Shown: in pieces, positions 1-59,445 of the stretch | Layout: every line of letters starts with the position of its first letter | Position numbering within the stretch: the stretch's first letter is position 1 | From: a virus | Lineage: Duplodnaviria; Caudoviricetes | Length of the DNA stretch: 59,445 nt | Direction: 5' to 3' (one strand) | IMG/VR virus record: IMGVR_UViG_3300017727_000011 | Location: 1 to 59,445 of that record | Notes under the pieces: model-generated | What the model was told of the DNA's origin: nothing | The model's database searches: none | Seen by the model: the letters and a program-made list of their open reading frames with translations, nothing else | Made by a program: the position numbers and the translations under genes

Positions 1-26
1 CTGCTTGGTTTATTGCCATTTTAATT
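1..26. repeat. Terminal overlap, copy 1 (identical to 59287-59312)
   Basis: ctgcttggtttattgccattttaatt occurs at both ends and contains the start (MAINQA) of the 58862-59305 gene. Confidence 0.95.
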
Positions 27-33
27 GCCCTCC

Positions 34-726
34 TTAGGCTTGGGGATTCGGATCAACAGATCTTAAAGGTATCCTTAAGACTCCGTCAACATACTCATCC
101 CTACGTTTTCTACCCATCTGCTCGTCAGCAAAAACTTTTAAAGCTGATTGATATTTTTGATCATATAATTGCATATCTTGTGTATTTTTCAAGAAGGAAA
201 AAGCTTCAGCAAGACATCCAAATAATAAAACTTCTGGTGCATTATTTGAAATAAATGTGGTTGATGATGTATTTCCAGTTCCATTACCAATACGTTCAGG
301 GCTTTCATTATACCACATTTCAATTGTGTAAACTTGATTAGGGGTAGGAGCTAGAATTAAATTTGTGGCATCCCAATTTGCCCAATATTTAGGTTGACCT
401 GTATCACTGGTTGTAGATCTTTGAACAGAATACTCATCAATAAAAGTAGCGTCTACTTGTTCAATCCAAACCCTATTGTTACTCGAATCAACAAGTTGTA
501 AAGCTCTCGCAAATCTAAACCCACCCTCTGGCCCAGAAACATCTAAAAAAGCATTATTTGCTGTGCAAGTAGTGGTTGCAAATCTTCTTTGATAATCACC
601 ATCAATAGTTCTATCTATTTTATTTTCAGTAGTTGTAATAAAAACGTTAATTATTGTATTAGTAAGAACATCAGAAGTTACTTCTGTATAATCTCTTATG
701 TTTGTTAATAATTCGCTATAGTTCAT
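34..726 (-). CDS. Putative head-tail adaptor / tail tubular protein
   Basis: Start MNYSELL at 726 overlaps the upstream stop (ATGA). G.PKYWA...LAPTP...Y motif typical of podovirus adaptors; structural context. Confidence 0.65.
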   Translation of the reverse strand: MNYSELLTNIRDYTEVTSDVLTNTIINVFITTTENKIDRTIDGDYQRRFATTTCTANNAFLDVSGPEGGFRFARALQLVDSSNNRVWIEQVDATFIDEYSVQRSTTSDTGQPKYWANWDATNLILAPTPNQVYTIEMWYNESPERIGNGTGNTSSTTFISNNAPEVLLFGCLAEAFSFLKNTQDMQLYDQKYQSALKVFADEQMGRKRRDEYVDGVLRIPLRSVDPNPQA

Positions 727-1493
727 GTGCTTATTGAGTTCCCCATACCAGAGTGAACACTGCAATAATAATACAATGTTGGTGCTCCAATTGCTACTGT
801 AATTTGTAGTTCTCTAGAAGAAGCTGAAGCATAATCACTTGTGTAATCAGATTCGGATACATCAGAACCATTTATTCTATATATTACTCCTGTAGAATAA
901 GGTGAACCACCGTTGTGATTTCCATCATCTGTTGTGCTTAAATAAAATGGATGACTAGGAACTGTTCCGCTATCTAAGTTAAATACGTAAGTATCTCCTT
1001 CTGTTAAAGAAAGAGTAGGTCTTTCAACTCCATCAATATAAAAAGCATTTCCTCCACCACTTTTTGATCCCACAGTGACTGTATAAATAGTATCTCCTAC
1101 ACCGGTAGCTTGACCAATTCCAGAACTTGATAGAAGTCCTGTTACTGTAGCTATGACATCAGTATCGTCAGTAATTATGTTTAGAGTACCCGTTCTTGTT
1201 AAAGATAATAATGGTCTACTTATTGTTGATGGTTGCATCCCATTACTATTAAAAAAAGTATCATTTGGATTTCCCGCTACAACTACAACAGCTTGTGGTT
1301 TTTTTGGTCTTGGATTTTCAATTGCTTCAGCATCTGCACTTGAATAAGGTGGTTCTAATTGTGGATGTTTTGGTTCATAACATTCTTGACAGACTTCTAA
1401 TCCATTCCATTCTTTTTGTAATGTTAGGTAGGGATAAGCAAAACCACACCTGTCACAAATCGCTTGTGAAAATTTTCCTACTGCAAAAGACAT
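723..1493 (-). CDS. Virion protein: N-terminal CxxC..CxxC domain fused to a cupredoxin-like C-terminal domain
   Basis: ICDRCGF...VCQECYEPKHPQ at the N-terminus; HPFYLS and LYYYCSVHSGMG at the C-terminus. Confidence 0.6.
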   Translation of the reverse strand: MSFAVGKFSQAICDRCGFAYPYLTLQKEWNGLEVCQECYEPKHPQLEPPYSSADAEAIENPRPKKPQAVVVVAGNPNDTFFNSNGMQPSTISRPLLSLTRTGTLNIITDDTDVIATVTGLLSSSGIGQATGVGDTIYTVTVGSKSGGGNAFYIDGVERPTLSLTEGDTYVFNLDSGTVPSHPFYLSTTDDGNHNGGSPYSTGVIYRINGSDVSESDYTSDYASASSRELQITVAIGAPTLYYYCSVHSGMGNSIST

Positions 1494-2174
1494 TTAAACT
1501 CCTGGATAAAAGTTTTTAGGAACAATATTCACTGAAGTCGATTGACTGTCTTCAGTAATTGCCCTGGCTAACTCTGATTCATATCTTCTTTCAAGTTCAC
1601 CTGATAAAGCAGGATTTACTTCTTGAGATAAATAATATGCAAGTCCACTTACCATACAAGGTAAGAAACGAAAAGGTGCATCAGCAGTGTTTGTATATGC
1701 TCCTACATCTTGTATTCTTCCAACGTACCAATAATTAATTTGTGTGTCTGTGGTTAGAGGTGTTAAGTAAAGATTAATTTCAACATTGGCTAAATTTCTT
1801 CTTACATAATATTGTGTAGGAGTTCCTGTTGATCCTTTATTTGGAATATTCTGATATTCTGATCTTGAAATTTTAGTCATTGTTGTATCAGTAACTGTGC
1901 TTCCTGATGTTTGTCTAAAAACCATTTCTAAAATATCATCTGCATCACTAGGTGCTGTATAAAGAGATGTACTTGCTGTTAAGTTAGCAGTGGTATTTTT
2001 TACTTTCCAAAGTTGATAACCTCTATTAGCCCATTCAGAAAACAACAAATTTAAATTATCTCTAGCAGCATCAAGATCATATCCTGTACGCATAGAACGA
2101 CCTGCTCTACGATAAGCACGTTCAATTACTCTATCTATATTAAGATTAAAATCTGTTGTTCCTGAAGTAGCCAT
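1494..2174 (-). CDS. Putative head-to-tail adaptor protein
   Basis: MATSGTTDF..., LNLLFSEWANRG, GTPTQYY motifs; located in the structural module. Confidence 0.65.
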   Translation of the reverse strand: MATSGTTDFNLNIDRVIERAYRRAGRSMRTGYDLDAARDNLNLLFSEWANRGYQLWKVKNTTANLTASTSLYTAPSDADDILEMVFRQTSGSTVTDTTMTKISRSEYQNIPNKGSTGTPTQYYVRRNLANVEINLYLTPLTTDTQINYWYVGRIQDVGAYTNTADAPFRFLPCMVSGLAYYLSQEVNPALSGELERRYESELARAITEDSQSTSVNIVPKNFYPGV

Positions 2175-2177
2175 AAA

Positions 2178-2309
2178 TTATTTTTTCTTTTTCGTTGTTT
2201 TTTTTGTTTTCTTTTTTGTGACTTGTTTCTTCTTAGCCATTCCGCCACCACGCATTTTTAACATTCCGCCACCACGCATTTTTACAACATTTTTCTTTTT
2301 GCCCATCAT
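2178..2309 (-). CDS. Small Lys-rich protein with two MRGGG motifs (43 aa, not in ORF track)
   Basis: MMGKKKNVVKMRGGGMLKMRGGGMAKKKQVTKKKTKKTTKKKK; AGGAG RBS; ATGA coupling to the upstream gene. Confidence 0.75.
   Translation of the reverse strand: MMGKKKNVVKMRGGGMLKMRGGGMAKKKQVTKKKTKKTTKKKK
2238..2284. repeat. Tandem repeat, 23 bp x2, period 24
   Basis: cattccgccaccacgcattttta at 2238-2260 and 2262-2284. Confidence 0.95.
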
Positions 2310-2893
2310 TTTTTAGCTCCTTTGTTTAGCTGTTCATATAACATTTGTCTATTTTTCACTACATCATTATAATAGTCTTTTGGCCATAACTTATAATAAC
2401 CCATTTTATGTAATTTAACAGAAGCATAATATAATTGCGAGAACTTTTGTACAAGCATCATTGAGTACTCTAAATCAGATTTAGGTAAACTTTCTCTGTC
2501 TCCATTAGGTTCTACTAAAAAAGCTTGATCCTCATCATTTGCAGGATTCCTAGGATGAAATCCCATAAAATACAAATCTTTTTTATTATATTTGTTGTTA
2601 AAACGATCTACTTTAGTTTGAAATTTGTTCAATGAATATTCTTTAAAAGACAAATCACAGAATATTAATATTTCTTTTTTATTCCAATTTATTTCTTTTA
2701 TCTTGTTATTTAAGTTTCTTGTATAACCTTTTTCAATATTTCTTACATCTATTACTACTTTTTCATCTTTCCAAGCTTGTTTTGCGAAAGGACAAGCTGG
2801 CATTTTATTAAGATGTACGTTTGGTATTTCGAGATACTCTCTACTCCAAATCCTTAGATCTTCAGTGATTAGTTTAAGATTGTGTTTTTTCAC
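2306..2893 (-). CDS. DUF1415-like hypothetical protein
   Basis: CPFA and FHP motifs. Confidence 0.5.
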   Translation of the reverse strand: MKKHNLKLITEDLRIWSREYLEIPNVHLNKMPACPFAKQAWKDEKVVIDVRNIEKGYTRNLNNKIKEINWNKKEILIFCDLSFKEYSLNKFQTKVDRFNNKYNKKDLYFMGFHPRNPANDEDQAFLVEPNGDRESLPKSDLEYSMMLVQKFSQLYYASVKLHKMGYYKLWPKDYYNDVVKNRQMLYEQLNKGAKK

Positions 2894-3143
2894 TCAAAGC
2901 AATACCCATTTCCTCTGCTTTTTTAATTCTAGCAGAGATGGGTAAATTAATAAACCCTGTTCTCAAATCGAAAAATTTATCTGCCCACTTTGCTAATCTT
3001 TCAGTTAAAAAATTAATGTGTAAATCTTTTTCTTTCAATTGATCATCTTTCCTTGAATTTTCACCAAGAATTTTATTAATTTGTCTTTTTAAATCTTTAT
3101 TTTCTTTTTTCAAACGTGAAAAATCTTCTTCTTTCGGTGTCAT
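2874..3143 (-). CDS. Hypothetical coiled-coil protein
   Basis: ORF with RBS, packed between co-oriented genes. Confidence 0.6.
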   Translation of the reverse strand: MTPKEEDFSRLKKENKDLKRQINKILGENSRKDDQLKEKDLHINFLTERLAKWADKFFDLRTGFINLPISARIKKAEEMGIALSEKTQS

Positions 3144-3158
3144 ATAAAACCTTTCTTC

Positions 3159-3383
3159 TTAATATTCTTTATAGTTTTTAATTAAAAATTCTTCCATCCA
3201 AGCCATTTTTTCATCAATTGCTTGAATTTGGACTTTTATAACAGCTAGATCTTGTTGCATTTTTGCAACACTATCTGCTTTAACTTCTACTGCATTTAAA
3301 CGTTCTGACCACATGCCCCATGTCATGGCTAATGTGCCAAATAGCACTAGATAGGGTAATACTGTTTTAATTTCTAGTTTCAT
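3159..3383 (-). CDS. Small membrane protein (N-terminal TM + coiled coil)
   Basis: VLPYLVLFGTLAMTWGMW followed by a heptad-rich segment. Confidence 0.7.
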   Translation of the reverse strand: MKLEIKTVLPYLVLFGTLAMTWGMWSERLNAVEVKADSVAKMQQDLAVIKVQIQAIDEKMAWMEEFLIKNYKEY

Positions 3384-3841
3384 TTTGTTTTAGCACTCAT
3401 ATTGTTTAAAGGGTTATTTAAAGCCTTATTAATTTGTAAGTCAAGGCTTTCTTCAATGAGCTTTAACTCATCAAATACTTCTCTTGTATCTTCTTTTTGT
3501 CTATCTTCCACGTCATTCACAATTTCGGTTATGTGTCGAATATCATTAGATTGTTGACGTAAATCAGCCTTCATATCTGAACGCATATCACGTGCCACAT
3601 CACTGATTATGGTAATTTCGTCCAATATTATATCTAGTTCTGATTTTAAAACTGCTATTTCTTCATCATATTTAGATAGATCGGGAGCTGTATACTCCAA
3701 AACTTTGGCGGTTAGGTCTTGATAATTTTTCCAAAATTCAAAGACTGCCCAAGCACCACTACCTAGGGCACCTAATAGTGTAAGAATAGCGAAAGCTTTA
3801 CCTCCACTTACCTTTAAACCCGAATATTCAATACTGGGCAT
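3380..3841 (-). CDS. Membrane-anchored coiled-coil protein (i-spanin-like architecture)
   Basis: TM segment AFAILTLLGALGSGAWAVF followed by a long coiled coil. Confidence 0.6.
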   Translation of the reverse strand: MPSIEYSGLKVSGGKAFAILTLLGALGSGAWAVFEFWKNYQDLTAKVLEYTAPDLSKYDEEIAVLKSELDIILDEITIISDVARDMRSDMKADLRQQSNDIRHITEIVNDVEDRQKEDTREVFDELKLIEESLDLQINKALNNPLNNMSAKTK

Positions 3842-5279
3842 CTATCATCTCCTGAATTGTATTTTCCTGTGCCATTTCGAACAACATACCATACTGGTCT
3901 TCTATTGTCTTGTTTAAATATTCAGTAACGTTTGTGTCTTGTATGTATGACTGAGTATCAAAAAACGATTTTGTATTACCTAGTATTTGCATGACAATCA
4001 ATGTTTTTGTTTGAGCAGCATCATCATATCTTGCTTTGTCATCAATCTTTTTAACTATTTTAGTTGCTGCTTTTTCTTTAGCAGTAGGTTCTTTCTTAGG
4101 CTCTTCTTTTTTAGGTTCTTTCTTAGGCTCTTCCTTGGGTTCTTCTACCTCTTCAACCTTTTCTATTTCTTTAGGTGCTTCCTCAGGTTCTTTTATTTCT
4201 TCAACTTCTTCTTTGGGTTCTTCTACAGTTTCAACTTCAGGTTCAGGTTCAGGAATTTCTAACTCTAATTCCATTTCCATTTCTAATTCTAGCTCAATCT
4301 CTAATTCTTGCATTTCCATTTCAATCTCTGGAATCTCTGCTTTAAAATCTAATTCTAGTTCTACCATTTCTATTTCAACAGTTTCATAAGTGACTTCTTC
4401 GTATTCTTCTTCTATAGGTGCAAATTCTATATTACCTTCATCATTGGTTGTAATATCATTAAACTCAAATACTTCCTCTGCAAAATCTAACTCTGTTGAA
4501 TTAAATAAATTCAAATAAACTATTTCTTCTACTGAAGTTATCTGCTGTGTTATTATGGTGTCGATAACATTATAGAACACGTTAAGAGATACTGAATCAA
4601 AGACTGGTCCTACCGCTAGATTGACATCACGTCCACCAATTTCTATGGTGACTCTATTTAAAACGCCACTGAAATCGAAAGTGCCGTCATAAGACTGGTA
4701 TCCACTTGATATTCCAGATTCAGACAAGATATCAGTTCCTGTAAAGACTTGGCTACTTCCGTTAAGCCCTGTAATGTGCATGTATATTCTATCTTCAGCA
4801 TCCTGCTTATCTACCTCAATTGAGTATTTAACTTGACCACCCTTATCTATTTGTAAATCTGATAGATTAACATTTTGAATAAAGGTTGTTCCCATACCTT
4901 CAACTCCCATATTAGAAGTTGTGTTTCCACTACCTGTAATCTCTGCACATGTATCTGTGCCTAATCCGTAACAAGCATTTCCTGATCGCATACTAGCAGG
5001 CCCTTCACCACCCCAATCTTGAGACATATCAGGTAAGTTTAAAACATTACCAGAATCTTTGTTAGTGACTGTTACTGTTGTTGTGGTTTTGGTAGTCGTT
5101 GTTGTTGTAACAATTTCTGTACCTTTATCTTCTTCTATTTTGTCAATTTGTGTATCTTCTGTGATTGTGACTCCTGGAGTACAAAGTCCTTCAGTATCAG
5201 GTAGACAGTCTGCTTTAGAATAAAATGATACCAGTAAGAACAACAAGCATAGCTTTGTAAAGAGCAACGTTTTGTACAT
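3828..5279 (-). CDS. Exported acidic protein with EP/KEP-repeat linker
   Basis: Signal-peptide-like N-terminus; Glu-rich region and EEPKEEPKKEPKKEEPKKEP. Confidence 0.7.
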   Translation of the reverse strand: MYKTLLFTKLCLLFLLVSFYSKADCLPDTEGLCTPGVTITEDTQIDKIEEDKGTEIVTTTTTTKTTTTVTVTNKDSGNVLNLPDMSQDWGGEGPASMRSGNACYGLGTDTCAEITGSGNTTSNMGVEGMGTTFIQNVNLSDLQIDKGGQVKYSIEVDKQDAEDRIYMHITGLNGSSQVFTGTDILSESGISSGYQSYDGTFDFSGVLNRVTIEIGGRDVNLAVGPVFDSVSLNVFYNVIDTIITQQITSVEEIVYLNLFNSTELDFAEEVFEFNDITTNDEGNIEFAPIEEEYEEVTYETVEIEMVELELDFKAEIPEIEMEMQELEIELELEMEMELELEIPEPEPEVETVEEPKEEVEEIKEPEEAPKEIEKVEEVEEPKEEPKKEPKKEEPKKEPTAKEKAATKIVKKIDDKARYDDAAQTKTLIVMQILGNTKSFFDTQSYIQDTNVTEYLNKTIEDQYGMLFEMAQENTIQEMIDAQY

Positions 5280-5760
5280 CTGTAAACTCCTCTGTTTCTG
5301 GTTTATTTGCTGTTAGATATTCTTCTCTATATCGAGAGCCCTCAGGGATCTCCTCTGGGTTTTCTTCCCAATAAGCGGCAGCTTCCGCTCCAATCAAACC
5401 TTGTACAGGACACGGGGTTCCTGCATCTGTCATGGCTGTCCAAGTACGATGGTCTTGACATAGTAGACTCACCGCAGCGACTTTCATACCGTAGGAATAA
5501 AGTGCCCTACTGGTGCGAACACGCTCACAAAATTCGTCTGTGATGACGTAACCTGTAGCTACTCCTAAAATATTATTTTGCACACTTCCTCCAATCCCAA
5601 CTTTACAAATATCATTATTATTATTGAGAATAGTCGGTGCGCTTGCTGTTGAAGGCGAGTTATTTAAAACTGTTGAGGATACGGTGTTGGTATTTGCTCT
5701 TGTGTCCGTTGCCACTGCTATTGCAGTAAAAAAGAATAATATAATTGCAAGTTGTTTCAT
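5215..5760 (-). CDS. Exported protein with C-terminal TM segment
   Basis: MKQLAIILFFFTAIAVA signal peptide, four Cys, hydrophobic C-terminus; TAATG coupling at 5760. Confidence 0.7.
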   Translation of the reverse strand: MKQLAIILFFFTAIAVATDTRANTNTVSSTVLNNSPSTASAPTILNNNNDICKVGIGGSVQNNILGVATGYVITDEFCERVRTSRALYSYGMKVAAVSLLCQDHRTWTAMTDAGTPCPVQGLIGAEAAAYWEENPEEIPEGSRYREEYLTANKPETEEFTDVQNVALYKAMLVVLTGIILF

Positions 5761-5837
5761 TACGCACCACAACTATCACATTCATCATCGCATATACAAG
5801 GATTACATCCACATGCTATACAATTATTATTTAACAT
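5760..5837 (-). CDS. Cys-rich micropeptide (25 aa, not in ORF track)
   Basis: MLNNNCIACGCNPCICDDECDSCGA; fills the gap and overlaps both neighbouring genes. Confidence 0.6.
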   Translation of the reverse strand: MLNNNCIACGCNPCICDDECDSCGA

Positions 5838-6106
5838 CTCCATCTTTTCCTCGCTTGTCTTAGTCTTGAATTTGGATCTTTAGCTGCTTTAGGAAATTGT
5901 TTCATTTGACCAGCAGATCTAGCACAGTAAGATTTTCTTCTCTTTGCAGCTTTACTTCCGGGCTTCACTTTTCCAGTGACTGCTGTCTTTAATTTAGAAC
6001 CAGGATTGTCTCTTCTATATTTAGCAACTCCTGCTTTAGTCATTCCCGCCCCACTTTTTGTGGAGCGGAAATATTTTTTAGTTTTTGGTGGTTGCTTATC
6101 AGCCAT
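5831..6106 (-). CDS. Small basic protein, DUF6321-like
   Basis: NPGSKLKTAVTG...RRKSYCARSAG...DPNSRLRQARKRWRC; start at 6106 by TAATG coupling. Confidence 0.65.
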   Translation of the reverse strand: MADKQPPKTKKYFRSTKSGAGMTKAGVAKYRRDNPGSKLKTAVTGKVKPGSKAAKRRKSYCARSAGQMKQFPKAAKDPNSRLRQARKRWRC

Positions 6107-6378
6107 TATCCAAAGATACAAGTAAGTGATGTAACATTAGTTAATGTGGCATGAATATTTTTTTGAAATCTCATACCAAAATCTCCAATATATGTGTCAA
6201 TTACTGTAGTAGCAGAAGCAGGAGTATCTAGATCCAACAAAGTTGCACCAGTGCTTGAGTCTTTCAATACTATGCTACCTGCAGTGCCTCCACAAACGGC
6301 ATGGATTGCAATTAGTCTGGCTGAGCCAGTAGTGACATCACCTGTTCCAGTTACTTTAGCAGATCTAAAATTTAACAT
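6106..6378 (-). CDS. Small putative virion protein
   Basis: Beta-rich ORF with AGGAG RBS, downstream of capsid genes. Confidence 0.6.
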   Translation of the reverse strand: MLNFRSAKVTGTGDVTTGSARLIAIHAVCGGTAGSIVLKDSSTGATLLDLDTPASATTVIDTYIGDFGMRFQKNIHATLTNVTSLTCIFG

Positions 6379-6388
6379 ATTTTACTCC

Positions 6389-6865
6389 TTACGCAGGTAC
6401 ATCGCCAGCAAGTGCTATTGAATTATTTTGTAAATATTTCACAGTCACTGTTGCAGCACCTGTTGTTGCATCGCCACTAGCTCCTGTAAAATCAGCTACC
6501 ACTTGAATATCAGTTGTGCCAATATTTGTAGCTTCCGTGTCAAGAGTACCATAAGTAGTACCTAATGCCTTAGCGTTTGCAGCGTCAATAAAAGCATTAG
6601 CATCATCTATCGTTCCTACTGAAACAGTTGCAGCACCAGAGTCATTATTTACTGTGGTTACATTTAATACCACATCAGTGATTTGTGAGTTTGCAGGAAT
6701 TGTTGCTATCACTTGGTTTAAGTGAGAAGCACCAATAACATCAACAATTGCTGATTGTGCCATTACAACAAAACCAGTGTTTTTTACATTAGTTCCTAAA
6801 GTGGTTCCTATTGTGTCTTTAATCGTTCCAGCTTTTACTGGACCCGAAAATGTAGTTGTTCCCAT
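6389..6865 (-). CDS. Putative capsid decoration protein
   Basis: MGTTTFSGPVKAG start; directly after the major capsid gene; strong RBS. Confidence 0.6.
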   Translation of the reverse strand: MGTTTFSGPVKAGTIKDTIGTTLGTNVKNTGFVVMAQSAIVDVIGASHLNQVIATIPANSQITDVVLNVTTVNNDSGAATVSVGTIDDANAFIDAANAKALGTTYGTLDTEATNIGTTDIQVVADFTGASGDATTGAATVTVKYLQNNSIALAGDVPA

Positions 6866-6929
6866 GTCTATCTCCTTTTGTTAATAGTCCCCGAAGGGTC
6901 ATAGGGTTAATAAAGTTTTATTTTTGCAT

Positions 6930-6961
6930 AAAAAAAGGGCGGAGTCAAAGACAACCGCCCC
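6930..6961 (-). terminator. Intrinsic terminator after the major capsid gene
   Basis: GGGCGG...CCGCCC stem followed by a T-run on the minus strand. Confidence 0.8.
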
Positions 6962-6987
6962 TTAAATTACCTTGAAAGGATTATTTA

Positions 6988-7911
6988 TTATGCACCAGAT
7001 GTACCAAATACACAACGAGGATCTGAAAAGCCGAAGCTATATCTTTCTCTTGCTTTGTATTTCATATTACCTGTTTCAAAATCACCTTCCATTGCAGTTG
7101 TTAATGGAGTTCTTACGAAATGCTTGAAACCATTAGGAGAGTCAGTTTTAATATAGAATGCATCTGTATCAGTTAAGTAGTGATTTACTACATAACCTTC
7201 TGGAATCATATTCATATTCCTTAATGCATTTATATCATTATCTGCTGTTCCTACTCTGTTTGGTGAGCTTAAGACTCTATCAGCTACAAATTGAGATTGA
7301 ACTGGAATAATCAGTTTTCTACCTCTAGTTGCAATTAATAGTCCTCTTTCATCAACAAACTGAGAGATGTCAATCAATGCCTGCTCTAATGAGGCTTCGT
7401 TGAGGTCAGCGTCAACAGCAAGTCTGTTTGAGAAATCACCGCCTAATGCTGTTGGGTGTTGTGTATTAATAAGTGACACACCATCACCACCAGGATTAGT
7501 TCCTGCTGCTCCACCTGCTGCAAAAGCAGTGTTTAACACATCAGCTGCTTTGATCTGCTTTGTATAAGCCATTGATCGAGCTAGTGCACGAGTATATCTT
7601 GCTGACAGTCTGTCATAAAGATTATCTTCCACTGCTTCTTCTGTTATAGCAAACGCTAACGCAATTGTTTCGTGTGTATAACGAGCTGTGAATGACTCTT
7701 GTGCTGAATCAAAAGTAACTGATGCACCTTCAGCTTTAGTTCTTGCGTTACCAAAGCCTACGAGCATCTGCTCTTCTTCAAAAGCTCTCTCTGATGCTTC
7801 TTGATCAAAGATTTCAGCGTGTTCATTTTCGTACTTATCGTACTCAAGGCCAAACAGTGCGTTTAACCCTGGCTCTAGTTCTTTAACTAGTTGTTGTCTT
7901 GATATTGCCAT
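6988..7911 (-). CDS. Major capsid protein
   Basis: MAISRQQLVKELEPGLNALFGLEY...KARERYSFGFSDPR; followed by a terminator. Confidence 0.9.
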   Translation of the reverse strand: MAISRQQLVKELEPGLNALFGLEYDKYENEHAEIFDQEASERAFEEEQMLVGFGNARTKAEGASVTFDSAQESFTARYTHETIALAFAITEEAVEDNLYDRLSARYTRALARSMAYTKQIKAADVLNTAFAAGGAAGTNPGGDGVSLINTQHPTALGGDFSNRLAVDADLNEASLEQALIDISQFVDERGLLIATRGRKLIIPVQSQFVADRVLSSPNRVGTADNDINALRNMNMIPEGYVVNHYLTDTDAFYIKTDSPNGFKHFVRTPLTTAMEGDFETGNMKYKARERYSFGFSDPRCVFGTSGA

Positions 7912-7926
7912 AGTTTAACCTCCTGT

Positions 7927-8505
7927 TTATACGCCTGTAGTATCAGTTAAAGAGTGCTTGTTTATTTTAACAATAATTGAAGCATTAGCTGCTGTATAAT
8001 CATTGTTATCTACATCAGTAGATAAACTTACTACTCTGAAGTTTGCTGCATTTGAAGTAGCAAAAGTACTACCATCAAGAGAAACCCCTGATACACCGTT
8101 GTTAGTTGAACCAGCTGCATAGGTTGCAATGTTTGCATTACTTCCTACTTGTGCTTGCCCGCCATTTGTATCGTCAATCTTTGCTTCGAAAAGCATGTTT
8201 GGATCATCGAATACAAAAGCTTGCATGTTAGTTTGTGTTACGCCCCCTGGATAGAAATTTGAGAAGGTTGGTTTTTTAGTTGTTGGATCATCATAGAAAC
8301 AACCGTTAAAAATCCCTATCAACTCTGCTCCAGCAGTCGAACCTACAGAGATAGAACCATTTGCATTTAATACAACTGGATCACCCTGAAATATAGCAGA
8401 GGATTCACCGCTTGCGATTGAGTACTCGTTAGAACCTATAGCGGTATAACCAGCACCTACGCCTTTGACGGGTCTGAATCCAAATACACTATTTATATTT
8501 GCCAT
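7927..8505 (-). CDS. Putative minor capsid / cement protein
   Basis: MAN...FGFRPV, IFQGDPV, DDPN motifs; immediately upstream of the major capsid gene. Confidence 0.6.
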   Translation of the reverse strand: MANINSVFGFRPVKGVGAGYTAIGSNEYSIASGESSAIFQGDPVVLNANGSISVGSTAGAELIGIFNGCFYDDPTTKKPTFSNFYPGGVTQTNMQAFVFDDPNMLFEAKIDDTNGGQAQVGSNANIATYAAGSTNNGVSGVSLDGSTFATSNAANFRVVSLSTDVDNNDYTAANASIIVKINKHSLTDTTGV

Positions 8506-8549
8506 TTTTGACTCCTTTAGTCTTAGTTGTTAATAACCAACTTTTAGAC

Positions 8550-9020
8550 TTAAGATTTTTTATTCTTCGGTCCAAAAGTCACATTACTTTGCCTCTCCGC
8601 TTGGATAGGCATACTAGGGTGTTCGTCTCGATATATATCATTTTCCACTGATTCTTTTTGTCCTTGAGTTTGACGCAAGAAATATTCTTCTCGGTCTTCT
8701 TTTACTTCTATAGGACACCTCATCAGTATCAAACCACCTACTCCAATTACGCCCTTATATCTACCGTCTTCATATTTTGGTAGATCGTTTCTGTCTGGAT
8801 ACTGGTCAGCCCTAACGAACTCATATCCAGAACGAATTCTTCCCATGACATTTTTGTCATCAGCAAGTCCTCGTGTTTCAGCTCTGATCCATCTGTGGTG
8901 CCAACCTTCAGGTGGTTCAGGGGCTTCAAGTGATGATGGAGGAACCCAACCTCTTTTACGAACAGTTTTTTCACGGGTCTCTGAAGAGCGTGAAGTCTTT
9001 TTTACATCTTTATTTTCCAT
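8550..9020 (-). CDS. Conserved head-module protein
   Basis: WVPPSSLEAP..GWHHRWIR...GVGGLILM; lies between scaffold and capsid genes. Confidence 0.6.
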   Translation of the reverse strand: MENKDVKKTSRSSETREKTVRKRGWVPPSSLEAPEPPEGWHHRWIRAETRGLADDKNVMGRIRSGYEFVRADQYPDRNDLPKYEDGRYKGVIGVGGLILMRCPIEVKEDREEYFLRQTQGQKESVENDIYRDEHPSMPIQAERQSNVTFGPKNKKS

Positions 9021-9932
9021 TTATGCCTCCTTCACGTATTTAGCATATTCATTGATAGGCACTCCTAATCGTTTCGCCATTGCTACTTGTGACGGAGTGA
9101 GTCTTACTACTTTGCGACCAGCTTTTTTTACGTTTGAGCGTGTGGTAGAAGCAACAGGCTGGATCGGTTTACTGTCAATTTCTACATTTTCCTCTTGTGT
9201 AAATTTTTGAGGAAAATATTCACGAATTTTTTTATCAATACCACTATAGTACTCTTCTGAAGTAGGATCAACACCATTTCTTATAAGTTCACGATGAATT
9301 GCTTTAGCAGATTCTGTCATAACTTCATCATCACCATACCAATCGTTCTTATTGGCCCATTCAACTGCTTTTGGATCAGGTTTAGGTGTAGTTGGTTGTT
9401 GAGGTTGTGCTTCTTGCGTCTCTACAGGCTTTTCATCAACATTTTCTTCTTGTTGTTGTTTAGAATAAGCTATTCTTTCTCTATCTATAGTTAGTTTTGC
9501 TATTAATTCATTGGCTGAAATCTGTTCATCAACATCTCGATTAGTAATAGCAGCTTTTAATTTTTCTTTTGCACTACCTAATCTATCTTCAACAGATTTA
9601 GAGAGATCATCAATATAGTTTTTATCTAATTTTTGATAAGCACCAGCAATTTTATCTTTTTCTTGCTGTACACCTTTAGCAAAAGCTATCGCTGCTTCTT
9701 CTCTACGTTCAGCTTCTCTTAATCGTTTGGTTAATTTGTCTATTCTTGATTTAACTTTTACAGAATAATTTTCAACTTCATCTTTATTATCCTGAGTTTC
9801 CTCAACCTTAATTTCTTCTTGAGGTTGTTCAGAAGAATCTTGAGCTTGTTGAGCTTGTTCTTCTACTTTTACCTCTTCCGGTAGCTCTACTTCAATATCT
9901 TCTCTTTTATCTTGTTCTATATTTGTTTGCAT
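9021..9932 (-). CDS. Putative capsid scaffolding protein
   Basis: Acidic coiled coil; PDPKA.EW...N.W; C-terminal LTPSQVAMAKRLGV...YAK. Confidence 0.75.
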   Translation of the reverse strand: MQTNIEQDKREDIEVELPEEVKVEEQAQQAQDSSEQPQEEIKVEETQDNKDEVENYSVKVKSRIDKLTKRLREAERREEAAIAFAKGVQQEKDKIAGAYQKLDKNYIDDLSKSVEDRLGSAKEKLKAAITNRDVDEQISANELIAKLTIDRERIAYSKQQQEENVDEKPVETQEAQPQQPTTPKPDPKAVEWANKNDWYGDDEVMTESAKAIHRELIRNGVDPTSEEYYSGIDKKIREYFPQKFTQEENVEIDSKPIQPVASTTRSNVKKAGRKVVRLTPSQVAMAKRLGVPINEYAKYVKEA

Positions 9933-9945
9933 GATTTAGCTCCTA

Positions 9946-10299
9946 TCATGATTGTAGGAAATCTTCAGGATCATCAATAACCCCTAAAATTTCATCGTCA
10001 TTCATAAGTCTAACTTCGCCACCTTCAATTCTAATTCTTGAACCAGCATACTTTCCAAAAATTACCCATTCTTTTTCCTTACACCAAGGACCATTAGGAA
10101 ATCTTTCTTTATCTTTGTAAGCGTCTGGTCCTACTTTTAAAACCAGTCCAATACTTGATGCTATTTGTGATTCTTCTAAAGATTGATCAGTGAGAATAAT
10201 TCCACCTTTTGTTTTTTCTTTTCTTTTGTAAGGAAGAACTAATAGTCTCCAACCCGTAGGGGTAGGAAGTTTGTCAGTTGTTGATGTCTCCATCATCAA
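9946..10299 (-). CDS. groES: Co-chaperonin GroES (Cpn10)
   Basis: PTGWRLLV, KTKGGIIL, VLKVGP, FGKYAG, LMNDDEILG. Confidence 0.9.
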   Translation of the reverse strand: MMMETSTTDKLPTPTGWRLLVLPYKRKEKTKGGIILTDQSLEESQIASSIGLVLKVGPDAYKDKERFPNGPWCKEKEWVIFGKYAGSRIRIEGGEVRLMNDDEILGVIDDPEDFLQS

Positions 10300-10480
10300 G
10301 CTCCATTCTTTTCAGCAACGAATTGACCTCAGCAAGCATTTCGTTGTAAGCATGGTATTTACCTACCATGTTATTATATTGATCCCAATCTTTCACACCC
10401 TGAGATACGTATAAACTTATATCACTTTGTTTTTGTTTCAAGAGCTTTCTTAAATGATCTGAAAATTTAATTATATCCAT
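10274..10480 (-). CDS. Conserved hypothetical protein
   Basis: Short helical ORF overlapping the start of groES. Confidence 0.65.
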   Translation of the reverse strand: MDIIKFSDHLRKLLKQKQSDISLYVSQGVKDWDQYNNMVGKYHAYNEMLAEVNSLLKRMELDDGDINN

Positions 10481-10927
10481 TTAAGCAAATGACTCGACTA
10501 TAGCAGATAAAGATTCACATCTTTTTTTGGTTTGTTTCCACCATCGTGAGTCCTTCATTTCTTGTGAGGCCGTATAATAATCTGCATTATTCAGAGCAGT
10601 CCACATATTGTTAAACTTACCTACACCTCCAATTCCTAATTGATACACCATTTCCACTAAGACATGCTGTATGTCTAAAGGTAATTCATTATCAGGACAA
10701 CGATCCTCAATTAGTTCATCTGCATTAGTGCATGCTTCAACTAAGTCTTGTTCAAAAATGTCTAATAAAAATTCTTCCTCATATTTTTTGTCTTCTTCCC
10801 AAAAGTCTTCAACACAAAGATGGCCTATACCCACAGTTTTTTTTCCTAAACTATCCAGATAGACATGATCCCTATAGCCTTCATGTAAACGAACTCGCTC
10901 ACGAAGTGTATTATTTATTTCAATCAT
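10481..10927 (-). CDS. Endolysin, GH24 (T4-type) lysozyme
   Basis: HEG...YLDSLGKKTVGIGHL (E-x8-D-x5-T); DSRWWKQT. Confidence 0.9.
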   Translation of the reverse strand: MIEINNTLRERVRLHEGYRDHVYLDSLGKKTVGIGHLCVEDFWEEDKKYEEEFLLDIFEQDLVEACTNADELIEDRCPDNELPLDIQHVLVEMVYQLGIGGVGKFNNMWTALNNADYYTASQEMKDSRWWKQTKKRCESLSAIVESFA

Positions 10928-10966
10928 GATCCTATCCCCCAATATTCAGAATGCTCATCCTTTGCT

Positions 10967-11203
10967 TTATCTAAATTTAGAAGTTTTCTTAGCAATGTTT
11001 TTAGGTTGTTTAACAAATTGTTTTCCTTTCTTATCTCCTTTTGCTTTTGCTCTATTTGTAGCTGCTTTTTCAGCGGGGCTAAGTGATTTCCAAGCAGCAT
11101 CAGGTAAATATCTTCTTTTTCCCTTAGAAGGTTTACCTGAGGAAGTTCTCCATTTTTGTTTACCCCAGTCTTTTAAACTTTTCTGTGATTTTTTTAAGGC
11201 CAT
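10967..11203 (-). CDS. Basic protein, C-terminal half of a DUF5872-like family
   Basis: QKSLKDW..QKWRT...RYLP..AW..LS..EK.AT...GKQFV. Confidence 0.6.
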   Translation of the reverse strand: MALKKSQKSLKDWGKQKWRTSSGKPSKGKRRYLPDAAWKSLSPAEKAATNRAKAKGDKKGKQFVKQPKNIAKKTSKFR

Positions 11204-11427
11204 TAGCTTTTATAGCCACCGCCCTTAGCTTTATATTGTTTAGCTAACATCTGTGCTTTTCTTGCACTCCACTGTCCAGGGTTTCCACCCTTTCCTCCAG
11301 CTTTAATACGATTAAATAAACTTTTTCTCATTCCAGGCTTAGTATAATTACCAGCCTTGTTAACAGTTGATTTGCTCTTCCTTGGCGTGCTTGTTGTTTT
11401 GCTCATTTGATTCCTCGTTATTACCAT
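11203..11427 (-). CDS. Basic protein, N-terminal half of a DUF5872-like family
   Basis: NYTKP...KGGNPGQWSARKAQMLAKQYKAKGGGYK. Confidence 0.65.
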   Translation of the reverse strand: MVITRNQMSKTTSTPRKSKSTVNKAGNYTKPGMRKSLFNRIKAGGKGGNPGQWSARKAQMLAKQYKAKGGGYKS

Positions 11428-11551
11428 GTCTACATCCTACGTGACCACATTCTATACAAGATTGTCCGCAATGGCAAAGACAACCGCATCCTTCACATAA
11501 AGATAATTGTGATTCACATTTAAGACAAAGATTATCACAACCTTCACACAT
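11360..11551 (-). CDS. Metallothionein-like Cys-rich protein
   Basis: 13 Cys in 63 aa (CxxC, CxCxCxC); TAATG-coupled to the holin. Confidence 0.6.
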   Translation of the reverse strand: MCEGCDNLCLKCESQLSLCEGCGCLCHCGQSCIECGHVGCRHGNNEESNEQNNKHAKEEQINC

Positions 11552-11964
11552 TATTTAGTAATTTTCCTACTTTTTTCCCAAGAGCGAAGCCCAGACATTC
11601 CGAGCAAAGCTGTGACGAGTGGAAATAAAGTCGACATGTCAAGCTCTGGAAGAGGGTTATGTTGAATGCTGAAAGCAGCTAAAATAAAAACAATAAATTG
11701 TTTTAATACAAATTCCCACAATATCGCTAACGCACAGGACATCCCGATGAGGGGGCGCCACGACCGCTGCATCATGCCACCAAAACCTGTAGCAGTAGAC
11801 TTAGCATCAGCCAAGTTAATATCCATTTGTTTAGAATTAATTTCGTTTTCTAATTGTTGAAGTTTTATTTTGATTTGACCTTTTTCTTCCTCTGAAGTGT
11901 GGACACTGTCAATAACTTTACCGACAGTGTCTACTAAAGATCCACCTAATAATTTAGATAACAT
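11551..11964 (-). CDS. Holin (GTA 3TM-holin-like)
   Basis: SWRPLIG, TM segments, LLGMSGLRSWEK; near the endolysin. Confidence 0.8.
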   Translation of the reverse strand: MLSKLLGGSLVDTVGKVIDSVHTSEEEKGQIKIKLQQLENEINSKQMDINLADAKSTATGFGGMMQRSWRPLIGMSCALAILWEFVLKQFIVFILAAFSIQHNPLPELDMSTLFPLVTALLGMSGLRSWEKSRKITK

Positions 11965-11967
11965 TAA

Positions 11968-12063
11968 TTAAATATATTGAGCGAGTGCCCAACCTATTAC
12001 GAGACCTACGATTAACCACTTCTTTTTTGGGTGGTCATTCCAAAGTTTTTTAATCATATCCAT
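11968..12063 (-). CDS. Single-TM micropeptide (31 aa, not in ORF track)
   Basis: MDMIKKLWNDHPKKKWLIVGLVIGWALAQYI; AGGAG RBS; TAATG coupling. Confidence 0.65.
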   Translation of the reverse strand: MDMIKKLWNDHPKKKWLIVGLVIGWALAQYI

Positions 12064-12218
12064 TAGAATACTCCTTTGAATGGTACCTTTTTAACCTGAA
12101 CAGCGTATTGACCTCGTGTTTTACCACTTGGTTCATTGCCCATAGTCTTAAAAGGAACCTTTTTACCATCAGTTACCTGATATTGGTCCTTGTCTACGAC
12201 TTTGTTTTGTTTTTCCAT
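12063..12218 (-). CDS. Small basic protein (51 aa, not in ORF track)
   Basis: MEKQNK...KKVPFK...TRGQYAVQVKKVPFKGVF; GAGG RBS. Confidence 0.7.
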   Translation of the reverse strand: MEKQNKVVDKDQYQVTDGKKVPFKTMGNEPSGKTRGQYAVQVKKVPFKGVF

Positions 12219-12226
12219 GTTTTACC

Positions 12227-12445
12227 TCAATGCATTGTTGGTTTGTCGAAGTCTACCTTCGATCCACCTAAACTGTCAATCAAATTAACAGCCATTTCCT
12301 TGCCATAAAATTGTTCAAATATAATTCTAGCACAATAAATCATAGATGTAGCAGCAAGAATTTGATCATCTGAACTTTTACACATTTTATCTGTTTGTTT
12401 CATGATCTCATCCATAAATCGATTATATTGTTCTTCATGTTTCAT
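12227..12445 (-). CDS. Hypothetical protein
   Basis: Co-oriented, tightly packed ORF. Confidence 0.65.
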   Translation of the reverse strand: MKHEEQYNRFMDEIMKQTDKMCKSSDDQILAATSMIYCARIIFEQFYGKEMAVNLIDSLGGSKVDFDKPTMH

Positions 12446-12446
12446 T

Positions 12447-12590
12447 TTATTTTGATTTTCCTGCCTCAGATAAAGCTATTGCAATAGCTTGTTTTCTTGA
12501 TTTTACGGGTTTTTTTGACTTTCCTATATTTAATTTACCTTTTTTAAATTCTTTCATAACTTTCTTAACTTTTTTTTGAGATTTTGTCAT
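12447..12590 (-). CDS. Small basic protein, DUF6496-like (47 aa, not in ORF track)
   Basis: KVKKVMKEFKKGKL...VKSRKQAIAIALSEAGKSK. Confidence 0.75.
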   Translation of the reverse strand: MTKSQKKVKKVMKEFKKGKLNIGKSKKPVKSRKQAIAIALSEAGKSK

Positions 12591-12772
12591 ACTCTTCTCT
12601 TTTTCATCAAGTTCATCCTTGATTTTGTATCTATATTTTTTGTTAAGAACTTATTAGAATTTTTCATACCTGTTGAAGAAGGAGTTCCTTTCAGAATATT
12701 ACCATATTTTGTAACTAATTTTTTCTTTGTGATAGGTTTGTACGTTTTAGTAGATTTTTTTGTTGTAGCCAT
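12587..12772 (-). CDS. Small Lys-rich protein
   Basis: TAATG-coupled to the portal stop codon. Confidence 0.6.
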   Translation of the reverse strand: MATTKKSTKTYKPITKKKLVTKYGNILKGTPSSTGMKNSNKFLTKNIDTKSRMNLMKKRRV

Positions 12773-15129
12773 TATTTACTCATTGCCTTTGCTGCATTGA
12801 TATCATTTCTTTCTTGTGAAATTTTTACTTTTTCTTGATCAATCTGATCTTTCTGCATCAATCTCATACTATCAAGTTCCATTTGATCTTGATCTTCTGA
12901 GGCTCTTCTTAAAATATCCATTTCTCGAAGATCTAATTCTCTTTCTTTGAGTTTTATTAAAGGATCTTCTCCAGCTCCATCTAAAGTCAGTTGCTCTTCA
13001 GTAACAAGTTTAGCTGTTTCTTCTGCAATCTTTACAGCAATAATTTTTTCTGCTTCAAGTTGGATGGCTTGAATTTCTTCAGGTGCTAATTGTCTTTGTA
13101 GTTGAGCAATCTGTGCCTGAATCTTTTGTTCAATTTCAGCATTAACTTTTTCTCTAACCATGCTTGATATATGATCACTAATATGAGCTTGTAAAACTCC
13201 TAAAATAGCAGGATTACTTTTTACCAAAGCACTAGACATAAAAAATCTATGGGCTTGGACATGAGCTTCGTGTTCTTGTCCAGGAAAAACTTGAATAGGA
13301 AGACTTCTTAAAGCGTTTGCGTTTTCAGTAGCAGGATCTTGTGGTGCTGGTTGAGGAGGAGGGGGAAGAATTTGATCAATGTTTTGAACATTTAAAGCTT
13401 GATACATTCTTCTATACGCTTCTCTTACATTATGGATCTGTGGATTTGATTGAGCTAATTGTAATTGTTGTTGTGCTAATGCAACTCGTTGAGCCATGGA
13501 AAAAATATTTGGATCAGATACAGGAATGACATCTACACGATCATCAAAGTCTGTCACTTTGACCATCATATTAGCACCTGAAGTTGCGTAAGGATAAATA
13601 GGAGGTAGGAATAATTTAAATACCTGAGCTAATAACTGAAACTCTTCTTTTTGTGCATAGTGTAATCTTTTATGAATAGAAGACATGACCATTGAACCAC
13701 GCTCCAACATAGCAATTGTAGAGCCAACAGGATTGTTTGAACCCATGTCAGCAATCTTTGCATCTGCTACACTGACAAAATTCTTTGCAGCCCCGACACA
13801 GAAATTAAGAAGTTGAAAAAGGGTTTGATCGGGACCTTTGTAAGGAAGATTAATTAAAGAACCTTGAATAGATCCTCCTGGTGCATCCACATCTCTGAAT
13901 TCACCTGGTTGTAAGGGTTGATCGTCATCACGTATTCTTAAACCTCTTGTTTTAAAACCTGCGGGTAAGTTGCTCAAGGTTCCTGCATCAAGAAGCTGTC
14001 TTAATGCAAGTGTTGCGGTTTTGGATAATCCACCAATCATGTGTATTAATCCATAGCCATAAAAACCTAGCCCAGGTAAAAACTTGTAATGTACAAAGTA
14101 ATCTTTCTTTTTCTTTAAAGGATCTTTCTCGTCAAAGTTTCTGTAGACAGATAAAACTTTACCTGATCCCTCATCAACAGTGACAATGTAAGGAAGCTTC
14201 ATTCCGTTTGCATCTTCAAATCCTGGTATATCTAAATAACAGTGACATTCAAACAAAGTGTATTCATCAGATTTATAAGCAGTTGCTTTTGTGCCATCGA
14301 TTTGATCATACTTATCTTGAATATTACTGGTGTCATCATGAGGTTGTAATTCTACATCACGATATAGACCTAAAGCTTTCTTCTTCTCTAACTCAATCTC
14401 ATTCATTTTGATAACATGAGTAACTCTTTCAGCTTGTTCTAAATTTGATGCATGATAGGGAACAATTAAATCTTCTGCGGGAACAAATTCTGCTTTTGCT
14501 CTTTGTAAAACAGCATCATAATAAATCTTTTTAAATGTTGATCCTGCTAATGGTAGATAAAATAACATTTGATCTGTCTCAGGATCATAATCTTTCATCA
14601 CTGTTGTGATTTGATAGTTCATAAAATCTTTTACACGATCTGCTTGTTCTTCTACTTCAGGGCTTGGAGTTCCCATAATCTTTGTTTTAACAGGTCCACC
14701 CGCAGGTAAAAGTTCACGATATGCTTGGGCTTGAAATTGTGTCACTGCTTCTGCTAAAACAGGATGTGTTACAGAGGATGCTCCTCTAAAAGGACGAGTT
14801 CTTTCTTGTAGTTTAAATCCTAAAAGATCTAAACCTTTTACATATGTTTCGTAATAATCTTCTCTTGATGTTTTGTCATCGGTGATATCTCCAAGAAGCT
14901 CAATAGACATCATATCTAAATCTTGGTCTGTTAAATATTCTGCTAGATTTGAATTAAATGATACGGGAGCTAGCTCAGGTTTACTAGGAACCATGGCTCC
15001 TGTTGCATCTTCTTCAAAGTCAGTTGTTTCTATCTCTTCGTCAATAGTGATATCTTGTGGAATCTCACCCTCTACTTCAATAGAGCTATCCTTAATATCT
15101 TCATATGAAATTCTTTTGTCAACAGCCAT
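12772..15129 (-). CDS. Portal protein
   Basis: 785 aa; HPVLAEAVTQFQA, LPLAGSTFKKIYYD, GLGFYGYGL, LRQLLDAGTLSNLP; Gln-rich C-terminus; downstream of TerL. Confidence 0.9.
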   Translation of the reverse strand: MAVDKRISYEDIKDSSIEVEGEIPQDITIDEEIETTDFEEDATGAMVPSKPELAPVSFNSNLAEYLTDQDLDMMSIELLGDITDDKTSREDYYETYVKGLDLLGFKLQERTRPFRGASSVTHPVLAEAVTQFQAQAYRELLPAGGPVKTKIMGTPSPEVEEQADRVKDFMNYQITTVMKDYDPETDQMLFYLPLAGSTFKKIYYDAVLQRAKAEFVPAEDLIVPYHASNLEQAERVTHVIKMNEIELEKKKALGLYRDVELQPHDDTSNIQDKYDQIDGTKATAYKSDEYTLFECHCYLDIPGFEDANGMKLPYIVTVDEGSGKVLSVYRNFDEKDPLKKKKDYFVHYKFLPGLGFYGYGLIHMIGGLSKTATLALRQLLDAGTLSNLPAGFKTRGLRIRDDDQPLQPGEFRDVDAPGGSIQGSLINLPYKGPDQTLFQLLNFCVGAAKNFVSVADAKIADMGSNNPVGSTIAMLERGSMVMSSIHKRLHYAQKEEFQLLAQVFKLFLPPIYPYATSGANMMVKVTDFDDRVDVIPVSDPNIFSMAQRVALAQQQLQLAQSNPQIHNVREAYRRMYQALNVQNIDQILPPPPQPAPQDPATENANALRSLPIQVFPGQEHEAHVQAHRFFMSSALVKSNPAILGVLQAHISDHISSMVREKVNAEIEQKIQAQIAQLQRQLAPEEIQAIQLEAEKIIAVKIAEETAKLVTEEQLTLDGAGEDPLIKLKERELDLREMDILRRASEDQDQMELDSMRLMQKDQIDQEKVKISQERNDINAAKAMSK

Positions 15130-15239
15130 TAGCTTATCCTCGTTCTTGGTCTTTTTTGTGGCATCATTCTTTCAAATCCTCTCGGCTTTACTATTCTTAC
15201 TTTTGGTTTACTAATAATTTTTTTATTTGAATACTTCAT
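15129..15239 (-). CDS. Small basic protein (36 aa, not in ORF track)
   Basis: MKYSNKKIISKPKVRIVKPRGFERMMPQKRPRTRIS; TAATG-coupled to the portal. Confidence 0.55.
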   Translation of the reverse strand: MKYSNKKIISKPKVRIVKPRGFERMMPQKRPRTRIS

Positions 15240-16446
15240 CAATTGTCATAATACCTGTTTCTTTTGTACTATCTACCTTTTTATTCTTCTTTGGTTTCAT
15301 CAATCCTAAAGGATCCATTCCTTGAATTCTAGGAGATAAATCTGCTCCCTCTCTAATCAACTTAGCTACTTCAGGATTTTCACGATACATCATTCTTTGT
15401 AATCGTTCATCCTCGGTATAAACTTCACCACTTTCAATTCTTTGTTTTGTTTCTAAACTTTGATCTTCAGGATTTAATTCTCCCGCAGCTAGTCCTTCAG
15501 TAATTACTGCCATGACACCCGCAGGTCCCCATAGTGCACCTCTTAGTAATGTTTTAAAATTACTCGCAATAGCTTTCTTTGTAGCAGGAGAATTAAAATC
15601 AAATTTATCTCCTAGCTCTTCTTTTGCTTTCGAAACAGCATCAACAGAGGCTCCATCTACAACGGATTCCATTGCAAATTTTATTCTTTCTTTGCCAAAG
15701 TTTTTGGTCAATATTTTATATTTTTTTGGATCCTCTTTTTTTAATTGTTCAATCATTGGACCAAATTTAATATCAGAAACTTGAGCCTTATCAATTGCAT
15801 CAAATTGTTGACCAACAAATCTTTCTAAACTTTGAGTCTTTGGTCCACCTGGAACATCTGGAAGTGCTAAAACATATCCTTTATCAATAGCAAGTTTATT
15901 CAAAGCATCTTTAGTATAGGTTCTGTATCCTAAACCAGTTCCACCTTTTAATTTTGCAAGGTCCCCTCCCTGATTCATATCTTTCAAAAATTGTTGGTTG
16001 TTGAAATATTTGTATTCTGCTAAATCTTTTGGAGTTCTAATAACATCTTTTTTATAAGTATCTGTGTACCAATCTTTAAAAGTCATTTCTGTTGGTCTGA
16101 AAGGTTTGATATCTACAAATTCATAACCCATAGGAGGAACACGTTTAGATTTAAATTTATCAAGTTGCATTTCTTCTACGTTTACCAGTAACTCACCAGG
16201 AGAAAGTCCTAAAATATTTTTCTTATAAGAATCTGTCACATTTAAAATTGTTCCTGAACGCATGACACCTGGTGTAGTTGTACTAGCACGTAACACTTGT
16301 TCTGTTCCTCCAGGGGGAAGTCGATAGGTTGATGCCACTCTACTAGAAGTGGTTTGAGAAGTTCCTCCTCCAGCTGTTGGAATATTAATCCCTTCATCCA
16401 ACACACCTTTTCTTACTTTTGCTAGAATATCTTTTAAGTTAGCCAT
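15223..16446 (-). CDS. Hypothetical protein, possibly an internal virion protein
   Basis: Long ORF between TerL and portal; likely start MANLK at 16446. Confidence 0.6.
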   Translation of the reverse strand: MANLKDILAKVRKGVLDEGINIPTAGGGTSQTTSSRVASTYRLPPGGTEQVLRASTTTPGVMRSGTILNVTDSYKKNILGLSPGELLVNVEEMQLDKFKSKRVPPMGYEFVDIKPFRPTEMTFKDWYTDTYKKDVIRTPKDLAEYKYFNNQQFLKDMNQGGDLAKLKGGTGLGYRTYTKDALNKLAIDKGYVLALPDVPGGPKTQSLERFVGQQFDAIDKAQVSDIKFGPMIEQLKKEDPKKYKILTKNFGKERIKFAMESVVDGASVDAVSKAKEELGDKFDFNSPATKKAIASNFKTLLRGALWGPAGVMAVITEGLAAGELNPEDQSLETKQRIESGEVYTEDERLQRMMYRENPEVAKLIREGADLSPRIQGMDPLGLMKPKKNKKVDSTKETGIMTIDEVFK

Positions 16447-17902
16447 AATACTCGTATTCCTTATAATCTCTTGGGGGAGCTTCGTAGTCATCATCTAACA
16501 ACACAAAATTCCCTTGTCTATATCTCATCACTGCTTGTGTCATACTATCCACATAGTCATCATATTCTCCGTAAGGAAACGCTGCACATTCCTCAATCAC
16601 TTCTTCAGCCCACTCGTATCCTTCAGGGTAGTAAACTTTTCCTGATTCAAATACAGGTGAAACGGAGTTAACTCTTGTCAACTTATCATTACCCCTACTA
16701 GGTGTAAAGTTCGATATTGGGATTCCTAATCTGTTTAATTCTTGTGTTAAAGGCATACCTGATGCTTTTGCTTCAATGATCACACTGTCAGGATTATATT
16801 CTTTGTACTTATCTAATGCGATACGTTTGAGTTCAGGAAAGTCCCATCTTCCTTTTTGTGCATCCATCATAATTAAACTGGGACCTAACATGCCATCATC
16901 TTGAAACACGCCCCATGTTGTAATAGCAGAATAGTCAGCACTTTCTTTTTTACTAAAGGCTGTGTCATAACTTTGAATGATGTGTAATAAAGGCGGGACA
17001 CTAGGCTTTGTCCATTTCTTCCACCACTCTCTTTTGATAATAGCTGTTTCATCACTGGTGGGTTGTTGTTGATATTGAGCTTGCCATTTACTTTCACTAA
17101 TAGCTGCTTTTACTTTTTCTAATTCTTCAATCTTCCAATACTCAGGCCAGATAGGATTACCACTAGGCATGATTGCAGGGAACTCAATGACTTCCCACTT
17201 ATCTCCCTTTTCAGTTTTTGCCTGAGCTTTTATTAATTGTCCTGTTAAATCTTTCTCGCTCCATCGTGTCATAACCACAACAATAGCTCCCCCTGGTTGC
17301 AAACGCTGACGAGGACCAGAAGTATACCACTCATAGGTATTGTCCATTGCTGTATCGGACATTGCATCTTGTTCCGTGTGGGGATCATCAATAATCAGTA
17401 AATCTGCACCACGACCAGTAATCGCTCCACCCACACCCGCAGCAAAGTATTCACCACCATGATTCGTTTCCCAACGACCTGACGCTTTACTGTCAGTTGC
17501 AATCTGGACATTATGAAATATTTGATTGTACAAACTATCATCTACCAAATTCTTCATCTTTCTACCGAAGCGTGTAGCGAGTTCCGAGTTGTGGGAGGTT
17601 TGAATTATTTTTAATTTAGGATTTTTTCCAATCATCCATGCAGGAAAAAGATAGGAAGCAAATTCTGATTTTGTATGTCGAGGTGGCATGTTAACTACTA
17701 AACGTTTTATCTTTCCTTTTGCTATATCTTCAAACTTCTTTGCTATCTGTCTGTGATGTTTGCCATCAATGAACTCGGGCCAAACGTGTTTGACGAAAGG
17801 AATAAATTTTTTTTCACAATGATCGAGATATCGCATCTTCTCTGCGATGAGTTCTTGTTCTAATTGTTCTCTAGGAGCTGTGTTTAATGAGGCGTGAGCC
17901 AT
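16439..17902 (-). CDS. terL: Terminase large subunit
   Basis: NMPPRHTKS (Walker A), LLIIDDPH (Walker B), SYDTAF and DDYVDSMTQA nuclease motifs. Confidence 0.95.
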   Translation of the reverse strand: MAHASLNTAPREQLEQELIAEKMRYLDHCEKKFIPFVKHVWPEFIDGKHHRQIAKKFEDIAKGKIKRLVVNMPPRHTKSEFASYLFPAWMIGKNPKLKIIQTSHNSELATRFGRKMKNLVDDSLYNQIFHNVQIATDSKASGRWETNHGGEYFAAGVGGAITGRGADLLIIDDPHTEQDAMSDTAMDNTYEWYTSGPRQRLQPGGAIVVVMTRWSEKDLTGQLIKAQAKTEKGDKWEVIEFPAIMPSGNPIWPEYWKIEELEKVKAAISESKWQAQYQQQPTSDETAIIKREWWKKWTKPSVPPLLHIIQSYDTAFSKKESADYSAITTWGVFQDDGMLGPSLIMMDAQKGRWDFPELKRIALDKYKEYNPDSVIIEAKASGMPLTQELNRLGIPISNFTPSRGNDKLTRVNSVSPVFESGKVYYPEGYEWAEEVIEECAAFPYGEYDDYVDSMTQAVMRYRQGNFVLLDDDYEAPPRDYKEYEYYG

Positions 17903-17908
17903 GAATCA

Positions 17909-18955
17909 CTAACTAGTGGCAAATACTACTCTACCTTGTGGAAATACAGATTGATATAATTCAGGATATTGTTCAGAAAGTTCTCTGTATTTATTATAAA
18001 AAGGGGTTGTTGTCATTTGTAAAAATTCTTTACTTCCTTTTCCACCTGAAGATTCCATAAAATCAGATCTTAAAATATCGTCCACTAATGCACCTTGTTC
18101 AAATACATCCTGAATTTCAGCAAGGCTTTCTAAAGGTTGTTTTAAAATATCTTGTGGAGTTAAATCTTTAAATGCGGGTGTATCAGTTGCATCGGGAATA
18201 GATTCAATGCCTACTGCTTCTTGAGGCATGACGCTTGCTTCAGGGACAACCCTGCCTACTGGTTGATTCCCCATACCTCTAAATAAATCAAATATATTTC
18301 CTGTGGGAACAGGATCTGGAATTGCAGGACCAAACAGATTAGATAGACTTCCTGTGGGAACAGGATCTGGAATTGCAGGACCAAACATATTTTTACCTTT
18401 TCCTAAAAGGTCTTTGCCTGTGTTCATGAGAAGGCCCATGATACCTCCTGTATTAATCACGTTAGGAATTAAACCTTGTGTTCTTTGTGGAGCTGGTGCC
18501 ATGTTAGCAAAGTTTACATCACCTGAACCTACGAGTGAGGGAACAAGAGCGTTAGCTTGTGATGTTGTCGAAGCAGGTGGTTTAACAGGTAAGTTGAATT
18601 GTGGTGCATCTGCTTGACCACCAAATAATCCTCTCGTGATATCACCAAAAAATTCTCCTGTAGTAGGTTTGTTTGCGATAATATTTCCTGTGAAGTCAGC
18701 GGCAGTGGTTCCTGTTCGCATAACTCTTTTCTTTTCACCTGTGGCAGGATCTATTCTGAAAACATTTTCACCACCAACATATGGATCACCAGGAACAAAT
18801 TGTACACCTCTACCTTTGTTGGCTGCGTCTTGTAATTCTTTTTCTCTCTTTTTAGAAATCTCACCTGCACCGGGTGCCATGATGTTTGACATTAACTCAG
18901 CGGTGTTTGCTTGTCTCTCTGCGTTCCTTGAACTTTTTCCTGTTTCTGATCCCAT
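17909..18955 (-). CDS. Hypothetical Gly/Pro-rich protein with Met-Gly start, possibly an internal virion protein
   Basis: 348 aa ORF with an internal FGPAIPDPVPTG duplication. Confidence 0.65.
   Translation of the reverse strand: MGSETGKSSRNAERQANTAELMSNIMAPGAGEISKKREKELQDAANKGRGVQFVPGDPYVGGENVFRIDPATGEKKRVMRTGTTAADFTGNIIANKPTTGEFFGDITRGLFGGQADAPQFNLPVKPPASTTSQANALVPSLVGSGDVNFANMAPAPQRTQGLIPNVINTGGIMGLLMNTGKDLLGKGKNMFGPAIPDPVPTGSLSNLFGPAIPDPVPTGNIFDLFRGMGNQPVGRVVPEASVMPQEAVGIESIPDATDTPAFKDLTPQDILKQPLESLAEIQDVFEQGALVDDILRSDFMESSGGKGSKEFLQMTTTPFYNKYRELSEQYPELYQSVFPQGRVVFATS
18298..18387. repeat. 39-bp direct repeat, period 51
   Basis: ttcctgtgggaacaggatctggaattgcaggaccaaaca at 18298-18336 and 18349-18387. 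Confidence 0.95.
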
Positions 18956-19335
18956 GTATTTATATATCCATTTCGTTTAAGATTGCCTCGTGAGTCACGT
19001 CTCATGAAACTTACCTTATATATTTTTTTATATTTATTTAAGTACCTTTTCAAGTCTTTACATAGGTACAAAACTTTGCCGTAGGGGGCTGCCATATGGA
19101 ACACTTCGGTTTTTTCTTGGCTAGGGACCCACGTTGCATAGGCAAAAGGTTTATTATCTCTTGTCCAAAGGAGATAGTTTCCCTGAACAATACTTTTAAG
19201 ATAGTGGTCTATAAGATGTTCTACCTCCATAAACTTCATGTAATTACTGTCGTAGTTGATACGAACCATGCAACCAAGAGCTTCATAAGGATTTAAATCA
19301 AATCTTCTTTTGATCATTGATCTTAGTATATGCAA
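18892..19335 (-). CDS. HlyC/RtxC-like (toxin-activating) acyltransferase homologue
   Basis: ALG...S....L...I..GNYLL...NKPFAYATW...APYG...L pattern; shorter than HlyC and lacking the canonical SxxH. Confidence 0.55.
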   Translation of the reverse strand: MHILRSMIKRRFDLNPYEALGCMVRINYDSNYMKFMEVEHLIDHYLKSIVQGNYLLWTRDNKPFAYATWVPSQEKTEVFHMAAPYGKVLYLCKDLKRYLNKYKKIYKVSFMRRDSRGNLKRNGYINTWDQKQEKVQGTQRDKQTPLS

Positions 19336-19587
19336 ATGATTTGGGATGTAAATGTTTGTGTGAATTAGGGCTATAGGGGTATGTAAAATTTTTCGTGGGC
19401 CGATTTTTGGTGGTGGGGGTTGCTTAAAAAAAGGTTTGGATTTTCTAGGCTCAAGGGACCCGCAGCTGCTGCCCCTGGTTCATGTGTCCAGATACACGCC
19501 TCAGGGCTAATTAAAAAAAATGCCTGGAGGTGAAAAAAATAGCATTTATTGCCGACTAAATTTTAGAGGTTTTTGGGAGAAGATTAT

Positions 19588-19669
19588 GGGGCCAGAGCTC
19601 TAGCCCCAAGTAAAGTTAAAAGATTAATAAAGATATTAGGATGAAGATCAGGGCTTTAATACCCTGATC
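19588..19669. other. Two inverted repeats in the long intergenic region
   Basis: tggggc..agctct..gcccca and gatcaggg-ctttaata-ccctgatc. Confidence 0.7.
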
Positions 19670-19688
19670 CTTGGATCGTGCCTCACGC

Positions 19689-20171
19689 TTATTGTTGCTG
19701 GCCATATAAGGCTTCTGGTAACCCTTTTATATAAGCAAGAACTTTATTCTCGTGTTCGTCTACCTTCGCAGGATCACCTTTGATCTTCATAATTTCTGAG
19801 TAGTGATCCTTTTTGATTTTATTTATTTTTTGTTTACCAAGATACTTGTCTCGCTCCACGTCCCCAACAGGTCTGATGACTCGTCTAATCCAAATATCTC
19901 TAGAAGTAAATGGAGCATTGGTGCTTAAACCTTTAAACAATTCCCAATTAATAAAAGATTCCTGAGGCTTATTATCATCACTAATAGCATTAAGTATCTC
20001 TTCACGTTTTTTAATCTCAGGAATAGTTTCATCATTAATCACGCTTACTTGTAAACCCAATAATGTCATACAAATGTACGCTCCATAACATCTGAAAAAA
20101 CCATATAATGGTTGATGATATATTTTTAAAGCTTCATCAGATAATAAATGATCGTCAAAACATAATCCCAT
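19689..20171 (-). CDS. Hypothetical protein
   Basis: TAATG-coupled ORF. Confidence 0.65.
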   Translation of the reverse strand: MGLCFDDHLLSDEALKIYHQPLYGFFRCYGAYICMTLLGLQVSVINDETIPEIKKREEILNAISDDNKPQESFINWELFKGLSTNAPFTSRDIWIRRVIRPVGDVERDKYLGKQKINKIKKDHYSEIMKIKGDPAKVDEHENKVLAYIKGLPEALYGQQQ

Positions 20172-20527
20172 TATGCTTCTCCATTTCTAACTTTATAATT
20201 AACATCAGCCAAATTAACCTGAGCCGTGAAACGATCTAAGTTAAAATTCTTAATATGAGTTTTGCCGTAATGCTCAAGTCTTGAATATAAAAGATCAAAA
20301 GCATCAGGAACATTATCACCAAACATGGCACGAGCCTCGCCAACAATGTGAGCCAATCCGTCTTGTTCACACTCAGGACAATTACAATCATCACTATCAA
20401 GACAATCATATTCCTTGTTCCATTGATCTTTCATCTGTACTTCTTTGAAATCATTAATCGCAATAGATACCTCTTCTTGAGGCAAACCTAGTTCAACCAA
20501 TGCATTTTTTAATATTATATCTTGCAT
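20171..20527 (-). CDS. Acidic hypothetical protein with a Cys cluster
   Basis: DCLDSDDCNCPEC; GGGAGAATAAAA RBS. Confidence 0.7.
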   Translation of the reverse strand: MQDIILKNALVELGLPQEEVSIAINDFKEVQMKDQWNKEYDCLDSDDCNCPECEQDGLAHIVGEARAMFGDNVPDAFDLLYSRLEHYGKTHIKNFNLDRFTAQVNLADVNYKVRNGEA

Positions 20528-20554
20528 TTTTTATTCTCCCTTTTAATTGGGAGT

Positions 20555-20941
20555 TTATAACGATTTAAGAAAATTATCTAGTTTTTTATAGTCTTCGCTT
20601 CTTGGTTCAAGATGCATGAGGCACGGCTCAAGATCAAAGCCTATTTTTAAAAGGTCTTTTCCCTGATTTCCCCTGAAGAGTTTAAAGCTTCTTGCTTCAA
20701 GGCTCTCTACTATATAAAAATTAATGGGGTTATATTCAAAGTGCTTATAATTCCAAGATATTTGTAAAGGTGAGATATTAATTTTTTTCATCTTGCTACA
20801 TTTAAATTCAAGCCAAAAGGAACTATTTTTATAAAATCCGTAAATATCAGGAAGACCAAATTTTAAATATGTTTCTATTGCAAAAGTATTTGCACTAAGA
20901 TTTTTTATGATTTTAGATTTAAATTTATTTTCAGGTTTCAA
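20555..20941 (-). CDS. PD-(D/E)XK nuclease (VRR-NUC / Holliday junction resolvase-like)
   Basis: E..F, GLPD, FWLEFK, ISPLQISW. Confidence 0.75.
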   Translation of the reverse strand: MKPENKFKSKIIKNLSANTFAIETYLKFGLPDIYGFYKNSSFWLEFKCSKMKKINISPLQISWNYKHFEYNPINFYIVESLEARSFKLFRGNQGKDLLKIGFDLEPCLMHLEPRSEDYKKLDNFLKSL

Positions 20942-21549
20942 TGCAATTTATAAGAAATATTTTTTATTCTCTTATCCCAACAGGCAACACAATCGAGGCA
21001 TTTATTACCTTGTGAAGGGGCTTTGCAAATAAATCCAATTGGTTTTTTATCTTTATGGACTGTTGATGTATATTTTTGAGTTTTTAAAGGTTTTCCGTCA
21101 ATCTCTGGGCTTGAATACCTAATCATTAAATTTTTTGGAAGTTTGATTTTTCCACTTTCAACCATTTTATCTAATTTTACTTTAAACTTAATTTCTCTAG
21201 TTGCTAACCAATGATTACAATGAGGGGTATTTTTTGCAATCTCAACAATTTTTAATAAGGATTTAAAATGTGGTAAATCCCCACTATCAAACCACCTGAA
21301 AAGGCGTAGGCTTTGCAATTGGTAAGTCATGACATACACAAAATATTTAGCATTAAGATGATTTAAATTAGTTTTTTTTCCTTTTTTTACGCTTGAAAAA
21401 TTATAATTGCCCCTGAGTGCGTAGCATTTTGAACACGTTGTATTTTTTTTCTTGGCTAGTTTTTGCCCTGTTATACACTCACGAGCATCAAGACCAAAAG
21501 AAAAACAATTTAATTTTGACGTTTGACTTAATTTGATTAGTTGTTGCAT
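20938..21549 (-). CDS. GP88-like Cys-rich protein
   Basis: C..G..L......CSKCYA, FRWFDSGD, CKA....KCLDCVACW...ISYKLH. Confidence 0.75.
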   Translation of the reverse strand: MQQLIKLSQTSKLNCFSFGLDARECITGQKLAKKKNTTCSKCYALRGNYNFSSVKKGKKTNLNHLNAKYFVYVMTYQLQSLRLFRWFDSGDLPHFKSLLKIVEIAKNTPHCNHWLATREIKFKVKLDKMVESGKIKLPKNLMIRYSSPEIDGKPLKTQKYTSTVHKDKKPIGFICKAPSQGNKCLDCVACWDKRIKNISYKLH

Positions 21550-21574
21550 TTTATTCTCCCTAAATATTGGGATA

Positions 21575-22747
21575 TTATACCTTGGTTAAATCAAAAAGAT
21601 AAGCTTTTTTTCTACTCATTTTTTTAAAAAATTGTAAAAAATCCTCTTCAAATTGTACGAAGTTTTCACAAGGAAAAACAAATTTTGATTTGCTCCAATT
21701 AAAGATAAAAGGTCTTTTTAATTCTCTATCAGGATAGTTTTTTATTGATCGTACTTTATTGTTGAACTTTTCAAAAAGGTTAATCAATGTTTCAAACTTA
21801 CAAGCATCCTGACAATTAATTTTTTTAAATATTTCTGTATATTCTTTAAGAATACCTTTTGAATTATCTTTTTTTACTTCTTTTTTATTGGGCTTTTTCT
21901 TAGGTTTTATTTTGGGCTTTTCTTCGACTTCTTTATTTTCATCAGGTATTAAAAGTTTTGTATATTTATCAAAATATTTAAATATTCCTGACGCATTTTT
22001 TCCCAGACTTGTCATGTGTTCGCCCCTTGCTCTATCGTTTTGCACCACTTCTAAAAATATTTTTATGAAGTAATTTTTTAATTCTTGTAAACTTTTATGA
22101 TGTTTTGATTGAATAACTATTGGTGAAAAACTCCCACCAATGTTATATTCAAAATCAAAGACACCGACATATCTATCATTTATTAATGGAATATATTTTA
22201 TTTTAAAATCTACTTTCCATGTTTTTGGTATATCAAAAGATATTATTTCAGGGTTTATAATTGATAGTTCGTTATCATCTTTTTTATGATATTTTTCAGG
22301 TACTAAAAGCTCTATTAATCTTCTTTCTTCTTTTTGCCATTTCTCATAGTCGCTATTACTATTATCATATTCAAGGTTTGACGTGCTTTCTACTTTTGGA
22401 TCTATTATTGCGTCTTGGCTTTCCTCTTCTTCTTCCTCTTCCTCTTCTTCTTCTTCCTCTTCCTCTTCTTCTTTCTCTTCTTCTTCCTCTTCTTCAGCGA
22501 AATCTTTATAAACATTTGGATATTTTTTTCCTAATTGTTTATTTTCATATTCTTCAAGATTTTCTCTTTCTTCCTCGTTATCAGAATTAATTTTTTTAAA
22601 TAAATCTAAACTAGCTTGAGCAAGATTTTCTAAATCTGTGCTGATAGACTTAATTTCTTCTTTCAATTCAATAATGTCATCTTGGTTTTGACGTTGTATT
22701 TTTAAATATTTTACTTCCCTGATTACTTCTTGAATTGTTTTAGACAT
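21575..22747 (-). CDS. Hypothetical protein with poly-Glu tract
   Basis: Likely start MSKTIQ at 22747; E7-K-E17 tract. Confidence 0.7.
   Translation of the reverse strand: MSKTIQEVIREVKYLKIQRQNQDDIIELKEEIKSISTDLENLAQASLDLFKKINSDNEEERENLEEYENKQLGKKYPNVYKDFAEEEEEEEKEEEEEEEEEEEEEEEEESQDAIIDPKVESTSNLEYDNSNSDYEKWQKEERRLIELLVPEKYHKKDDNELSIINPEIISFDIPKTWKVDFKIKYIPLINDRYVGVFDFEYNIGGSFSPIVIQSKHHKSLQELKNYFIKIFLEVVQNDRARGEHMTSLGKNASGIFKYFDKYTKLLIPDENKEVEEKPKIKPKKKPNKKEVKKDNSKGILKEYTEIFKKINCQDACKFETLINLFEKFNNKVRSIKNYPDRELKRPFIFNWSKSKFVFPCENFVQFEEDFLQFFKKMSRKKAYLFDLTKV
22421..22495. repeat. (TTC/CTC)n trinucleotide run encoding poly-Glu
   Basis: 24 of 25 consecutive codons are GAA or GAG on the minus strand. 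Confidence 0.95.
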
Positions 22748-23342
22748 TTGCTTCCCACCTTTGAATTGCTTCATCCCAAAATTTCTTAGCCTCTATTTTA
22801 AAATAAGGTTCAAGCTGATTATTAAAAACATTTTTAATATTAGGATTATTGATTACATCCCACTCACTTCCGTCATGATATTTTTTAGTGCTTTGTTTAA
22901 TTTTAATAGAAATAGGATGTTTGCCATATCTATCCGTAAATTGATAATGAGGTTTACCAATTTTTATAATTTTCCATTTTACATAATCTCTTTTTCTAAA
23001 TGCATTACAAAAAACAAAATCACCAAGTTTAAAATTATTCTCAACAATAATTTGTTTTTCATCAAATCTATCAAATTCTCTAATAGGTTTTGAATAAGGT
23101 AATTCTTTAATATTTGGATTTTCTTTAAATGCTTTTTTATAAGCTTGTTCAAATAAAGTAAGGTCTAAAGCTTCTTCTAAATAAATCTTACCCATTACAT
23201 TGTTATTATTACTATCAACATATTTTGCAAAATAAGAAAATGGGCTTATTTTTTTGTAAATATCTAAGTAAACAACATCCATGCTAGGAACTTCTAACCA
23301 TGCGTTTTTTTGATCTGTGTATAAATTATAAGTTTTTTTCAT
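22740..23342 (-). CDS. Hypothetical early-region protein
   Basis: AGGGGAATAAAATG RBS; WLEV..ISPFSY..YLEE motif seen in phage early proteins. Confidence 0.7.
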   Translation of the reverse strand: MKKTYNLYTDQKNAWLEVPSMDVVYLDIYKKISPFSYFAKYVDSNNNNVMGKIYLEEALDLTLFEQAYKKAFKENPNIKELPYSKPIREFDRFDEKQIIVENNFKLGDFVFCNAFRKRDYVKWKIIKIGKPHYQFTDRYGKHPISIKIKQSTKKYHDGSEWDVINNPNIKNVFNNQLEPYFKIEAKKFWDEAIQRWEANV

Positions 23343-23402
23343 TTTATTCCCCTTTAATCTAGTATCCCAGAATAATAGGATACTAGAAAAAATTCAAGCT
23401 TT

Positions 23403-23657
23403 TTAATCAGATAAATCTCTAACTAAACTATAACAATCATGCTTTTCTAAAATATTAGCTACTTCAACTTGAGCGTCTTTTGATAAAGTTTCTTCTTGGA
23501 CTTCTTTTAATGCCATTATCCAATTATCGAGTTCTTGTAAGCAAAGGGTAAGATCAGCATGTTCTTTTACTATTAAATTCATAGCTGATTTATCGATAGG
23601 GGTTAATTCGATTTCATATCCTTCAGGCTTTCCATTTTCATTAATTATTGTTTTCAT
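23403..23657 (-). CDS. Hypothetical protein
   Basis: TAATG-coupled ORF. Confidence 0.65.
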   Translation of the reverse strand: MKTIINENGKPEGYEIELTPIDKSAMNLIVKEHADLTLCLQELDNWIMALKEVQEETLSKDAQVEVANILEKHDCYSLVRDLSD

Positions 23658-24538
23658 TATCTTAACTCCATTAATCCTTTAAGATCATCAACAAGTTCTG
23701 AAGATACAATAGAAAGAGATTTACCAATTTTTTCATTTAAAATTGTATGATTAAAATCGTTCCAAACTTTCTTAACATCATTAGTATCTTTACAAGTTTT
23801 TAAATACTCACGCATTTTTGTTAAATTTGTATAATGCTCTTCAAGAAGTTTTTTTACAGATAAATTTAAGTGTTCCTTTGTCTTCACATATTCTTTTAAG
23901 AAATTAAAATCCTTTTTTGTTTTAACCCTAAAATCTAACTTATGGCTACTTATATCTGGCACTTCAAAATAAAAAGGATTAGGAATTTTTTTATCATCAT
24001 AATAATACGAAAATACAACAGGGCAATTATTTCTAATCCATGTAGATACTTTATCACCCATATTACTATCGTTTCTTGGTTTTTGAAAACTATTAGGAAT
24101 ATTAGACGAAAAGACATTTAGACAAAAAGGATTTAAATCTTGTTGTAGTAATTCATCAAAATGCAATGCTACTGCCTGATCAGTTGATAAATTAAAATCC
24201 AAACATTTATCTGAATAATCAAAATGATAAGGCTTCATCACAGTTTTATTTCCAAGTGGATAGCTTTCCTTTTGTTCAACATCAAAAGTTGTTTTTGCAT
24301 AAAGATGACTTACTTTCGAAGTTGTTTTAAATTTTCTAAATGTTTCCAAATCAGAATGAGAGATTTGACCATACACCATATTGGTTGCTATTTGATATGC
24401 TTTAGTTCTATATGCTAAAAAATTACTAACTGCTACATCAAGTTTTTTTCTCATAGGTGTTTTTGTTTGTAAGACAATCTTAGACCATTCAGCTAAGATT
24501 TTATCTCTATGCTTGTTATTTATTTTAATTAAAGTCAT
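23657..24538 (-). CDS. Hypothetical protein
   Basis: 293 aa; AAGGAG RBS behind a sigma70-like promoter. Confidence 0.75.
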   Translation of the reverse strand: MTLIKINNKHRDKILAEWSKIVLQTKTPMRKKLDVAVSNFLAYRTKAYQIATNMVYGQISHSDLETFRKFKTTSKVSHLYAKTTFDVEQKESYPLGNKTVMKPYHFDYSDKCLDFNLSTDQAVALHFDELLQQDLNPFCLNVFSSNIPNSFQKPRNDSNMGDKVSTWIRNNCPVVFSYYYDDKKIPNPFYFEVPDISSHKLDFRVKTKKDFNFLKEYVKTKEHLNLSVKKLLEEHYTNLTKMREYLKTCKDTNDVKKVWNDFNHTILNEKIGKSLSIVSSELVDDLKGLMELR

Positions 24539-24562
24539 TTGATACTCCTTATCTTAATTAGT

Positions 24563-24598
24563 TGGGATATTATAACCAAAAAAATATCTAAAAGTCAA
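24563..24598 (-). promoter_or_regulatory. sigma70-like promoter with ATCCCA box
   Basis: TTGACT-18-TATAAT-ATCCCA. Confidence 0.7.
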
Positions 24599-24617
24599 TC
24601 TTGTAAATAAAGTTTTT

Positions 24618-25019
24618 AAAAAAATGAGGGAACGATTTACTATTAGGGGAATAAAAGTAAGGATAGGAATAAAAGTTATCAAACGCTCCCTCATTTCGTG
24701 ATCAAGGATTGTACTCTACTGCTCCGTCTACCAGCAGAATTTCGGATAAGCATACAACCCTAATGAAGAAAATCAGCTTACATATACCTCTGCCAAAATT
24801 CTTCACTTTCAATATGGCTTTGTTTATACCCACAAGGCTTGACTCCTTGGGACAGGAATAATTTAAACATTTTTCCCGTACTGAAACATGGTCTGGTGTT
24901 TCTTTTCTTGCCTGTACCATATAGAAACTTTTAGAAAGCGTAGGCAGTCCCATAGAGCAATCTATTGCCTGATCAATTACTTCAGGCTCAACTACTTTAG
25001 TCTGTTTTTCACTACGCAT
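24618..25019 (-). ncRNA. Candidate large structured non-coding RNA (family unknown)
   Basis: Own promoter, at least 9 stems, a possible pseudoknot, G-U pairs that work only on the minus strand, and a terminal hairpin plus U-run. Confidence 0.55.
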
Positions 25020-25025
25020 GATTAT

Positions 25026-25053
25026 AAGATAGTGAGATATATTAGGATGTCAA
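25026..25053 (-). promoter_or_regulatory. sigma70-like promoter for the candidate ncRNA
   Basis: TTGACA-16-TATCTT; spacer contains ATCCTA and ATCTCA; predicted start near 25019. Confidence 0.65.
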
Positions 25054-25064
25054 TACCCTAAAAT

Positions 25065-25096
25065 AAAAAAACCCCTGAAGTATTTATCAGGGGTTT
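25065..25096 (-). terminator. Intrinsic terminator
   Basis: AAACCCCTGA-loop-TCAGGGGTTT followed by a T-run. Confidence 0.8.
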
Positions 25097-25180
25097 ATGA
25101 GTGAAAGATCGTTATTTACTTTCTATTTCCAAAAAACAAAAAGTCAATTAGTTTTGCAAATTTTTCTATAAGCCAATTCA

Positions 25181-25378
25181 TTATCGTATCTCCTCTACTT
25201 CTTCAATTCTAAATTCTTCAATCTTTGATTTGTCAGCTTGTATTGATCTATCATTATTTTTATCAAAGTACATAGCTCCTTTATCTTCTATTTTTTTTCT
25301 AGCATCATCTTGTGTTTTTGCGTTTAATATAAAGGTTTTAGCATAAGCTTCATAAACTCTTACCTTATAAGTCGGCAT
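25181..25378 (-). CDS. Small hypothetical protein
   Basis: AGGAGAATAAAA RBS; YKVRV.E....I.A....A pattern common in phage early proteins. Confidence 0.7.
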   Translation of the reverse strand: MPTYKVRVYEAYAKTFILNAKTQDDARKKIEDKGAMYFDKNNDRSIQADKSKIEEFRIEEVEEIR

Positions 25379-25380
25379 TT

Positions 25381-25608
25381 TTATTCTCCTTTTAAAATTA
25401 GATTTGTTTGTAAATTTTCTAACTTACTCGCTATAGTGTCTGCAACATAAAATTCTACATCTGCGACTGTTTTGTTCATTACAAGGTCTTTAGTTTTATC
25501 AGCATTGTATTCATACAAAATTTCTTTTTTACTCGCCTCTGTAATTTGTTTTAATTGATCTTCCAATATTTTAGTAATTATGGAAAGTGATAGGTTATAA
25601 TTTTTCAT
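25381..25608 (-). CDS. Hypothetical protein
   Basis: Packed, co-oriented ORF. Confidence 0.65.
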   Translation of the reverse strand: MKNYNLSLSIITKILEDQLKQITEASKKEILYEYNADKTKDLVMNKTVADVEFYVADTIASKLENLQTNLILKGE

Positions 25609-25613
25609 TTTTA

Positions 25614-25889
25614 TTATCTCCTTACGGCAATATCAGGATTTTTCCTAATATAAGAAATTAACTTATCATAATATTTTATACATCTACGACCTGACGCAAT
25701 TATTTTTTGCTTATCTTCTAAAGAACTGTGATTATCTTTTTTAGCCCAATCTATAAAATCATATTTCATTTTTTTAAAATCCTCTAACATATCAATTCTT
25801 TGATTATGCCCTAAATAAGCTAGATCTTTAAATATCTTGCCTTGTCTTTTTAAGTAATGTGTATAAAAAATATTTTTTTTGTATTCCAT
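25614..25889 (-). CDS. Hypothetical protein
   Basis: Start MEYKK behind GAAGGAG. Confidence 0.65.
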   Translation of the reverse strand: MEYKKNIFYTHYLKRQGKIFKDLAYLGHNQRIDMLEDFKKMKYDFIDWAKKDNHSSLEDKQKIIASGRRCIKYYDKLISYIRKNPDIAVRR

Positions 25890-25890
25890 T

Positions 25891-26040
25891 TTATGTCTCT
25901 CCTTCTTTTTCATCAACAAGTTCTTCTAAAACTGTATAAGCCTCTCTAATATTTTCATCTTCTTCTGTATCAAGATAATTATTAGCTTTCCATAATTCAA
26001 AATTTTTATAAAAAACTTCTAATGCTTCTTTAGCTTTCAT
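25891..26040 (-). CDS. Small acidic protein (49 aa, not in ORF track)
   Basis: MKAKEALEVFYKNFELW...VDEKEGET; AGGAGG RBS. Confidence 0.65.
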   Translation of the reverse strand: MKAKEALEVFYKNFELWKANNYLDTEEDENIREAYTVLEELVDEKEGET

Positions 26041-26248
26041 AACTTAGTCCTCCTGGGCAAACTTTTTTTACTTGAAAATACCAATCTAAATATTGCTCAT
26101 AATATAATTTATTTAATATTTTTCGATCATAAGAATTACCTCTACAGTCATAAAGAGGTATGTTCCATTTTGTATTAAACTCATCATCAGTTTTAAGAAA
26201 ATGTTTGAAGGTTTTCCAAGCCTGTCTATCAATCTTTACTATCTTCAT
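26030..26248 (-). CDS. Hypothetical protein
   Basis: Packed, co-oriented ORF. Confidence 0.6.
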   Translation of the reverse strand: MKIVKIDRQAWKTFKHFLKTDDEFNTKWNIPLYDCRGNSYDRKILNKLYYEQYLDWYFQVKKVCPGGLSYES

Positions 26249-26459
26249 TTGTATCCCCCCAATCTATACCCACTTCACAAAAAGAAACTCCAAAAGGATA
26301 GTTATCTAAAAATGGTTTATAATTATTGATGTCATAACCCATGGCTTCATAGGTCTCTATCGCAGTCCTTAATCTTTCAAGTGCTTTGTTTACTTCTTGT
26401 ATTGTATTTAAAACGTTAAGCTCTTTTTCAAGTTTTAGTATATGTGTATGTAGTTCCAT
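26229..26459 (-). CDS. Hypothetical protein
   Basis: Start MELH behind GAAGGAGAG. Confidence 0.65.
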   Translation of the reverse strand: MELHTHILKLEKELNVLNTIQEVNKALERLRTAIETYEAMGYDINNYKPFLDNYPFGVSFCEVGIDWGDTNEDSKD

Positions 26460-26497
26460 TGTTCTCTCCTTCACTTGCCAAAGTGCAATTAAAAAAG

Positions 26498-26527
26498 AAT
26501 ATATTACAACTTATTGGGATTTGTCAA
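26498..26527 (-). promoter_or_regulatory. sigma70-like promoter with ATCCCA box
   Basis: TTGACA-18-TATATT, with ATCCCA in the spacer. Confidence 0.6.
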
Positions 26528-27026
26528 TATCTGATTGATCTTCAATTTCAGAATAATCTGCGTCTTGAATTAATTCATTTTCTTTTCTTAGATTTTCTAA
26601 TTTTTGTTGAAGTTCTTTTCTGGACATATTGTCAAGACTAGCAGTAACAACTTCTTTTCTTTCAACATAAAAACCACCTAAGAGGCCTCTTCTATATTCT
26701 GCATTAATCGCAGCGGAATATTGTTTTTCCTCAACTGCCATATCTCTTAATCTTGCCATTTCTCTGGCATGTTTTTGAAATTCAATTTTACTAGCTTTAG
26801 AATATTCTTTTGTAAGGGTATCAATAAAATCTACAACCTTAGGATACATTTTAGGATTTTGTAAATTACAAGCTATTTGGGTAGCTGAGTGCTCTGAGTA
26901 TCCAGCCATTTTCGCACATTCAGTGGGAGTAGCTCTGCCATTCTCTTGAACAAGGTATTGAGCAAAGGCTCTTTGTTTTCTAGTTAGACCTTCATCATCT
27001 TTTATATCACCAATTTGTTTTGACAT
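26511..27026 (-). CDS. terS: Terminase small subunit
   Basis: LTRKQRAFA...TECAKMAGYSEHSA helix-turn-helix motif; SAAINAEYRRG...YVERKE. Confidence 0.8.
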   Translation of the reverse strand: MSKQIGDIKDDEGLTRKQRAFAQYLVQENGRATPTECAKMAGYSEHSATQIACNLQNPKMYPKVVDFIDTLTKEYSKASKIEFQKHAREMARLRDMAVEEKQYSAAINAEYRRGLLGGFYVERKEVVTASLDNMSRKELQQKLENLRKENELIQDADYSEIEDQSDIDKSQ

Positions 27027-27091
27027 TAGCAATCACAATCCTCTTCTATATCAAGTCCACAAAGTGGACAGTAAATTATATCTTCTTCCAT
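27026..27091 (-). CDS. Cys-rich acidic micropeptide (21 aa, not in ORF track)
   Basis: MEEDIIYCPLCGLDIEEDCDC; TAATG-coupled to terS. Confidence 0.45.
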   Translation of the reverse strand: MEEDIIYCPLCGLDIEEDCDC

Positions 27092-27255
27092 TTTTTTATC
27101 TATATAGATATATATACAATAATATATATATAAAAAATTTTTTCATTTCATTTTTTTCACGTAATCAAGTAATATTATATATATATTATATATAAATCAA
27201 CAATAGTAGCCATTACATGACTATTACCTTTGTCTTACACCATTACACAATATTG
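27092..27255. other. AT-rich intergenic region with GTAAT/ATTAC repeats (candidate replication origin)
   Basis: (TA)n runs; gtaat twice, then attac/ttac four times in the opposite orientation. Confidence 0.4.
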
Positions 27256-27276
27256 AAAATAATCGTTTTAAGAAGT

Positions 27277-27645
27277 CTAGCCTTTATAGGCTTTGCCGTA
27301 TCCACGTTTAGCTAAACGACCTGCCACACGAGGCTTAGAACGGGTTTTTGAGGTATTTTTAGATACCATTCCACCCCTCTTCATCTTAATCACAACTCCA
27401 CCTGTTTTTCCTGTTGTTGGAACATCACCAGAGTCTTTTTGTTTCTGCATTTGTCGAATAATTGTTTTGAAATTATCGAAGTCTTCTTGTGTATCTATAT
27501 CTCTCCAACTATCTACACCAAGGGCCTCTTGAGCACTGTTTACTATGTCATTATCATATTGCAAACCACCACCAAAAGTGAAAGTTTTGTCCAGAAATAG
27601 ACCTATTTTTTCTTTAATTCCTGTTTTTTTCTTTTCTTCAGCCAT
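27277..27645 (-). CDS. Small protein with basic xxGG-containing C-terminus
   Basis: GKTGG, MKRGG, AGRLAKRGYGKA. Confidence 0.7.
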   Translation of the reverse strand: MAEEKKKTGIKEKIGLFLDKTFTFGGGLQYDNDIVNSAQEALGVDSWRDIDTQEDFDNFKTIIRQMQKQKDSGDVPTTGKTGGVVIKMKRGGMVSKNTSKTRSKPRVAGRLAKRGYGKAYKG

Positions 27646-27779
27646 TATTTTTTCCTTACTGTTTGCTTTGCTCTAGCAAAAGCTTTCGCGGTGGGAGCAC
27701 CTTTTGAATTCTTTTTTCTCATTTTTTCTCCACGTTTTCTTTTCGCATGAATGTTAGCATAAAGACCAGGACGAGACAT
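27645..27779 (-). CDS. Small basic protein (44 aa, not in ORF track)
   Basis: MSRPGLYANIHAKRKRGEKMRKKNSKGAPTAKAFARAKQTVRKK; TAATG coupling at both ends. Confidence 0.75.
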   Translation of the reverse strand: MSRPGLYANIHAKRKRGEKMRKKNSKGAPTAKAFARAKQTVRKK

Positions 27780-28087
27780 TACTTCTTTTTTCTTTTAGTG
27801 GATTTCTTTTTCATCATTTTAAAATCCGCACCTGTAATTTTACCGTCTTTGTTCTTGTCTAATTTTTTTTGACCACCAACAAGACCACCATTTTTCTTCT
27901 CTTCAATTTTTCTAATAGCTTTGTCCATTTTAGCATATGTATTTTTTAAGCCACTAGTCTCATAGTATCTTAGACCAGCTGGTGAAAGACCAAGTCTACC
28001 TTTTTCAACATAAGTTTTGGCACCTTCGTCATTTTTTTTACGACCTAATAAACCAAGTCCTTTTTTAGCAATTCCAAATATACTCAT
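27779..28087 (-). CDS. Small basic protein with EF-hand-like loop
   Basis: KKNGG; LDKNKDGKITGADF. Confidence 0.7.
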   Translation of the reverse strand: MSIFGIAKKGLGLLGRKKNDEGAKTYVEKGRLGLSPAGLRYYETSGLKNTYAKMDKAIRKIEEKKNGGLVGGQKKLDKNKDGKITGADFKMMKKKSTKRKKK

Positions 28088-28102
28088 AAGAAATAAATAT
28101 CA

Positions 28103-28351
28103 CTAATGAAGAGTTTTGCCTAGTTTTTTCTTGAGCCGTGAGGCGTGATCCTTGTCCCTTTTCCCTTGCTCTTCTACCTCTAGCTCCACTTCCACATCAA
28201 CCTTGAGGCATGGACAATTCACCAAAATATACGTTTCATAAATAGGAACATAAAGTTCCCCTGTATCTTTACAAAGGCTACAATCGTATTTCTTTTTTAA
28301 TTCGATTTTTCGTCGAGACTTGGTATGTACTTTTTTCCTGTTTTTTCCCAT
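28103..28351 (-). CDS. Small Zn-finger-like protein
   Basis: CSLCKDTG...CPC. Confidence 0.55.
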   Translation of the reverse strand: MGKNRKKVHTKSRRKIELKKKYDCSLCKDTGELYVPIYETYILVNCPCLKVDVEVELEVEEQGKRDKDHASRLKKKLGKTLH

Positions 28352-28485
28352 GCTTCATAAATCATTTCTATAGCTTTATCAGCTAAGGTATTAATAGGAA
28401 TATGAGTGTTTAATTTAATCTCAGCTAATTTTTCATATCCTGGCTTATTTACGGCAACAGATTTATATTTATTTATATCAGTCAT
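28297..28485 (-). CDS. Putative ribbon-helix-helix DNA-binding protein
   Basis: KYKSVAV strand followed by two helices. Confidence 0.55.
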   Translation of the reverse strand: MTDINKYKSVAVNKPGYEKLAEIKLNTHIPINTLADKAIEMIYEAWEKTGKKYIPSLDEKSN

Positions 28486-28510
28486 TTTTTTCTCGGCTTT
28501 CTACTTTCTT

Positions 28511-30388
28511 TTATTTACCAGCTTCACCCCAAGTTTTTCCTACTCGAACATTTACGACACTAGGAACTTTTAACTTATCCACGCAAGTTTCCATAATTTC
28601 TCGTACTCTATCAACTTCTTGGGAGTTTTCAAGAGATATATCAAGTTCATCATGGATTGCAATATCGGCAACAATACCTTCTTCAAACAAAGTCAGCATA
28701 GCTTGTTTCGTTTGATCAGCGGCACTCCCCTGAATTAATTTATTCAAGGATTTATACGTAAAGGCACGTTTAATGTCATTACCATATTCGACAACTGCTT
28801 CTGGGTGAGGAAGAGCTTTATTAATTCCAAAGCGATTAGGTTCCCATAAAGGAAATCGACATTTACGACCTAACAGAGTTCGGATATGTCCATGTTTACT
28901 AGCAGTACGCATAGCAATGTCTTGTAGCTCTTTGACAAAAGGAATGGATTGATGATACTTTTTTAATATTACTTCTGCGTCTTGAATCTCGAGGCCTAAG
29001 TCAGTAGCCATTTTTCCTTTACCCATACCATACATAATACCTAAGTTAATACTCTTCGCTTCTTCACGAGTAATATCAGCCATGTCCGCTACCATTTGAT
29101 GAAAGTCTACTTCACTGCCTTCATTGTATTTGGTTAAAACATCTTCACTACCGGTCAAACCACCTTTGGAACTTAATGCATAGTGAACCAAGATGCGTGG
29201 TTCTTGTTGCGAGTAATCAAACACATGCCACTTCTTTCCTTCCTCAGGTAAGAACGCACCTTTAATCATTTGTGCAACACGTTTATCACGTGCTGGAATG
29301 TTTTGAAGGTTAGGATTAGAATAGCTCATACGCCCTGTCACCGCTCCTCCGTCTTCACCCTTCATCTGATTAATCGATGCATGAACTCTTCCTTTATAAA
29401 TATGTTTTTTCATACCCGCTAAAAAAGTATTTCTCGTTTTATAAACTTCACGGGCCTGAACGATCATCTGGGGAAACTCATGGACATGGGTATTTAAAAA
29501 ATTCTTTTGGAACGAAGGCTCATTAGATTTTTCGGTGCGAGGATAGGGTAGCTTTAAATGATCAAAAGCTTTGGCAACGCTTCTTGCAGCGTGAATCTCG
29601 ACATCAAAACCCACATACTTTTTTATCTTCGCTATCAGTCTTTTTTCTTCCGCTAATAATTCAGCATCAAGGTTATAAAGTTTTTCTTCATCAATACGCA
29701 CCCCTTTTTTCTTCATGGCATAGGTCACAGGGATTAAACGTTCTTCTAAATCAAGAATATGGGTGCACTCTTGTTTTTCAATTTCATGCATTAAACGATT
29801 GTATAATTTCAATGTTAAGACTGTATCTTGTTCCGCATAGCGACCTACATACATCGGAGGTAATCTCCACATTTCACTTTTCGCATCAACATTAAATTCT
29901 GTAGCGGCCTCTCTTAGTGCTGATTCATCTTTCGTTTCCCCAACGTAGTCATAACCTAGTGAGTTCAAGGAGTAGTAGGTTCGATTTTCATCGATTAAAG
30001 GTGCCATGATCATTGTATCTTTAATACGACCACGCAAGGAAAAGCCCTCAGCCTCTAACCACCCTATGTCATAGGAAGAATTATGAAATAATTTAGGGCA
30101 ATCAGAATTGAAGATTTTTTGTAAAGGATCACGAATGATATTTAAATCAAAGTTGCCACCGCCTTCATGTGCAATTGGAAAATAACCAGTCCAACCATCA
30201 ACGGCAAGAGATATTCCCGCAACAAAGCCGTCTTGACGGAAATATCCAGGACCCAATTTTTTAAGATTCGGATCACTAGTCTCAACATCAATTGCAATAC
30301 AAGAAGCCGAAGATAAATCTGGAACACTTTGAGGAGGCATCCATTCAGGAGGTGCTGTTTTTGCTTTTGGAAATTTGTTATCATTCAT
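28511..30388 (-). CDS. polA: Family A DNA polymerase with 3'-5' exonuclease (Leu762 type)
   Basis: AIDVET, TGRMSYSNPNLQNIP, DYSQQEPR, EAKSINLGIMYG, IQGSAAD, IHDEL. Confidence 0.95.
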   Translation of the reverse strand: MNDNKFPKAKTAPPEWMPPQSVPDLSSASCIAIDVETSDPNLKKLGPGYFRQDGFVAGISLAVDGWTGYFPIAHEGGGNFDLNIIRDPLQKIFNSDCPKLFHNSSYDIGWLEAEGFSLRGRIKDTMIMAPLIDENRTYYSLNSLGYDYVGETKDESALREAATEFNVDAKSEMWRLPPMYVGRYAEQDTVLTLKLYNRLMHEIEKQECTHILDLEERLIPVTYAMKKKGVRIDEEKLYNLDAELLAEEKRLIAKIKKYVGFDVEIHAARSVAKAFDHLKLPYPRTEKSNEPSFQKNFLNTHVHEFPQMIVQAREVYKTRNTFLAGMKKHIYKGRVHASINQMKGEDGGAVTGRMSYSNPNLQNIPARDKRVAQMIKGAFLPEEGKKWHVFDYSQQEPRILVHYALSSKGGLTGSEDVLTKYNEGSEVDFHQMVADMADITREEAKSINLGIMYGMGKGKMATDLGLEIQDAEVILKKYHQSIPFVKELQDIAMRTASKHGHIRTLLGRKCRFPLWEPNRFGINKALPHPEAVVEYGNDIKRAFTYKSLNKLIQGSAADQTKQAMLTLFEEGIVADIAIHDELDISLENSQEVDRVREIMETCVDKLKVPSVVNVRVGKTWGEAGK

Positions 30389-30587
30389 CTTGTTTGCTTT
30401 CTGATAATTCTTTTTTTACTTGCATGTGTTTTAAATAATAAGTTGCCGCTTTTGTAATATCTTCATGAAGCATCGGTAGATTACCAATGTCTAATTCAAC
30501 AGGATTACCTATCTCATTATTAACTTTTGTTACTTCGTCTCTTGTTAAACTTACTAATAGTTTTCCGTCTTGATAAATTATTCTCAT
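30381..30587 (-). CDS. Hypothetical protein
   Basis: ORF coupled to both neighbours. Confidence 0.65.
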   Translation of the reverse strand: MRIIYQDGKLLVSLTRDEVTKVNNEIGNPVELDIGNLPMLHEDITKAATYYLKHMQVKKELSESKQDE

Positions 30588-32119
30588 TGAAATATCTCCG
30601 TAAATTCTCTACTGCCTTCGGCTCTAATAATGTGTAATGATTTTTTTGCTCTTGTTGCTCCCACGTAAAATACTCTCCTTTCGCTATCAATGTTCGATAG
30701 CAGTTTATCTTCTGTCTTCTTTGACAGATCTGTTAATAACATCACATGATCAGCTTCTCCACCTTTTGATCCGTGAATCGTGCTGAGTTTTATTCGAGGC
30801 GGAGTTGTCAGCATTGTTTCATCTTTTTGTAGCATCGTCTTTACATACAAAGATTTATTCTCACTTACTTTATCAAGGGCATGATGCCAAGGATAATTTG
30901 CATGAGCTACTAAACCGTGATTTTGTTGTAAGTCTTTCATTGAAAACATTTGTCCCGGAAGAACTTGAATGTTTAAAGTTTTATGTCCTCGCTTAACACG
31001 ATTACCAACAGACATATAATAATACAAATCTTTAACATCAGAAAATTCTACATCTTGACCTGTGCGAAGTTTTTCCCATGTTTCAATTGCTTTTAAAAGT
31101 TTGGAACTGACACTTGGTTGATTACCTCGAATAAAGTGATGTCCAAATTGTTTTAAGTCGTGTTCTATATTATCTAATAAATAATTAGCACGAGCTAAGA
31201 TAAGCCACTCGCCATGATCAAAACTACTTGCATTGAGTTTATAAGCATAGGATTGCGTAAAACCTCGATACTTTCTAGGTTTCCAAAGCTTTTGTTTTCG
31301 ATGTTGGATTCTTTGGACTAAACGATCTGCTACTTCATGATTTGTTTGCGGTACACGATATGATTGATTTAACACTTCTGTTTCCCAATCAAGATCAACC
31401 AAACGACCACTATCAGCTCCCGCCCAATCGAAGATAGCTTGATCATCATCTCCCGCTACATAGACTCGTGTGGCGTGAGCCATGATCTTGTTAATCACGT
31501 TCCACTGTAACCACGACAAGTCTTGTGCTTCATCAACAATTAATACTTCTAACTTTGGCGATGTCCCGATCTGTACAAAATCCATAAGCATGTCCGTATA
31601 ATCTTTCACGTTCATGGTTTCTTTGTACTTAATCAATGATTCAATGACGTACTTTGTTTTAAAAAAGCCACCATCAATACGACCAAAGCGATTGTATTCA
31701 TCTTCTAATGTAGTTCCCCTCGCTCTGGATAAATCATAGACACGAAGATGTTCATTATTGTGTACAGATACGCCAACTTCATCAGCTGAAGTGACATTGA
31801 GGAGGGGAACTTTTATTACCTCAGCCAATTCTCGATAGTGCTGAGGTGTCATAACTTCATCGGAGTTATAATTTAAATTTTTAAAAACAAAACTATGAAT
31901 AGTGCGAAACCAAATTAATTCTTTTTTGGTAAGATTAAATTTATTACCAGCTCGTTCCACTGCTTCTTGAGCCGCTTTGCGTGTAAAAGCAAGATAGGCA
32001 ATTCGATCAGGTGGAACGCCCCTAGCTAATTCTTCTTCAACAATAGATAATAACCTTGTTGTTTTTCCTGTACCAGGAGGTCCGAAAATTATTTTTTTAG
32101 ACAATGTGACAGTCTCCAT
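30584..32119 (-). CDS. Superfamily 1 (UvrD/RecB-like) helicase
   Basis: GPPGTGKTT, VDEAQD, GDDDQAIF, STIHGSKGGE, YVGATRAK. Confidence 0.92.
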   Translation of the reverse strand: METVTLSKKIIFGPPGTGKTTRLLSIVEEELARGVPPDRIAYLAFTRKAAQEAVERAGNKFNLTKKELIWFRTIHSFVFKNLNYNSDEVMTPQHYRELAEVIKVPLLNVTSADEVGVSVHNNEHLRVYDLSRARGTTLEDEYNRFGRIDGGFFKTKYVIESLIKYKETMNVKDYTDMLMDFVQIGTSPKLEVLIVDEAQDLSWLQWNVINKIMAHATRVYVAGDDDQAIFDWAGADSGRLVDLDWETEVLNQSYRVPQTNHEVADRLVQRIQHRKQKLWKPRKYRGFTQSYAYKLNASSFDHGEWLILARANYLLDNIEHDLKQFGHHFIRGNQPSVSSKLLKAIETWEKLRTGQDVEFSDVKDLYYYMSVGNRVKRGHKTLNIQVLPGQMFSMKDLQQNHGLVAHANYPWHHALDKVSENKSLYVKTMLQKDETMLTTPPRIKLSTIHGSKGGEADHVMLLTDLSKKTEDKLLSNIDSERRVFYVGATRAKKSLHIIRAEGSREFTEIFQ

Positions 32120-32393
32120 TTTCTGTGACGTAAATAAATTTAACGCCTAATTTTTTTTGTTCATCTGACTTCTTGGAATAAATACGTCTACCCCTGTGTC
32201 GAGATACTTTAACTTTATCAGAATAATATCGTTCTGTCTTAACATCGAAGAGATGCACTGATCCCTGACGAAACCCAATGATATCTACAGGACCAATTTT
32301 ATAAATATTATCAAAGGGAATGTAGCCATGTTCAGCTAACCATACCAAAGCAAATTGATGGGAGATCATTCCTTTCAAATGTTGTTTATACAT
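32097..32393 (-). CDS. Small PD-(D/E)XK nuclease-like protein
   Basis: GPVDII...LFDVK. Confidence 0.6.
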   Translation of the reverse strand: MYKQHLKGMISHQFALVWLAEHGYIPFDNIYKIGPVDIIGFRQGSVHLFDVKTERYYSDKVKVSRHRGRRIYSKKSDEQKKLGVKFIYVTENGDCHIV

Positions 32394-32574
32394 TGTCTCT
32401 TTTCTTACTTAATTGAATTGCACTTTCTAAAACTAAAGCTTGAGCATTAGTAAAATAATTTCTACCTAATAATTTTTCAGCAAGTTCTCTTGCACGTTTT
32501 CTTTTGGCTCGTTCCAATTTATATTTTACAGAACCTCTGTGATCAAAATGTTCATAAGTTGGTTTATGTTTCAT
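32386..32574 (-). CDS. Hypothetical protein
   Basis: Packed, co-oriented ORF. Confidence 0.55.
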   Translation of the reverse strand: MKHKPTYEHFDHRGSVKYKLERAKRKRARELAEKLLGRNYFTNAQALVLESAIQLSKKRDNV

Positions 32575-32821
32575 CCTTACTATCCTTTTTGTTTACATAT
32601 TGAGCAATGATTTTTCTTTCATAGTCTTCAAAAATAAGAGCTTGAATTTCTTGTTTTGATCTTGCAGTAAGATTTACTTCATCAAATTTTCTTTTAGTGT
32701 GATAATTGTTTTCGTCTGAAATTATTATTTCTGCCTCCAACTTAATGAGTTTAATATTAAAATTTAAACAATGATTAGTTCCTTTAAACATTGTTCCCCA
32801 TAATTTAGGTCCTTTTTTCAC
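32564..32821 (-). CDS. Hypothetical protein
   Basis: Packed, co-oriented ORF. Confidence 0.55.
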   Translation of the reverse strand: MKKGPKLWGTMFKGTNHCLNFNIKLIKLEAEIIISDENNYHTKRKFDEVNLTARSKQEIQALIFEDYERKIIAQYVNKKDSKDET

Positions 32822-34380
32822 AACAACGCCTCCGAACCGTCATCCATATCAGGTACAGAAAAACTTGTTTGTTGTAATCTTTCATAAGGCACCATCCAAA
32901 CAAATTCTGTTTTACCATTAATAGATAATCGGTGATGCCCACCACTTCTCTTTAACTTAATGTGAGCAGACATTTCTGTTGTAGACATGCCTTTAAATTT
33001 TTTCTTTTCTTCCACATAATTTATTAAAAATTCCATTTTAAAATATGCTTTTGTTTGTTCACTCTTTTCATCTTTTTCAAAAAGAACATTTCCTAGTTTT
33101 ATCTGTTCTCTTGTATCAGCGACAGGAGTTTCATCTAAAAAAGAATTTAATAAATTATCAAATCTTCCAACCTTTGTTATCTCTCTTGGCATTTCAATAA
33201 CTTGTACTTTAGAAAGTAATTCATTTAACAATCGTATCCATTTCTTTTGAGGCATGGGTTCTGGAAAAGGAATAATGTTAATTTCATCAATACACCTTTT
33301 TAAAAACAAACTTTGTGAAAATAATTCATCTGTATTTAATGCAATAGGTTTTCCATCAATGTTCATAAACCATATAGAATCATCTGATTGATATTTTCTT
33401 AGATCAGATAATTGTGAAGCATAGTCTTCACCAATACCAAATTGTCGAACAGAACATTCTGTAGAATTACAATGATTACACATGGGAGGCACTTTACATT
33501 TATATTGATACTCTTGTTTTTTGTGTTGGTTAATTGTCTTCATTACCTGTGAACTACTCAGGGGTGGTTGCATAAAGTCTCTATTAAACTCATCAATTTT
33601 TTGTGACCATACGTTCTCATCATTCCATTTCTTCTTCGCATAGACAGCATATTGATATAGAGCTTCATCACGACCACCCTCTGGTATTCCCAAAGTCATC
33701 ATAGTTTGTAGACAAGGAGGCCCATCGCTAAGGGGAGTATCGCTAGTATTTTTTTCCTTAGCTTTCAGCTTTGAGAATTTTTTTGGATCAACGGCAACTT
33801 CATCATAATAATCTAAAAATTGAGAAAGCTTCAGTGCATTGCCGTCTTCATCATATGCATATCGCATAGAGTTTTCACCTTCAAAGTAAGGTAAGTTTAA
33901 AAAGTTTCCTGTATCACCTCTATCAGTTCTAATTTCAATTTGTTTAGGAAAAATTTCACTAGAGGCATAACCAAGTAACGATGCAAATTCTTGTAATTTT
34001 TTTCTCATCATTACTGCTGGTATAAAATCAGTTGTAAATAAAAATAAATGGCATCCCCCAGATTTAGACCTAAAAACTGTAAGAGGTATCTTTTTTTCTT
34101 TCAGTGATAGTGAGATTTTCTTGTGATCGAGAGGGTAAACGTCGACATCAATACAACCCCACTTGCACTTACTATCATCATTAATAGGAATAACTCCGAG
34201 AGATGCTCCCTCTCCTTTCAAATGCTTTTGCCAATTTACATCGGTGATAGGTTCTTGAACAACCTTACCCGTACCTTTGACTTTATTTTTATCAGATACT
34301 TCACCTGAAATAATAAAGATTCCATAGGCACGATTAAGACCTTCAAATATTTGTTTAAACTTATCGATCATGTAGGGCAA
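32818..34380 (-). CDS. AEP-type primase with PriCT-like domain
   Basis: WGCIDVD, RSKSGGCHLF, GNFLNLPY, PPCL..., EGGRDEAL. Confidence 0.8.
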   Translation of the reverse strand: MPYMIDKFKQIFEGLNRAYGIFIISGEVSDKNKVKGTGKVVQEPITDVNWQKHLKGEGASLGVIPINDDSKCKWGCIDVDVYPLDHKKISLSLKEKKIPLTVFRSKSGGCHLFLFTTDFIPAVMMRKKLQEFASLLGYASSEIFPKQIEIRTDRGDTGNFLNLPYFEGENSMRYAYDEDGNALKLSQFLDYYDEVAVDPKKFSKLKAKEKNTSDTPLSDGPPCLQTMMTLGIPEGGRDEALYQYAVYAKKKWNDENVWSQKIDEFNRDFMQPPLSSSQVMKTINQHKKQEYQYKCKVPPMCNHCNSTECSVRQFGIGEDYASQLSDLRKYQSDDSIWFMNIDGKPIALNTDELFSQSLFLKRCIDEINIIPFPEPMPQKKWIRLLNELLSKVQVIEMPREITKVGRFDNLLNSFLDETPVADTREQIKLGNVLFEKDEKSEQTKAYFKMEFLINYVEEKKKFKGMSTTEMSAHIKLKRSGGHHRLSINGKTEFVWMVPYERLQQTSFSVPDMDDGSEALL

Positions 34381-34383
34381 TTA

Positions 34384-34423
34384 GGGGCGGGGAAGAAAGG
34401 AGAGAATAAGAAGAAACCGCCCC
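34384..34423 (-). promoter_or_regulatory. GC hairpin with a 26-nt pyrimidine (anti-Shine-Dalgarno) loop
   Basis: GGGGCGG/CCGCCCC stem; loop UUUCUUCUUAUUCUCUCCUUUCUUCC; no U-tail. Confidence 0.6.
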
Positions 34424-34431
34424 CAAACTTT

Positions 34432-35247
34432 TTATATCATACCTGAGTCTTCATTGTCACTATTTGTTTCTGCCACTTCTACTTCAGGTTTGACTACTAC
34501 ATCACCTTTTGTAACAGATTGTGAGAATACTTTAGCGTCCTGTAAGACTTCAACATCTTTAACAGAATCTTCTAAAGATATATCCCAAACTGCCCAAGAC
34601 ATAGCATCCTTTTTTACAAGTTCACCTTTAAGCCTGTAAATGTATGCATAAGCGGGTGGTGTAAAAGGACCATTTTTACCTTCCATAACTTGTGATTTAA
34701 TCATGGTATTCAATAACTTTGCTTTCTTGAAATTTGTAGAAAACATAGATATTTGAGCGGGCTTCCATATTCCTTCTTCATCTTCAAATAACACAAAAAA
34801 GTTTCCATCAGTTCTTATATAAGTATCGGTCAATTCACCGTTTTCTATATAAACATCTTTTGACTCTACTTTTTTGGTCTTTGTTAAAATATCAGAAGAA
34901 GAATCATAGGCTCCTAAAAAACCACCACCTTTTTCAACTTCTTTCCAATGAGTATATTGTTTGATAAAAGCACAAGGAATAATTCTTATTCCCTCAGTCT
35001 TTTTCCAAACTTTCTGTGATATATTATGATAAATTTCAGCTTTTGATATTTCATCAGGAGCATCTTTAGCATTACCATGATATAATTTTAGTCTTGGTAG
35101 TTCTAAATCATTAGAACCAATATTTTGCGAACCATCTCCTGCGTTTTGTTCAAGAAATGAATCGATATTTAAAGTAGCTACTTCTGTATTTGCGTCTTTG
35201 GTAGCCACTGCACCCTTTTTCTTAGGTGTTGTTTTTCGTTTCGCCAT
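34432..35247 (-). CDS. Putative single-stranded DNA-binding protein
   Basis: Replication module; DLELPRLK motif; acidic C-terminal tail. Confidence 0.6.
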   Translation of the reverse strand: MAKRKTTPKKKGAVATKDANTEVATLNIDSFLEQNAGDGSQNIGSNDLELPRLKLYHGNAKDAPDEISKAEIYHNISQKVWKKTEGIRIIPCAFIKQYTHWKEVEKGGGFLGAYDSSSDILTKTKKVESKDVYIENGELTDTYIRTDGNFFVLFEDEEGIWKPAQISMFSTNFKKAKLLNTMIKSQVMEGKNGPFTPPAYAYIYRLKGELVKKDAMSWAVWDISLEDSVKDVEVLQDAKVFSQSVTKGDVVVKPEVEVAETNSDNEDSGMI

Positions 35248-35256
35248 ATTACCTCC

Positions 35257-35823
35257 TTAGGTTTTTGAAACTTTGGTTTTCTTGCCAATGTATAATCCAA
35301 AGAGGTCTTCTGGTATGCTAATACCCTTCTCTACGGCCTCTCTGCAAGTAGACTTCAGCGTGCCTGCGTGAATTGTTTCTGTATGTAATACAGGAAGTCC
35401 TTCAGCGTTAAGTTTTTCTTTAAGGGCAACTGCTTCAGCATCTTGTGTCTTATCAAATTGCACTGCAACCTGATTTTTAATAATAGTGCCAAGCCCTGCA
35501 TCTCTTAACCATTCATAGGCAGCAGATTTGTTAGCTTCACTAATATGAGCACGGATATCATTTACAATTGTTAATAGTAAACCATTATCTAATTTTAACT
35601 TAGATAAGCCAAGTTCATCCATGATTCCTGGTATTATTTCTTCCGATATCTTATCTCTAGATTTTTTCAAAGATTTAGTTTCACTTTCTTTCAATTCAAT
35701 CGCTTGATCATATTGAATAAGCTTTTTGACAGCCTCTGAAAGTGACTTTTGATCTTTTTCACTGGAGTTAAAATCCTGAAGGTCTTCTTCTAGTTGTGCT
35801 AGAATTTCAGATTGATTTTCCAT
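35257..35823 (-). CDS. Conserved phage replication-region protein
   Basis: Start MENQ behind AAAGGAG; IPGIMDELG, AYEWLR..G.G.IIK, IH..TLK motifs. Confidence 0.7.
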   Translation of the reverse strand: MENQSEILAQLEEDLQDFNSSEKDQKSLSEAVKKLIQYDQAIELKESETKSLKKSRDKISEEIIPGIMDELGLSKLKLDNGLLLTIVNDIRAHISEANKSAAYEWLRDAGLGTIIKNQVAVQFDKTQDAEAVALKEKLNAEGLPVLHTETIHAGTLKSTCREAVEKGISIPEDLFGLYIGKKTKVSKT

Positions 35824-35843
35824 TTGAACATCTCCTTTATTAT

Positions 35844-35872
35844 AATATAGTGGGAGAATATGAAATTTGCAA
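35844..35872 (-). promoter_or_regulatory. sigma70-like promoter of the replication operon
   Basis: TTGCAA-17-TATATT, with CTCCCA in the spacer. Confidence 0.65.
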
Positions 35873-37317
35873 GTGTTAATGAGTTTACCTTTAAAACTCA
35901 ACCATACCAACACCAATTAGATGCATTAAGTAAATCTCACAACAAAGATTACTATGCCTTTTTTATGGAAATGGGTACAGGTAAATCAAAGGTGTGTATA
36001 GATGATATGTGTATTGCGTATCAACAAAAAGAAATTAATTGTGGTATTGTTGTAGCCCCTAAAGGTGTGTATAGAAATTGGTCTCAATTAGAGATACCTA
36101 AACATATTAATGATGAAATTGATCATGATATTGTTGTTTGGTCTAATTCCACAAGTATGAAAAACAAAAAACAATTGAGAAAATTGTTTGAAAAGAATGA
36201 AAAATTAAAGTTTTTTGTAATTAATATTGAAGCATTTAGAACAAGAAAAGGTATTGAATTTACTAAAAAAGTGCTTCAGGAAAACAACTGTTTAATGGCA
36301 ATTGATGAAAGCACTGTGATTAAAAATCCTCAGGCTTTACAAACTAAAAACATTTTAAATTTAAGAAAACTAATTAAAAAAAGACGTTTGTTATCAGGTA
36401 TGCCTGTCACTAAATCACCCTTAGATTTATTTTCACAATGTCAATTTTTACATCCTAATGTTCTTGAATACGATAGTTATTATGCCTTTCGCTCCCGGTA
36501 CGCTATTTTACAAACAAGATCAACAGCCTCTCATAGTTTTCAACAAGTAGTAGATTATAAAAATTTAGATGAATTAAATAAAAAATTAGAAAAACATTCC
36601 TCAAGAGTTTTAAAAAAAGATTGTCTTGATTTACCTGATAAAGTTTATGTTAAAAGATTAGTTGAACTAACTCCTCAACAACAAAAAGCTTATGATGAAA
36701 TGAAGCGTGAAGCGATGACCATTATTAATGATGATCTCGTAAATGTTACAACTGTACTTGCACAGATAACAAAGCTTCAACAGATATGTTGTGGTTTTAT
36801 AATTGATTCTAACGGTGATCCTCAAACCATTGAGAACAATAGATACTCAGCTTTAATGGAAATATTAGAAGAAGCTGATGGACAAAAAGTAGTTATCTGG
36901 GCTAATTATCGTCATGACATCAAGAGTATTTTAAAACAAATACGATCTATTTATGGCTTTGAATCAGCCATGGGTTTTTATGGAGATACAAAAGATTCAG
37001 AAAGACAAGATATAGTCACTGAGTTTCAAGATCCTAATAGTAAATTGCAATATATAGTAGCAAATCCTCGTACAGCAGGGTATGGATTAACTCTTACAGA
37101 AAGTAATACAGTTGTCTATTTTAGTAATTCTTATGATTTAGAGATAAGAGTTCAATCAGAAGAAAGAGTCCATCGAATTGGTCAAACCAAAAAGTGTACT
37201 TACATTGATTTAGTCACAGAAAAAACTGTAGATGAAAAAATTATTAAATCTCTTCGCAAAAAAATAAATATATCATCTGAAGTAATGGGTGAAGAGCTCA
37301 AGTCGTGGTTAGTATAG
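35860..37317 (+). CDS. SNF2-family (SF2) helicase
   Basis: MEMGTGKS, IDES, LSGMP, GYGLTLT, QSEERVHRIGQ. Confidence 0.92.
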   Translation: MKFASVNEFTFKTQPYQHQLDALSKSHNKDYYAFFMEMGTGKSKVCIDDMCIAYQQKEINCGIVVAPKGVYRNWSQLEIPKHINDEIDHDIVVWSNSTSMKNKKQLRKLFEKNEKLKFFVINIEAFRTRKGIEFTKKVLQENNCLMAIDESTVIKNPQALQTKNILNLRKLIKKRRLLSGMPVTKSPLDLFSQCQFLHPNVLEYDSYYAFRSRYAILQTRSTASHSFQQVVDYKNLDELNKKLEKHSSRVLKKDCLDLPDKVYVKRLVELTPQQQKAYDEMKREAMTIINDDLVNVTTVLAQITKLQQICCGFIIDSNGDPQTIENNRYSALMEILEEADGQKVVIWANYRHDIKSILKQIRSIYGFESAMGFYGDTKDSERQDIVTEFQDPNSKLQYIVANPRTAGYGLTLTESNTVVYFSNSYDLEIRVQSEERVHRIGQTKKCTYIDLVTEKTVDEKIIKSLRKKINISSEVMGEELKSWLV

Positions 37318-37410
37318 GGTAACAACAGTTAATATTACTATTTAAAAAATAGTGATTTTTTGCCTTATATACACATACAATAAGTTGCTACCCTATGGGA
37401 TATATTTAAT

Positions 37411-37424
37411 CATAGCTGTTATGC
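37411..37424 (+). promoter_or_regulatory. LysR-type box-like palindrome
   Basis: CATAGCTGTTATGC (CATA-N5-TATG) upstream of a small plus-strand ORF. Confidence 0.35.
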
Positions 37425-37471
37425 AAAAACAACAATAAAATTTTAATAAAAAATAAAATAAGTATTTACTT

Positions 37472-37639
37472 ATGTTGAATATTTTAAAATCATTTGGAAA
37501 CTTTTTTACGTTAGAGCCTGACGCAGATAAGGCGTTGAAAGAGTTTATAAAAGCTGAATATAAAAAAGATTGGTTAGCTGCATACAAACATTATAAAGCA
37601 GAAGGTACATTACCTAGCTATATGAGAAGAACTTTATAA
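37472..37639 (+). CDS. Small protein (55 aa, not in ORF track)
   Basis: MLNILKSFGNFFTLEPDADKALKEFIKAEYKKDWLAAYKHYKAEGTLPSYMRRTL. Confidence 0.6.
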   Translation: MLNILKSFGNFFTLEPDADKALKEFIKAEYKKDWLAAYKHYKAEGTLPSYMRRTL

Positions 37640-37903
37640 AACATCCTCCAATACTCCAGCTTGGACACAAGTAAAATTAATTTCTACAGTGTCTAAGTCT
37701 TGGAGATCTTTTGTTACTAAACTATAATATTCATTACATTGTTCGTAATTTGGAAAATCTACTTCGGAAACCATTCTTAAACATTTTTGATCTACTCCTA
37801 AACCAATACACACCCAACCTATTAAAAAAAATTTTAAACTAGCCAAAGACTGTATCAGTAGCTCCAAACACTTCCTGACCTCTTGATGATGTTTGACCAC
37901 CAC
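37634..37903 (-). CDS. Small exported Cys-containing protein (true start probably near 37840)
   Basis: KFFLIGWVC...C...F.NYEQC...FTC. Confidence 0.5.
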   Translation of the reverse strand: MVVKHHQEVRKCLELLIQSLASLKFFLIGWVCIGLGVDQKCLRMVSEVDFPNYEQCNEYYSLVTKDLQDLDTVEINFTCVQAGVLEDVL

Positions 37904-40900
37904 CTCTCAAAGGAGGTAAAAACGCCATAGAGACTTGATTCAAGCTTGATGCGGGGCTAATGGTAGGAGAACTTAAAACAGGTTGTACTGGAATATTTGC
38001 TTGTGATTGATCTCCAGGTACAGTCCTTGCAATTTCATCTTCTCTTCTTTTTTTGAAACTATCAGCTTCTTCCATATTAATATCTTGTTCAATTCCGTCA
38101 GTCATCATTCCACCAATTTGTCCTAAGAATCCAATCATCTTTTCTATATCTCTTGATTTAAGATCCTGTCCAACAATCATATTGACTAAGGATTCAGAAA
38201 ACTCCCTGTCGTATAAAGATTTTGCTATTAATTCATTTCTTTTTCTAATGCTCAATTGTCTTAACATCCTAGCAAACAATTCACCAGCAACAAATTTAAT
38301 TCCTGTACGACCAGAAGCCACTGCAAAGAAACGTGAAAGAATTTGTGGTGATCCTGTGCCCAATACGCTTTTTACTACATCTCTTAATTGTTCAGGATCG
38401 GTTCTTCCTATAGGAAAGGGAACAGCTCCTGCTTTTTCATAAGCACTCGTAATTAATTTAAGTCTTTCAAAACCTTGAGGATCATTTACTAAATTAAAAA
38501 ATGTTTGAAAAGAATCTTTGTTTTTATCTAAGTAATCATTCATCTTGTCATACTTTGGATATTTACCTTTTCTGATATCAACCATAATTGGGGCTGACCA
38601 ATCTTTAAATATTTCTTTTTTAAAAGCTTGAAGTATGATTCCATCAGGATCATTTTGTGCTATAGCAGTTACAATTTTTTCCATATCATCAGGATCTGCT
38701 AATGCTTTTTTTACCATATCATCAGCATTCTTATAAGTAATTCCTCTGAATAATGTTTTGTCTTTAGCTAAATTTTCTAACTCAATAGTACCAGCAACAT
38801 TTAATCTTGCATTCTGTTCATTAATTTTATTTGCAAGGTTTATACCCACATCAGTTTTGCTGTTAAGATCAGCTTTGAAATTTGGAATTATTTCATCCAT
38901 TTTATTTATTATCTCAATGTTATCTGCTTTGAACTTATCAAGCTTTACATTGTCAATAACTCCTGTTGGCCTAAAAATATTTTTTATCATAGTATCATAA
39001 AAGGCGTTTTCTATTCCTTGTATGGCAATAGGATTATCACCAAAGAAATTTTTAAATTGATCTAAAGTTTCTGGGCTTTCTAAAAAAGCAGCTCCTACAC
39101 GTTCATTGGGTAATTTGTAATTACCATCTCCTGTTTCTGTTCTTAACTTTAAAATTACTCCTTGTTCGTAAAGATCTTTATATTCAGTATTGTATTTTGT
39201 TAACCAATTATCTACAGGTTCAACTGCTTCTGGAACTGACTTGAGTAATTGATCTGTTTTATGTTGTAGTAAAGATAATCTTCTAATTTTTTCTGAGTTT
39301 GTGTTTGGATTTCTAAGTGATTTATTTAAAGATTCTCCAATACTTCTTTTTAAACCAACTATTTCATCAGCACTTAATGTAAAAGTTTCATCAATTGGAT
39401 TATATTGTGGAGCTAGTCCAAAAGGTGCATCACCTTTTTGTTTATTACGCAGTAAACGTTGGTTAAGCATATTTATTGCTTCATCTAATTCTATAGTACT
39501 AATTTGTCCAGATTCTAATAGGGGACCAAGTTTGGCTAATAGCTCATCAAAAGGCTTAGTTAAATCTTTTAGAATTGTATATTCCTGAGGCAAGTCTCCT
39601 ACTGTTTGAAAAGGTTTAACAGCTAATTCACTTCTTACATCATCAACAAAAGTGTTGACCTCAACTCTTGGATTGAATTCTTTGACAGTTGCTTCTAATT
39701 CACCATATAAAGTATCTTGTGTTTGTTTAGCCTTTGTTCCTAATTCTCCACGTACAAAAATACCTGCATCTTTTAAAACTTCATCAGGAACCCTTGGAAA
39801 TGTTTTTAATAATTGTTCTTCAGCAGCAGCAATTTTACCTGGTACATCATCTAAAATAGCTGCATTCAAATTCTTTTGTGGATCAACATAAGTATTAAAT
39901 TTTTTAACAGGTTCTAATACCTCTTCTACACTACCATCATTAAACTTACGAGTTATAGGAATAGCATCAGGAAACTCTGCTGCAACTGTTGCATCTAGAA
40001 TAGCTTTGTTTTGTAAAGCTCTTTCTTGTGCAGCAGTTAATATTTCAGTTCTAACAGGTAAATCTGCTTCCATTTGAGATTGTGTTTTTATTAATTGTGG
40101 ATCTTGAGTTCTTTCAGCTAAAGACAAATTAAATTTTAAATCAGCTGCTTCTCCAGCTTCAGTTTTTTTAGCATTTTCGGAAGCAATAACGGGTGCAACT
40201 AAGTCTTCTATATTTTGTGATTCTTTTAAATTAGTTTTTGCAAAGTCATTTTCAACACTTTGTTGTATTTCACTTTTAGCATCTTCGTATGCTTTAGCCT
40301 CAGATTTTTTATCAATAAATTTTCTGAACTTATTAAAAACTGCCCCAAACACTCCTTGATCTTTCATATTCATAACCACGTCTAATGTTGCTTTAGGAAA
40401 ACCGTATAAAGCACCAGGCAAAGCTAATGAACTAGCAAAAGGTAAAACACCTCTCCATATCGCCTCAGTAGTACTTAATTCTTCTACTTTTTTATCAGAT
40501 AAATCGGCAGGTAATTCTCCTAATTCCCATCCTGTAGTAGCTAAAACATCAGTAAGAGCTGCAGTTGCAGGTGATCTTTGATAAAGTGTTAAAATTTCAT
40601 CAATAACTTTTTTACCTGTATCATAAACATTATTTTTAAAAGTATCAGGTCCCATTTGTTTCAGAATACTAGCACCAGCAGGTATAGATCCCGCAATTTT
40701 TGGGCTGGTTAAAGCAGCACCACCTGCTGCAAACTCAATACCTAGTAAGGTACCAGCAGCTACACGATCTGCAACTCTCTCTCCTAATGTCTTTGGAGTA
40801 AATCTTGGATCAATAGCTTTTGTAATTTCAAAACCTTTTTGAATAGAGTCTTTTATATTTTGTCGATACTCTTCTTCTTCAGATAAATATTCATCAATAT

Positions 40901-41318
40901 CTGAAGCAGTCCAATTTATGTATGGAAGAAAATCAGAACCAGATTGTAACAAACCTGCTAACCTTTGATTAAAACCATTTGTAAATGATTTATATAAATT
41001 TTCACCATTACTTTGATAAATACCCGCTACTTGTTCTTTCGTTAAACCATAATCATTTAAAAGTTCGTCAACTAATTGATTTGTTTGAAATGCATTAAAA
41101 TCATTCTTGATTGAATATTGACGTAAGTTTTTTAAATCTTCTCTTGCATCAATAACTTTTTTTCTTAACTCTTCGTCATCAGGTAAATATATTTTTGTGT
41201 TAGATTCTTCTCTTGGAATTTCTATTTCGTTTTGTACAAATTCACTATCTGTTTTAGAAGTTGCTTGGGCAACTGCTTGCTTAACGACTTCTCTCTCATA
41301 TTCTGCAGGTAAAGCCAT
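37839..41318 (-). CDS. Large internal virion (ejection) protein
   Basis: 1159 aa helical protein, last of a coupled four-gene block. Confidence 0.65.
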   Translation of the reverse strand: MALPAEYEREVVKQAVAQATSKTDSEFVQNEIEIPREESNTKIYLPDDEELRKKVIDAREDLKNLRQYSIKNDFNAFQTNQLVDELLNDYGLTKEQVAGIYQSNGENLYKSFTNGFNQRLAGLLQSGSDFLPYINWTASDIDEYLSEEEEYRQNIKDSIQKGFEITKAIDPRFTPKTLGERVADRVAAGTLLGIEFAAGGAALTSPKIAGSIPAGASILKQMGPDTFKNNVYDTGKKVIDEILTLYQRSPATAALTDVLATTGWELGELPADLSDKKVEELSTTEAIWRGVLPFASSLALPGALYGFPKATLDVVMNMKDQGVFGAVFNKFRKFIDKKSEAKAYEDAKSEIQQSVENDFAKTNLKESQNIEDLVAPVIASENAKKTEAGEAADLKFNLSLAERTQDPQLIKTQSQMEADLPVRTEILTAAQERALQNKAILDATVAAEFPDAIPITRKFNDGSVEEVLEPVKKFNTYVDPQKNLNAAILDDVPGKIAAAEEQLLKTFPRVPDEVLKDAGIFVRGELGTKAKQTQDTLYGELEATVKEFNPRVEVNTFVDDVRSELAVKPFQTVGDLPQEYTILKDLTKPFDELLAKLGPLLESGQISTIELDEAINMLNQRLLRNKQKGDAPFGLAPQYNPIDETFTLSADEIVGLKRSIGESLNKSLRNPNTNSEKIRRLSLLQHKTDQLLKSVPEAVEPVDNWLTKYNTEYKDLYEQGVILKLRTETGDGNYKLPNERVGAAFLESPETLDQFKNFFGDNPIAIQGIENAFYDTMIKNIFRPTGVIDNVKLDKFKADNIEIINKMDEIIPNFKADLNSKTDVGINLANKINEQNARLNVAGTIELENLAKDKTLFRGITYKNADDMVKKALADPDDMEKIVTAIAQNDPDGIILQAFKKEIFKDWSAPIMVDIRKGKYPKYDKMNDYLDKNKDSFQTFFNLVNDPQGFERLKLITSAYEKAGAVPFPIGRTDPEQLRDVVKSVLGTGSPQILSRFFAVASGRTGIKFVAGELFARMLRQLSIRKRNELIAKSLYDREFSESLVNMIVGQDLKSRDIEKMIGFLGQIGGMMTDGIEQDINMEEADSFKKRREDEIARTVPGDQSQANIPVQPVLSSPTISPASSLNQVSMAFLPPLRGGGQTSSRGQEVFGATDTVFG

Positions 41319-42439
41319 TATTGTTCTTGCCCTTCTATAACGTAGCTCCCTTCATCTGCATCTAAATTCATTCCTGAAAAAGCATCATCTCCAGACTTAA
41401 ATTGTTGATACTCAGAGCTAGCACTAAATGGACTTGGGTTATTAAGATCATATTCATTAACTAAATCATTATATTCTGCTCTATTAGAAGCTTTATTTGC
41501 AAATTTTCCGTAAGCTATAGTTCTATCTGCATAGAATTTTAAAATATTGACTAATCTCTGATTAGCTTCTGGATCTGTTGCTAAATTGGGCGTTGATCTA
41601 AGTAAATTTGTTAGTTCAAAGTTTGACTTATTACCTGTTAATTTCTCAGCTAAGTCCAATGCTAAATTTCTATTGATTATATTAAGCATATCAGAATCAG
41701 CACCCGATACAGTAAGTCGATTAAACCCTGTATTATTCAAAAATCCATCAATATCAAATCCAAAAGCATCGCCAACCTTGACTAGTCCAGCTAATGATGC
41801 AACAACTGGGTTTGTAGTCATATCAGGATCAGATAAAATTTGCATAGTCTCTTCTAATAACACAGTGGTAGCTTTTGCTTTATTCGCATCCTCTTCCTTT
41901 TTATCTCTGAAAGCAATGTAATCCTTTACATCATACTTACCTGTACCTTTTTGTTGAATTATACCCTCTAAATTTTCTAAATCTTTTAATTCCCAATCTG
42001 CTAATTTTTCTCCTGCTTGAATTCTTTGATTGTAAGCATTGATCTTTCCAATAAAACCCTCTGTTTCGGTTTTTTTATCATCAGAAACATCAGGAATACT
42101 TTCTTTATAAATATCTAAGGAGGTATCTAATATCTTTGCTTGTTTTTCTTGATCTGCTTGTGCTCGCAATAATTCATCAGTTTGTCTACCCGCACTAATT
42201 CCACCAAATAAATTTTTTAAATCATCTGCAAGAATTGCACTACTACTTGGAAGCTTTGTACCAGGTCTAGCTGTTCCAGTGAAACTTTCTGGATTTTGTG
42301 CTAAAAATTGTCCTGCAATGTCAAGTTTTGTTCTCTCAGGTAAAGTTCCAATACCTGAATAAAGATCACTTACATTAGATACAATCTTTTCGAACCCTGG
42401 AAAGTTCGCAAACATTTTTCTATTTTCTAATTTTGCCAT
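41318..42439 (-). CDS. Internal virion (ejection) protein
   Basis: Position in the block; G.KSNFEL..L...P motif. Confidence 0.6.
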   Translation of the reverse strand: MAKLENRKMFANFPGFEKIVSNVSDLYSGIGTLPERTKLDIAGQFLAQNPESFTGTARPGTKLPSSSAILADDLKNLFGGISAGRQTDELLRAQADQEKQAKILDTSLDIYKESIPDVSDDKKTETEGFIGKINAYNQRIQAGEKLADWELKDLENLEGIIQQKGTGKYDVKDYIAFRDKKEEDANKAKATTVLLEETMQILSDPDMTTNPVVASLAGLVKVGDAFGFDIDGFLNNTGFNRLTVSGADSDMLNIINRNLALDLAEKLTGNKSNFELTNLLRSTPNLATDPEANQRLVNILKFYADRTIAYGKFANKASNRAEYNDLVNEYDLNNPSPFSASSEYQQFKSGDDAFSGMNLDADEGSYVIEGQEQ

Positions 42440-42442
42440 GGT

Positions 42443-43333
42443 TTACCCAAATGCAGATAATGCTCCTATACCTAATCCTAGTGACTGAGAATAAGGGCTG
42501 TATTGATAAGGAGAGGATGTTACTGATTGTGATGGATAAGGTAATCCACCTAAAATACCAGCACCAAAATCAAGTCTTTCAAAAGGCTCTGCTTGTTGAG
42601 CTAATGTGTTTAATCGTTGTGCTTCTAAACCTGCTTGTTCTTGCTGTTGTTGTAGAGCACCAATACCTTGTAAAAAAGCAATATCTCTTTGAGGTGCTTG
42701 TTGAGCCGTAGTAGCTAATCCTCTAAATTGTGGAGCAGCATAAAGTGATCGTGCCGATGCTGATTCCTGAGCCGATTGTGATCCCGCTAGGGCCTGTAAA
42801 TAATTTCTTTGTAAATCTTCAAAAATTCTTTTGGATTTAACGTCTTGTAAATTTCTACCTAGTTCTGCTCGTTGTACACCTTCTCTTCCACCACCAAAAG
42901 CACCAGATGCTATAGCAGAAGCAGATAATTGATTTTCAGCTTGAGCAGCCTGTCGATCTAATTCAGCTAATGCTTGTTGAGTTACTGATTGTTGATAAGG
43001 ATCCATGAATGATTGGATACCTTCAGCAGTGGGTGTAAATTGTGTTTGTGCAGATTGAAGTGCAGCGTTAGCTTGTTGCATGTATGGTTCAAATGCACCA
43101 AGTCCTAAACTTGTTGCACCAACATTACTAGCAGCAGTGTTAGCAGCTTCGGATATAGCTTGTTGAACAGGAGTAAATGCAGCTACTTGTTGTGCAGGAA
43201 TTTCTCTTGGTTTTTCAATTAATCCAGTTGTTCCATCTGTTCCAAAAATTGTATTTAAAAGTTCTTGTGTCCTTGATTGTATATAAGGAGCAGGAAGAAT
43301 GCCTGAATATGATACGTCTTGTATAGTAGCCAT
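42443..43333 (-). CDS. Internal virion / DNA-pilot protein
   Basis: Q/A-rich; FMDPYQQSV, SGAFGGGREGV; hydrophobic Gly-rich C-terminus. Confidence 0.7.
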   Translation of the reverse strand: MATIQDVSYSGILPAPYIQSRTQELLNTIFGTDGTTGLIEKPREIPAQQVAAFTPVQQAISEAANTAASNVGATSLGLGAFEPYMQQANAALQSAQTQFTPTAEGIQSFMDPYQQSVTQQALAELDRQAAQAENQLSASAIASGAFGGGREGVQRAELGRNLQDVKSKRIFEDLQRNYLQALAGSQSAQESASARSLYAAPQFRGLATTAQQAPQRDIAFLQGIGALQQQQEQAGLEAQRLNTLAQQAEPFERLDFGAGILGGLPYPSQSVTSSPYQYSPYSQSLGLGIGALSAFG

Positions 43334-44502
43334 TATGCTCTACCTCCAACTTGATTTTGCATATTATATAAAAGTTCAGCACCTTTTGATCTTTCTTGTG
43401 CTCTACCTTTACCACCCATTAAACTTCCAAGTCCACGAACTGTTCTAGCATTTACTACAAACTCTCCATCAGACAACATAGCAGGAATATCATCAGAAGT
43501 TTCAGTGCCGGGTCCTTCGATCTCACCATTTTTTCTTGGAAAGCCACCTTCAGCTAAACTCATAAGTCCTCCATTCTTTACAAAGGCTCTTGGATCTACT
43601 GGAGCATAACTAATAGGTGTGGGTTTATCAAAGCCACCTAACACCTTATCTGTAGTAATAGTTTCATACAAACCTTTAGGCATGGCTTCTTCATCAGTAG
43701 GTATTTCACTTTTAAGGTAATCACCACCAAGTTTTGTTATTAATGCTAATTGTAATGCTTTTTCAAAAGTTAAACCTTTTTTCATATTTTTACCAACTTC
43801 ACCTTTTACTTGACTTTCAACAGATCCAGTTAAACCAAGTTTATCTGTGACTTTAGTTACAGCCTCACCTACTGATCCACCCTTAAAAGACATTTGACCA
43901 CCAGAACCTAACACACCTTGTGTTGCTGTTGTTCTACCTGGTGCACCACCTGATGCGATAGTATCTCCAAAAAGAAAAGAAGAAAAATCGGTAGCTGATG
44001 TTTTACCAGCTCCTGTTAAAAAACTTAAAGGTGTTCCTGCACCAAATTTTGCAACCTGACCAAGAGATCCAATACCAGGAGAAAAATATCCACTAGCTCC
44101 TGCACCTATATAATCTTTTACCCCATACTTTTGAGCTTCAGGTTCAAAAAAAGTAGCTCCTGCAGCAAGTAAGGGATTTCCTGTTAAAATACCAACTGCT
44201 TCACCAAGATACTTTTCTGAATCACCAGGTAAGATATCTTTAATAATTTTTCTAATACCTTTGATAAAAAACTCTGGAAGACCAGTTTTTGGATTAATAG
44301 AGTTTGCTTTACTACCAACTCTAAAACGAGAAGGTTCAAGTCCTATTTTTCTAAATTCTTTATATATAGCATCTTTTAAATCAGGGTTTAATTTAAGTAA
44401 ATCAGAGGGAATGACCATTTCGTCTTCTGCCACGTGAGCCAAGAAGCTATCTTCATATCTACCTAATTTTGCTAATTTTTGTGCTTGTATTTTTTCAGTC
44501 AT
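43333..44502 (-). CDS. Internal virion protein
   Basis: INPKTGLPEF; Gly-rich hydrophobic middle; GPGTETSDDIPAMLSDGEFVV. Confidence 0.7.
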   Translation of the reverse strand: MTEKIQAQKLAKLGRYEDSFLAHVAEDEMVIPSDLLKLNPDLKDAIYKEFRKIGLEPSRFRVGSKANSINPKTGLPEFFIKGIRKIIKDILPGDSEKYLGEAVGILTGNPLLAAGATFFEPEAQKYGVKDYIGAGASGYFSPGIGSLGQVAKFGAGTPLSFLTGAGKTSATDFSSFLFGDTIASGGAPGRTTATQGVLGSGGQMSFKGGSVGEAVTKVTDKLGLTGSVESQVKGEVGKNMKKGLTFEKALQLALITKLGGDYLKSEIPTDEEAMPKGLYETITTDKVLGGFDKPTPISYAPVDPRAFVKNGGLMSLAEGGFPRKNGEIEGPGTETSDDIPAMLSDGEFVVNARTVRGLGSLMGGKGRAQERSKGAELLYNMQNQVGGRA

Positions 44503-44561
44503 TTAAGATCCCTTAATTATATATTTATACCTAAAATTAAGGTATATTACAAAGAAAAATA

Positions 44562-44861
44562 ATGAAAGTAATTCGTAACTTCCAAGACTTTAAATTAACC
44601 GATTGCCCCTTAGTATTGGTTAAATGGCTTGATGCTCATGATGCTCTTGAGACAGGATGGCATGAATGGGCAGACATTTTTCGTAAAGCAAAGCTAGCAG
44701 AATGTACCTCAGTAGGTTATTTATTTCATCAAGATGATCAAAAGATAGTATTAGTTGCCGATGAATGTGGCGAATTTGGATCTCGTATTACAGTTATACC
44801 AGGCAACTGGGTAGAAGATGTAGAGTTTTTAAAAAAAAGTAAGTCTAAGGGATCTTCTTAA
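44562..44861 (+). CDS. Conserved small phage protein
   Basis: LVKWLDA..GW...CTSVGYL...IVL..D...VIP motif. Confidence 0.7.
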   Translation: MKVIRNFQDFKLTDCPLVLVKWLDAHDALETGWHEWADIFRKAKLAECTSVGYLFHQDDQKIVLVADECGEFGSRITVIPGNWVEDVEFLKKSKSKGSS

Positions 44862-45444
44862 GCCATCTTTCAGGATCATTTGATTTATCGTGATACCACG
44901 TAGACTCTTTGCCCATCATAACAGCTAAATGTGCATTGCCTTTATAATATTCAGATAAGCCTTTTTTACATCCCATTTCTACTGATTGCATGTAATAATC
45001 ATCACCAAACATTGTGCCGTCATCTTTAATTTTTGGTAACCAATTTAAAACATCTTCTGTAACAGCCTCATATTTATGATCAGCATCAACCATAACTGCA
45101 TCAAAATATTTATCATCAAACAACTTTACGGCTTCATCAGTACGCATTTTATGTACTTTTGTAATCCATCCTTCTTGCACTAAATGACCGCAGTGATCAA
45201 TAAACTTATCATAAAAAGATTCCATATGATCATGTTCACCTGATGTACCTTCAAAAGTATCTACAACATGAAATTCAAATTTTTTATTATGTTCCTTGAG
45301 CCGTGATGCAAGAAAGTTGGTGCTTTTTCCAAGCAAACATCCTAGTTCTATAAATTTACTTCCTTCGGGTAGTTTATGAGCAATCATCTCATACGTTTCC
45401 ATATAATTAAAGTATCCTGGTATTTCAAACCATGGTTTTGACAT
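44845..45444 (-). CDS. Class I SAM-dependent methyltransferase (Methyltransf_24-like)
   Basis: IELGCLLGKS, VDTF, VDADHKYEAV..D, GDDY. Confidence 0.85.
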   Translation of the reverse strand: MSKPWFEIPGYFNYMETYEMIAHKLPEGSKFIELGCLLGKSTNFLASRLKEHNKKFEFHVVDTFEGTSGEHDHMESFYDKFIDHCGHLVQEGWITKVHKMRTDEAVKLFDDKYFDAVMVDADHKYEAVTEDVLNWLPKIKDDGTMFGDDYYMQSVEMGCKKGLSEYYKGNAHLAVMMGKESTWYHDKSNDPERWLKKIP

Positions 45445-45462
45445 TCTCTCTCCTTTTTTATT

Positions 45463-45714
45463 TTATTCTTTTATTACGGCACCTGTAAATAATTTTGGTG
45501 CAATAACATTTACGTCTCGTCTGATTTCACTATCAGTGGTGTCGGTGCTAGGATCGGCAACGTCATTGTTTGCGTGATCCTCAGATTCATATTCGACACC
45601 TGTTCTTGTATTAGTAATAGTGGTTTCTACCTTACAGCTATAGACAGGAATTTGATTTCCCTCTGCGTCGTACTCATAGCGTAAGATGATTGGTTCATCT
45701 ATAATCTTTGCCAT
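45463..45714 (-). CDS. Hypothetical protein
   Basis: ORF downstream of a TTGATT-17-TAAAAC promoter-like site. Confidence 0.65.
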   Translation of the reverse strand: MAKIIDEPIILRYEYDAEGNQIPVYSCKVETTITNTRTGVEYESEDHANNDVADPSTDTTDSEIRRDVNVIAPKLFTGAVIKE

Positions 45715-45753
45715 GTTATAGTTTTATCTAGTAAAAACTACGAAATCAAGGGG

Positions 45754-46470
45754 TTATTTAAAGGACTTTTTCTTCCAAATCTTTGTTTTATAGTTATCTA
45801 TAAAAGTAGAGAAAAACCCTAATGCTTTTTTATCATTAGTTTCTTGATCAGTTCTGTCTATATTTACACGTATTTCCCAAGATTCTCTTTTGAAAGGAAT
45901 AACTAAAGCCATAGGAGAGCCTTGTTCTAGAGTATAAGATTCGTGTGCATTCTTTGTCCAATAAAAAGGAAAATGAACTTGAAATTTATAATCATCAGTA
46001 TCAACAATTCCAGTTATTAAATCAAAGGGAAGATTTCTATTAAAAGGATTTATAAAAAGACAGCTATATCCTTTAGGAGTGCTTATAGTCCAAGGATTCA
46101 TAAATTTAAACACAGAATCGATTGTTCTTTTTGATGACCTCAAATCTGAACTTATTTGTTTTTCGTTATGTGAATTAACTCCTACACACTCTTTATCTAT
46201 AAAGTCAGTAGGAATATTACTATTTATAGCAAACTCAGATGTATTTTTTTCTTTGTCATAATGATATCGAATGTCTGTGGGAAAGGGAATAATATATCCA
46301 GTGGTATAAGCATCTAAAAAAGGAATACATGATTTTATTGTTCCGTTAGAAAATGTATCATCAATCCTACTTGTCATTTTTTTATAGGCTTCAGGTATAA
46401 AAAATTTAGCAGGTTTTGGATCAGGGATTAAACCTTTTAATATTGATTTAAATTGTATTTTATTGGTCAA
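45754..46470 (-). CDS. DUF6065-like protein
   Basis: CIPFLDA..GY, KFMNPW.I.TP.GYSCLF, GSPMA.VIPFKRE. Confidence 0.55.
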   Translation of the reverse strand: MTNKIQFKSILKGLIPDPKPAKFFIPEAYKKMTSRIDDTFSNGTIKSCIPFLDAYTTGYIIPFPTDIRYHYDKEKNTSEFAINSNIPTDFIDKECVGVNSHNEKQISSDLRSSKRTIDSVFKFMNPWTISTPKGYSCLFINPFNRNLPFDLITGIVDTDDYKFQVHFPFYWTKNAHESYTLEQGSPMALVIPFKRESWEIRVNIDRTDQETNDKKALGFFSTFIDNYKTKIWKKKSFK

Positions 46471-46482
46471 TATTTATTACTT

Positions 46483-47166
46483 TTATTTAAAACTATATTT
46501 ATATTTAAATTTATTATAACGCCTCAATATACCTAAGACTTCGGATTCAGAAGATTTTTCAGGATCATTTAAACTTTCTTTTTGAAACTCTAGTTTAAAA
46601 CTACCCGTCTTTATTGGAAAAAATTGAAACAAAGGTGTTCCTGCTGGAATTACATATGACCCATCTTTTTTGGTTAGTTTTAAAAAAATATGCATTCCAG
46701 GCATCCAACTAGATTCACTTAATCCTTCAGAAGACTCAAAAATGTCATCGTTTCTAAAAGGCACTTTATTAATAATTATTTTTGTATCAGGGGTAGTTTT
46801 AATATACCATGGATTCTCAATTTTTACCCAGCCTCCACACCAATGAGAGTTTTCATTTGTCTTCTTTATTGTTGGTTTGTTCCAAATATCTGAGTTTAAA
46901 GGCATGCGGGCATGAGTTCCGAAACTCACTATTTCTCCATTACGGATATCAAAGTACATATCACACCAACTAGGCACTATGTAGCCATAAGAGATTATAT
47001 CCATAATACCAGGACAACGTTTTGGATGAGCTTCTAGTTTAGGAGTCTTAATATCTAAATCAAATTTTTTAATTAGATCTTCTTTACGTTTATTTGCGGG
47101 GTAAATAGGGAACCATTTTTCGACTATAGGGTGCTCGCAACTAATTTTAATAGGTGTTTCGAACAC
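46483..47166 (-). CDS. DUF6065-like protein (paralogue of 45754-46470)
   Basis: CPGIMD...GYIVP, KIENPW.I.T, AGTPLFQFFP. Confidence 0.55.
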   Translation of the reverse strand: MFETPIKISCEHPIVEKWFPIYPANKRKEDLIKKFDLDIKTPKLEAHPKRCPGIMDIISYGYIVPSWCDMYFDIRNGEIVSFGTHARMPLNSDIWNKPTIKKTNENSHWCGGWVKIENPWYIKTTPDTKIIINKVPFRNDDIFESSEGLSESSWMPGMHIFLKLTKKDGSYVIPAGTPLFQFFPIKTGSFKLEFQKESLNDPEKSSESEVLGILRRYNKFKYKYSFK

Positions 47167-47522
47167 TATTGTTGTTGTTTGATCTCTAAAACAGAAGCTT
47201 TGATGACTAAATCATTGGCACTACTAGAGGTTACAATTAAGCTATCGCCACCTTCAAAAACAAAGGTTCCGTTGATAATGGTCGTAGCTTGATGAGCCAC
47301 AGCTACGTTATTAATTTCAAAATCAGTGCTTCCATCATTGTAAGTAAGCACGGCATCTACAGTTCCAGAACCTGCTTGATTATGTAAAACAATAGTTTTT
47401 ACCATAAAGGTAGTCACAGGGGTAGGAGGAGTTGCTGCCACATTGGCTAGTGGTACTGTAAACAATGTATTGGCACCTGTGTTAGCGGGAGAAAGTGCAA
47501 AGGATCTAAATCTATCAGCCAT
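47166..47522 (-). CDS. Putative virion protein
   Basis: Beta-rich; TLFTVP, FEGGDSL..., SVLEI. Confidence 0.6.
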   Translation of the reverse strand: MADRFRSFALSPANTGANTLFTVPLANVAATPPTPVTTFMVKTIVLHNQAGSGTVDAVLTYNDGSTDFEINNVAVAHQATTIINGTFVFEGGDSLIVTSSSANDLVIKASVLEIKQQQ

Positions 47523-47710
47523 TAGTCAGTCGTTGTGCCTCCTGTTGCAAAGTATACTGCTCTTCGAAATGATTCTTCTAAAGTATCTTCTGTGTACTGA
47601 GTATTTAATTGTTGTATTAGTTCTTCTAATTGTCTGATCAATTCAGCCGCCTGTTGAGCATCATACTCAGGTCTTGGATCAGGAAATCTTTGTAGTGTTA
47701 GTTTTGCCAT
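47522..47710 (-). CDS. Small conserved tail-region protein
   Basis: RFPDPRPEYD...LIRQLE...QLN. Confidence 0.6.
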   Translation of the reverse strand: MAKLTLQRFPDPRPEYDAQQAAELIRQLEELIQQLNTQYTEDTLEESFRRAVYFATGGTTTD

Positions 47711-47714
47711 ATTT

Positions 47715-48245
47715 CTATTGTATACTAAAATTGCAAGAAAGTACTATTCTTTCCTCATCTTGATTAGGACCTACATAGTGTGGTAAAGACCCAGAAAAAA
47801 TAACAAATTTTGATTCTTCTGCGTCTACTGGAATTCCTTTTGTTGGAATATAAGGAAAACCTGGAGCCATAAAAACAGTTTCAGAAGAATCTTTAGTGCA
47901 CTGTATATAGAAAATTAAAGAATAGTCATTCACTCCACAGTTATGAACATGCGTTTCATGAAAATCATTTTTTCTATAAGCTTGAATCCATGATCCCTGC
48001 ATATCAAATGTTTTCTTTTTCATAATATGCTCTGTAAAAATTTTGATATACTTGTATACGTGATTTTTTAAATCAACAAGTTTCTCATCTTTTAATATTT
48101 CTGGATTATCAAAATATGTTGTAAGCATTTCCCCGCTCACAAAAGAAAAACCTTTTATAAAATCTATTGTTGTTTTTTTATTAAATTCAGAAGGTATTTC
48201 GTAAATTGAAGTGACAAAGTTATGTCTTTTTATTTCTATTTCCAT
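47715..48245 (-). CDS. 2OG-Fe(II) oxygenase (TIGR02466-like)
   Basis: H.THVH, LPHYV, RIVLSCN. Confidence 0.8.
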   Translation of the reverse strand: MEIEIKRHNFVTSIYEIPSEFNKKTTIDFIKGFSFVSGEMLTTYFDNPEILKDEKLVDLKNHVYKYIKIFTEHIMKKKTFDMQGSWIQAYRKNDFHETHVHNCGVNDYSLIFYIQCTKDSSETVFMAPGFPYIPTKGIPVDAEESKFVIFSGSLPHYVGPNQDEERIVLSCNFSIQ

Positions 48246-48277
48246 CTATGTTTAATTTATCTCTCCTTAATAAGTCT

Positions 48278-50107
48278 TTATCTTCTACCGTCAGGCTGTA
48301 CATCAAAACGTTGTGTACCCAATCTCCATGCAGTTCCTGCAGTGTTTGAAACAACATTGACTGTGAATTCTCTACCTCTACCTCGTAAACTCACAAACTC
48401 TGTAGTATCACTGAATGTTGTAGTTTTGGTAACGCTTTGTGTGTTGTTAGGGTAGTATTTAAATTCTAAATCCATATTTAAAACACCTGATTGGTTTTGT
48501 ATATCAGGTATTAATTTCTGTACAAAAAGTATATCATTTCCTTCCCCTATTTCAACAGATCCAGATTTTACAAAAGCGGTCATTGCTTGGCCATCAGCGT
48601 CATTACCAGCTTCGTGTAGATACAATTGAGATGCTCCATTAGTCAAACCTAATATTGTTTCATTATTGGCTGTTATAGTGGCATCGTATTCTGTTCCCAC
48701 AGGATTATCATAAACTTCTCTATCAATCCAAGCTGTGCGGGAGAGAGTCCCTGTCCACCAAGTTTGCTCTAAATAATTATAAGCCACAACAGCGTTTATT
48801 TGATTAGATCCTTCTCTAGCATAAAACCAAAGTATTTCATTAAATTCACCATTATGCCCTGCAAAAGCATTTTCGGATCCTGTCTGATTAATATTATCAA
48901 AAACAAATTGTTCTACGGTGCAAGGAAGTTTTTTCACAGTACCATCAAAAAGATAAAAAGAATCTTGAGACATCCAGTAAGAAACACCATTTAAATCAAC
49001 GCCCGCATGTTGTCCAATAATCCCACAGTTTTGACCTAGTTGTCTAAGACCAAAAGTAAATGGCGGACCAATAAATTGCATTGAGTGCAATGAAGTGTCA
49101 GTCCAAACAAGTATCTGTCCTCTAGAACGTTCAGCTGCCACGATTCGTGATCCGTCAGCAATACGTAATGAGCCTGCAGTATTTTCTGCTGTGGGTTGAT
49201 ATGTAGTAATATTTTCTTGATCTGAAAATCTTATTAACAAGTCATCTTGACTTGTTACATCTCCAACTACACTTTCTGTCCCCATAATTAATAAATGTCG
49301 GTCAGGAGTAGAAATTAAACTTAATCGTGAAGCAGTTGGAGCATTTGTAATAGCGGCTGCTCTTGTAGAGAGTCCAACAGAGGTATCCCATTTAAAAGTC
49401 CCTCCGTTTAAAACAGTTGCAATAAGATCCTCTCCAAAATTATCTAAGGACCACTGTCTAGCAGCAAGAGTTACGTTGGATGCTGTTGAAGGACTTCCCC
49501 AACCACCTGCGCTCCATTCGTCTGTTCCATAACCATAAGCAAGAAGAGAAAATTCGGGACCAGGATTAATTTGATAATTAGCGTTACCTGTTCCTCCACC
49601 ACCTGCGGTGGAGCCAGAGGCAGTGCTTGTATGGGTAACTACATATGCACTTGTATTAACAATCGAGGTGACTTCAAATTCATTGTTCATATTCAATCCG
49701 TCTATAGCGGAAAAAGAATCAAACGTTACAAAACTACCTTGAATACATCCGTGACCTGAGTCAGTCACCAAGACAGAAGTAGTAGCATTCGTGGTGAAAG
49801 GATTAGTTAAAGAAGTTGGTCCTCTTCTAATAGGTGTAATATCATAAGCTAGTCCCTCTTGAATAACATAAAGTTTTCTATCAGTGCCTACTGCATTAAA
49901 TCTTGTGCCGTCTAAAGATACCCAGGCGTGTTGATCACGCACCACTCCTACAATGGTGGAAATGATGAACTTTTCCCAACCTTTTATTTTTTGAGGTAAT
50001 CCTTGAAAAAAGCGTACATTATCACTGTCTGTCCATCTATTTTCACCTGTATAGTCGGTTACTTCTTTATTGATACCTGGAGCTGGTCTAAAATTAACTA
50101 GGGGCAT
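48278..50107 (-). CDS. Tail nozzle / DNA-stabilisation protein
   Basis: 609 aa beta-propeller-like; WSLDNFGEDL, IRFSDQE, NTAGSLR, C-terminal QPDGRR. Confidence 0.7.
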   Translation of the reverse strand: MPLVNFRPAPGINKEVTDYTGENRWTDSDNVRFFQGLPQKIKGWEKFIISTIVGVVRDQHAWVSLDGTRFNAVGTDRKLYVIQEGLAYDITPIRRGPTSLTNPFTTNATTSVLVTDSGHGCIQGSFVTFDSFSAIDGLNMNNEFEVTSIVNTSAYVVTHTSTASGSTAGGGGTGNANYQINPGPEFSLLAYGYGTDEWSAGGWGSPSTASNVTLAARQWSLDNFGEDLIATVLNGGTFKWDTSVGLSTRAAAITNAPTASRLSLISTPDRHLLIMGTESVVGDVTSQDDLLIRFSDQENITTYQPTAENTAGSLRIADGSRIVAAERSRGQILVWTDTSLHSMQFIGPPFTFGLRQLGQNCGIIGQHAGVDLNGVSYWMSQDSFYLFDGTVKKLPCTVEQFVFDNINQTGSENAFAGHNGEFNEILWFYAREGSNQINAVVAYNYLEQTWWTGTLSRTAWIDREVYDNPVGTEYDATITANNETILGLTNGASQLYLHEAGNDADGQAMTAFVKSGSVEIGEGNDILFVQKLIPDIQNQSGVLNMDLEFKYYPNNTQSVTKTTTFSDTTEFVSLRGRGREFTVNVVSNTAGTAWRLGTQRFDVQPDGRR

Positions 50108-50148
50108 ATCGTCAATATACTATTGATTGAAAGTAATTCAATAGAGTT

Positions 50149-50658
50149 TTAAGAAGCTATTGCTTGAAAATTAAAAGCTAGTGTGATTCTTTGATGATCT
50201 TTACCTCCACAAGGGCTAACAGAATGAGGCATTAATCCCCTGAAGAAAACCATACGTCTTTCTACTGGTACAAAATTAAAATCTTCAGTTATCATTGCAG
50301 GAACTAAATGAGAAAAATTTGTAGTTGCTTTGTCACAACAAACTTTGTGGTAATAAATTACTGACCACTCTTCAAGACCATGAATATGAACTCTATTAAA
50401 ATCATTACCTGAATTAATATTTAACCAAAAAGTATTTAATTGTGCCTTGAGGCCTATGGTTGCAAAACCATCAACGGCAAATTTTATTAAATTACTAAAA
50501 CCAAAAGTAATAGAGTTGCTTTGATAGCCTCCTTCATTACTAAGTTGCCTTCCTTTATCGAAAGTTAAAATATGTTCTATGTGTGATTGTATGGTATCTG
50601 CATCACCTTTGTAATCATTGTAAAAAATTGATTCTTTATAAATTACTTGTTCAATCAT
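50149..50658 (-). CDS. 2OG-Fe(II) oxygenase (TIGR02466-like)
   Basis: SNEGGYQS, WLNIN, HIH, PHSV, RITLAFN. Confidence 0.8.
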   Translation of the reverse strand: MIEQVIYKESIFYNDYKGDADTIQSHIEHILTFDKGRQLSNEGGYQSNSITFGFSNLIKFAVDGFATIGLKAQLNTFWLNINSGNDFNRVHIHGLEEWSVIYYHKVCCDKATTNFSHLVPAMITEDFNFVPVERRMVFFRGLMPHSVSPCGGKDHQRITLAFNFQAIAS

Positions 50659-50682
50659 ACTTTTAGATAAACATTTCAAAGT

Positions 50683-51486
50683 TTAGTTTGTTTTTTTAGC
50701 AAACAAAGATCCTACATGACCCTTGAAAGCTCTATTACCAAAGTGTGTTAGAGGCATAGCTATATCAGCCCATATATCTCCACCACATTCCTGCCATAAT
50801 CTAGAGAAATAGTAGTCCTCTGATAAATATCTTCTAGTACCGTTTGTTTCATAAATTCCTGCACAAAATAAATCATAGCAGTTATCAGAGCTAAAAGATT
50901 TACCATTGATGATTTGATCAGAAGTATATTTGCGTTCTGGGAATTTCTTCATCATAGTCCTAAATACTTCTCTTTTGACAAGCATCATCCCTGTAGCTGC
51001 CTCTTGTACCTTACAGAAACCATCTTCCATTTTAACATTCTTTGGATCATCAAAGTTAAGGTTATATCCAAGACTTTTAACTTCAAGTTCCTCAGGAGTA
51101 GCATTCGGATTTTCTTTTAAAATGCCTGGTATTTTCTCTAAGTGAAGGTGTTTTCTTGGATAGATACCACATACAACATCTTTATCAAAAGCAAGCATAC
51201 GTTCAATGTTTTGAGATTGAAAACCTATATCAGAATCAATGAATAATAAATGTGTAGCAATGTAATCTGTTTGATCCATCATCATAGAAACACAAGTATT
51301 TCTTGCTCTGGTAATTAAACTTTCATTGCCCATTGTTTGAACACGCATTCCAACGCCTTTTGCCATTGACCACTGCTGTAGCTGCAATAACCCGTGCATT
51401 GTATTTTCTGTTAACATACCACCATACATAGGCATGCCTAAAAATATCTTAAATTTCTTGTCTTTTAGTTCTTCTGGTTTAATCAT
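50683..51486 (-). CDS. GT-A-fold glycosyltransferase-like protein
   Basis: ESLITRARN, LLFIDSD, ATGMML, YLSEDYYF, LTHFG. Confidence 0.7.
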   Translation of the reverse strand: MIKPEELKDKKFKIFLGMPMYGGMLTENTMHGLLQLQQWSMAKGVGMRVQTMGNESLITRARNTCVSMMMDQTDYIATHLLFIDSDIGFQSQNIERMLAFDKDVVCGIYPRKHLHLEKIPGILKENPNATPEELEVKSLGYNLNFDDPKNVKMEDGFCKVQEAATGMMLVKREVFRTMMKKFPERKYTSDQIINGKSFSSDNCYDLFCAGIYETNGTRRYLSEDYYFSRLWQECGGDIWADIAMPLTHFGNRAFKGHVGSLFAKKTN

Positions 51487-52024
51487 TAATTTCTCCTAAC
51501 CATTTTATTGATATTCTAGCAATATGTGGTTCATTAAAAGCATTAGCTCTATGTACATCACTAGCCGTTATTGTTACAACTCTGCCATATTTATAAGGAA
51601 CAGTTACGTTCATTGTCTGATTTATAAATTCACCACCAATATTTTCAACAATTTCATTACTTAACATTAATATGTGAGCCACTTCATCATCTCTGCCATC
51701 TACGTGAAAGGTGCCGTCCATACTTTTAAATTGTAAATTTGTACTACATTCTATTAACCGTAAATCTTTTTTTAATCTTTGATTAATAGCCTTAAAGGCA
51801 TCTATAAAACTATTAGATAAAGTTCTATTTGAGTTATACTCTATGTTATCTTCACTAAGTCTACGAAAAAAAGTATCGCCCAACAACCTATGTGAGCCTC
51901 TTTCTTTATAAGGCCAAGAATTTCTATTTGCAACATTGTGTGCATGCCAAGGAGCTAAAATTAATTGACTTGTAATTTCATCTAAATATTTTTTATCAAA
52001 AATATCGTCACAGTAAGTAATCAT
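51479..52024 (-). CDS. 2OG-Fe(II) oxygenase
   Basis: FHVD, GGEF, VHRA, RISI. Confidence 0.75.
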   Translation of the reverse strand: MITYCDDIFDKKYLDEITSQLILAPWHAHNVANRNSWPYKERGSHRLLGDTFFRRLSEDNIEYNSNRTLSNSFIDAFKAINQRLKKDLRLIECSTNLQFKSMDGTFHVDGRDDEVAHILMLSNEIVENIGGEFINQTMNVTVPYKYGRVVTITASDVHRANAFNEPHIARISIKWLGEIND

Positions 52025-52518
52025 TAATGAAGCCTATTGTTTTCAAAAAAATTTATATTTACAACTATTCTTCTATTTGTATCTGTTTGACTTACAGATC
52101 TGTGCTCTATATTTGAATCGAACAACACTATAGAATTTTCTTGATTTGGAATAATAATTCCGTCTTTTAACTCAGTATACCCATTACAGTTATTTAAATA
52201 AAAAATACCTGTTTTACACTTAAAGGGCATATCTACATGATAGGCTGATTTAAAAACGGTTTCTTTTTTTAAAACTAGATTGGCTCTTGCAATAACAAGA
52301 GAAACACAATTAATTCTATCTAAAATATGAGGAATAAAAGAATGATACAAATTAGATTGTATTTCATTTTTTACATAGAAACAGTGCATAAAAAAATTAT
52401 TTTTATCATATGCTGTCATGGTGTCTCTATAAAACCATGAAGTTTCTTCGGACATCATTTCATTTTTAAAACTTAAAAACAAATTCTCCTCTAAAACATT
52501 ATTTATAATTCTATACAT
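52024..52518 (-). CDS. 2OG-Fe(II) oxygenase
   Basis: YHVD, YLNNCNGYT, FDS..EH, RIVVNIN. Confidence 0.8.
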   Translation of the reverse strand: MYRIINNVLEENLFLSFKNEMMSEETSWFYRDTMTAYDKNNFFMHCFYVKNEIQSNLYHSFIPHILDRINCVSLVIARANLVLKKETVFKSAYHVDMPFKCKTGIFYLNNCNGYTELKDGIIIPNQENSIVLFDSNIEHRSVSQTDTNRRIVVNINFFENNRLH

Positions 52519-52545
52519 AAAGATTTTGTTATCTTCTATATTTTA

Positions 52546-53175
52546 TTAAGGTTTTTTTAAAAAACCAATATTGTGCCTTCCGTCATATTTTTGATCTTTA
52601 TAGTTTTCATCATCTTCGTCCACATAATGTAAAAATGTTTGCACACAATGATCTCCTTCAAAAGCATCTCTCCAGTGCAATAATTCTTGACCCATATAGA
52701 CAGCCCCTTCTCCTGGTTTTAAAGTAAGTTCATTTAAAATCTTAACCTTTTGTCCATTATATAAGACACCGTCTTTTGAATTAGGATCAAGTACACCGTA
52801 ATAAATAGACCAAGGATCTCCTCCAATGTTTACAGTAACTGAATATTGACAAGCTGGTCTATCACTGTGAATTTTTAATTCTTCTCCTGCCACGTATACT
52901 CTGCTATAAGAGTAAGTAGGACAAAGATTTTTTTGCACTATATTAGATAAAGGTTTATCTAGTTGTGATAAAAGAGTTTCTGCTGTTAGATCACCATAAG
53001 ATCCTTTTAAAAAATCATCATAAATTGATTTGTCCATTTCTGCTGAATCATTAAAGTCTCTATTTGTACATGCTTTTAATACAAAGTAATTATATAAAAA
53101 ATTAATAACGTCTGGAGAAATTAAATTTTCTACTACGACATATTTATTTTTTTTAAAATACTCTATCTTATCCAT
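52546..53175 (-). CDS. 2OG-Fe(II) oxygenase
   Basis: PTYSYSRVY, HSDRPAC, HWR, Q.FLHYV. Confidence 0.8.
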   Translation of the reverse strand: MDKIEYFKKNKYVVVENLISPDVINFLYNYFVLKACTNRDFNDSAEMDKSIYDDFLKGSYGDLTAETLLSQLDKPLSNIVQKNLCPTYSYSRVYVAGEELKIHSDRPACQYSVTVNIGGDPWSIYYGVLDPNSKDGVLYNGQKVKILNELTLKPGEGAVYMGQELLHWRDAFEGDHCVQTFLHYVDEDDENYKDQKYDGRHNIGFLKKP

Positions 53176-53744
53176 ATTACTAACACCTTCCTTACACCTT
53201 CTAAAACAGGTTCAACTTTATGAGGAAAACAAAGATTACTAGGAAACATCACTGCTTGGTTTTTTTTCAACTTAAATTTATATTTATCATTGATAACGTT
53301 AAGCTGCCCGCCCATATAATCATTATTTAAGCCTACTATTATAGTAAATTCTCTAGGAGTAAATTTGCCTGAATCTTTATGCCAGTCATAATGTCCTTTA
53401 TCTTCGGATTGATATTTTAAAAAAGAATAATCGAATTCAGCTTGTTCTTCTTTTTTCAAACTTAAAGCAGAACAATAAGTGTTATAAATAGTATTTACTG
53501 TTCTTGTTAACTCGTTAAATAGAATTCTAGAAGATATTGAATTTCCAATATCTTCTTCTTTAAAAAATAAAGTTTTTACTCTGCGAACTTCTGGATCAAT
53601 AAGACCTTGTCCATTTTTTGCAACTACTTGAGCTTCAAGAAAATTTGATTTTTTGAAAATAACATTATCAATAGCGTCTAATAATGATTTATTGCCAAAA
53701 TCATCAAAAGTTCTTATGAAGTCAGAAAGACTAAAGTTATGCAC
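53163..53744 (-). CDS. 2OG-Fe(II) oxygenase, prolyl-4-hydroxylase-like
   Basis: YDWHKD, LNNDYMGGQL, FPS..FPHKVEPV..GVR. Confidence 0.85.
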   Translation of the reverse strand: MHNFSLSDFIRTFDDFGNKSLLDAIDNVIFKKSNFLEAQVVAKNGQGLIDPEVRRVKTLFFKEEDIGNSISSRILFNELTRTVNTIYNTYCSALSLKKEEQAEFDYSFLKYQSEDKGHYDWHKDSGKFTPREFTIIVGLNNDYMGGQLNVINDKYKFKLKKNQAVMFPSNLCFPHKVEPVLEGVRKVLVIWIR

Positions 53745-54210
53745 TTAAAATATTATTCTTTGCTGTTGTTGCTTGGGCTGATGCATTTGATTCTGCTGAT
53801 TCGTAGTCAGCCGCATATGTTTCTGAAGTTGCATCAAGATTAGCCACTAAGTCACTTAAAACAGAGTTATAAGTATCCTCATAAGTCTTTTCTCCGTTCC
53901 ATCTAGTTATCATTGTATTAGCCCAAGAAGGAATATCAGCTGAACTAGACAAAACTAAATTGTGAGCATTGCCCACATATTCTAATTCTCCACTGTCAGT
54001 TACTGGAGAAAACTGTAGCGCATGTACGTTTGAAGGAATAATGTCACTTGATGAAATATTTAAATATGCTCTACCATCAATAACTACATCAGCCTCAGTA
54101 TTTCCTGAATACTTTGCTGGCCCATCGTTAGGGTTAGAACTATTAATATCGGCATCATTAATGATGCTTATCTGATTATTTGCGGTTACGTTGTTTATTG
54201 TTATTGGCAT
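53737..54210 (-). CDS. Putative tail fibre assembly chaperone
   Basis: IPSNVHALQF...GELEY; downstream of the fibre genes. Confidence 0.5.
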   Translation of the reverse strand: MPITINNVTANNQISIINDADINSSNPNDGPAKYSGNTEADVVIDGRAYLNISSSDIIPSNVHALQFSPVTDSGELEYVGNAHNLVLSSSADIPSWANTMITRWNGEKTYEDTYNSVLSDLVANLDATSETYAADYESAESNASAQATTAKNNILSA

Positions 54211-54643
54211 TTTTTGTTACCTTTGTTTTACCTTTCTTCTTTTTATCAAGTTTTTTATTAGAAAGCAAGTTGATATCCTCTGGAACATCTTTACCTTCTT
54301 TCAAACTTTCTTGAGCATCTCCTATAGCCTCCCAAACACTGCCTGCTTCTTTAAGTTTAGGATTTTCTTTTTCTTGAGCCATTTTAGGCAACATTGAAAG
54401 AGTCACCATATTGGCTTTAACCATTTCATTTCTAAAAGATTCTACAGCAGCTGTTGTTTGAATTTGTTTACCGTTATTTTCAACCAAAAGAAGAGGTAGC
54501 CAAGCAACTGAACATCCCCACTCTTGAACAGGTGCTCCTGTTTGAGGATTATTACCTTGAAGCATATTATACCAAATACACTGGTGTTTTATGCATTTTT
54601 TATTTAAAAGAGGACACTTACCGTCTGGATCAAAAATAGGCAT
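54176..54643 (-). CDS. Conserved Cys-containing tail-region protein
   Basis: CPL..KC..HQC.WY..G.NPQTG...AAVESFRNEMV. Confidence 0.65.
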   Translation of the reverse strand: MPIFDPDGKCPLLNKKCIKHQCIWYNMLQGNNPQTGAPVQEWGCSVAWLPLLLVENNGKQIQTTAAVESFRNEMVKANMVTLSMLPKMAQEKENPKLKEAGSVWEAIGDAQESLKEGKDVPEDINLLSNKKLDKKKKGKTKVTKNANNNKQRNRK

Positions 54644-54678
54644 TTCTAATTAAAACTATACAAAATATTTTTTTAAAA

Positions 54679-55752
54679 TCAATCTTTAGTAGCCGCTATG
54701 ATATCTTCATACTTAACGTCCATAGTAGGAACAGTCAAGGAGACGCTGTCAGAACTCACTGAACCACTAGCTGTTATTGGAGAACCACTAAAAGGGTGGC
54801 TGTGTGCACCACTGCCTCCTGTACCGCCAGAATTTCTAGCAGGTTGATTATCATAAAACGGAACATAGTAATTATTAGCTGGGGTTTGATATCTATAATT
54901 AGTGAAAGTACCTCTAGGTACTGCACCAGATGCACTTGAGGGGTGAGTGTGTGATGCTATTGTTGGAGAACCCAAAGAAGTGTCACCTGTAGAACCACTT
55001 ACTGTTCCTGAACTACTTACCGCAAAAGGAACTGTTTTTGCTTCTGTTGTTTTACTTGAAGCAAGAGTCGTTGTAAATCCATCAGCACCACCTACGCCTC
55101 CACCTGATCCTGTTACAACTCTTAAACAACAATCGTTTATGGTAGCCGCTGTATTTTGTGTCCAACCTGTTGGTGCGGTTCCTTGATAAAAAAGAGCCGT
55201 TGATCCTGAAGGAATAGATGAAACACCTGTCAAGTTAGCTCCATTGCCTGAATAAGTTGTTGCGTTAACGGTTCCGTTAGAAGATATAACTGTTCCATTA
55301 ACAGTCAAAGATTCTTTAACACTAAAAGTTCCAAGAGAATTAGCAAAAAGATCGACCATTGCATCCCCTTTATTATACATTATTGTGTGTGCTCCCTGTA
55401 CAACAGTTACTCCATTTGATCCGTGGCCCGTAGGCGCTACAGTCAAAGATTGTGATCCTGATGTATTATTAAAGAATATGTAGTTGGACTCTACGGCAGG
55501 AACAAAAACAGTAATATCTCCTGTTAGAGCGCCTGTAAACTCTATGACTTTGTTAGATGCTTCAGCATTTGGATCAGCATTATTTGTGGACAAAGTTACA
55601 TTAGCAGAACCAGCGACATCTTTAGATAAATAACCAGCAGTGAAAGCATCAATTGTTTCTAAATTTGTGTTGGTGTTATTCCCCCATGTATTTGCATTGG
55701 CTCCTGTTTCTTGAAGTTCTAATTTATATCTATCTGAATAAGTGCTTGTCAT
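54679..55752 (-). CDS. Tail fibre protein, paralogue 3
   Basis: Shared N-terminus; collar-like APTGW; HTH/HSH metal-binding motifs. Confidence 0.8.
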   Translation of the reverse strand: MTSTYSDRYKLELQETGANANTWGNNTNTNLETIDAFTAGYLSKDVAGSANVTLSTNNADPNAEASNKVIEFTGALTGDITVFVPAVESNYIFFNNTSGSQSLTVAPTGHGSNGVTVVQGAHTIMYNKGDAMVDLFANSLGTFSVKESLTVNGTVISSNGTVNATTYSGNGANLTGVSSIPSGSTALFYQGTAPTGWTQNTAATINDCCLRVVTGSGGGVGGADGFTTTLASSKTTEAKTVPFAVSSSGTVSGSTGDTSLGSPTIASHTHPSSASGAVPRGTFTNYRYQTPANNYYVPFYDNQPARNSGGTGGSGAHSHPFSGSPITASGSVSSDSVSLTVPTMDVKYEDIIAATKD

Positions 55753-55755
55753 TTT

Positions 55756-56802
55756 TTAATCCTTTGATGCTATAATATTGTCTACATATTTCAATTCTAT
55801 ATTTGGAACACTTTGAGATACAGATATAGGTATTGAACCAGAGTATGTTGCTCCTCCTGAAATTGGGTGTGAGTGAGATCCACCGCCACCTGTATTGTTT
55901 ACGTTACGACTTCCTGGTTCAGTGACAAACGATTGTCCATAGTTTCTATTACCTCCTGTGGATCCCGCAAATCTAGAATGATAATATTGGTGAGTGTGAC
56001 CACCAAGAGTAGGTGTAGAAATAGTTGTTCCGCCAGAAGTTCCACTCACGGGAGATTGAGGCAACGGAGACATATCGACAGCAAGAGTTCCTGTAGCATC
56101 TTTAGCAGCAAAGGTTGTCGTAAAATCTTGTGCTCCGCCAGTGCCTCCACCAGAACCGTTGACAACTCTTAGAGTTGAATTATTTAAAGATGCAGTTGTG
56201 TCTTTTGTAAAACCTGTAGGAGCATCTGTTTGAACAAACAGGGCTTTTGTTCCAGCAGGGAATTCATCAACACCCGAAATTCCTGCACCATTACCTTTGT
56301 ATGTTGTAGCTGCAACAACACCATTTGAATTTAATTGAATATCATCTCCTATTCTTAATTGATTAATTACACGAACAGTGCCTAAAGAATTTGCAAACAA
56401 ATCCACCACTGTATCTCCAGTACAATATTGGACTGTATGAGAACCTTGAGATATTAAAGATCCATTAGAACCATGTCCCGTAGGTGCAACGGTTAAAGTA
56501 AAAGAACCTGAAGTATTATTAAAAAATATGTAATTGTTTTCTACAGCAGGAATAAAAACAGTAATATCTCCTGTCAATGCTCCTGTAAATTCAATAACTT
56601 TATTCGAAGCTTCTGCGTTAGGATCAGCATTGTTACTTGTAAGAGTTACATTTGCAGATCCAGCTACGCTTTTTGCTAGATACCCAGCATTGAAAGAATC
56701 AACTGTTTGTAAATTTGTATTAGTATTATTTCCCCAAGTGTTTGTGTTGGCTCCTGTAGCCATCAATTCAAGTTTGAGTCTATCTGAATAAGTGCTTGCC
56801 AT
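55756..56802 (-). CDS. Tail fibre protein, paralogue 2
   Basis: Same architecture; APTGF, HTH/HSH. Confidence 0.8.
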   Translation of the reverse strand: MASTYSDRLKLELMATGANTNTWGNNTNTNLQTVDSFNAGYLAKSVAGSANVTLTSNNADPNAEASNKVIEFTGALTGDITVFIPAVENNYIFFNNTSGSFTLTVAPTGHGSNGSLISQGSHTVQYCTGDTVVDLFANSLGTVRVINQLRIGDDIQLNSNGVVAATTYKGNGAGISGVDEFPAGTKALFVQTDAPTGFTKDTTASLNNSTLRVVNGSGGGTGGAQDFTTTFAAKDATGTLAVDMSPLPQSPVSGTSGGTTISTPTLGGHTHQYYHSRFAGSTGGNRNYGQSFVTEPGSRNVNNTGGGGSHSHPISGGATYSGSIPISVSQSVPNIELKYVDNIIASKD

Positions 56803-56803
56803 T

Positions 56804-57838
56804 TTAATCCTTACTGCAAACTATAGTGTTTGCATGTTTTATATCCATGTTGGGTACTGCATAACTAGTAGGAGTGTTCACACTTCCACTAATAGAAGCA
56901 GAGAAAGCAGCAGGGTGATTATGACTTCCACCGCCACCACCACTTCCGGTAGTACCTAGTGTAACACAACCGCCGCCACCAGGACCACCATAAGGAGATA
57001 TTGTGGCAGAGGTACTAACAGTATGATTATGTGATGCTATTGTTGGAGTTCCTAAGGTAGTGTTTCCAACAACAATAGTGTCAGTAACAACAGTGGTTGC
57101 TGCAGTATCTAATGTGATGTCACCTGCCGTAGTTGTCTTAGCGGAATCAAAACAAGAAGCAAATTCGGTAGATCCTCCTGTGCCTGCTGATCCTGTGACT
57201 ACTCTTAAAGTAGAATTAGCTAAAGAAGCATCAGTGTTTTGTGTCCAACCTGTCGGAGCACTTGATTCTAAAAAAACCATTTGTGTTCCTTGGTCAAGAG
57301 TCGATACTCCGTCTAAACCTGCACCATTGCCTGTAAAGCTTGTTGCTGTTAATTCACCATTAGCTTGAATTTTTACAGTGTTAGCAACGTTAACTAAATT
57401 TTTTACACTTACTTTTCCTAATGAATTTGCAAAAAGATCTACTACAGTATCTCCTGTGCAATACTGCATTGTGTGAGCACCTTGTACAATAGCTACACCG
57501 TTAGACGTATGCCCGGTTGGAGCTACAGTTAATGTAAAAGAGCCTGCTGTGTTGTTAAAAAAAATATAATTATTTTCCACTGCGGGAACAAAAACTTTGA
57601 TGTCTCCAGTTAATGTTCCTGTGAATTCAATAATTTTGTTTGATGCCTCCGCACTTGGATCAGCGTCGGCTGTTGTTAAAGTAACATCCGCACTACCTGC
57701 TACACTTTTTGATAAATATCCTGCTCCAAAGCTGTCAACTACATTTAAGTTATTATTTGTGTTAGTTCCCCAAACATTGGCATTTGCACCTGTTGCCATT
57801 AATTCTAATTTTAATCTATCTGAGTATGTGGATGCCAT
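56804..57838 (-). CDS. Tail fibre protein, paralogue 1
   Basis: Same architecture; APTGW, HNH/HNH. Confidence 0.8.
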   Translation of the reverse strand: MASTYSDRLKLELMATGANANVWGTNTNNNLNVVDSFGAGYLSKSVAGSADVTLTTADADPSAEASNKIIEFTGTLTGDIKVFVPAVENNYIFFNNTAGSFTLTVAPTGHTSNGVAIVQGAHTMQYCTGDTVVDLFANSLGKVSVKNLVNVANTVKIQANGELTATSFTGNGAGLDGVSTLDQGTQMVFLESSAPTGWTQNTDASLANSTLRVVTGSAGTGGSTEFASCFDSAKTTTAGDITLDTAATTVVTDTIVVGNTTLGTPTIASHNHTVSTSATISPYGGPGGGGCVTLGTTGSGGGGGSHNHPAAFSASISGSVNTPTSYAVPNMDIKHANTIVCSKD

Positions 57839-57883
57839 GATTAATTTATATACCTATATTTAAAAAAATTCAATTTCATAAAC

Positions 57884-58840
57884 CTATGCCGCCACTGAAG
57901 TCCATGTGTTACTCGCACCTGTTACAACATTTGCCCATGGCGTTGATCTTATATTACCAACACTAGCTAACATTTCAACCCCTGTTGGCAACACTGTTGC
58001 TCCTGCAGTTGGAGTAGCAGTTCCATCTGTAAATGCCATTGAAAGACCAGCCACAGTAATTGGAATAACAACATCTCCAATATTAGTAGATATTTGTTGC
58101 CCTGTTGGAAGAGCTGCTGCAGGAGCTACTAAAGTCCCTGTTTCAAATGTTGATACTAAAGATGTTGCATCTACCTGAGTAAAGATGTCAATTTCTACCG
58201 AACCAAGAGCGGTATCCATAAGATCTGGAGGAGCGGATGTAGTAACGCTTCCATCAGCTATAATTGTAGCTAGAGCTGCTGTTGATGTAATATTTAATCC
58301 TGTTACAGAAAGTATTTGATCTGTAACAAAACTAAAACTACCTAAATCTGTGGATAATAAATTAGTAGTTCCAATTGCTTCATTACCTGTACCTACAAAA
58401 ATACTTACACTGGACTGATCAAAGGATATTTCTTGACCTGTAACAGAAACATTTTGCGTTATGTTTTCATTCCAAGCGAATGATCCCCAGTCATTTCTAC
58501 CCCAACCTGCATCGACTGTTGTGATAATAGTTTCTGTTCCATCAGCAAAAACCATTTCAACCCCTGTGGGTTGTACTCCATGGCCTTCAGAAATACTGAT
58601 GGTGCCTAATGTTGTTGTGGATTGTTCGCCTGTTAGAGCGTAGATACCCTCTGCTTCACCGATTGCAGTGCCAGTTATTGTGGATGCTTCCACACCTGTG
58701 GGGTTAATAAGTGCAGTACCAGTTCTACCTACATCTTCTAATGTAAATGAACTTGCTACACCAGTGACAGAAACTGTTATGGAGCTTTGTTGGCCCCAAA
58801 AGCCTTCGCCCCAATTATTTTCACCCCAAGCGTCTGCCAT
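57884..58840 (-). CDS. Tail structural protein with WG repeats
   Basis: WG..WG..WG motifs; repeated (V/P)TG beta units. Confidence 0.65.
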   Translation of the reverse strand: MADAWGENNWGEGFWGQQSSITVSVTGVASSFTLEDVGRTGTALINPTGVEASTITGTAIGEAEGIYALTGEQSTTTLGTISISEGHGVQPTGVEMVFADGTETIITTVDAGWGRNDWGSFAWNENITQNVSVTGQEISFDQSSVSIFVGTGNEAIGTTNLLSTDLGSFSFVTDQILSVTGLNITSTAALATIIADGSVTTSAPPDLMDTALGSVEIDIFTQVDATSLVSTFETGTLVAPAAALPTGQQISTNIGDVVIPITVAGLSMAFTDGTATPTAGATVLPTGVEMLASVGNIRSTPWANVVTGASNTWTSVAA

Positions 58841-58861
58841 GGTAAGGACTCCCTATATGGA

Positions 58862-59305
58862 TTAGGAAATCCTTAGAATAGCACTTGATGCGTCGTTGGT
58901 TGGAAACTGAATTGTAAATGTTCCGTTTGTTGATGTTTTTACACCGCCAAAATCTAATACTGCAATTGCTGCATTTGTAGCTGTTGATGATCTATTATAA
59001 ATCAAAGCTGCTTGAGCTGAGATTGTTGCACTTGTAAATGATAGATCAGCAAAATCTACAAAAGCTGTAGATGCGGTATCACTAGTTTTGGTTAAGCCGA
59101 CAGTAGCACTCTGTAATGTTGCACCGCCTGCTGCGTATGTGCCTGATGCACCAACTTCGTTGGTTGCAGCATAGGCTGTTGTGTTTGCGTTCAATGTGGC
59201 AGAATCTGTAAAAAGAGCGAGATTAACTGTATCGTTAGTTATATCATGATCGCCGTTTAACAACTCCTGTTTAAATGTTGCACAAACTGCTTGGTTTATT
59301 GCCAT
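58862..59305 (-). CDS. Conserved tail protein
   Basis: FKQELL.G.HD, YAAGG..L, ALIYN, VLDFGG.K...GTFTIQFP. Confidence 0.7.
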   Translation of the reverse strand: MAINQAVCATFKQELLNGDHDITNDTVNLALFTDSATLNANTTAYAATNEVGASGTYAAGGATLQSATVGLTKTSDTASTAFVDFADLSFTSATISAQAALIYNRSSTATNAAIAVLDFGGVKTSTNGTFTIQFPTNDASSAILRIS

Positions 59306-59312
59306 TTTAATT
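59287..59312. repeat. Terminal overlap, copy 2 (identical to 1-26)
   Basis: Exact 26-bp match. Confidence 0.95.
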
Positions 59313-59318
59313 ACTCCC

Positions 59319-59445
59319 TTATGGTGATAACGATTTCATCGGAATGCGTAACACACCATTTTGATACTCATCCCTACGTTTGCGACCCATTTGCTCTTGT
59401 GCAAAATCTTGCAGAGCTACTTGGTACTTACCTTCGTATAATTGC
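59319..59445 (-). CDS. Partial: C-terminus of a second allele of the 34-726 gene
   Basis: QLYEGKYQVALQDFAQEQMGRKRRDEYQNGVLRIPMKSLSP; 29 of 41 residues identical by my manual alignment. Confidence 0.9.
   Translation of the reverse strand, partial: QLYEGKYQVALQDFAQEQMGRKRRDEYQNGVLRIPMKSLSP

Follow-up and report, generated by a model that had tools for sequence, protein, structure and literature searches.

The terminal hairpin of a marine phage cassette carries a loop complementary to the extended leader of neighbouring genes

The terminal hairpin investigated here closes a self-promoted, apparently leaderless accessory cassette, which extends from 25019 to about 24618 on the minus strand of a marine phage. 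The hairpin is an RNA structure of this gene-sense strand, and our comparisons support a specific complementarity of its loop to an extended type of leader found in a subset of the local genes. Here and in the closest relatives, the hairpin has the features of the transcript's terminator; we further propose, tentatively and at somewhat less than an even chance, that it may also act as an anti-leader seed that lowers the translation of the genes sharing that leader. An initial annotation of the window (by which we mean the whole stretch of DNA analysed, 59,445 nucleotides in length) had described the loop as antisense to a ribosome-binding site shared by the phage's early genes and had suggested that the phage silences these genes with its own RNA. 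Its observation is confirmed by our analysis and its interpretation partly supported, leader silencing being a mechanism that we infer. Moreover, two observations go beyond it, namely (i) that the hairpin ends a conserved RNA cassette and (ii) that the opposite strand reads as a Shine-Dalgarno sequence with an ATG in relatives.

The record is a complete virus of 59,445 bases with 34% G+C, and its minus strand carries almost all of the genes. The large terminase (16439-17902, minus strand) is 59-65% identical to those of 023Pt_psg01 and of the Pelagibacter phages HTVC027P and HTVC023P, and, judged by this sequence identity, the source is therefore a marine, SAR11-type phage of the HTVC023P-type pelagiphages. 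In one published account (PMC12753301), phages of this type are described as having no RNA polymerase of their own and early genes that are all of unknown function. The hairpin sits among small genes without assigned function, in the interval flanked by a family-A DNA polymerase gene (28511-30388) on one side and by the large terminase gene on the other. A small-terminase-like gene (26511-27032, minus strand) lies ∼9 kb from the large terminase gene, with many small genes between the two. Elsewhere in the genome, a pyrimidine tract, UCUCUCCUUUCUUCCCCGCCCCUAA, is found at 34381-34405 (minus strand), just 5' of the start of the primase gene.

The unit upstream of the cassette is closed by a canonical terminator (25069-25096, minus strand), after which the cassette begins with a promoter of its own, TTGACA-16-TATCTT (25026-25053, minus strand; 10 of 12 matches), whose layout is kept in eight relatives. 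Because the ATG at 25019 lies only 7 nt past the -10 box, the transcript is probably leaderless. From this ATG, an open frame of 105 codons (24702-25019, minus strand) runs to a stop codon located 5 nt before the stem of the hairpin. Its product has no match in Pfam or PHROG, and a protein search with it yielded 18 small protein clusters of very unequal length. Despite swapped modules, the cassette frame, which has homologues in L010-L022, is open up to the hairpin in all eight variants (72-255 codons). Over the 229-767 nt concerned, frame 1 contains 0-1 stops, whereas the other sense frames have 8-32. Its preservation in eight of eight variants therefore suggests that this frame is also selected for translation, as it seems from the sequences, though its core is predicted to be an RNA structure. 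Beyond the hairpin, a second, near-consensus promoter of the sigma-70 type, TTGACT-18-TATAAT (24569-24598, minus strand; 11 of 12 matches), which is nearly invariant in relatives, heads the next gene (23657-24538; 293 codons). The element TATAATATCCCAA defines a promoter family with members at 21567-21579, 24562-24574, and 20547-20559 (all on the minus strand; two exact and one with two mismatches), which head the genes starting at 21549, 24538, and 20527, respectively.

The stem-loop occupies 24621-24697 (minus strand; 77 nt) and consists of a 14-bp stem, with its 5' arm at 24697-24684 and its 3' arm at 24634-24621, and a loop at 24683-24635. Viewed on the plus strand, arms at 24622-24634 and 24684-24696 surround the 49-nt loop at 24635-24683, which is exactly where the initial annotation had placed it. 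The repeat that it had reported is also present, since GGAATAAAAGT (minus-strand reading ACUUUUAUUCC) occurs twice in the loop, at 24648-24658 and 24666-24676. The second copy (24666-24676, minus strand), which belongs to an 18-nt tandem duplication, is however not conserved: variants B and C have an altered copy, variant D has lost it by a deletion of 6 nt, and most relatives lack it. Within the loop, an inner A/U hairpin (24637-24660, minus strand) has at its apex the C-rich hexamer UUCCCC (24651-24646), exposed in the apical loop. The predicted probability that this hexamer is unpaired is 0.99 in the window and 0.83-1.00 over all eight variants, where the near-absence of G in the loop makes an unpaired C-run nearly automatic.

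The relatives in which these variants occur were collected by a search with the 293-codon protein of the next gene, which identified 18 metagenome loci, 14 of them with upstream sequence. The hairpin is present in 13 of these 14, in eight distinct forms (A-G). Neither the hairpin region nor the 293-codon gene had a match in an annotated phage collection by DNA or protein search, and a scan of genome contigs with the 293-codon protein found no relative. Further, a model of the hairpin (R1) found no copy in HTVC027P, HTVC023P, DSL-LC04, or 19 further loci, and only a chance-level match in 023Pt_psg01 (E 0.54). Over the eight forms, nine of the 14 pairs of the outer stem are invariant; one pair shows compensatory change (A-U in five forms, G-C in three), another is a G.U pair except in one form, where it is A-U, and a third is G-C in six, G.U in one, and unpaired in one. 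The G.U pair of seven variants, which in the opposite orientation would become a C.A mismatch, favours the sense strand, and the stem substitutions across the forms keep pairing on that strand only. Folding energies point the same way: the minus strand folds at -22.9 kcal/mol with a z-score of -3.29, as compared with -0.56 for the plus strand.

These strand preferences bear on the reading in which the plus-strand sequence is the genuine ribosome-binding site of a small gene on the opposite strand. That reading draws on forms E, F, and G, where the opposite strand carries a full leader and an ATG (AGGAGGAUAAAAAAUG or GGAGAAUAAAAUG). It is nevertheless extremely improbable, because (i) the start codon is absent from the window and from variants B-D, (ii) the frames that would follow in E, F, and G comprise 25, 11, and 44 codons, respectively, so that their length is not conserved, (iii) no promoter-like site was found nearby on the plus strand, and (iv) the G.U stem pairs favour the minus strand. 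The small opposite-strand gene was therefore dropped as a main reading; for the window, the initial annotation was right in stating that the plus strand resembles a ribosome-binding site with no start codon after it. The constancy of the stem can also be read in another way, namely as part of an operator whose invariant stem would present a pyrimidine-rich apical loop to an RNA-binding protein of phage or host. The nine invariant pairs beside a loop that varies in length between 33 and 49 nt, as well as the behaviour of the cassette as an independent module, speak for such an operator. However, no candidate protein is linked to the hairpin, and the invariance of the stem may reflect recent exchange only, given that cassettes A and G are ∼92% identical; we regard a protein operator as very unlikely.

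In the window and in variants A-D, the hairpin resembles an intrinsic terminator in that a G+C-rich stem (GAGGGAGCG/CGUUCCCUC; a 9-bp core) is followed by an A and by a run of seven U residues, just after a stop codon. The seven-U run (24618-24624, minus strand) lies at and just past the foot of the stem and is confined to these variants. Unlike an intrinsic terminator, the hairpin has a loop of 49 nt (33-49 nt in relatives) rather than of 3-8 nt, and this length is why our consensus terminator scan missed it. Termination is not the conserved role of the hairpin, given that variants E-G have no U-run and that a zinc-ribbon frame of 71 codons has its start within the hairpin in forms F and G. 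For this phage, the U-run after the stem together with RNA contigs that stop in the 3' arm argues for a terminator.

The RNA evidence comes from RNA-library runs that individually contain just a minor portion of the window; four such runs, from four studies, contributed one contig each to a comparison with 23300-25700. The four contigs map to 24694-25010 (X2), 24652-24979 (X3), 24630-24921 (X7), and 24628-24921 (X8), and together they cover 24628-25010 only, uncovered parts of the compared region not being counted as silent; the contigs carry no information on strand, true ends, or level, and may include DNA carry-over. The 6-nt loop deletion of form D is present in three of the four. Contigs X7 and X8 stop in the 3' arm of the hairpin (at 24630 and 24628, respectively) with no loose end on that side, although contig ends may not be RNA ends. 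That the four studies cover nothing but the cassette is compatible with an abundant short transcript terminating at the hairpin. The cassette appears to be transcribed in the sea.

The loop core UUUUAUUCCCCU (24645-24656, minus strand) matches the leader of gene 22740-23342 with perfect complementarity. The corresponding 12-mer, AGGGGAATAAAA, is found exactly at 24645-24656 (plus strand) and at 23342-23353 (minus strand), where it ends on the A of the ATG, as the initial annotation had noted; a copy with one mismatch lies at 25379-25390 (minus strand), before gene 25181-25378. The near-matching leaders that had been listed at 20527, 21549, and 25378 were likewise found; they and a further one at 25608 follow the pattern RGGRGA(U)AAUAAAA-AUG. 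Among the 76 start regions of the phage, the leader AGGGGAAUAAA-AUG of gene 22740-23342 (23342-23356, minus strand) is the top predicted target, with a duplex energy of -18.7 kcal/mol, and AGGGAGAAUAAA-AUG (21549-21563, minus strand; gene 20938-21549) and AGGGAGAAUAAAAA-AUG (20527-20543, minus strand; gene 20171-20527) rank third and fourth. The leader AGGAGAAUAAAA-AUG (25378-25393, minus strand; gene 25181-25378) ranks 18th when the whole loop is used and fifth when the inner hairpin of 24 nt is used. Directly 5' of the Shine-Dalgarno sequence of gene 22740-23342 lies a conserved hairpin, CUAGUAUCC...GGGAUACUAG (∼23357-23384, minus strand), which is kept in the relative L019 with a U.G pair.

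The exact match by itself is within the reach of chance. At no more than one mismatch, the 12-mer has three matches in comparison with 1.05 expected, and at least three were obtained in 11 of 100 shuffles. Moreover, 0.6% of 8,486 sense-strand segments of 49 nt contain a complement of at least 12 nt to one of the 76 start regions, so that several such places per genome are to be expected by chance. Across all 76 start regions, the loop paired no better than dinucleotide shuffles (mean p 0.49, best p 0.27), and the proposed complementarity to gene starts does not hold at this level. It does hold locally: start regions of the 18 genes at 19.7-28.4 kb, a set whose bounds were drawn after the data had been viewed, pair with the loop at -10.09 kcal/mol on average, versus -7.61 kcal/mol for the other 58, and this difference was reached by none of 150 mononucleotide and none of 100 dinucleotide shuffles. 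Local genes make up five of the top seven predicted targets. The preference is carried by the specific sequence of the loop, as the 12-nt core UUUUAUUCCCCU shows a local preference of -2.32 kcal/mol, compared with -0.27 kcal/mol for a generic anti-Shine-Dalgarno 9-mer. The AAUAAA spacer that defines the extended leader is found in five of 18 local start regions versus two of 57 others; the common leader, ascribed by the initial annotation to genes that it presumed to be early, is thus shared by a subset of neighbouring genes, and it is to this leader type that the loop is specifically complementary. The likeness of the loop to gene starts does not reach past the leader itself. We also considered whether the loop might pair with the purine-rich junction of the cassette's RNA core, with its P2 stem, with an internal AAGGAG, or with the leader of the next gene, and set this aside, as by eye only short, imperfect matches were seen.

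Conservation of the loop across relatives is informative in part. Its central motif, AYUUUUAU(U)CYCC(U/A)AAUA, persists on a small A/U hairpin in every form, and the local preference is retained by loops B, D1, E, F, and G, which are diverged but not independent forms, when they are paired with the window's start regions (0-3 of 100 shuffles reach it). Locus L019, the sole diverged relative with neighbouring genes for a test on its own genes, has a loop that pairs with its 16 start regions at a mean of -8.91 kcal/mol versus -6.78 ± 0.72 kcal/mol for shuffles (0 of 300 reach it), with the orthologues of genes 25378 and 23342 as its best two predicted targets. However, clean co-variation of loop and leader, which the initial annotation had named as a check, did not emerge. 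The L019 loop CAUUUUAUUCUCC forms 4 + 7 bp around a 2x2 mismatch with the orthologous leader AAAGGAGUUUAAAAUG, rather than 12 bp, and the GGGG and GGAG forms are exchanged between two leaders in this comparison. Further, locus L009, which is 98% identical in the next gene, has neither the hairpin nor the cassette, and its leader of the 23342 orthologue is unchanged; the loop-leader pairing is therefore dispensable. At L009:1300-3120, other genes replace the whole cassette, including a 207-codon frame that is glutamine amidotransferase-like by eye. The cassette site looks like a hotspot for accessory modules.

That L009 lives without the cassette is also among the points in favour of a purely structural hairpin, which would be a terminator or 3'-end protector here and intercistronic in F and G, and whose loop would be leader-like by descent, for example as an inverted leader module. 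Such an origin would suit the opposite strand of E, F, and G, with its full leader and ATG, as well as the leader and promoter modules that have visibly been copied between genes of this phage. The loop, at 33-49 nt, would be a rapidly evolving spacer prone to slippage (an 18-nt tandem duplication in the window, a 6-nt deletion in D), and the stem with its U7 run and the RNA contigs stopping in the 3' arm are what a terminator would give. By contrast, a purely structural role accounts poorly for a central loop motif and a pairing preference that are kept in all of the diverged forms, for a likeness to gene starts that ends at the leader, for a loop of 45-49 nt, which is unusual for a simple terminator, and for termination that is not conserved in E-G. 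We consider this explanation possible, if on the unlikely side.

A different role in cis is suggested by relatives L018, L019 (3736-3951), and L021, in which the 71-codon zinc-ribbon frame, absent from the window, starts at an AUG in the 5' arm of the hairpin. This frame overlaps the upstream stop codon as ATGA, has no Shine-Dalgarno sequence, and gives a weak match to the DnaJ CXXCXGXG motif (E 8e-4). The hairpin might accordingly be a translational device that hides the AUG of the 5' arm until ribosomes of the upstream frame open it, thereby coupling a downstream frame (that of the zinc ribbon in F and G) or read-through into the 293-codon gene. The upstream frame, which is open to the hairpin in eight of eight variants, and the stop codon of the window, 5 nt before the stem, would both agree with such coupling. 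However, the frame from the 5'-arm AUG is just 16-46 codons long in A-E and is not conserved, the next gene has its own promoter between the hairpin and its start, and the device leaves the conserved C-rich loop motif unexplained, all of which makes it quite unlikely. The anti-leader reading of the loop is the one that we carry forward.

Upstream of the hairpin, and inside the 105-codon frame, the cassette contains a cloverleaf-like RNA core (24805-24927, minus strand), which is predicted to consist of a closing stem, P0, and three hairpins. In an alignment of 17 distinct sequences, the 24 predicted pairs are formed in 98% of cells, and seven pairs show compensatory changes, as in the stem CAAGG/CCUUG, which becomes CAACG/CGUUG and CAAUG/CAUUG. 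This covariation was equalled by none of 500 shuffles, and slid registers reached at most two such pairs. A fourth stem, GAAAC/GUUUC (GAAUC/GAUUC in one sequence), was recognised by eye and in a single-sequence fold. A comparison of the core in form A with that in form G shows differences at only 20 of 156 positions, distributed as 4/7/9 over the codon positions, which is not a protein-like pattern. The covariance model of the core (R2) finds a single copy in the window, at 145 bits. An exact pattern of the core occurs in 15 viral contigs, and a scan of viral contigs identified 13 loci, the distant ones of which have lost the reading frame while retaining ∼115 nt at the nucleotide level; the copies outside the window, in marine viral contigs and in the phage named next, comprise L035-L045, L047-L059, and L060:2632-2762. 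A diverged copy is also present in the Pelagibacter phage HTVC115P, in the unannotated spacer between gp07 and gp08 (50 bits, E 1.6e-7). Model R2 found no copy in HTVC027P, 023Pt_psg01, HTVC023P, or DSL-LC04, and the exact pattern is absent from the genomes of 185,579 species, a strict search that diverged copies would escape. In the distant relatives, the core RNA begins right after a promoter and ahead of unrelated genes, and it is therefore better viewed as an RNA gene than as a gene-specific leader.

Comparison with Rfam 15 gave no match at the gathering threshold, either in the window or in 12 related loci. At E ≤10, neither the hairpin nor the core was matched on the sense strand in the interval 24450-25150, and the only overlap was with snoZ247 on the plus strand (24756-24852; E 7.7), which is at chance level. 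By these sequence comparisons, then, the core is a covarying RNA of predicted structure that has no Rfam match and is distributed over several marine viral lineages. In relatives, a second candidate RNA motif, CCAAACACC...GUUAGUGUUUG, adjoins the core; it is absent from the window and was located at L019:3477-3566, L021:1479-1568, L035:2798-2880, L039:2216-2322, and L050:7679-7773 (minus strand), and eight of its 20 predicted pairs show double changes among four sequences.

The manner in which the hairpin might act on the leader-sharing genes can be outlined as follows. The loop would fold into the small A/U hairpin and expose the C-rich hexamer, after which the core UUUUAUUCCCCU, with its U-rich flank, would pair with the extended leader RGGRGAAUAAAA-AUG of the genes starting at 23342, 21549, 20527, 25378, and 25608. 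The pairing would cover the Shine-Dalgarno sequence as well as the first base of the start codon, and translation of these genes may consequently be lowered. The carrier transcript, which has no Shine-Dalgarno sequence, would therefore escape its own effect. The cassette would, on this model, be a dual-function RNA with its terminal hairpin as the regulatory seed. A more inclusive proposal is that of a three-in-one RNA, which would combine a leaderless translated transcript, the new cloverleaf-like RNA shared among different lineages of pelagiphages, and a hairpin that represses shared-leader genes and spares its own message; in this full form, we judge it unlikely. A phage RNA that adjusts, by way of a common leader, how a set of genes is translated would, if true, be a first regulatory handle on HTVC023P-type pelagiphages. 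The loop question aside, a covarying core with no Rfam match that is found both in marine viral lineages and in RNA libraries offers a concrete new target. Our search of the literature for pelagiphage RNAs or small RNAs found no paper, and the portions considered of two reports on HTVC023P-type pelagiphages (PMC12753301, PMC9599517), with supplements outside the scope, make no mention of small RNAs.

By functional analogy, the cassette hairpin would stand closest to RNAs whose C-rich loops act on ribosome-binding sites, namely RNAIII, CyaR, and AbcR1. RNAIII of Staphylococcus aureus is described as a long, abundant RNA in which the C-rich loops of hairpins 7, 13, and 14 bind G-rich ribosome-binding sites in several mRNAs by base pairing (PMC2837412). 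The cassette hairpin is similar in opposing a C-rich loop to G-rich ribosome-binding sites, with the difference that here the pairing is predicted only. While RNAIII is a host quorum-sensing effector with proven action, the cassette RNA is phage-borne; its motif is carried by a small hairpin nested in the 49-nt loop, and its complementarity extends into the A/U-rich spacer. RNAIII also contains an open frame, hld, and its hairpin 14 is the terminator. The same kind of C-rich loop directed at ribosome-binding sites is described for CyaR (PMC2837412) and for AbcR1 (PMC4152367). RNAs of the CyaR and AbcR1 type are stand-alone chromosomal small RNAs, whereas the cassette hairpin has no sequence or Rfam relation to them. 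They depend on Hfq. Repression of a set of phage mRNAs at their translation-initiation regions is known from RegA of phage T4, which is a functional analogue only, as RegA is a protein and the repressor proposed here is an RNA. Among phage systems, the hairpin would by analogy be closest to the c4 RNA of P1 and P7 and the sar RNA of P22, in which loops of phage RNAs pair with a phage ribosome-binding site and block translation. The likeness consists in a phage-made RNA loop set against a phage ribosome-binding site, as predicted here; c4 and sar each have a single immunity target next to them (the ant genes), whereas the cassette would address several dispersed, leader-sharing genes from a seed placed in the terminal hairpin of an mRNA-like transcript.

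Follow-up and report, generated by a model that had tools for sequence, protein, structure and literature searches.

A conserved four-way-junction RNA family of marine phages, encoded in the window as a non-coding RNA gene with its own promoter and terminator

The window, by which we mean the whole stretch of 59,445 nucleotides that was analysed, is a complete 59,445-bp viral record with a GC content of ~27%, in which the minus strand carries nearly all genes. Positions 24618-25019 of its minus strand are a non-coding RNA gene, made up of a sigma70-type promoter, four folded modules and a terminal hairpin with a U-run. The most widely conserved of these modules belongs to a motif family of ~110 nt, with four helices (P1-P4) and a pseudoknot, which is carried by at least 76 distinct sequences in marine viral and metagenome contigs and also by the cultured Pelagibacter phage HTVC115P. 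We regard this as almost certainly a genuine family of structured non-coding RNAs. It is new relative to Rfam 15, and this newness concerns the family and not a mechanism. An earlier, sequence-only reading of this DNA had proposed a phage RNA that is structured, non-coding and equipped with a promoter and a terminator of its own, and this central proposal is borne out by covariation, by the lack of conservation of the overlapping open reading frame and by contigs from RNA libraries.

The minus-strand order of the window runs from the DNA polymerase through a terS-like gene, small ORFs, a terminator, the RNA unit, a second promoter and unknown genes to terL and the portal gene:

30388-28511, minus strand: DNA polymerase
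27032-26511, minus strand: small-terminase-like gene (terS), after which small ORFs come next
25069-25096, minus strand: intrinsic terminator (10-bp stem with 5 GC pairs, then a U-run), which closes the upstream block and insulates the RNA unit
25026-25053, minus strand: sigma70-type promoter TTGACA-16-TATCTT (10 of 12 consensus positions), with a predicted start near 25019
24569-24598, minus strand: separate promoter TTGACT-18-TATAAT (11 of 12 consensus positions), which serves the next block, from 24538 downward
17902-16439, minus strand: large terminase (terL)
15129-12772, minus strand: portal gene

Given this gene order, the RNA unit lies between the replication block and the packaging/structural block. 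The sequence-only reading had placed it in an "early region"; what the gene order shows is a place between the DNA-polymerase/terS block and the block leading to terL and the portal. The same reading was correct about the signals that delimit the unit: the insulating terminator upstream (25096-25069), the promoter (25053-25026) and the closing hairpin with its U-run were all found on the minus strand, the terminator being the sole canonical terminator-like site in a scan of 23500-26500. An equivalent promoter, TTGACA-16-TATATT, lies 5 nt ahead of the motif in the relative L010. Since it has a host-type promoter of its own and ends in a hairpin and U-run, the RNA unit contains no protein gene. 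This arrangement of promoter, RNA and terminator, gene-free inside and followed by a block with its own promoter, is found in the window and in the relatives L010 and L044.

The GC content of the unit (0.35-0.395 in 24600-24999) exceeds that of most flanking windows (~0.23-0.30), as had been noticed from the sequence. The 402-nt unit folds on the minus strand at -107.8 kcal/mol against -91.4 +/- 6.1 kcal/mol for shuffled sequences (z = -2.7, with 0 of 100 shuffles as good), so that folding beats the shuffled controls on this strand, while the plus strand reaches a z of -1.5 only, with 6 of 100 shuffles as good. Taken piece by piece, the z-scores are -2.5 for the 5' domain, -2.1 for the core, -3.0 for the 3' domain and -5.4 for the terminal hairpin.

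The core of the unit is a four-way junction, with the following parts in the window:

24809-24925, minus strand: core conserved motif (covariance-model match of 58.8 bits, E = 9e-10; minimum-energy fold of the piece)
24922-24916 with 24818-24812, minus strand: helix P1
24915-24903, minus strand: junction strand J1/2
24902-24897 with 24888-24883, minus strand: helix P2
24879-24873 with 24858-24852, minus strand: helix P3
24851-24845 with 24837-24829, minus strand: helix P4, containing a GU bulge
24828-24819, minus strand: junction strand J4/1

The window holds exactly one copy of the motif, the match spans the full covariance model R1 (1-112), and the minimum-energy fold of the window core alone gives all four helices. 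Across the family, P1 is 7-14 bp long and freely variable in sequence, P2 is a variable insertion point that may be as small as a short hairpin or as large as an insert of >100 nt, and P3 and P4 directly abut one another, the GU bulge in P4 being conserved. J1/2 ends in GAAAA and J4/1 begins with UAUAAA, which is followed by the 3' strand of P1. The junction strands and P3/P4 are nearly invariant, with the caveat that the fixed letters of the search patterns impose part of the invariance of P3/P4. The window has all the elements by which R1 is defined, namely the P1-P4 junction, GAAAA in J1/2, the P3'-P4 block and UAUAAA in J4/1. About 40 nt from P3' to J4/1 are nearly invariant, an invariance that is again partly imposed by the patterns, against a protein identity of 31-70% for terS and terL of the same phages.

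Both the fold of the RNA and selection on it are shown. Aligning the 76 distinct sequences leaves 97.8% of cells paired, and compensatory changes occur at 15 of 25 pairs (9/10 in P1, 3/3 in P2, 1/5 in P3 and 2/7 in P4), although it should be kept in mind that a model-fitted alignment leans towards the structure. The covariation score of 0.435 compares with 0.119 in shuffles, none of 500 reaching it, and when the partners are slid by 1-3 columns as a control, ~40% of cells pair. P1, P3 and P4 are also recovered by RNAalifold from a plain alignment made with MAFFT independently of any model. Despite the letters fixed by the search patterns, A-U (61), G-U (9), G-C (5) and U-A (1) are all found at pair 3 of P3.

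These results also sort the individual stems that had been drawn from the sequence. The stems 24938-43/25012-17, 24967-72/24982-87 and 24719-23/24733-37 are real in the folds, 24852-58/24873-79 is P3, and 24833-37/24845-49 is the inner part of P4. The remark that G-U pairs arise on the minus strand only also holds, and the U-G pair closing P1 is kept in 69 of the 76 distinct sequences. On the other hand, two crossing stems that had been read as pseudoknot-like (24888-92/24916-20 and 24898-903/24923-28) use bases that covariation assigns to P1 and P2, part of the second falls in a ~99-nt segment that is absent from the near-identical relative L010, and the bases of 24792-95/24815-18 compete with the covarying P1; all three were rejected for their conflict with the covariation-supported P1 and P2. 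The stems 24952-56/24961-65 and 24747-51/24776-80 are missing from the minimum-energy folds. P1 and P2 themselves had been overlooked, as had the restriction of wide conservation to ~117 nt of the unit.

J1/2 pairs with the loop of P3 in a pseudoknot, which occurs in at least six sequence versions (UCUG/CAGA, GCCG/CGGC, UUGAC/GUCAA, AAGAC/GUCUU, AGGGU/AUCCU and UGAC/GUCA). All four pairs of the commonest register have compensatory changes, and none of 500 shuffles (0.141) is as high as the score of 0.495; the proportion of cells that pair in this register is 74% because other subtypes use shifted registers. The duplex between J1/2 and the P3 loop has a mean energy of -5.3 kcal/mol for cognate and -2.2 kcal/mol for non-cognate combinations. 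The window belongs to a subtype (20 of 85 covariance-model matches, among the matches listed) in which the pseudoknot is weak, formed by ACA/UGU with three Watson-Crick pairs or by AGGCA/UGUUU with five pairs, two of them G-U; its cognate duplex, at -2.2 kcal/mol, ranks 5th of 8 in its row. Judged from sequence, this covarying complementarity could form within a molecule or between molecules.

Around the core, the unit is modular: the core is widely conserved and is decorated with lineage-specific hairpin modules, which in the window are as follows:

24923-25021, minus strand: accessory 5' domain of ~99 nt (closing stem 25017-25012/24943-24938 around hairpin 24987-82/24972-67; z = -2.5)
24762-24807, minus strand: hairpin A of the 3' extension (outer stem 24807-24799/24770-24762, inner stem 24796-24792/24777-24773; from the fold)
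24705-24761, minus strand: middle 3' module (stem 24761-24752/24714-24705 enclosing hairpin 24738-32/24721-15; from the fold)
24618-24697, minus strand: terminal long hairpin (stem 24697-24684/24634-24621, loop of ~48 nt, U-run 24624-24618; z = -5.4)

The 5' domain is lineage-specific, being present in L044 and absent in L010, which lacks ~99 nt (window 25021-24923) so that its promoter abuts P1. Its closing stem recurs in L228 and L125, there around a different module, as a swappable insert, and several subtypes carry 50-130 nt of extra RNA 5' of P1. Hairpin A, which lies in the 3' domain with the fold z of -3.0, is common to the more distant L228 and L125, where U-G and G-U pairs of its inner stem become U-A and G-C. 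The middle 3' module is found only in the close relatives L010, L044, L151 and L165 and is absent from L228. The terminal hairpin with its U-run is likely the 3' end of the RNA; in L010 one of its G-U pairs becomes A-U, and its stem recurs in L228 and L125, there without the U-run. In L228 a small Zn-ribbon-like ORF comes after this hairpin.

One open reading frame overlaps most of the unit:

24702-25019, minus strand: 105-codon open frame, a chance ORF and not a gene

Were it a gene, the unit would be a leaderless mRNA for a protein of 105 amino acids, a reading that finds some encouragement in the frame staying open in both the window and L044 (98% identity over 105/105 residues) and in its ATG coinciding with the predicted transcript start. 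However, the ATG and the initial third of the frame are missing from L010, although what the two sequences share is ~97% identical. Stops interrupt all three forward frames in 36 of 40 distinct motif sequences, the window-type relative L014 among them, and substitutions preserve helices and not codons. The 105-aa product has no Pfam match, and no purine-rich ribosome-binding site lies ahead of the ATG. The coding reading was rejected on the lost start in L010, the missing Pfam match and the stops in motif variants, and we consider it almost certainly wrong.

The motif family is absent from Rfam 15 and unrelated to any RNA family catalogued there. With the 4227 models of this release and the gathering score of each family as criterion, the whole window gave no match, and neither did the loci of 11 further relatives; the more permissive searches of 24450-25200 (E <= 10) and of the motif in seven loci of other subtypes (E <= 1) returned, respectively, nothing overlapping the motif on the RNA strand and no match at all. 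The sole Rfam overlap with the motif is a 14-bit snoRNA match on the opposite strand. ARAGORN found no tRNA or tmRNA gene in the window or in 29 related loci. Thus the sequence-only reading, which had seen no hallmarks of a tRNA, tmRNA or intron, holds in this respect, and two of the checks that it had suggested now have an answer, with 0 matches to Rfam at gathering score on the window and, among homologues, compensatory changes that 0 of 500 shuffles equal.

The family was reached from the window by way of a cultured phage. A blastn comparison with cultured phages gave one match, in an unannotated 140-nt gap between gp07 and gp08 of HTVC115P, and the 52 nt common to both contain two hairpins in which base changes keep the pairing. 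A pattern made from these two hairpins matched 47 loci in IMG/VR and a looser one 56, and a pattern leaving P3 free matched at least 120 metagenome loci. The covariance model R1, built after setting aside chance and unrelated matches, gave 54 and then 85 matches, 76 of them distinct, among the loci listed. The five whole records that were searched, as well as the window, carry one copy per genome. HTVC115P was the only cultured phage found by blastn with two queries, and other carriers may exist, a 110-nt query being a weak probe.

Several groups of matches were set aside. About 35 of the metagenome matches, among the at least 120 listed, come from gut and other assemblies and represent a conserved but unrelated stretch, which was removed by requiring the P3 pattern ahead of the model search, and a few more look like chance. 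The viral-contig matches L038, L097, L100 and L103-L105 are missed by the covariance model and are due to chance. The 45 pattern matches in 185,579 species genomes also look like chance, mostly lying in coding context with no P3 upstream, and the Pelagibacter genome match L080, the sole cellular match tested with the model, is no covariance-model match. A search of the Pelagibacter order found the motif in 0 of 151 genomes, an empty answer that weighs little.

Sequence from this region is present in RNA libraries. Six metatranscriptome runs contain 6-10% of the sampled words of a 2.8-kb stretch, and four runs from four studies yielded contigs on 24694-25010 (317 nt), 24652-24979 (322 nt), 24687-24921 and 24630-24921. 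On the 5' side of P1, the latter two contigs run on into different sequence, which points to a variant with another 5' module, and the 5' domain of the window is itself covered by the contigs X15 and X16. Apart from one further contig of 157 nt at 26024-26180, the flanks (23600-24629 and 25011-26400) are without a contig in the four runs, where contigs cannot show absence. Assembled contigs show the presence of a sequence in RNA libraries and say nothing on ends, strand or level; the metatranscriptome check suggested earlier is therefore answered in part, with contigs from four studies on 24630-25010, which cannot by their nature show a discrete transcript.

A TTGAC[AT] hexamer starts 28-46 nt (mode 34) ahead of the motif in 38 of 65 distinct upstream regions, compared with 63 of 4250 random segments; this stricter -35 count replaces a more permissive promoter score, by which 29 of 35 regions and 467 of 2160 random segments were positive. 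Of the other upstream regions, some show weaker hexamers, some carry additional RNA on the 5' side and some, HTVC115P among them, are without a visible promoter. Downstream, 21 of 44 distinct contexts have a start codon within 37 nt (14-37), and the other 23 continue with 59-998 nt of non-coding sequence. The first downstream genes belong to many unrelated families, and protein clusters within +/-4 kb revealed no constant protein partner across subtypes. The commonest phage type has DNA polymerase first, then terS, the promoter with the motif, small variable genes and finally terL at +3.7-4.3 kb, and in other phage types the motif lies ahead of a primase/DNA-polymerase block or in divergent arrangements. 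Of 22 loci examined, seven, each belonging to the majority type, have strong same-strand terminators 2.1-3.3 kb downstream and ahead of terL, and promoter-like sites follow these. With a promoter ahead of the motif, terminators 2.1-3.3 kb downstream and further promoters beyond, the motif usually heads an insulated unit, and in the window this unit has shrunk to the RNA alone.

We propose, tentatively, that the folded RNA is itself the product and binds a conserved host component, which we hold to be quite possible if somewhat short of probable. This is the simplest reading because a gene-free unit of promoter, RNA and terminator has been kept and the next block has its own promoter, and it agrees with a motif that is single-copy per genome, often promoter-linked and not gene-specific. 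A strong sigma70-type promoter would drive a stable RNA, which in the window would be a transcript of its own and in most relatives the 5' portion of an mRNA that encodes small variable genes. This RNA would act by binding the host component and not by controlling one particular downstream gene. Some observations speak against a stand-alone RNA. About half of the contexts are 5' UTRs, with the start codon 14-37 nt on, where a role in cis fits at least equally well; the tight link of TTGAC[AT] to the motif also suits a co-transcriptional or 5'-end role; and the window subtype has only a weak pseudoknot.

A role in cis could take the form of processive antitermination, for which the put RNA of phage HK022 and the EAR RNA of Bacillus eps operons are known examples. 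Both are structured RNAs of ~70-120 nt that lie early in the nascent transcript and are indifferent to the identity of downstream genes, put being phage-borne; their fold is two hairpins, and EAR is among the Rfam families. A leader of this kind would stay with the host RNA polymerase as nascent RNA and pass downstream terminators. The resemblance lies in a structured RNA early in the transcript, not tied to downstream genes, with terminators downstream: the motif is promoter-proximal in the 38 of 65 upstream regions mentioned above, one copy per genome heads a long co-directional gene array, no gene family is tied to it and an expression platform is not needed, and terminators lie downstream, as a hairpin and U-run after the RNA and before co-directional genes in the window and as the distal terminators in 7 of 22 loci. 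However, the blocks that follow are served by promoters of their own (24598-24569 in the window, and the promoter-like sites after terminators in relatives), so read-through is not needed. HTVC115P and several other loci lack a promoter ahead of the motif, and the RNA-library contigs stop short of passing the terminal hairpin, with the reservation that contigs cannot show absence. The motif also differs from put and EAR in being a four-way junction with a pseudoknot and in matching no Rfam family. On balance we consider antitermination unlikely.

Another role in cis would be that of a 5'-terminal leader, in which the knotted fold would shield the transcript from 5'-end-dependent RNases or support its translation, making it an analogue of 5' stabiliser hairpins or exonuclease-resistant RNAs. 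Many loci have P1 beginning within a few nt of the predicted transcript start; J1/2, as one strand of the pseudoknot, comes directly after the 5' strand of P1; and an A-rich spacer with a strong ribosome-binding site follows directly in 21 of 44 contexts. Yet the units of the window, L010 and L044 hold no gene to protect, several subtypes place 50-130 nt of extra RNA 5' of P1, and a simple hairpin would suffice for protection, whereas the near-invariant junction sequence points to specific recognition. We find such a leader quite improbable.

The architecture of the motif also recalls a riboswitch aptamer, which would sense a host metabolite or signal and tune the unit that it heads. The four-way junction with a pseudoknot, the conserved unpaired junction nucleotides, the outermost, covarying P1 and the variable P2 are all aptamer-like, the motif lies in the 5' UTR in many loci, and in the window a terminator follows it. 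The SAM-I riboswitch, an aptamer with a four-way junction and a pseudoknot, is a parallel, sharing the outer P1, a stem that varies, conserved nucleotides in the junction and a pseudoknot between loop and junction. Unlike riboswitches of the SAM-I type, however, the family has no Rfam riboswitch match, no consistent association with a gene family, whether in downstream genes or protein clusters, and no evident conserved expression platform. Alternative pairings for such a platform were inspected by eye, and this revealed no conserved anti-SD pairing or antiterminator; in the 21 contexts with a close start codon, no terminator stem could be seen after P1 and ahead of the start codon, and none of the conserved helices includes the ribosome-binding site. 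The terminator of the window is distant from P1, ~110 nt of other modules separating the two, and a fresh promoter then follows. The motif was also not found in the cellular genomes searched (0 of 151 in the Pelagibacter order, with the 45 species-genome matches looking like chance). Taken together, these points make a riboswitch very unlikely.

Returning to the RNA as product, a bolder form of the proposal, which we regard as doubtful but worth stating, is that the family is a new class of phage RNA acting on the host core machinery, in which RNA polymerase would be reprogrammed or a conserved RNA-binding factor sequestered. Such an RNA would be produced highly and early in infection by abundant surface-ocean viruses (relatives of the HMO-2011/HTVC103P type, with SAR11-like hosts), and its modular partner RNAs would make the locus an RNA 'toolkit'.

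Few viruses on Earth are as numerous as pelagiphages and their relatives. To our knowledge, most genes of these phages have no function assigned to them, and next to nothing has been learnt of how they are regulated. A complex, conserved RNA fold that recurs in many of them, often at the head of a transcription unit, and appears in contigs from ocean RNA libraries offers a handle on how infection is controlled, and since the cultured carrier HTVC115P grows on Pelagibacter HTCC7211, the RNA is directly testable. Should its partner prove to be RNA polymerase, an RNase or a small molecule, the few natural RNA classes of this kind would gain a new member.

Among known phage RNAs, the pRNA of phi29-type phages is a stand-alone, phage-encoded RNA with a multi-helix junction and intermolecular loop pairing, which forms a ring on the portal and is needed for packaging. 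The motif is likewise a phage-encoded structured RNA with a multi-helix junction and covarying loop complementarity, which may pair in either mode, and its position between terS and terL in most relatives is a similar setting. It differs in having no Rfam match, in heading a primase/DNA-polymerase block in other phage types and in being often fused to an mRNA.

The sequence-only reading had called the RNA undescribed, which stands with respect to Rfam 15 and to text searches on pelagiphage noncoding RNA and on motif strings, which returned no description of it, the motif strings giving only unrelated, primer-type matches; the parts of the bioRxiv paper on HTVC115P that were available to us also contain no description of the motif. 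It is less secure with respect to a 2023 catalogue (PMC10690425), which lists 8495 unnamed structured-RNA candidates ('DNAVirus_N') of 29-151 nt from intergenic regions of IMG/VR, with covariation evidence. The family shares the data source, the size range and the type of evidence with these candidates, as far as the main text describes them; this text does not describe the motif, the alignments are in the supplements, and the family could be among the 8495. GOLLD and ROOL are described as large orphan structured RNAs often found in phages (10.1101/2024.12.08.627333). The core studied here is far smaller, at ~110 nt, does not match the Rfam models, and has no tRNA gene beside it in 29 loci according to ARAGORN. 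Like GOLLD and ROOL, the family is an orphan that combines a conserved, ornate fold with modular accessory domains.

A second conserved non-coding module recurs beside the core, the four-helix structured RNA of about 110 nt encoded on the minus strand of the window, and the side of the core that it takes differs between phages: it lies upstream of the motif in L228 and L125, two more distant relatives that share modules with the window, and downstream of it in the matched loci L011 and L014. Its parts follow one another in the order CCAAACACCCA, a hairpin, GAG(R)GG..UGGU and GUUAGUGUUUG, an arrangement suggestive of a long-range pairing of CAAACAC with GUGUUUG. An Rfam scan of L011 at gathering score gave no match for the module.

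Other non-coding sequence also recurs 3' of the motif. A third block, which starts with CAGUUCGAUGACACUGCGAG and ends with GUCAUCAUCUAUCGGCGGUAGA, is found downstream of the motif in L011 and L013, at a distance from the core that varies, and its start is also present in L116, L118, L153, L163, L168 and L194. L028 and L096 have in common about 100 nt of non-coding sequence, starting with GUUUAGUAGUAGGCAUAAAUAUAACAGG and apparently closed by a stem (UAGUAG.../...CUACUA). Farther away, strong terminators stand 2.1–3.5 kb 3' of the motif in L003, L005, L021, L024, L034 and L039, followed in these loci by 150–250 nt of conserved non-coding sequence (e.g. ACAACAUCUAGGUACUUA), which ends in a promoter-like site, TTTACA...TATGAT, shortly upstream of the large terminase gene, terL.

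Among the matches listed, the search pattern also caught a stretch unrelated to the motif (…GAUGAUCUCCCGAAGGAAAAUCUCCUUGUGGGUAUAAAUGGAG…): besides L114, L117, L120, L127 and L134, roughly 30 other loci from metagenomes carry it. This stretch, highly conserved, from gut and other assemblies and probably coding, was matched by the pattern alone and was set apart from the copies of the motif scored by the covariance model.

Also seen in the window are two ORFs:

21575-22774, minus strand: 399-aa ORF with a run of about 35 glutamates (one lysine within) and lysine-rich stretches
25118-25180, minus strand: ORF of about 20 codons (MNWLIEKFAKLIDFLFFGNRK) overlapping the stop of the preceding gene

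The 399-aa ORF has no match in PHROG or Pfam. The smaller one ends just ahead of the upstream terminator. L228 has a small Zn-ribbon-like ORF with two CxxC pairs between its homologue of the terminal hairpin and the next promoter, a position occupied in the window by the U-run only.
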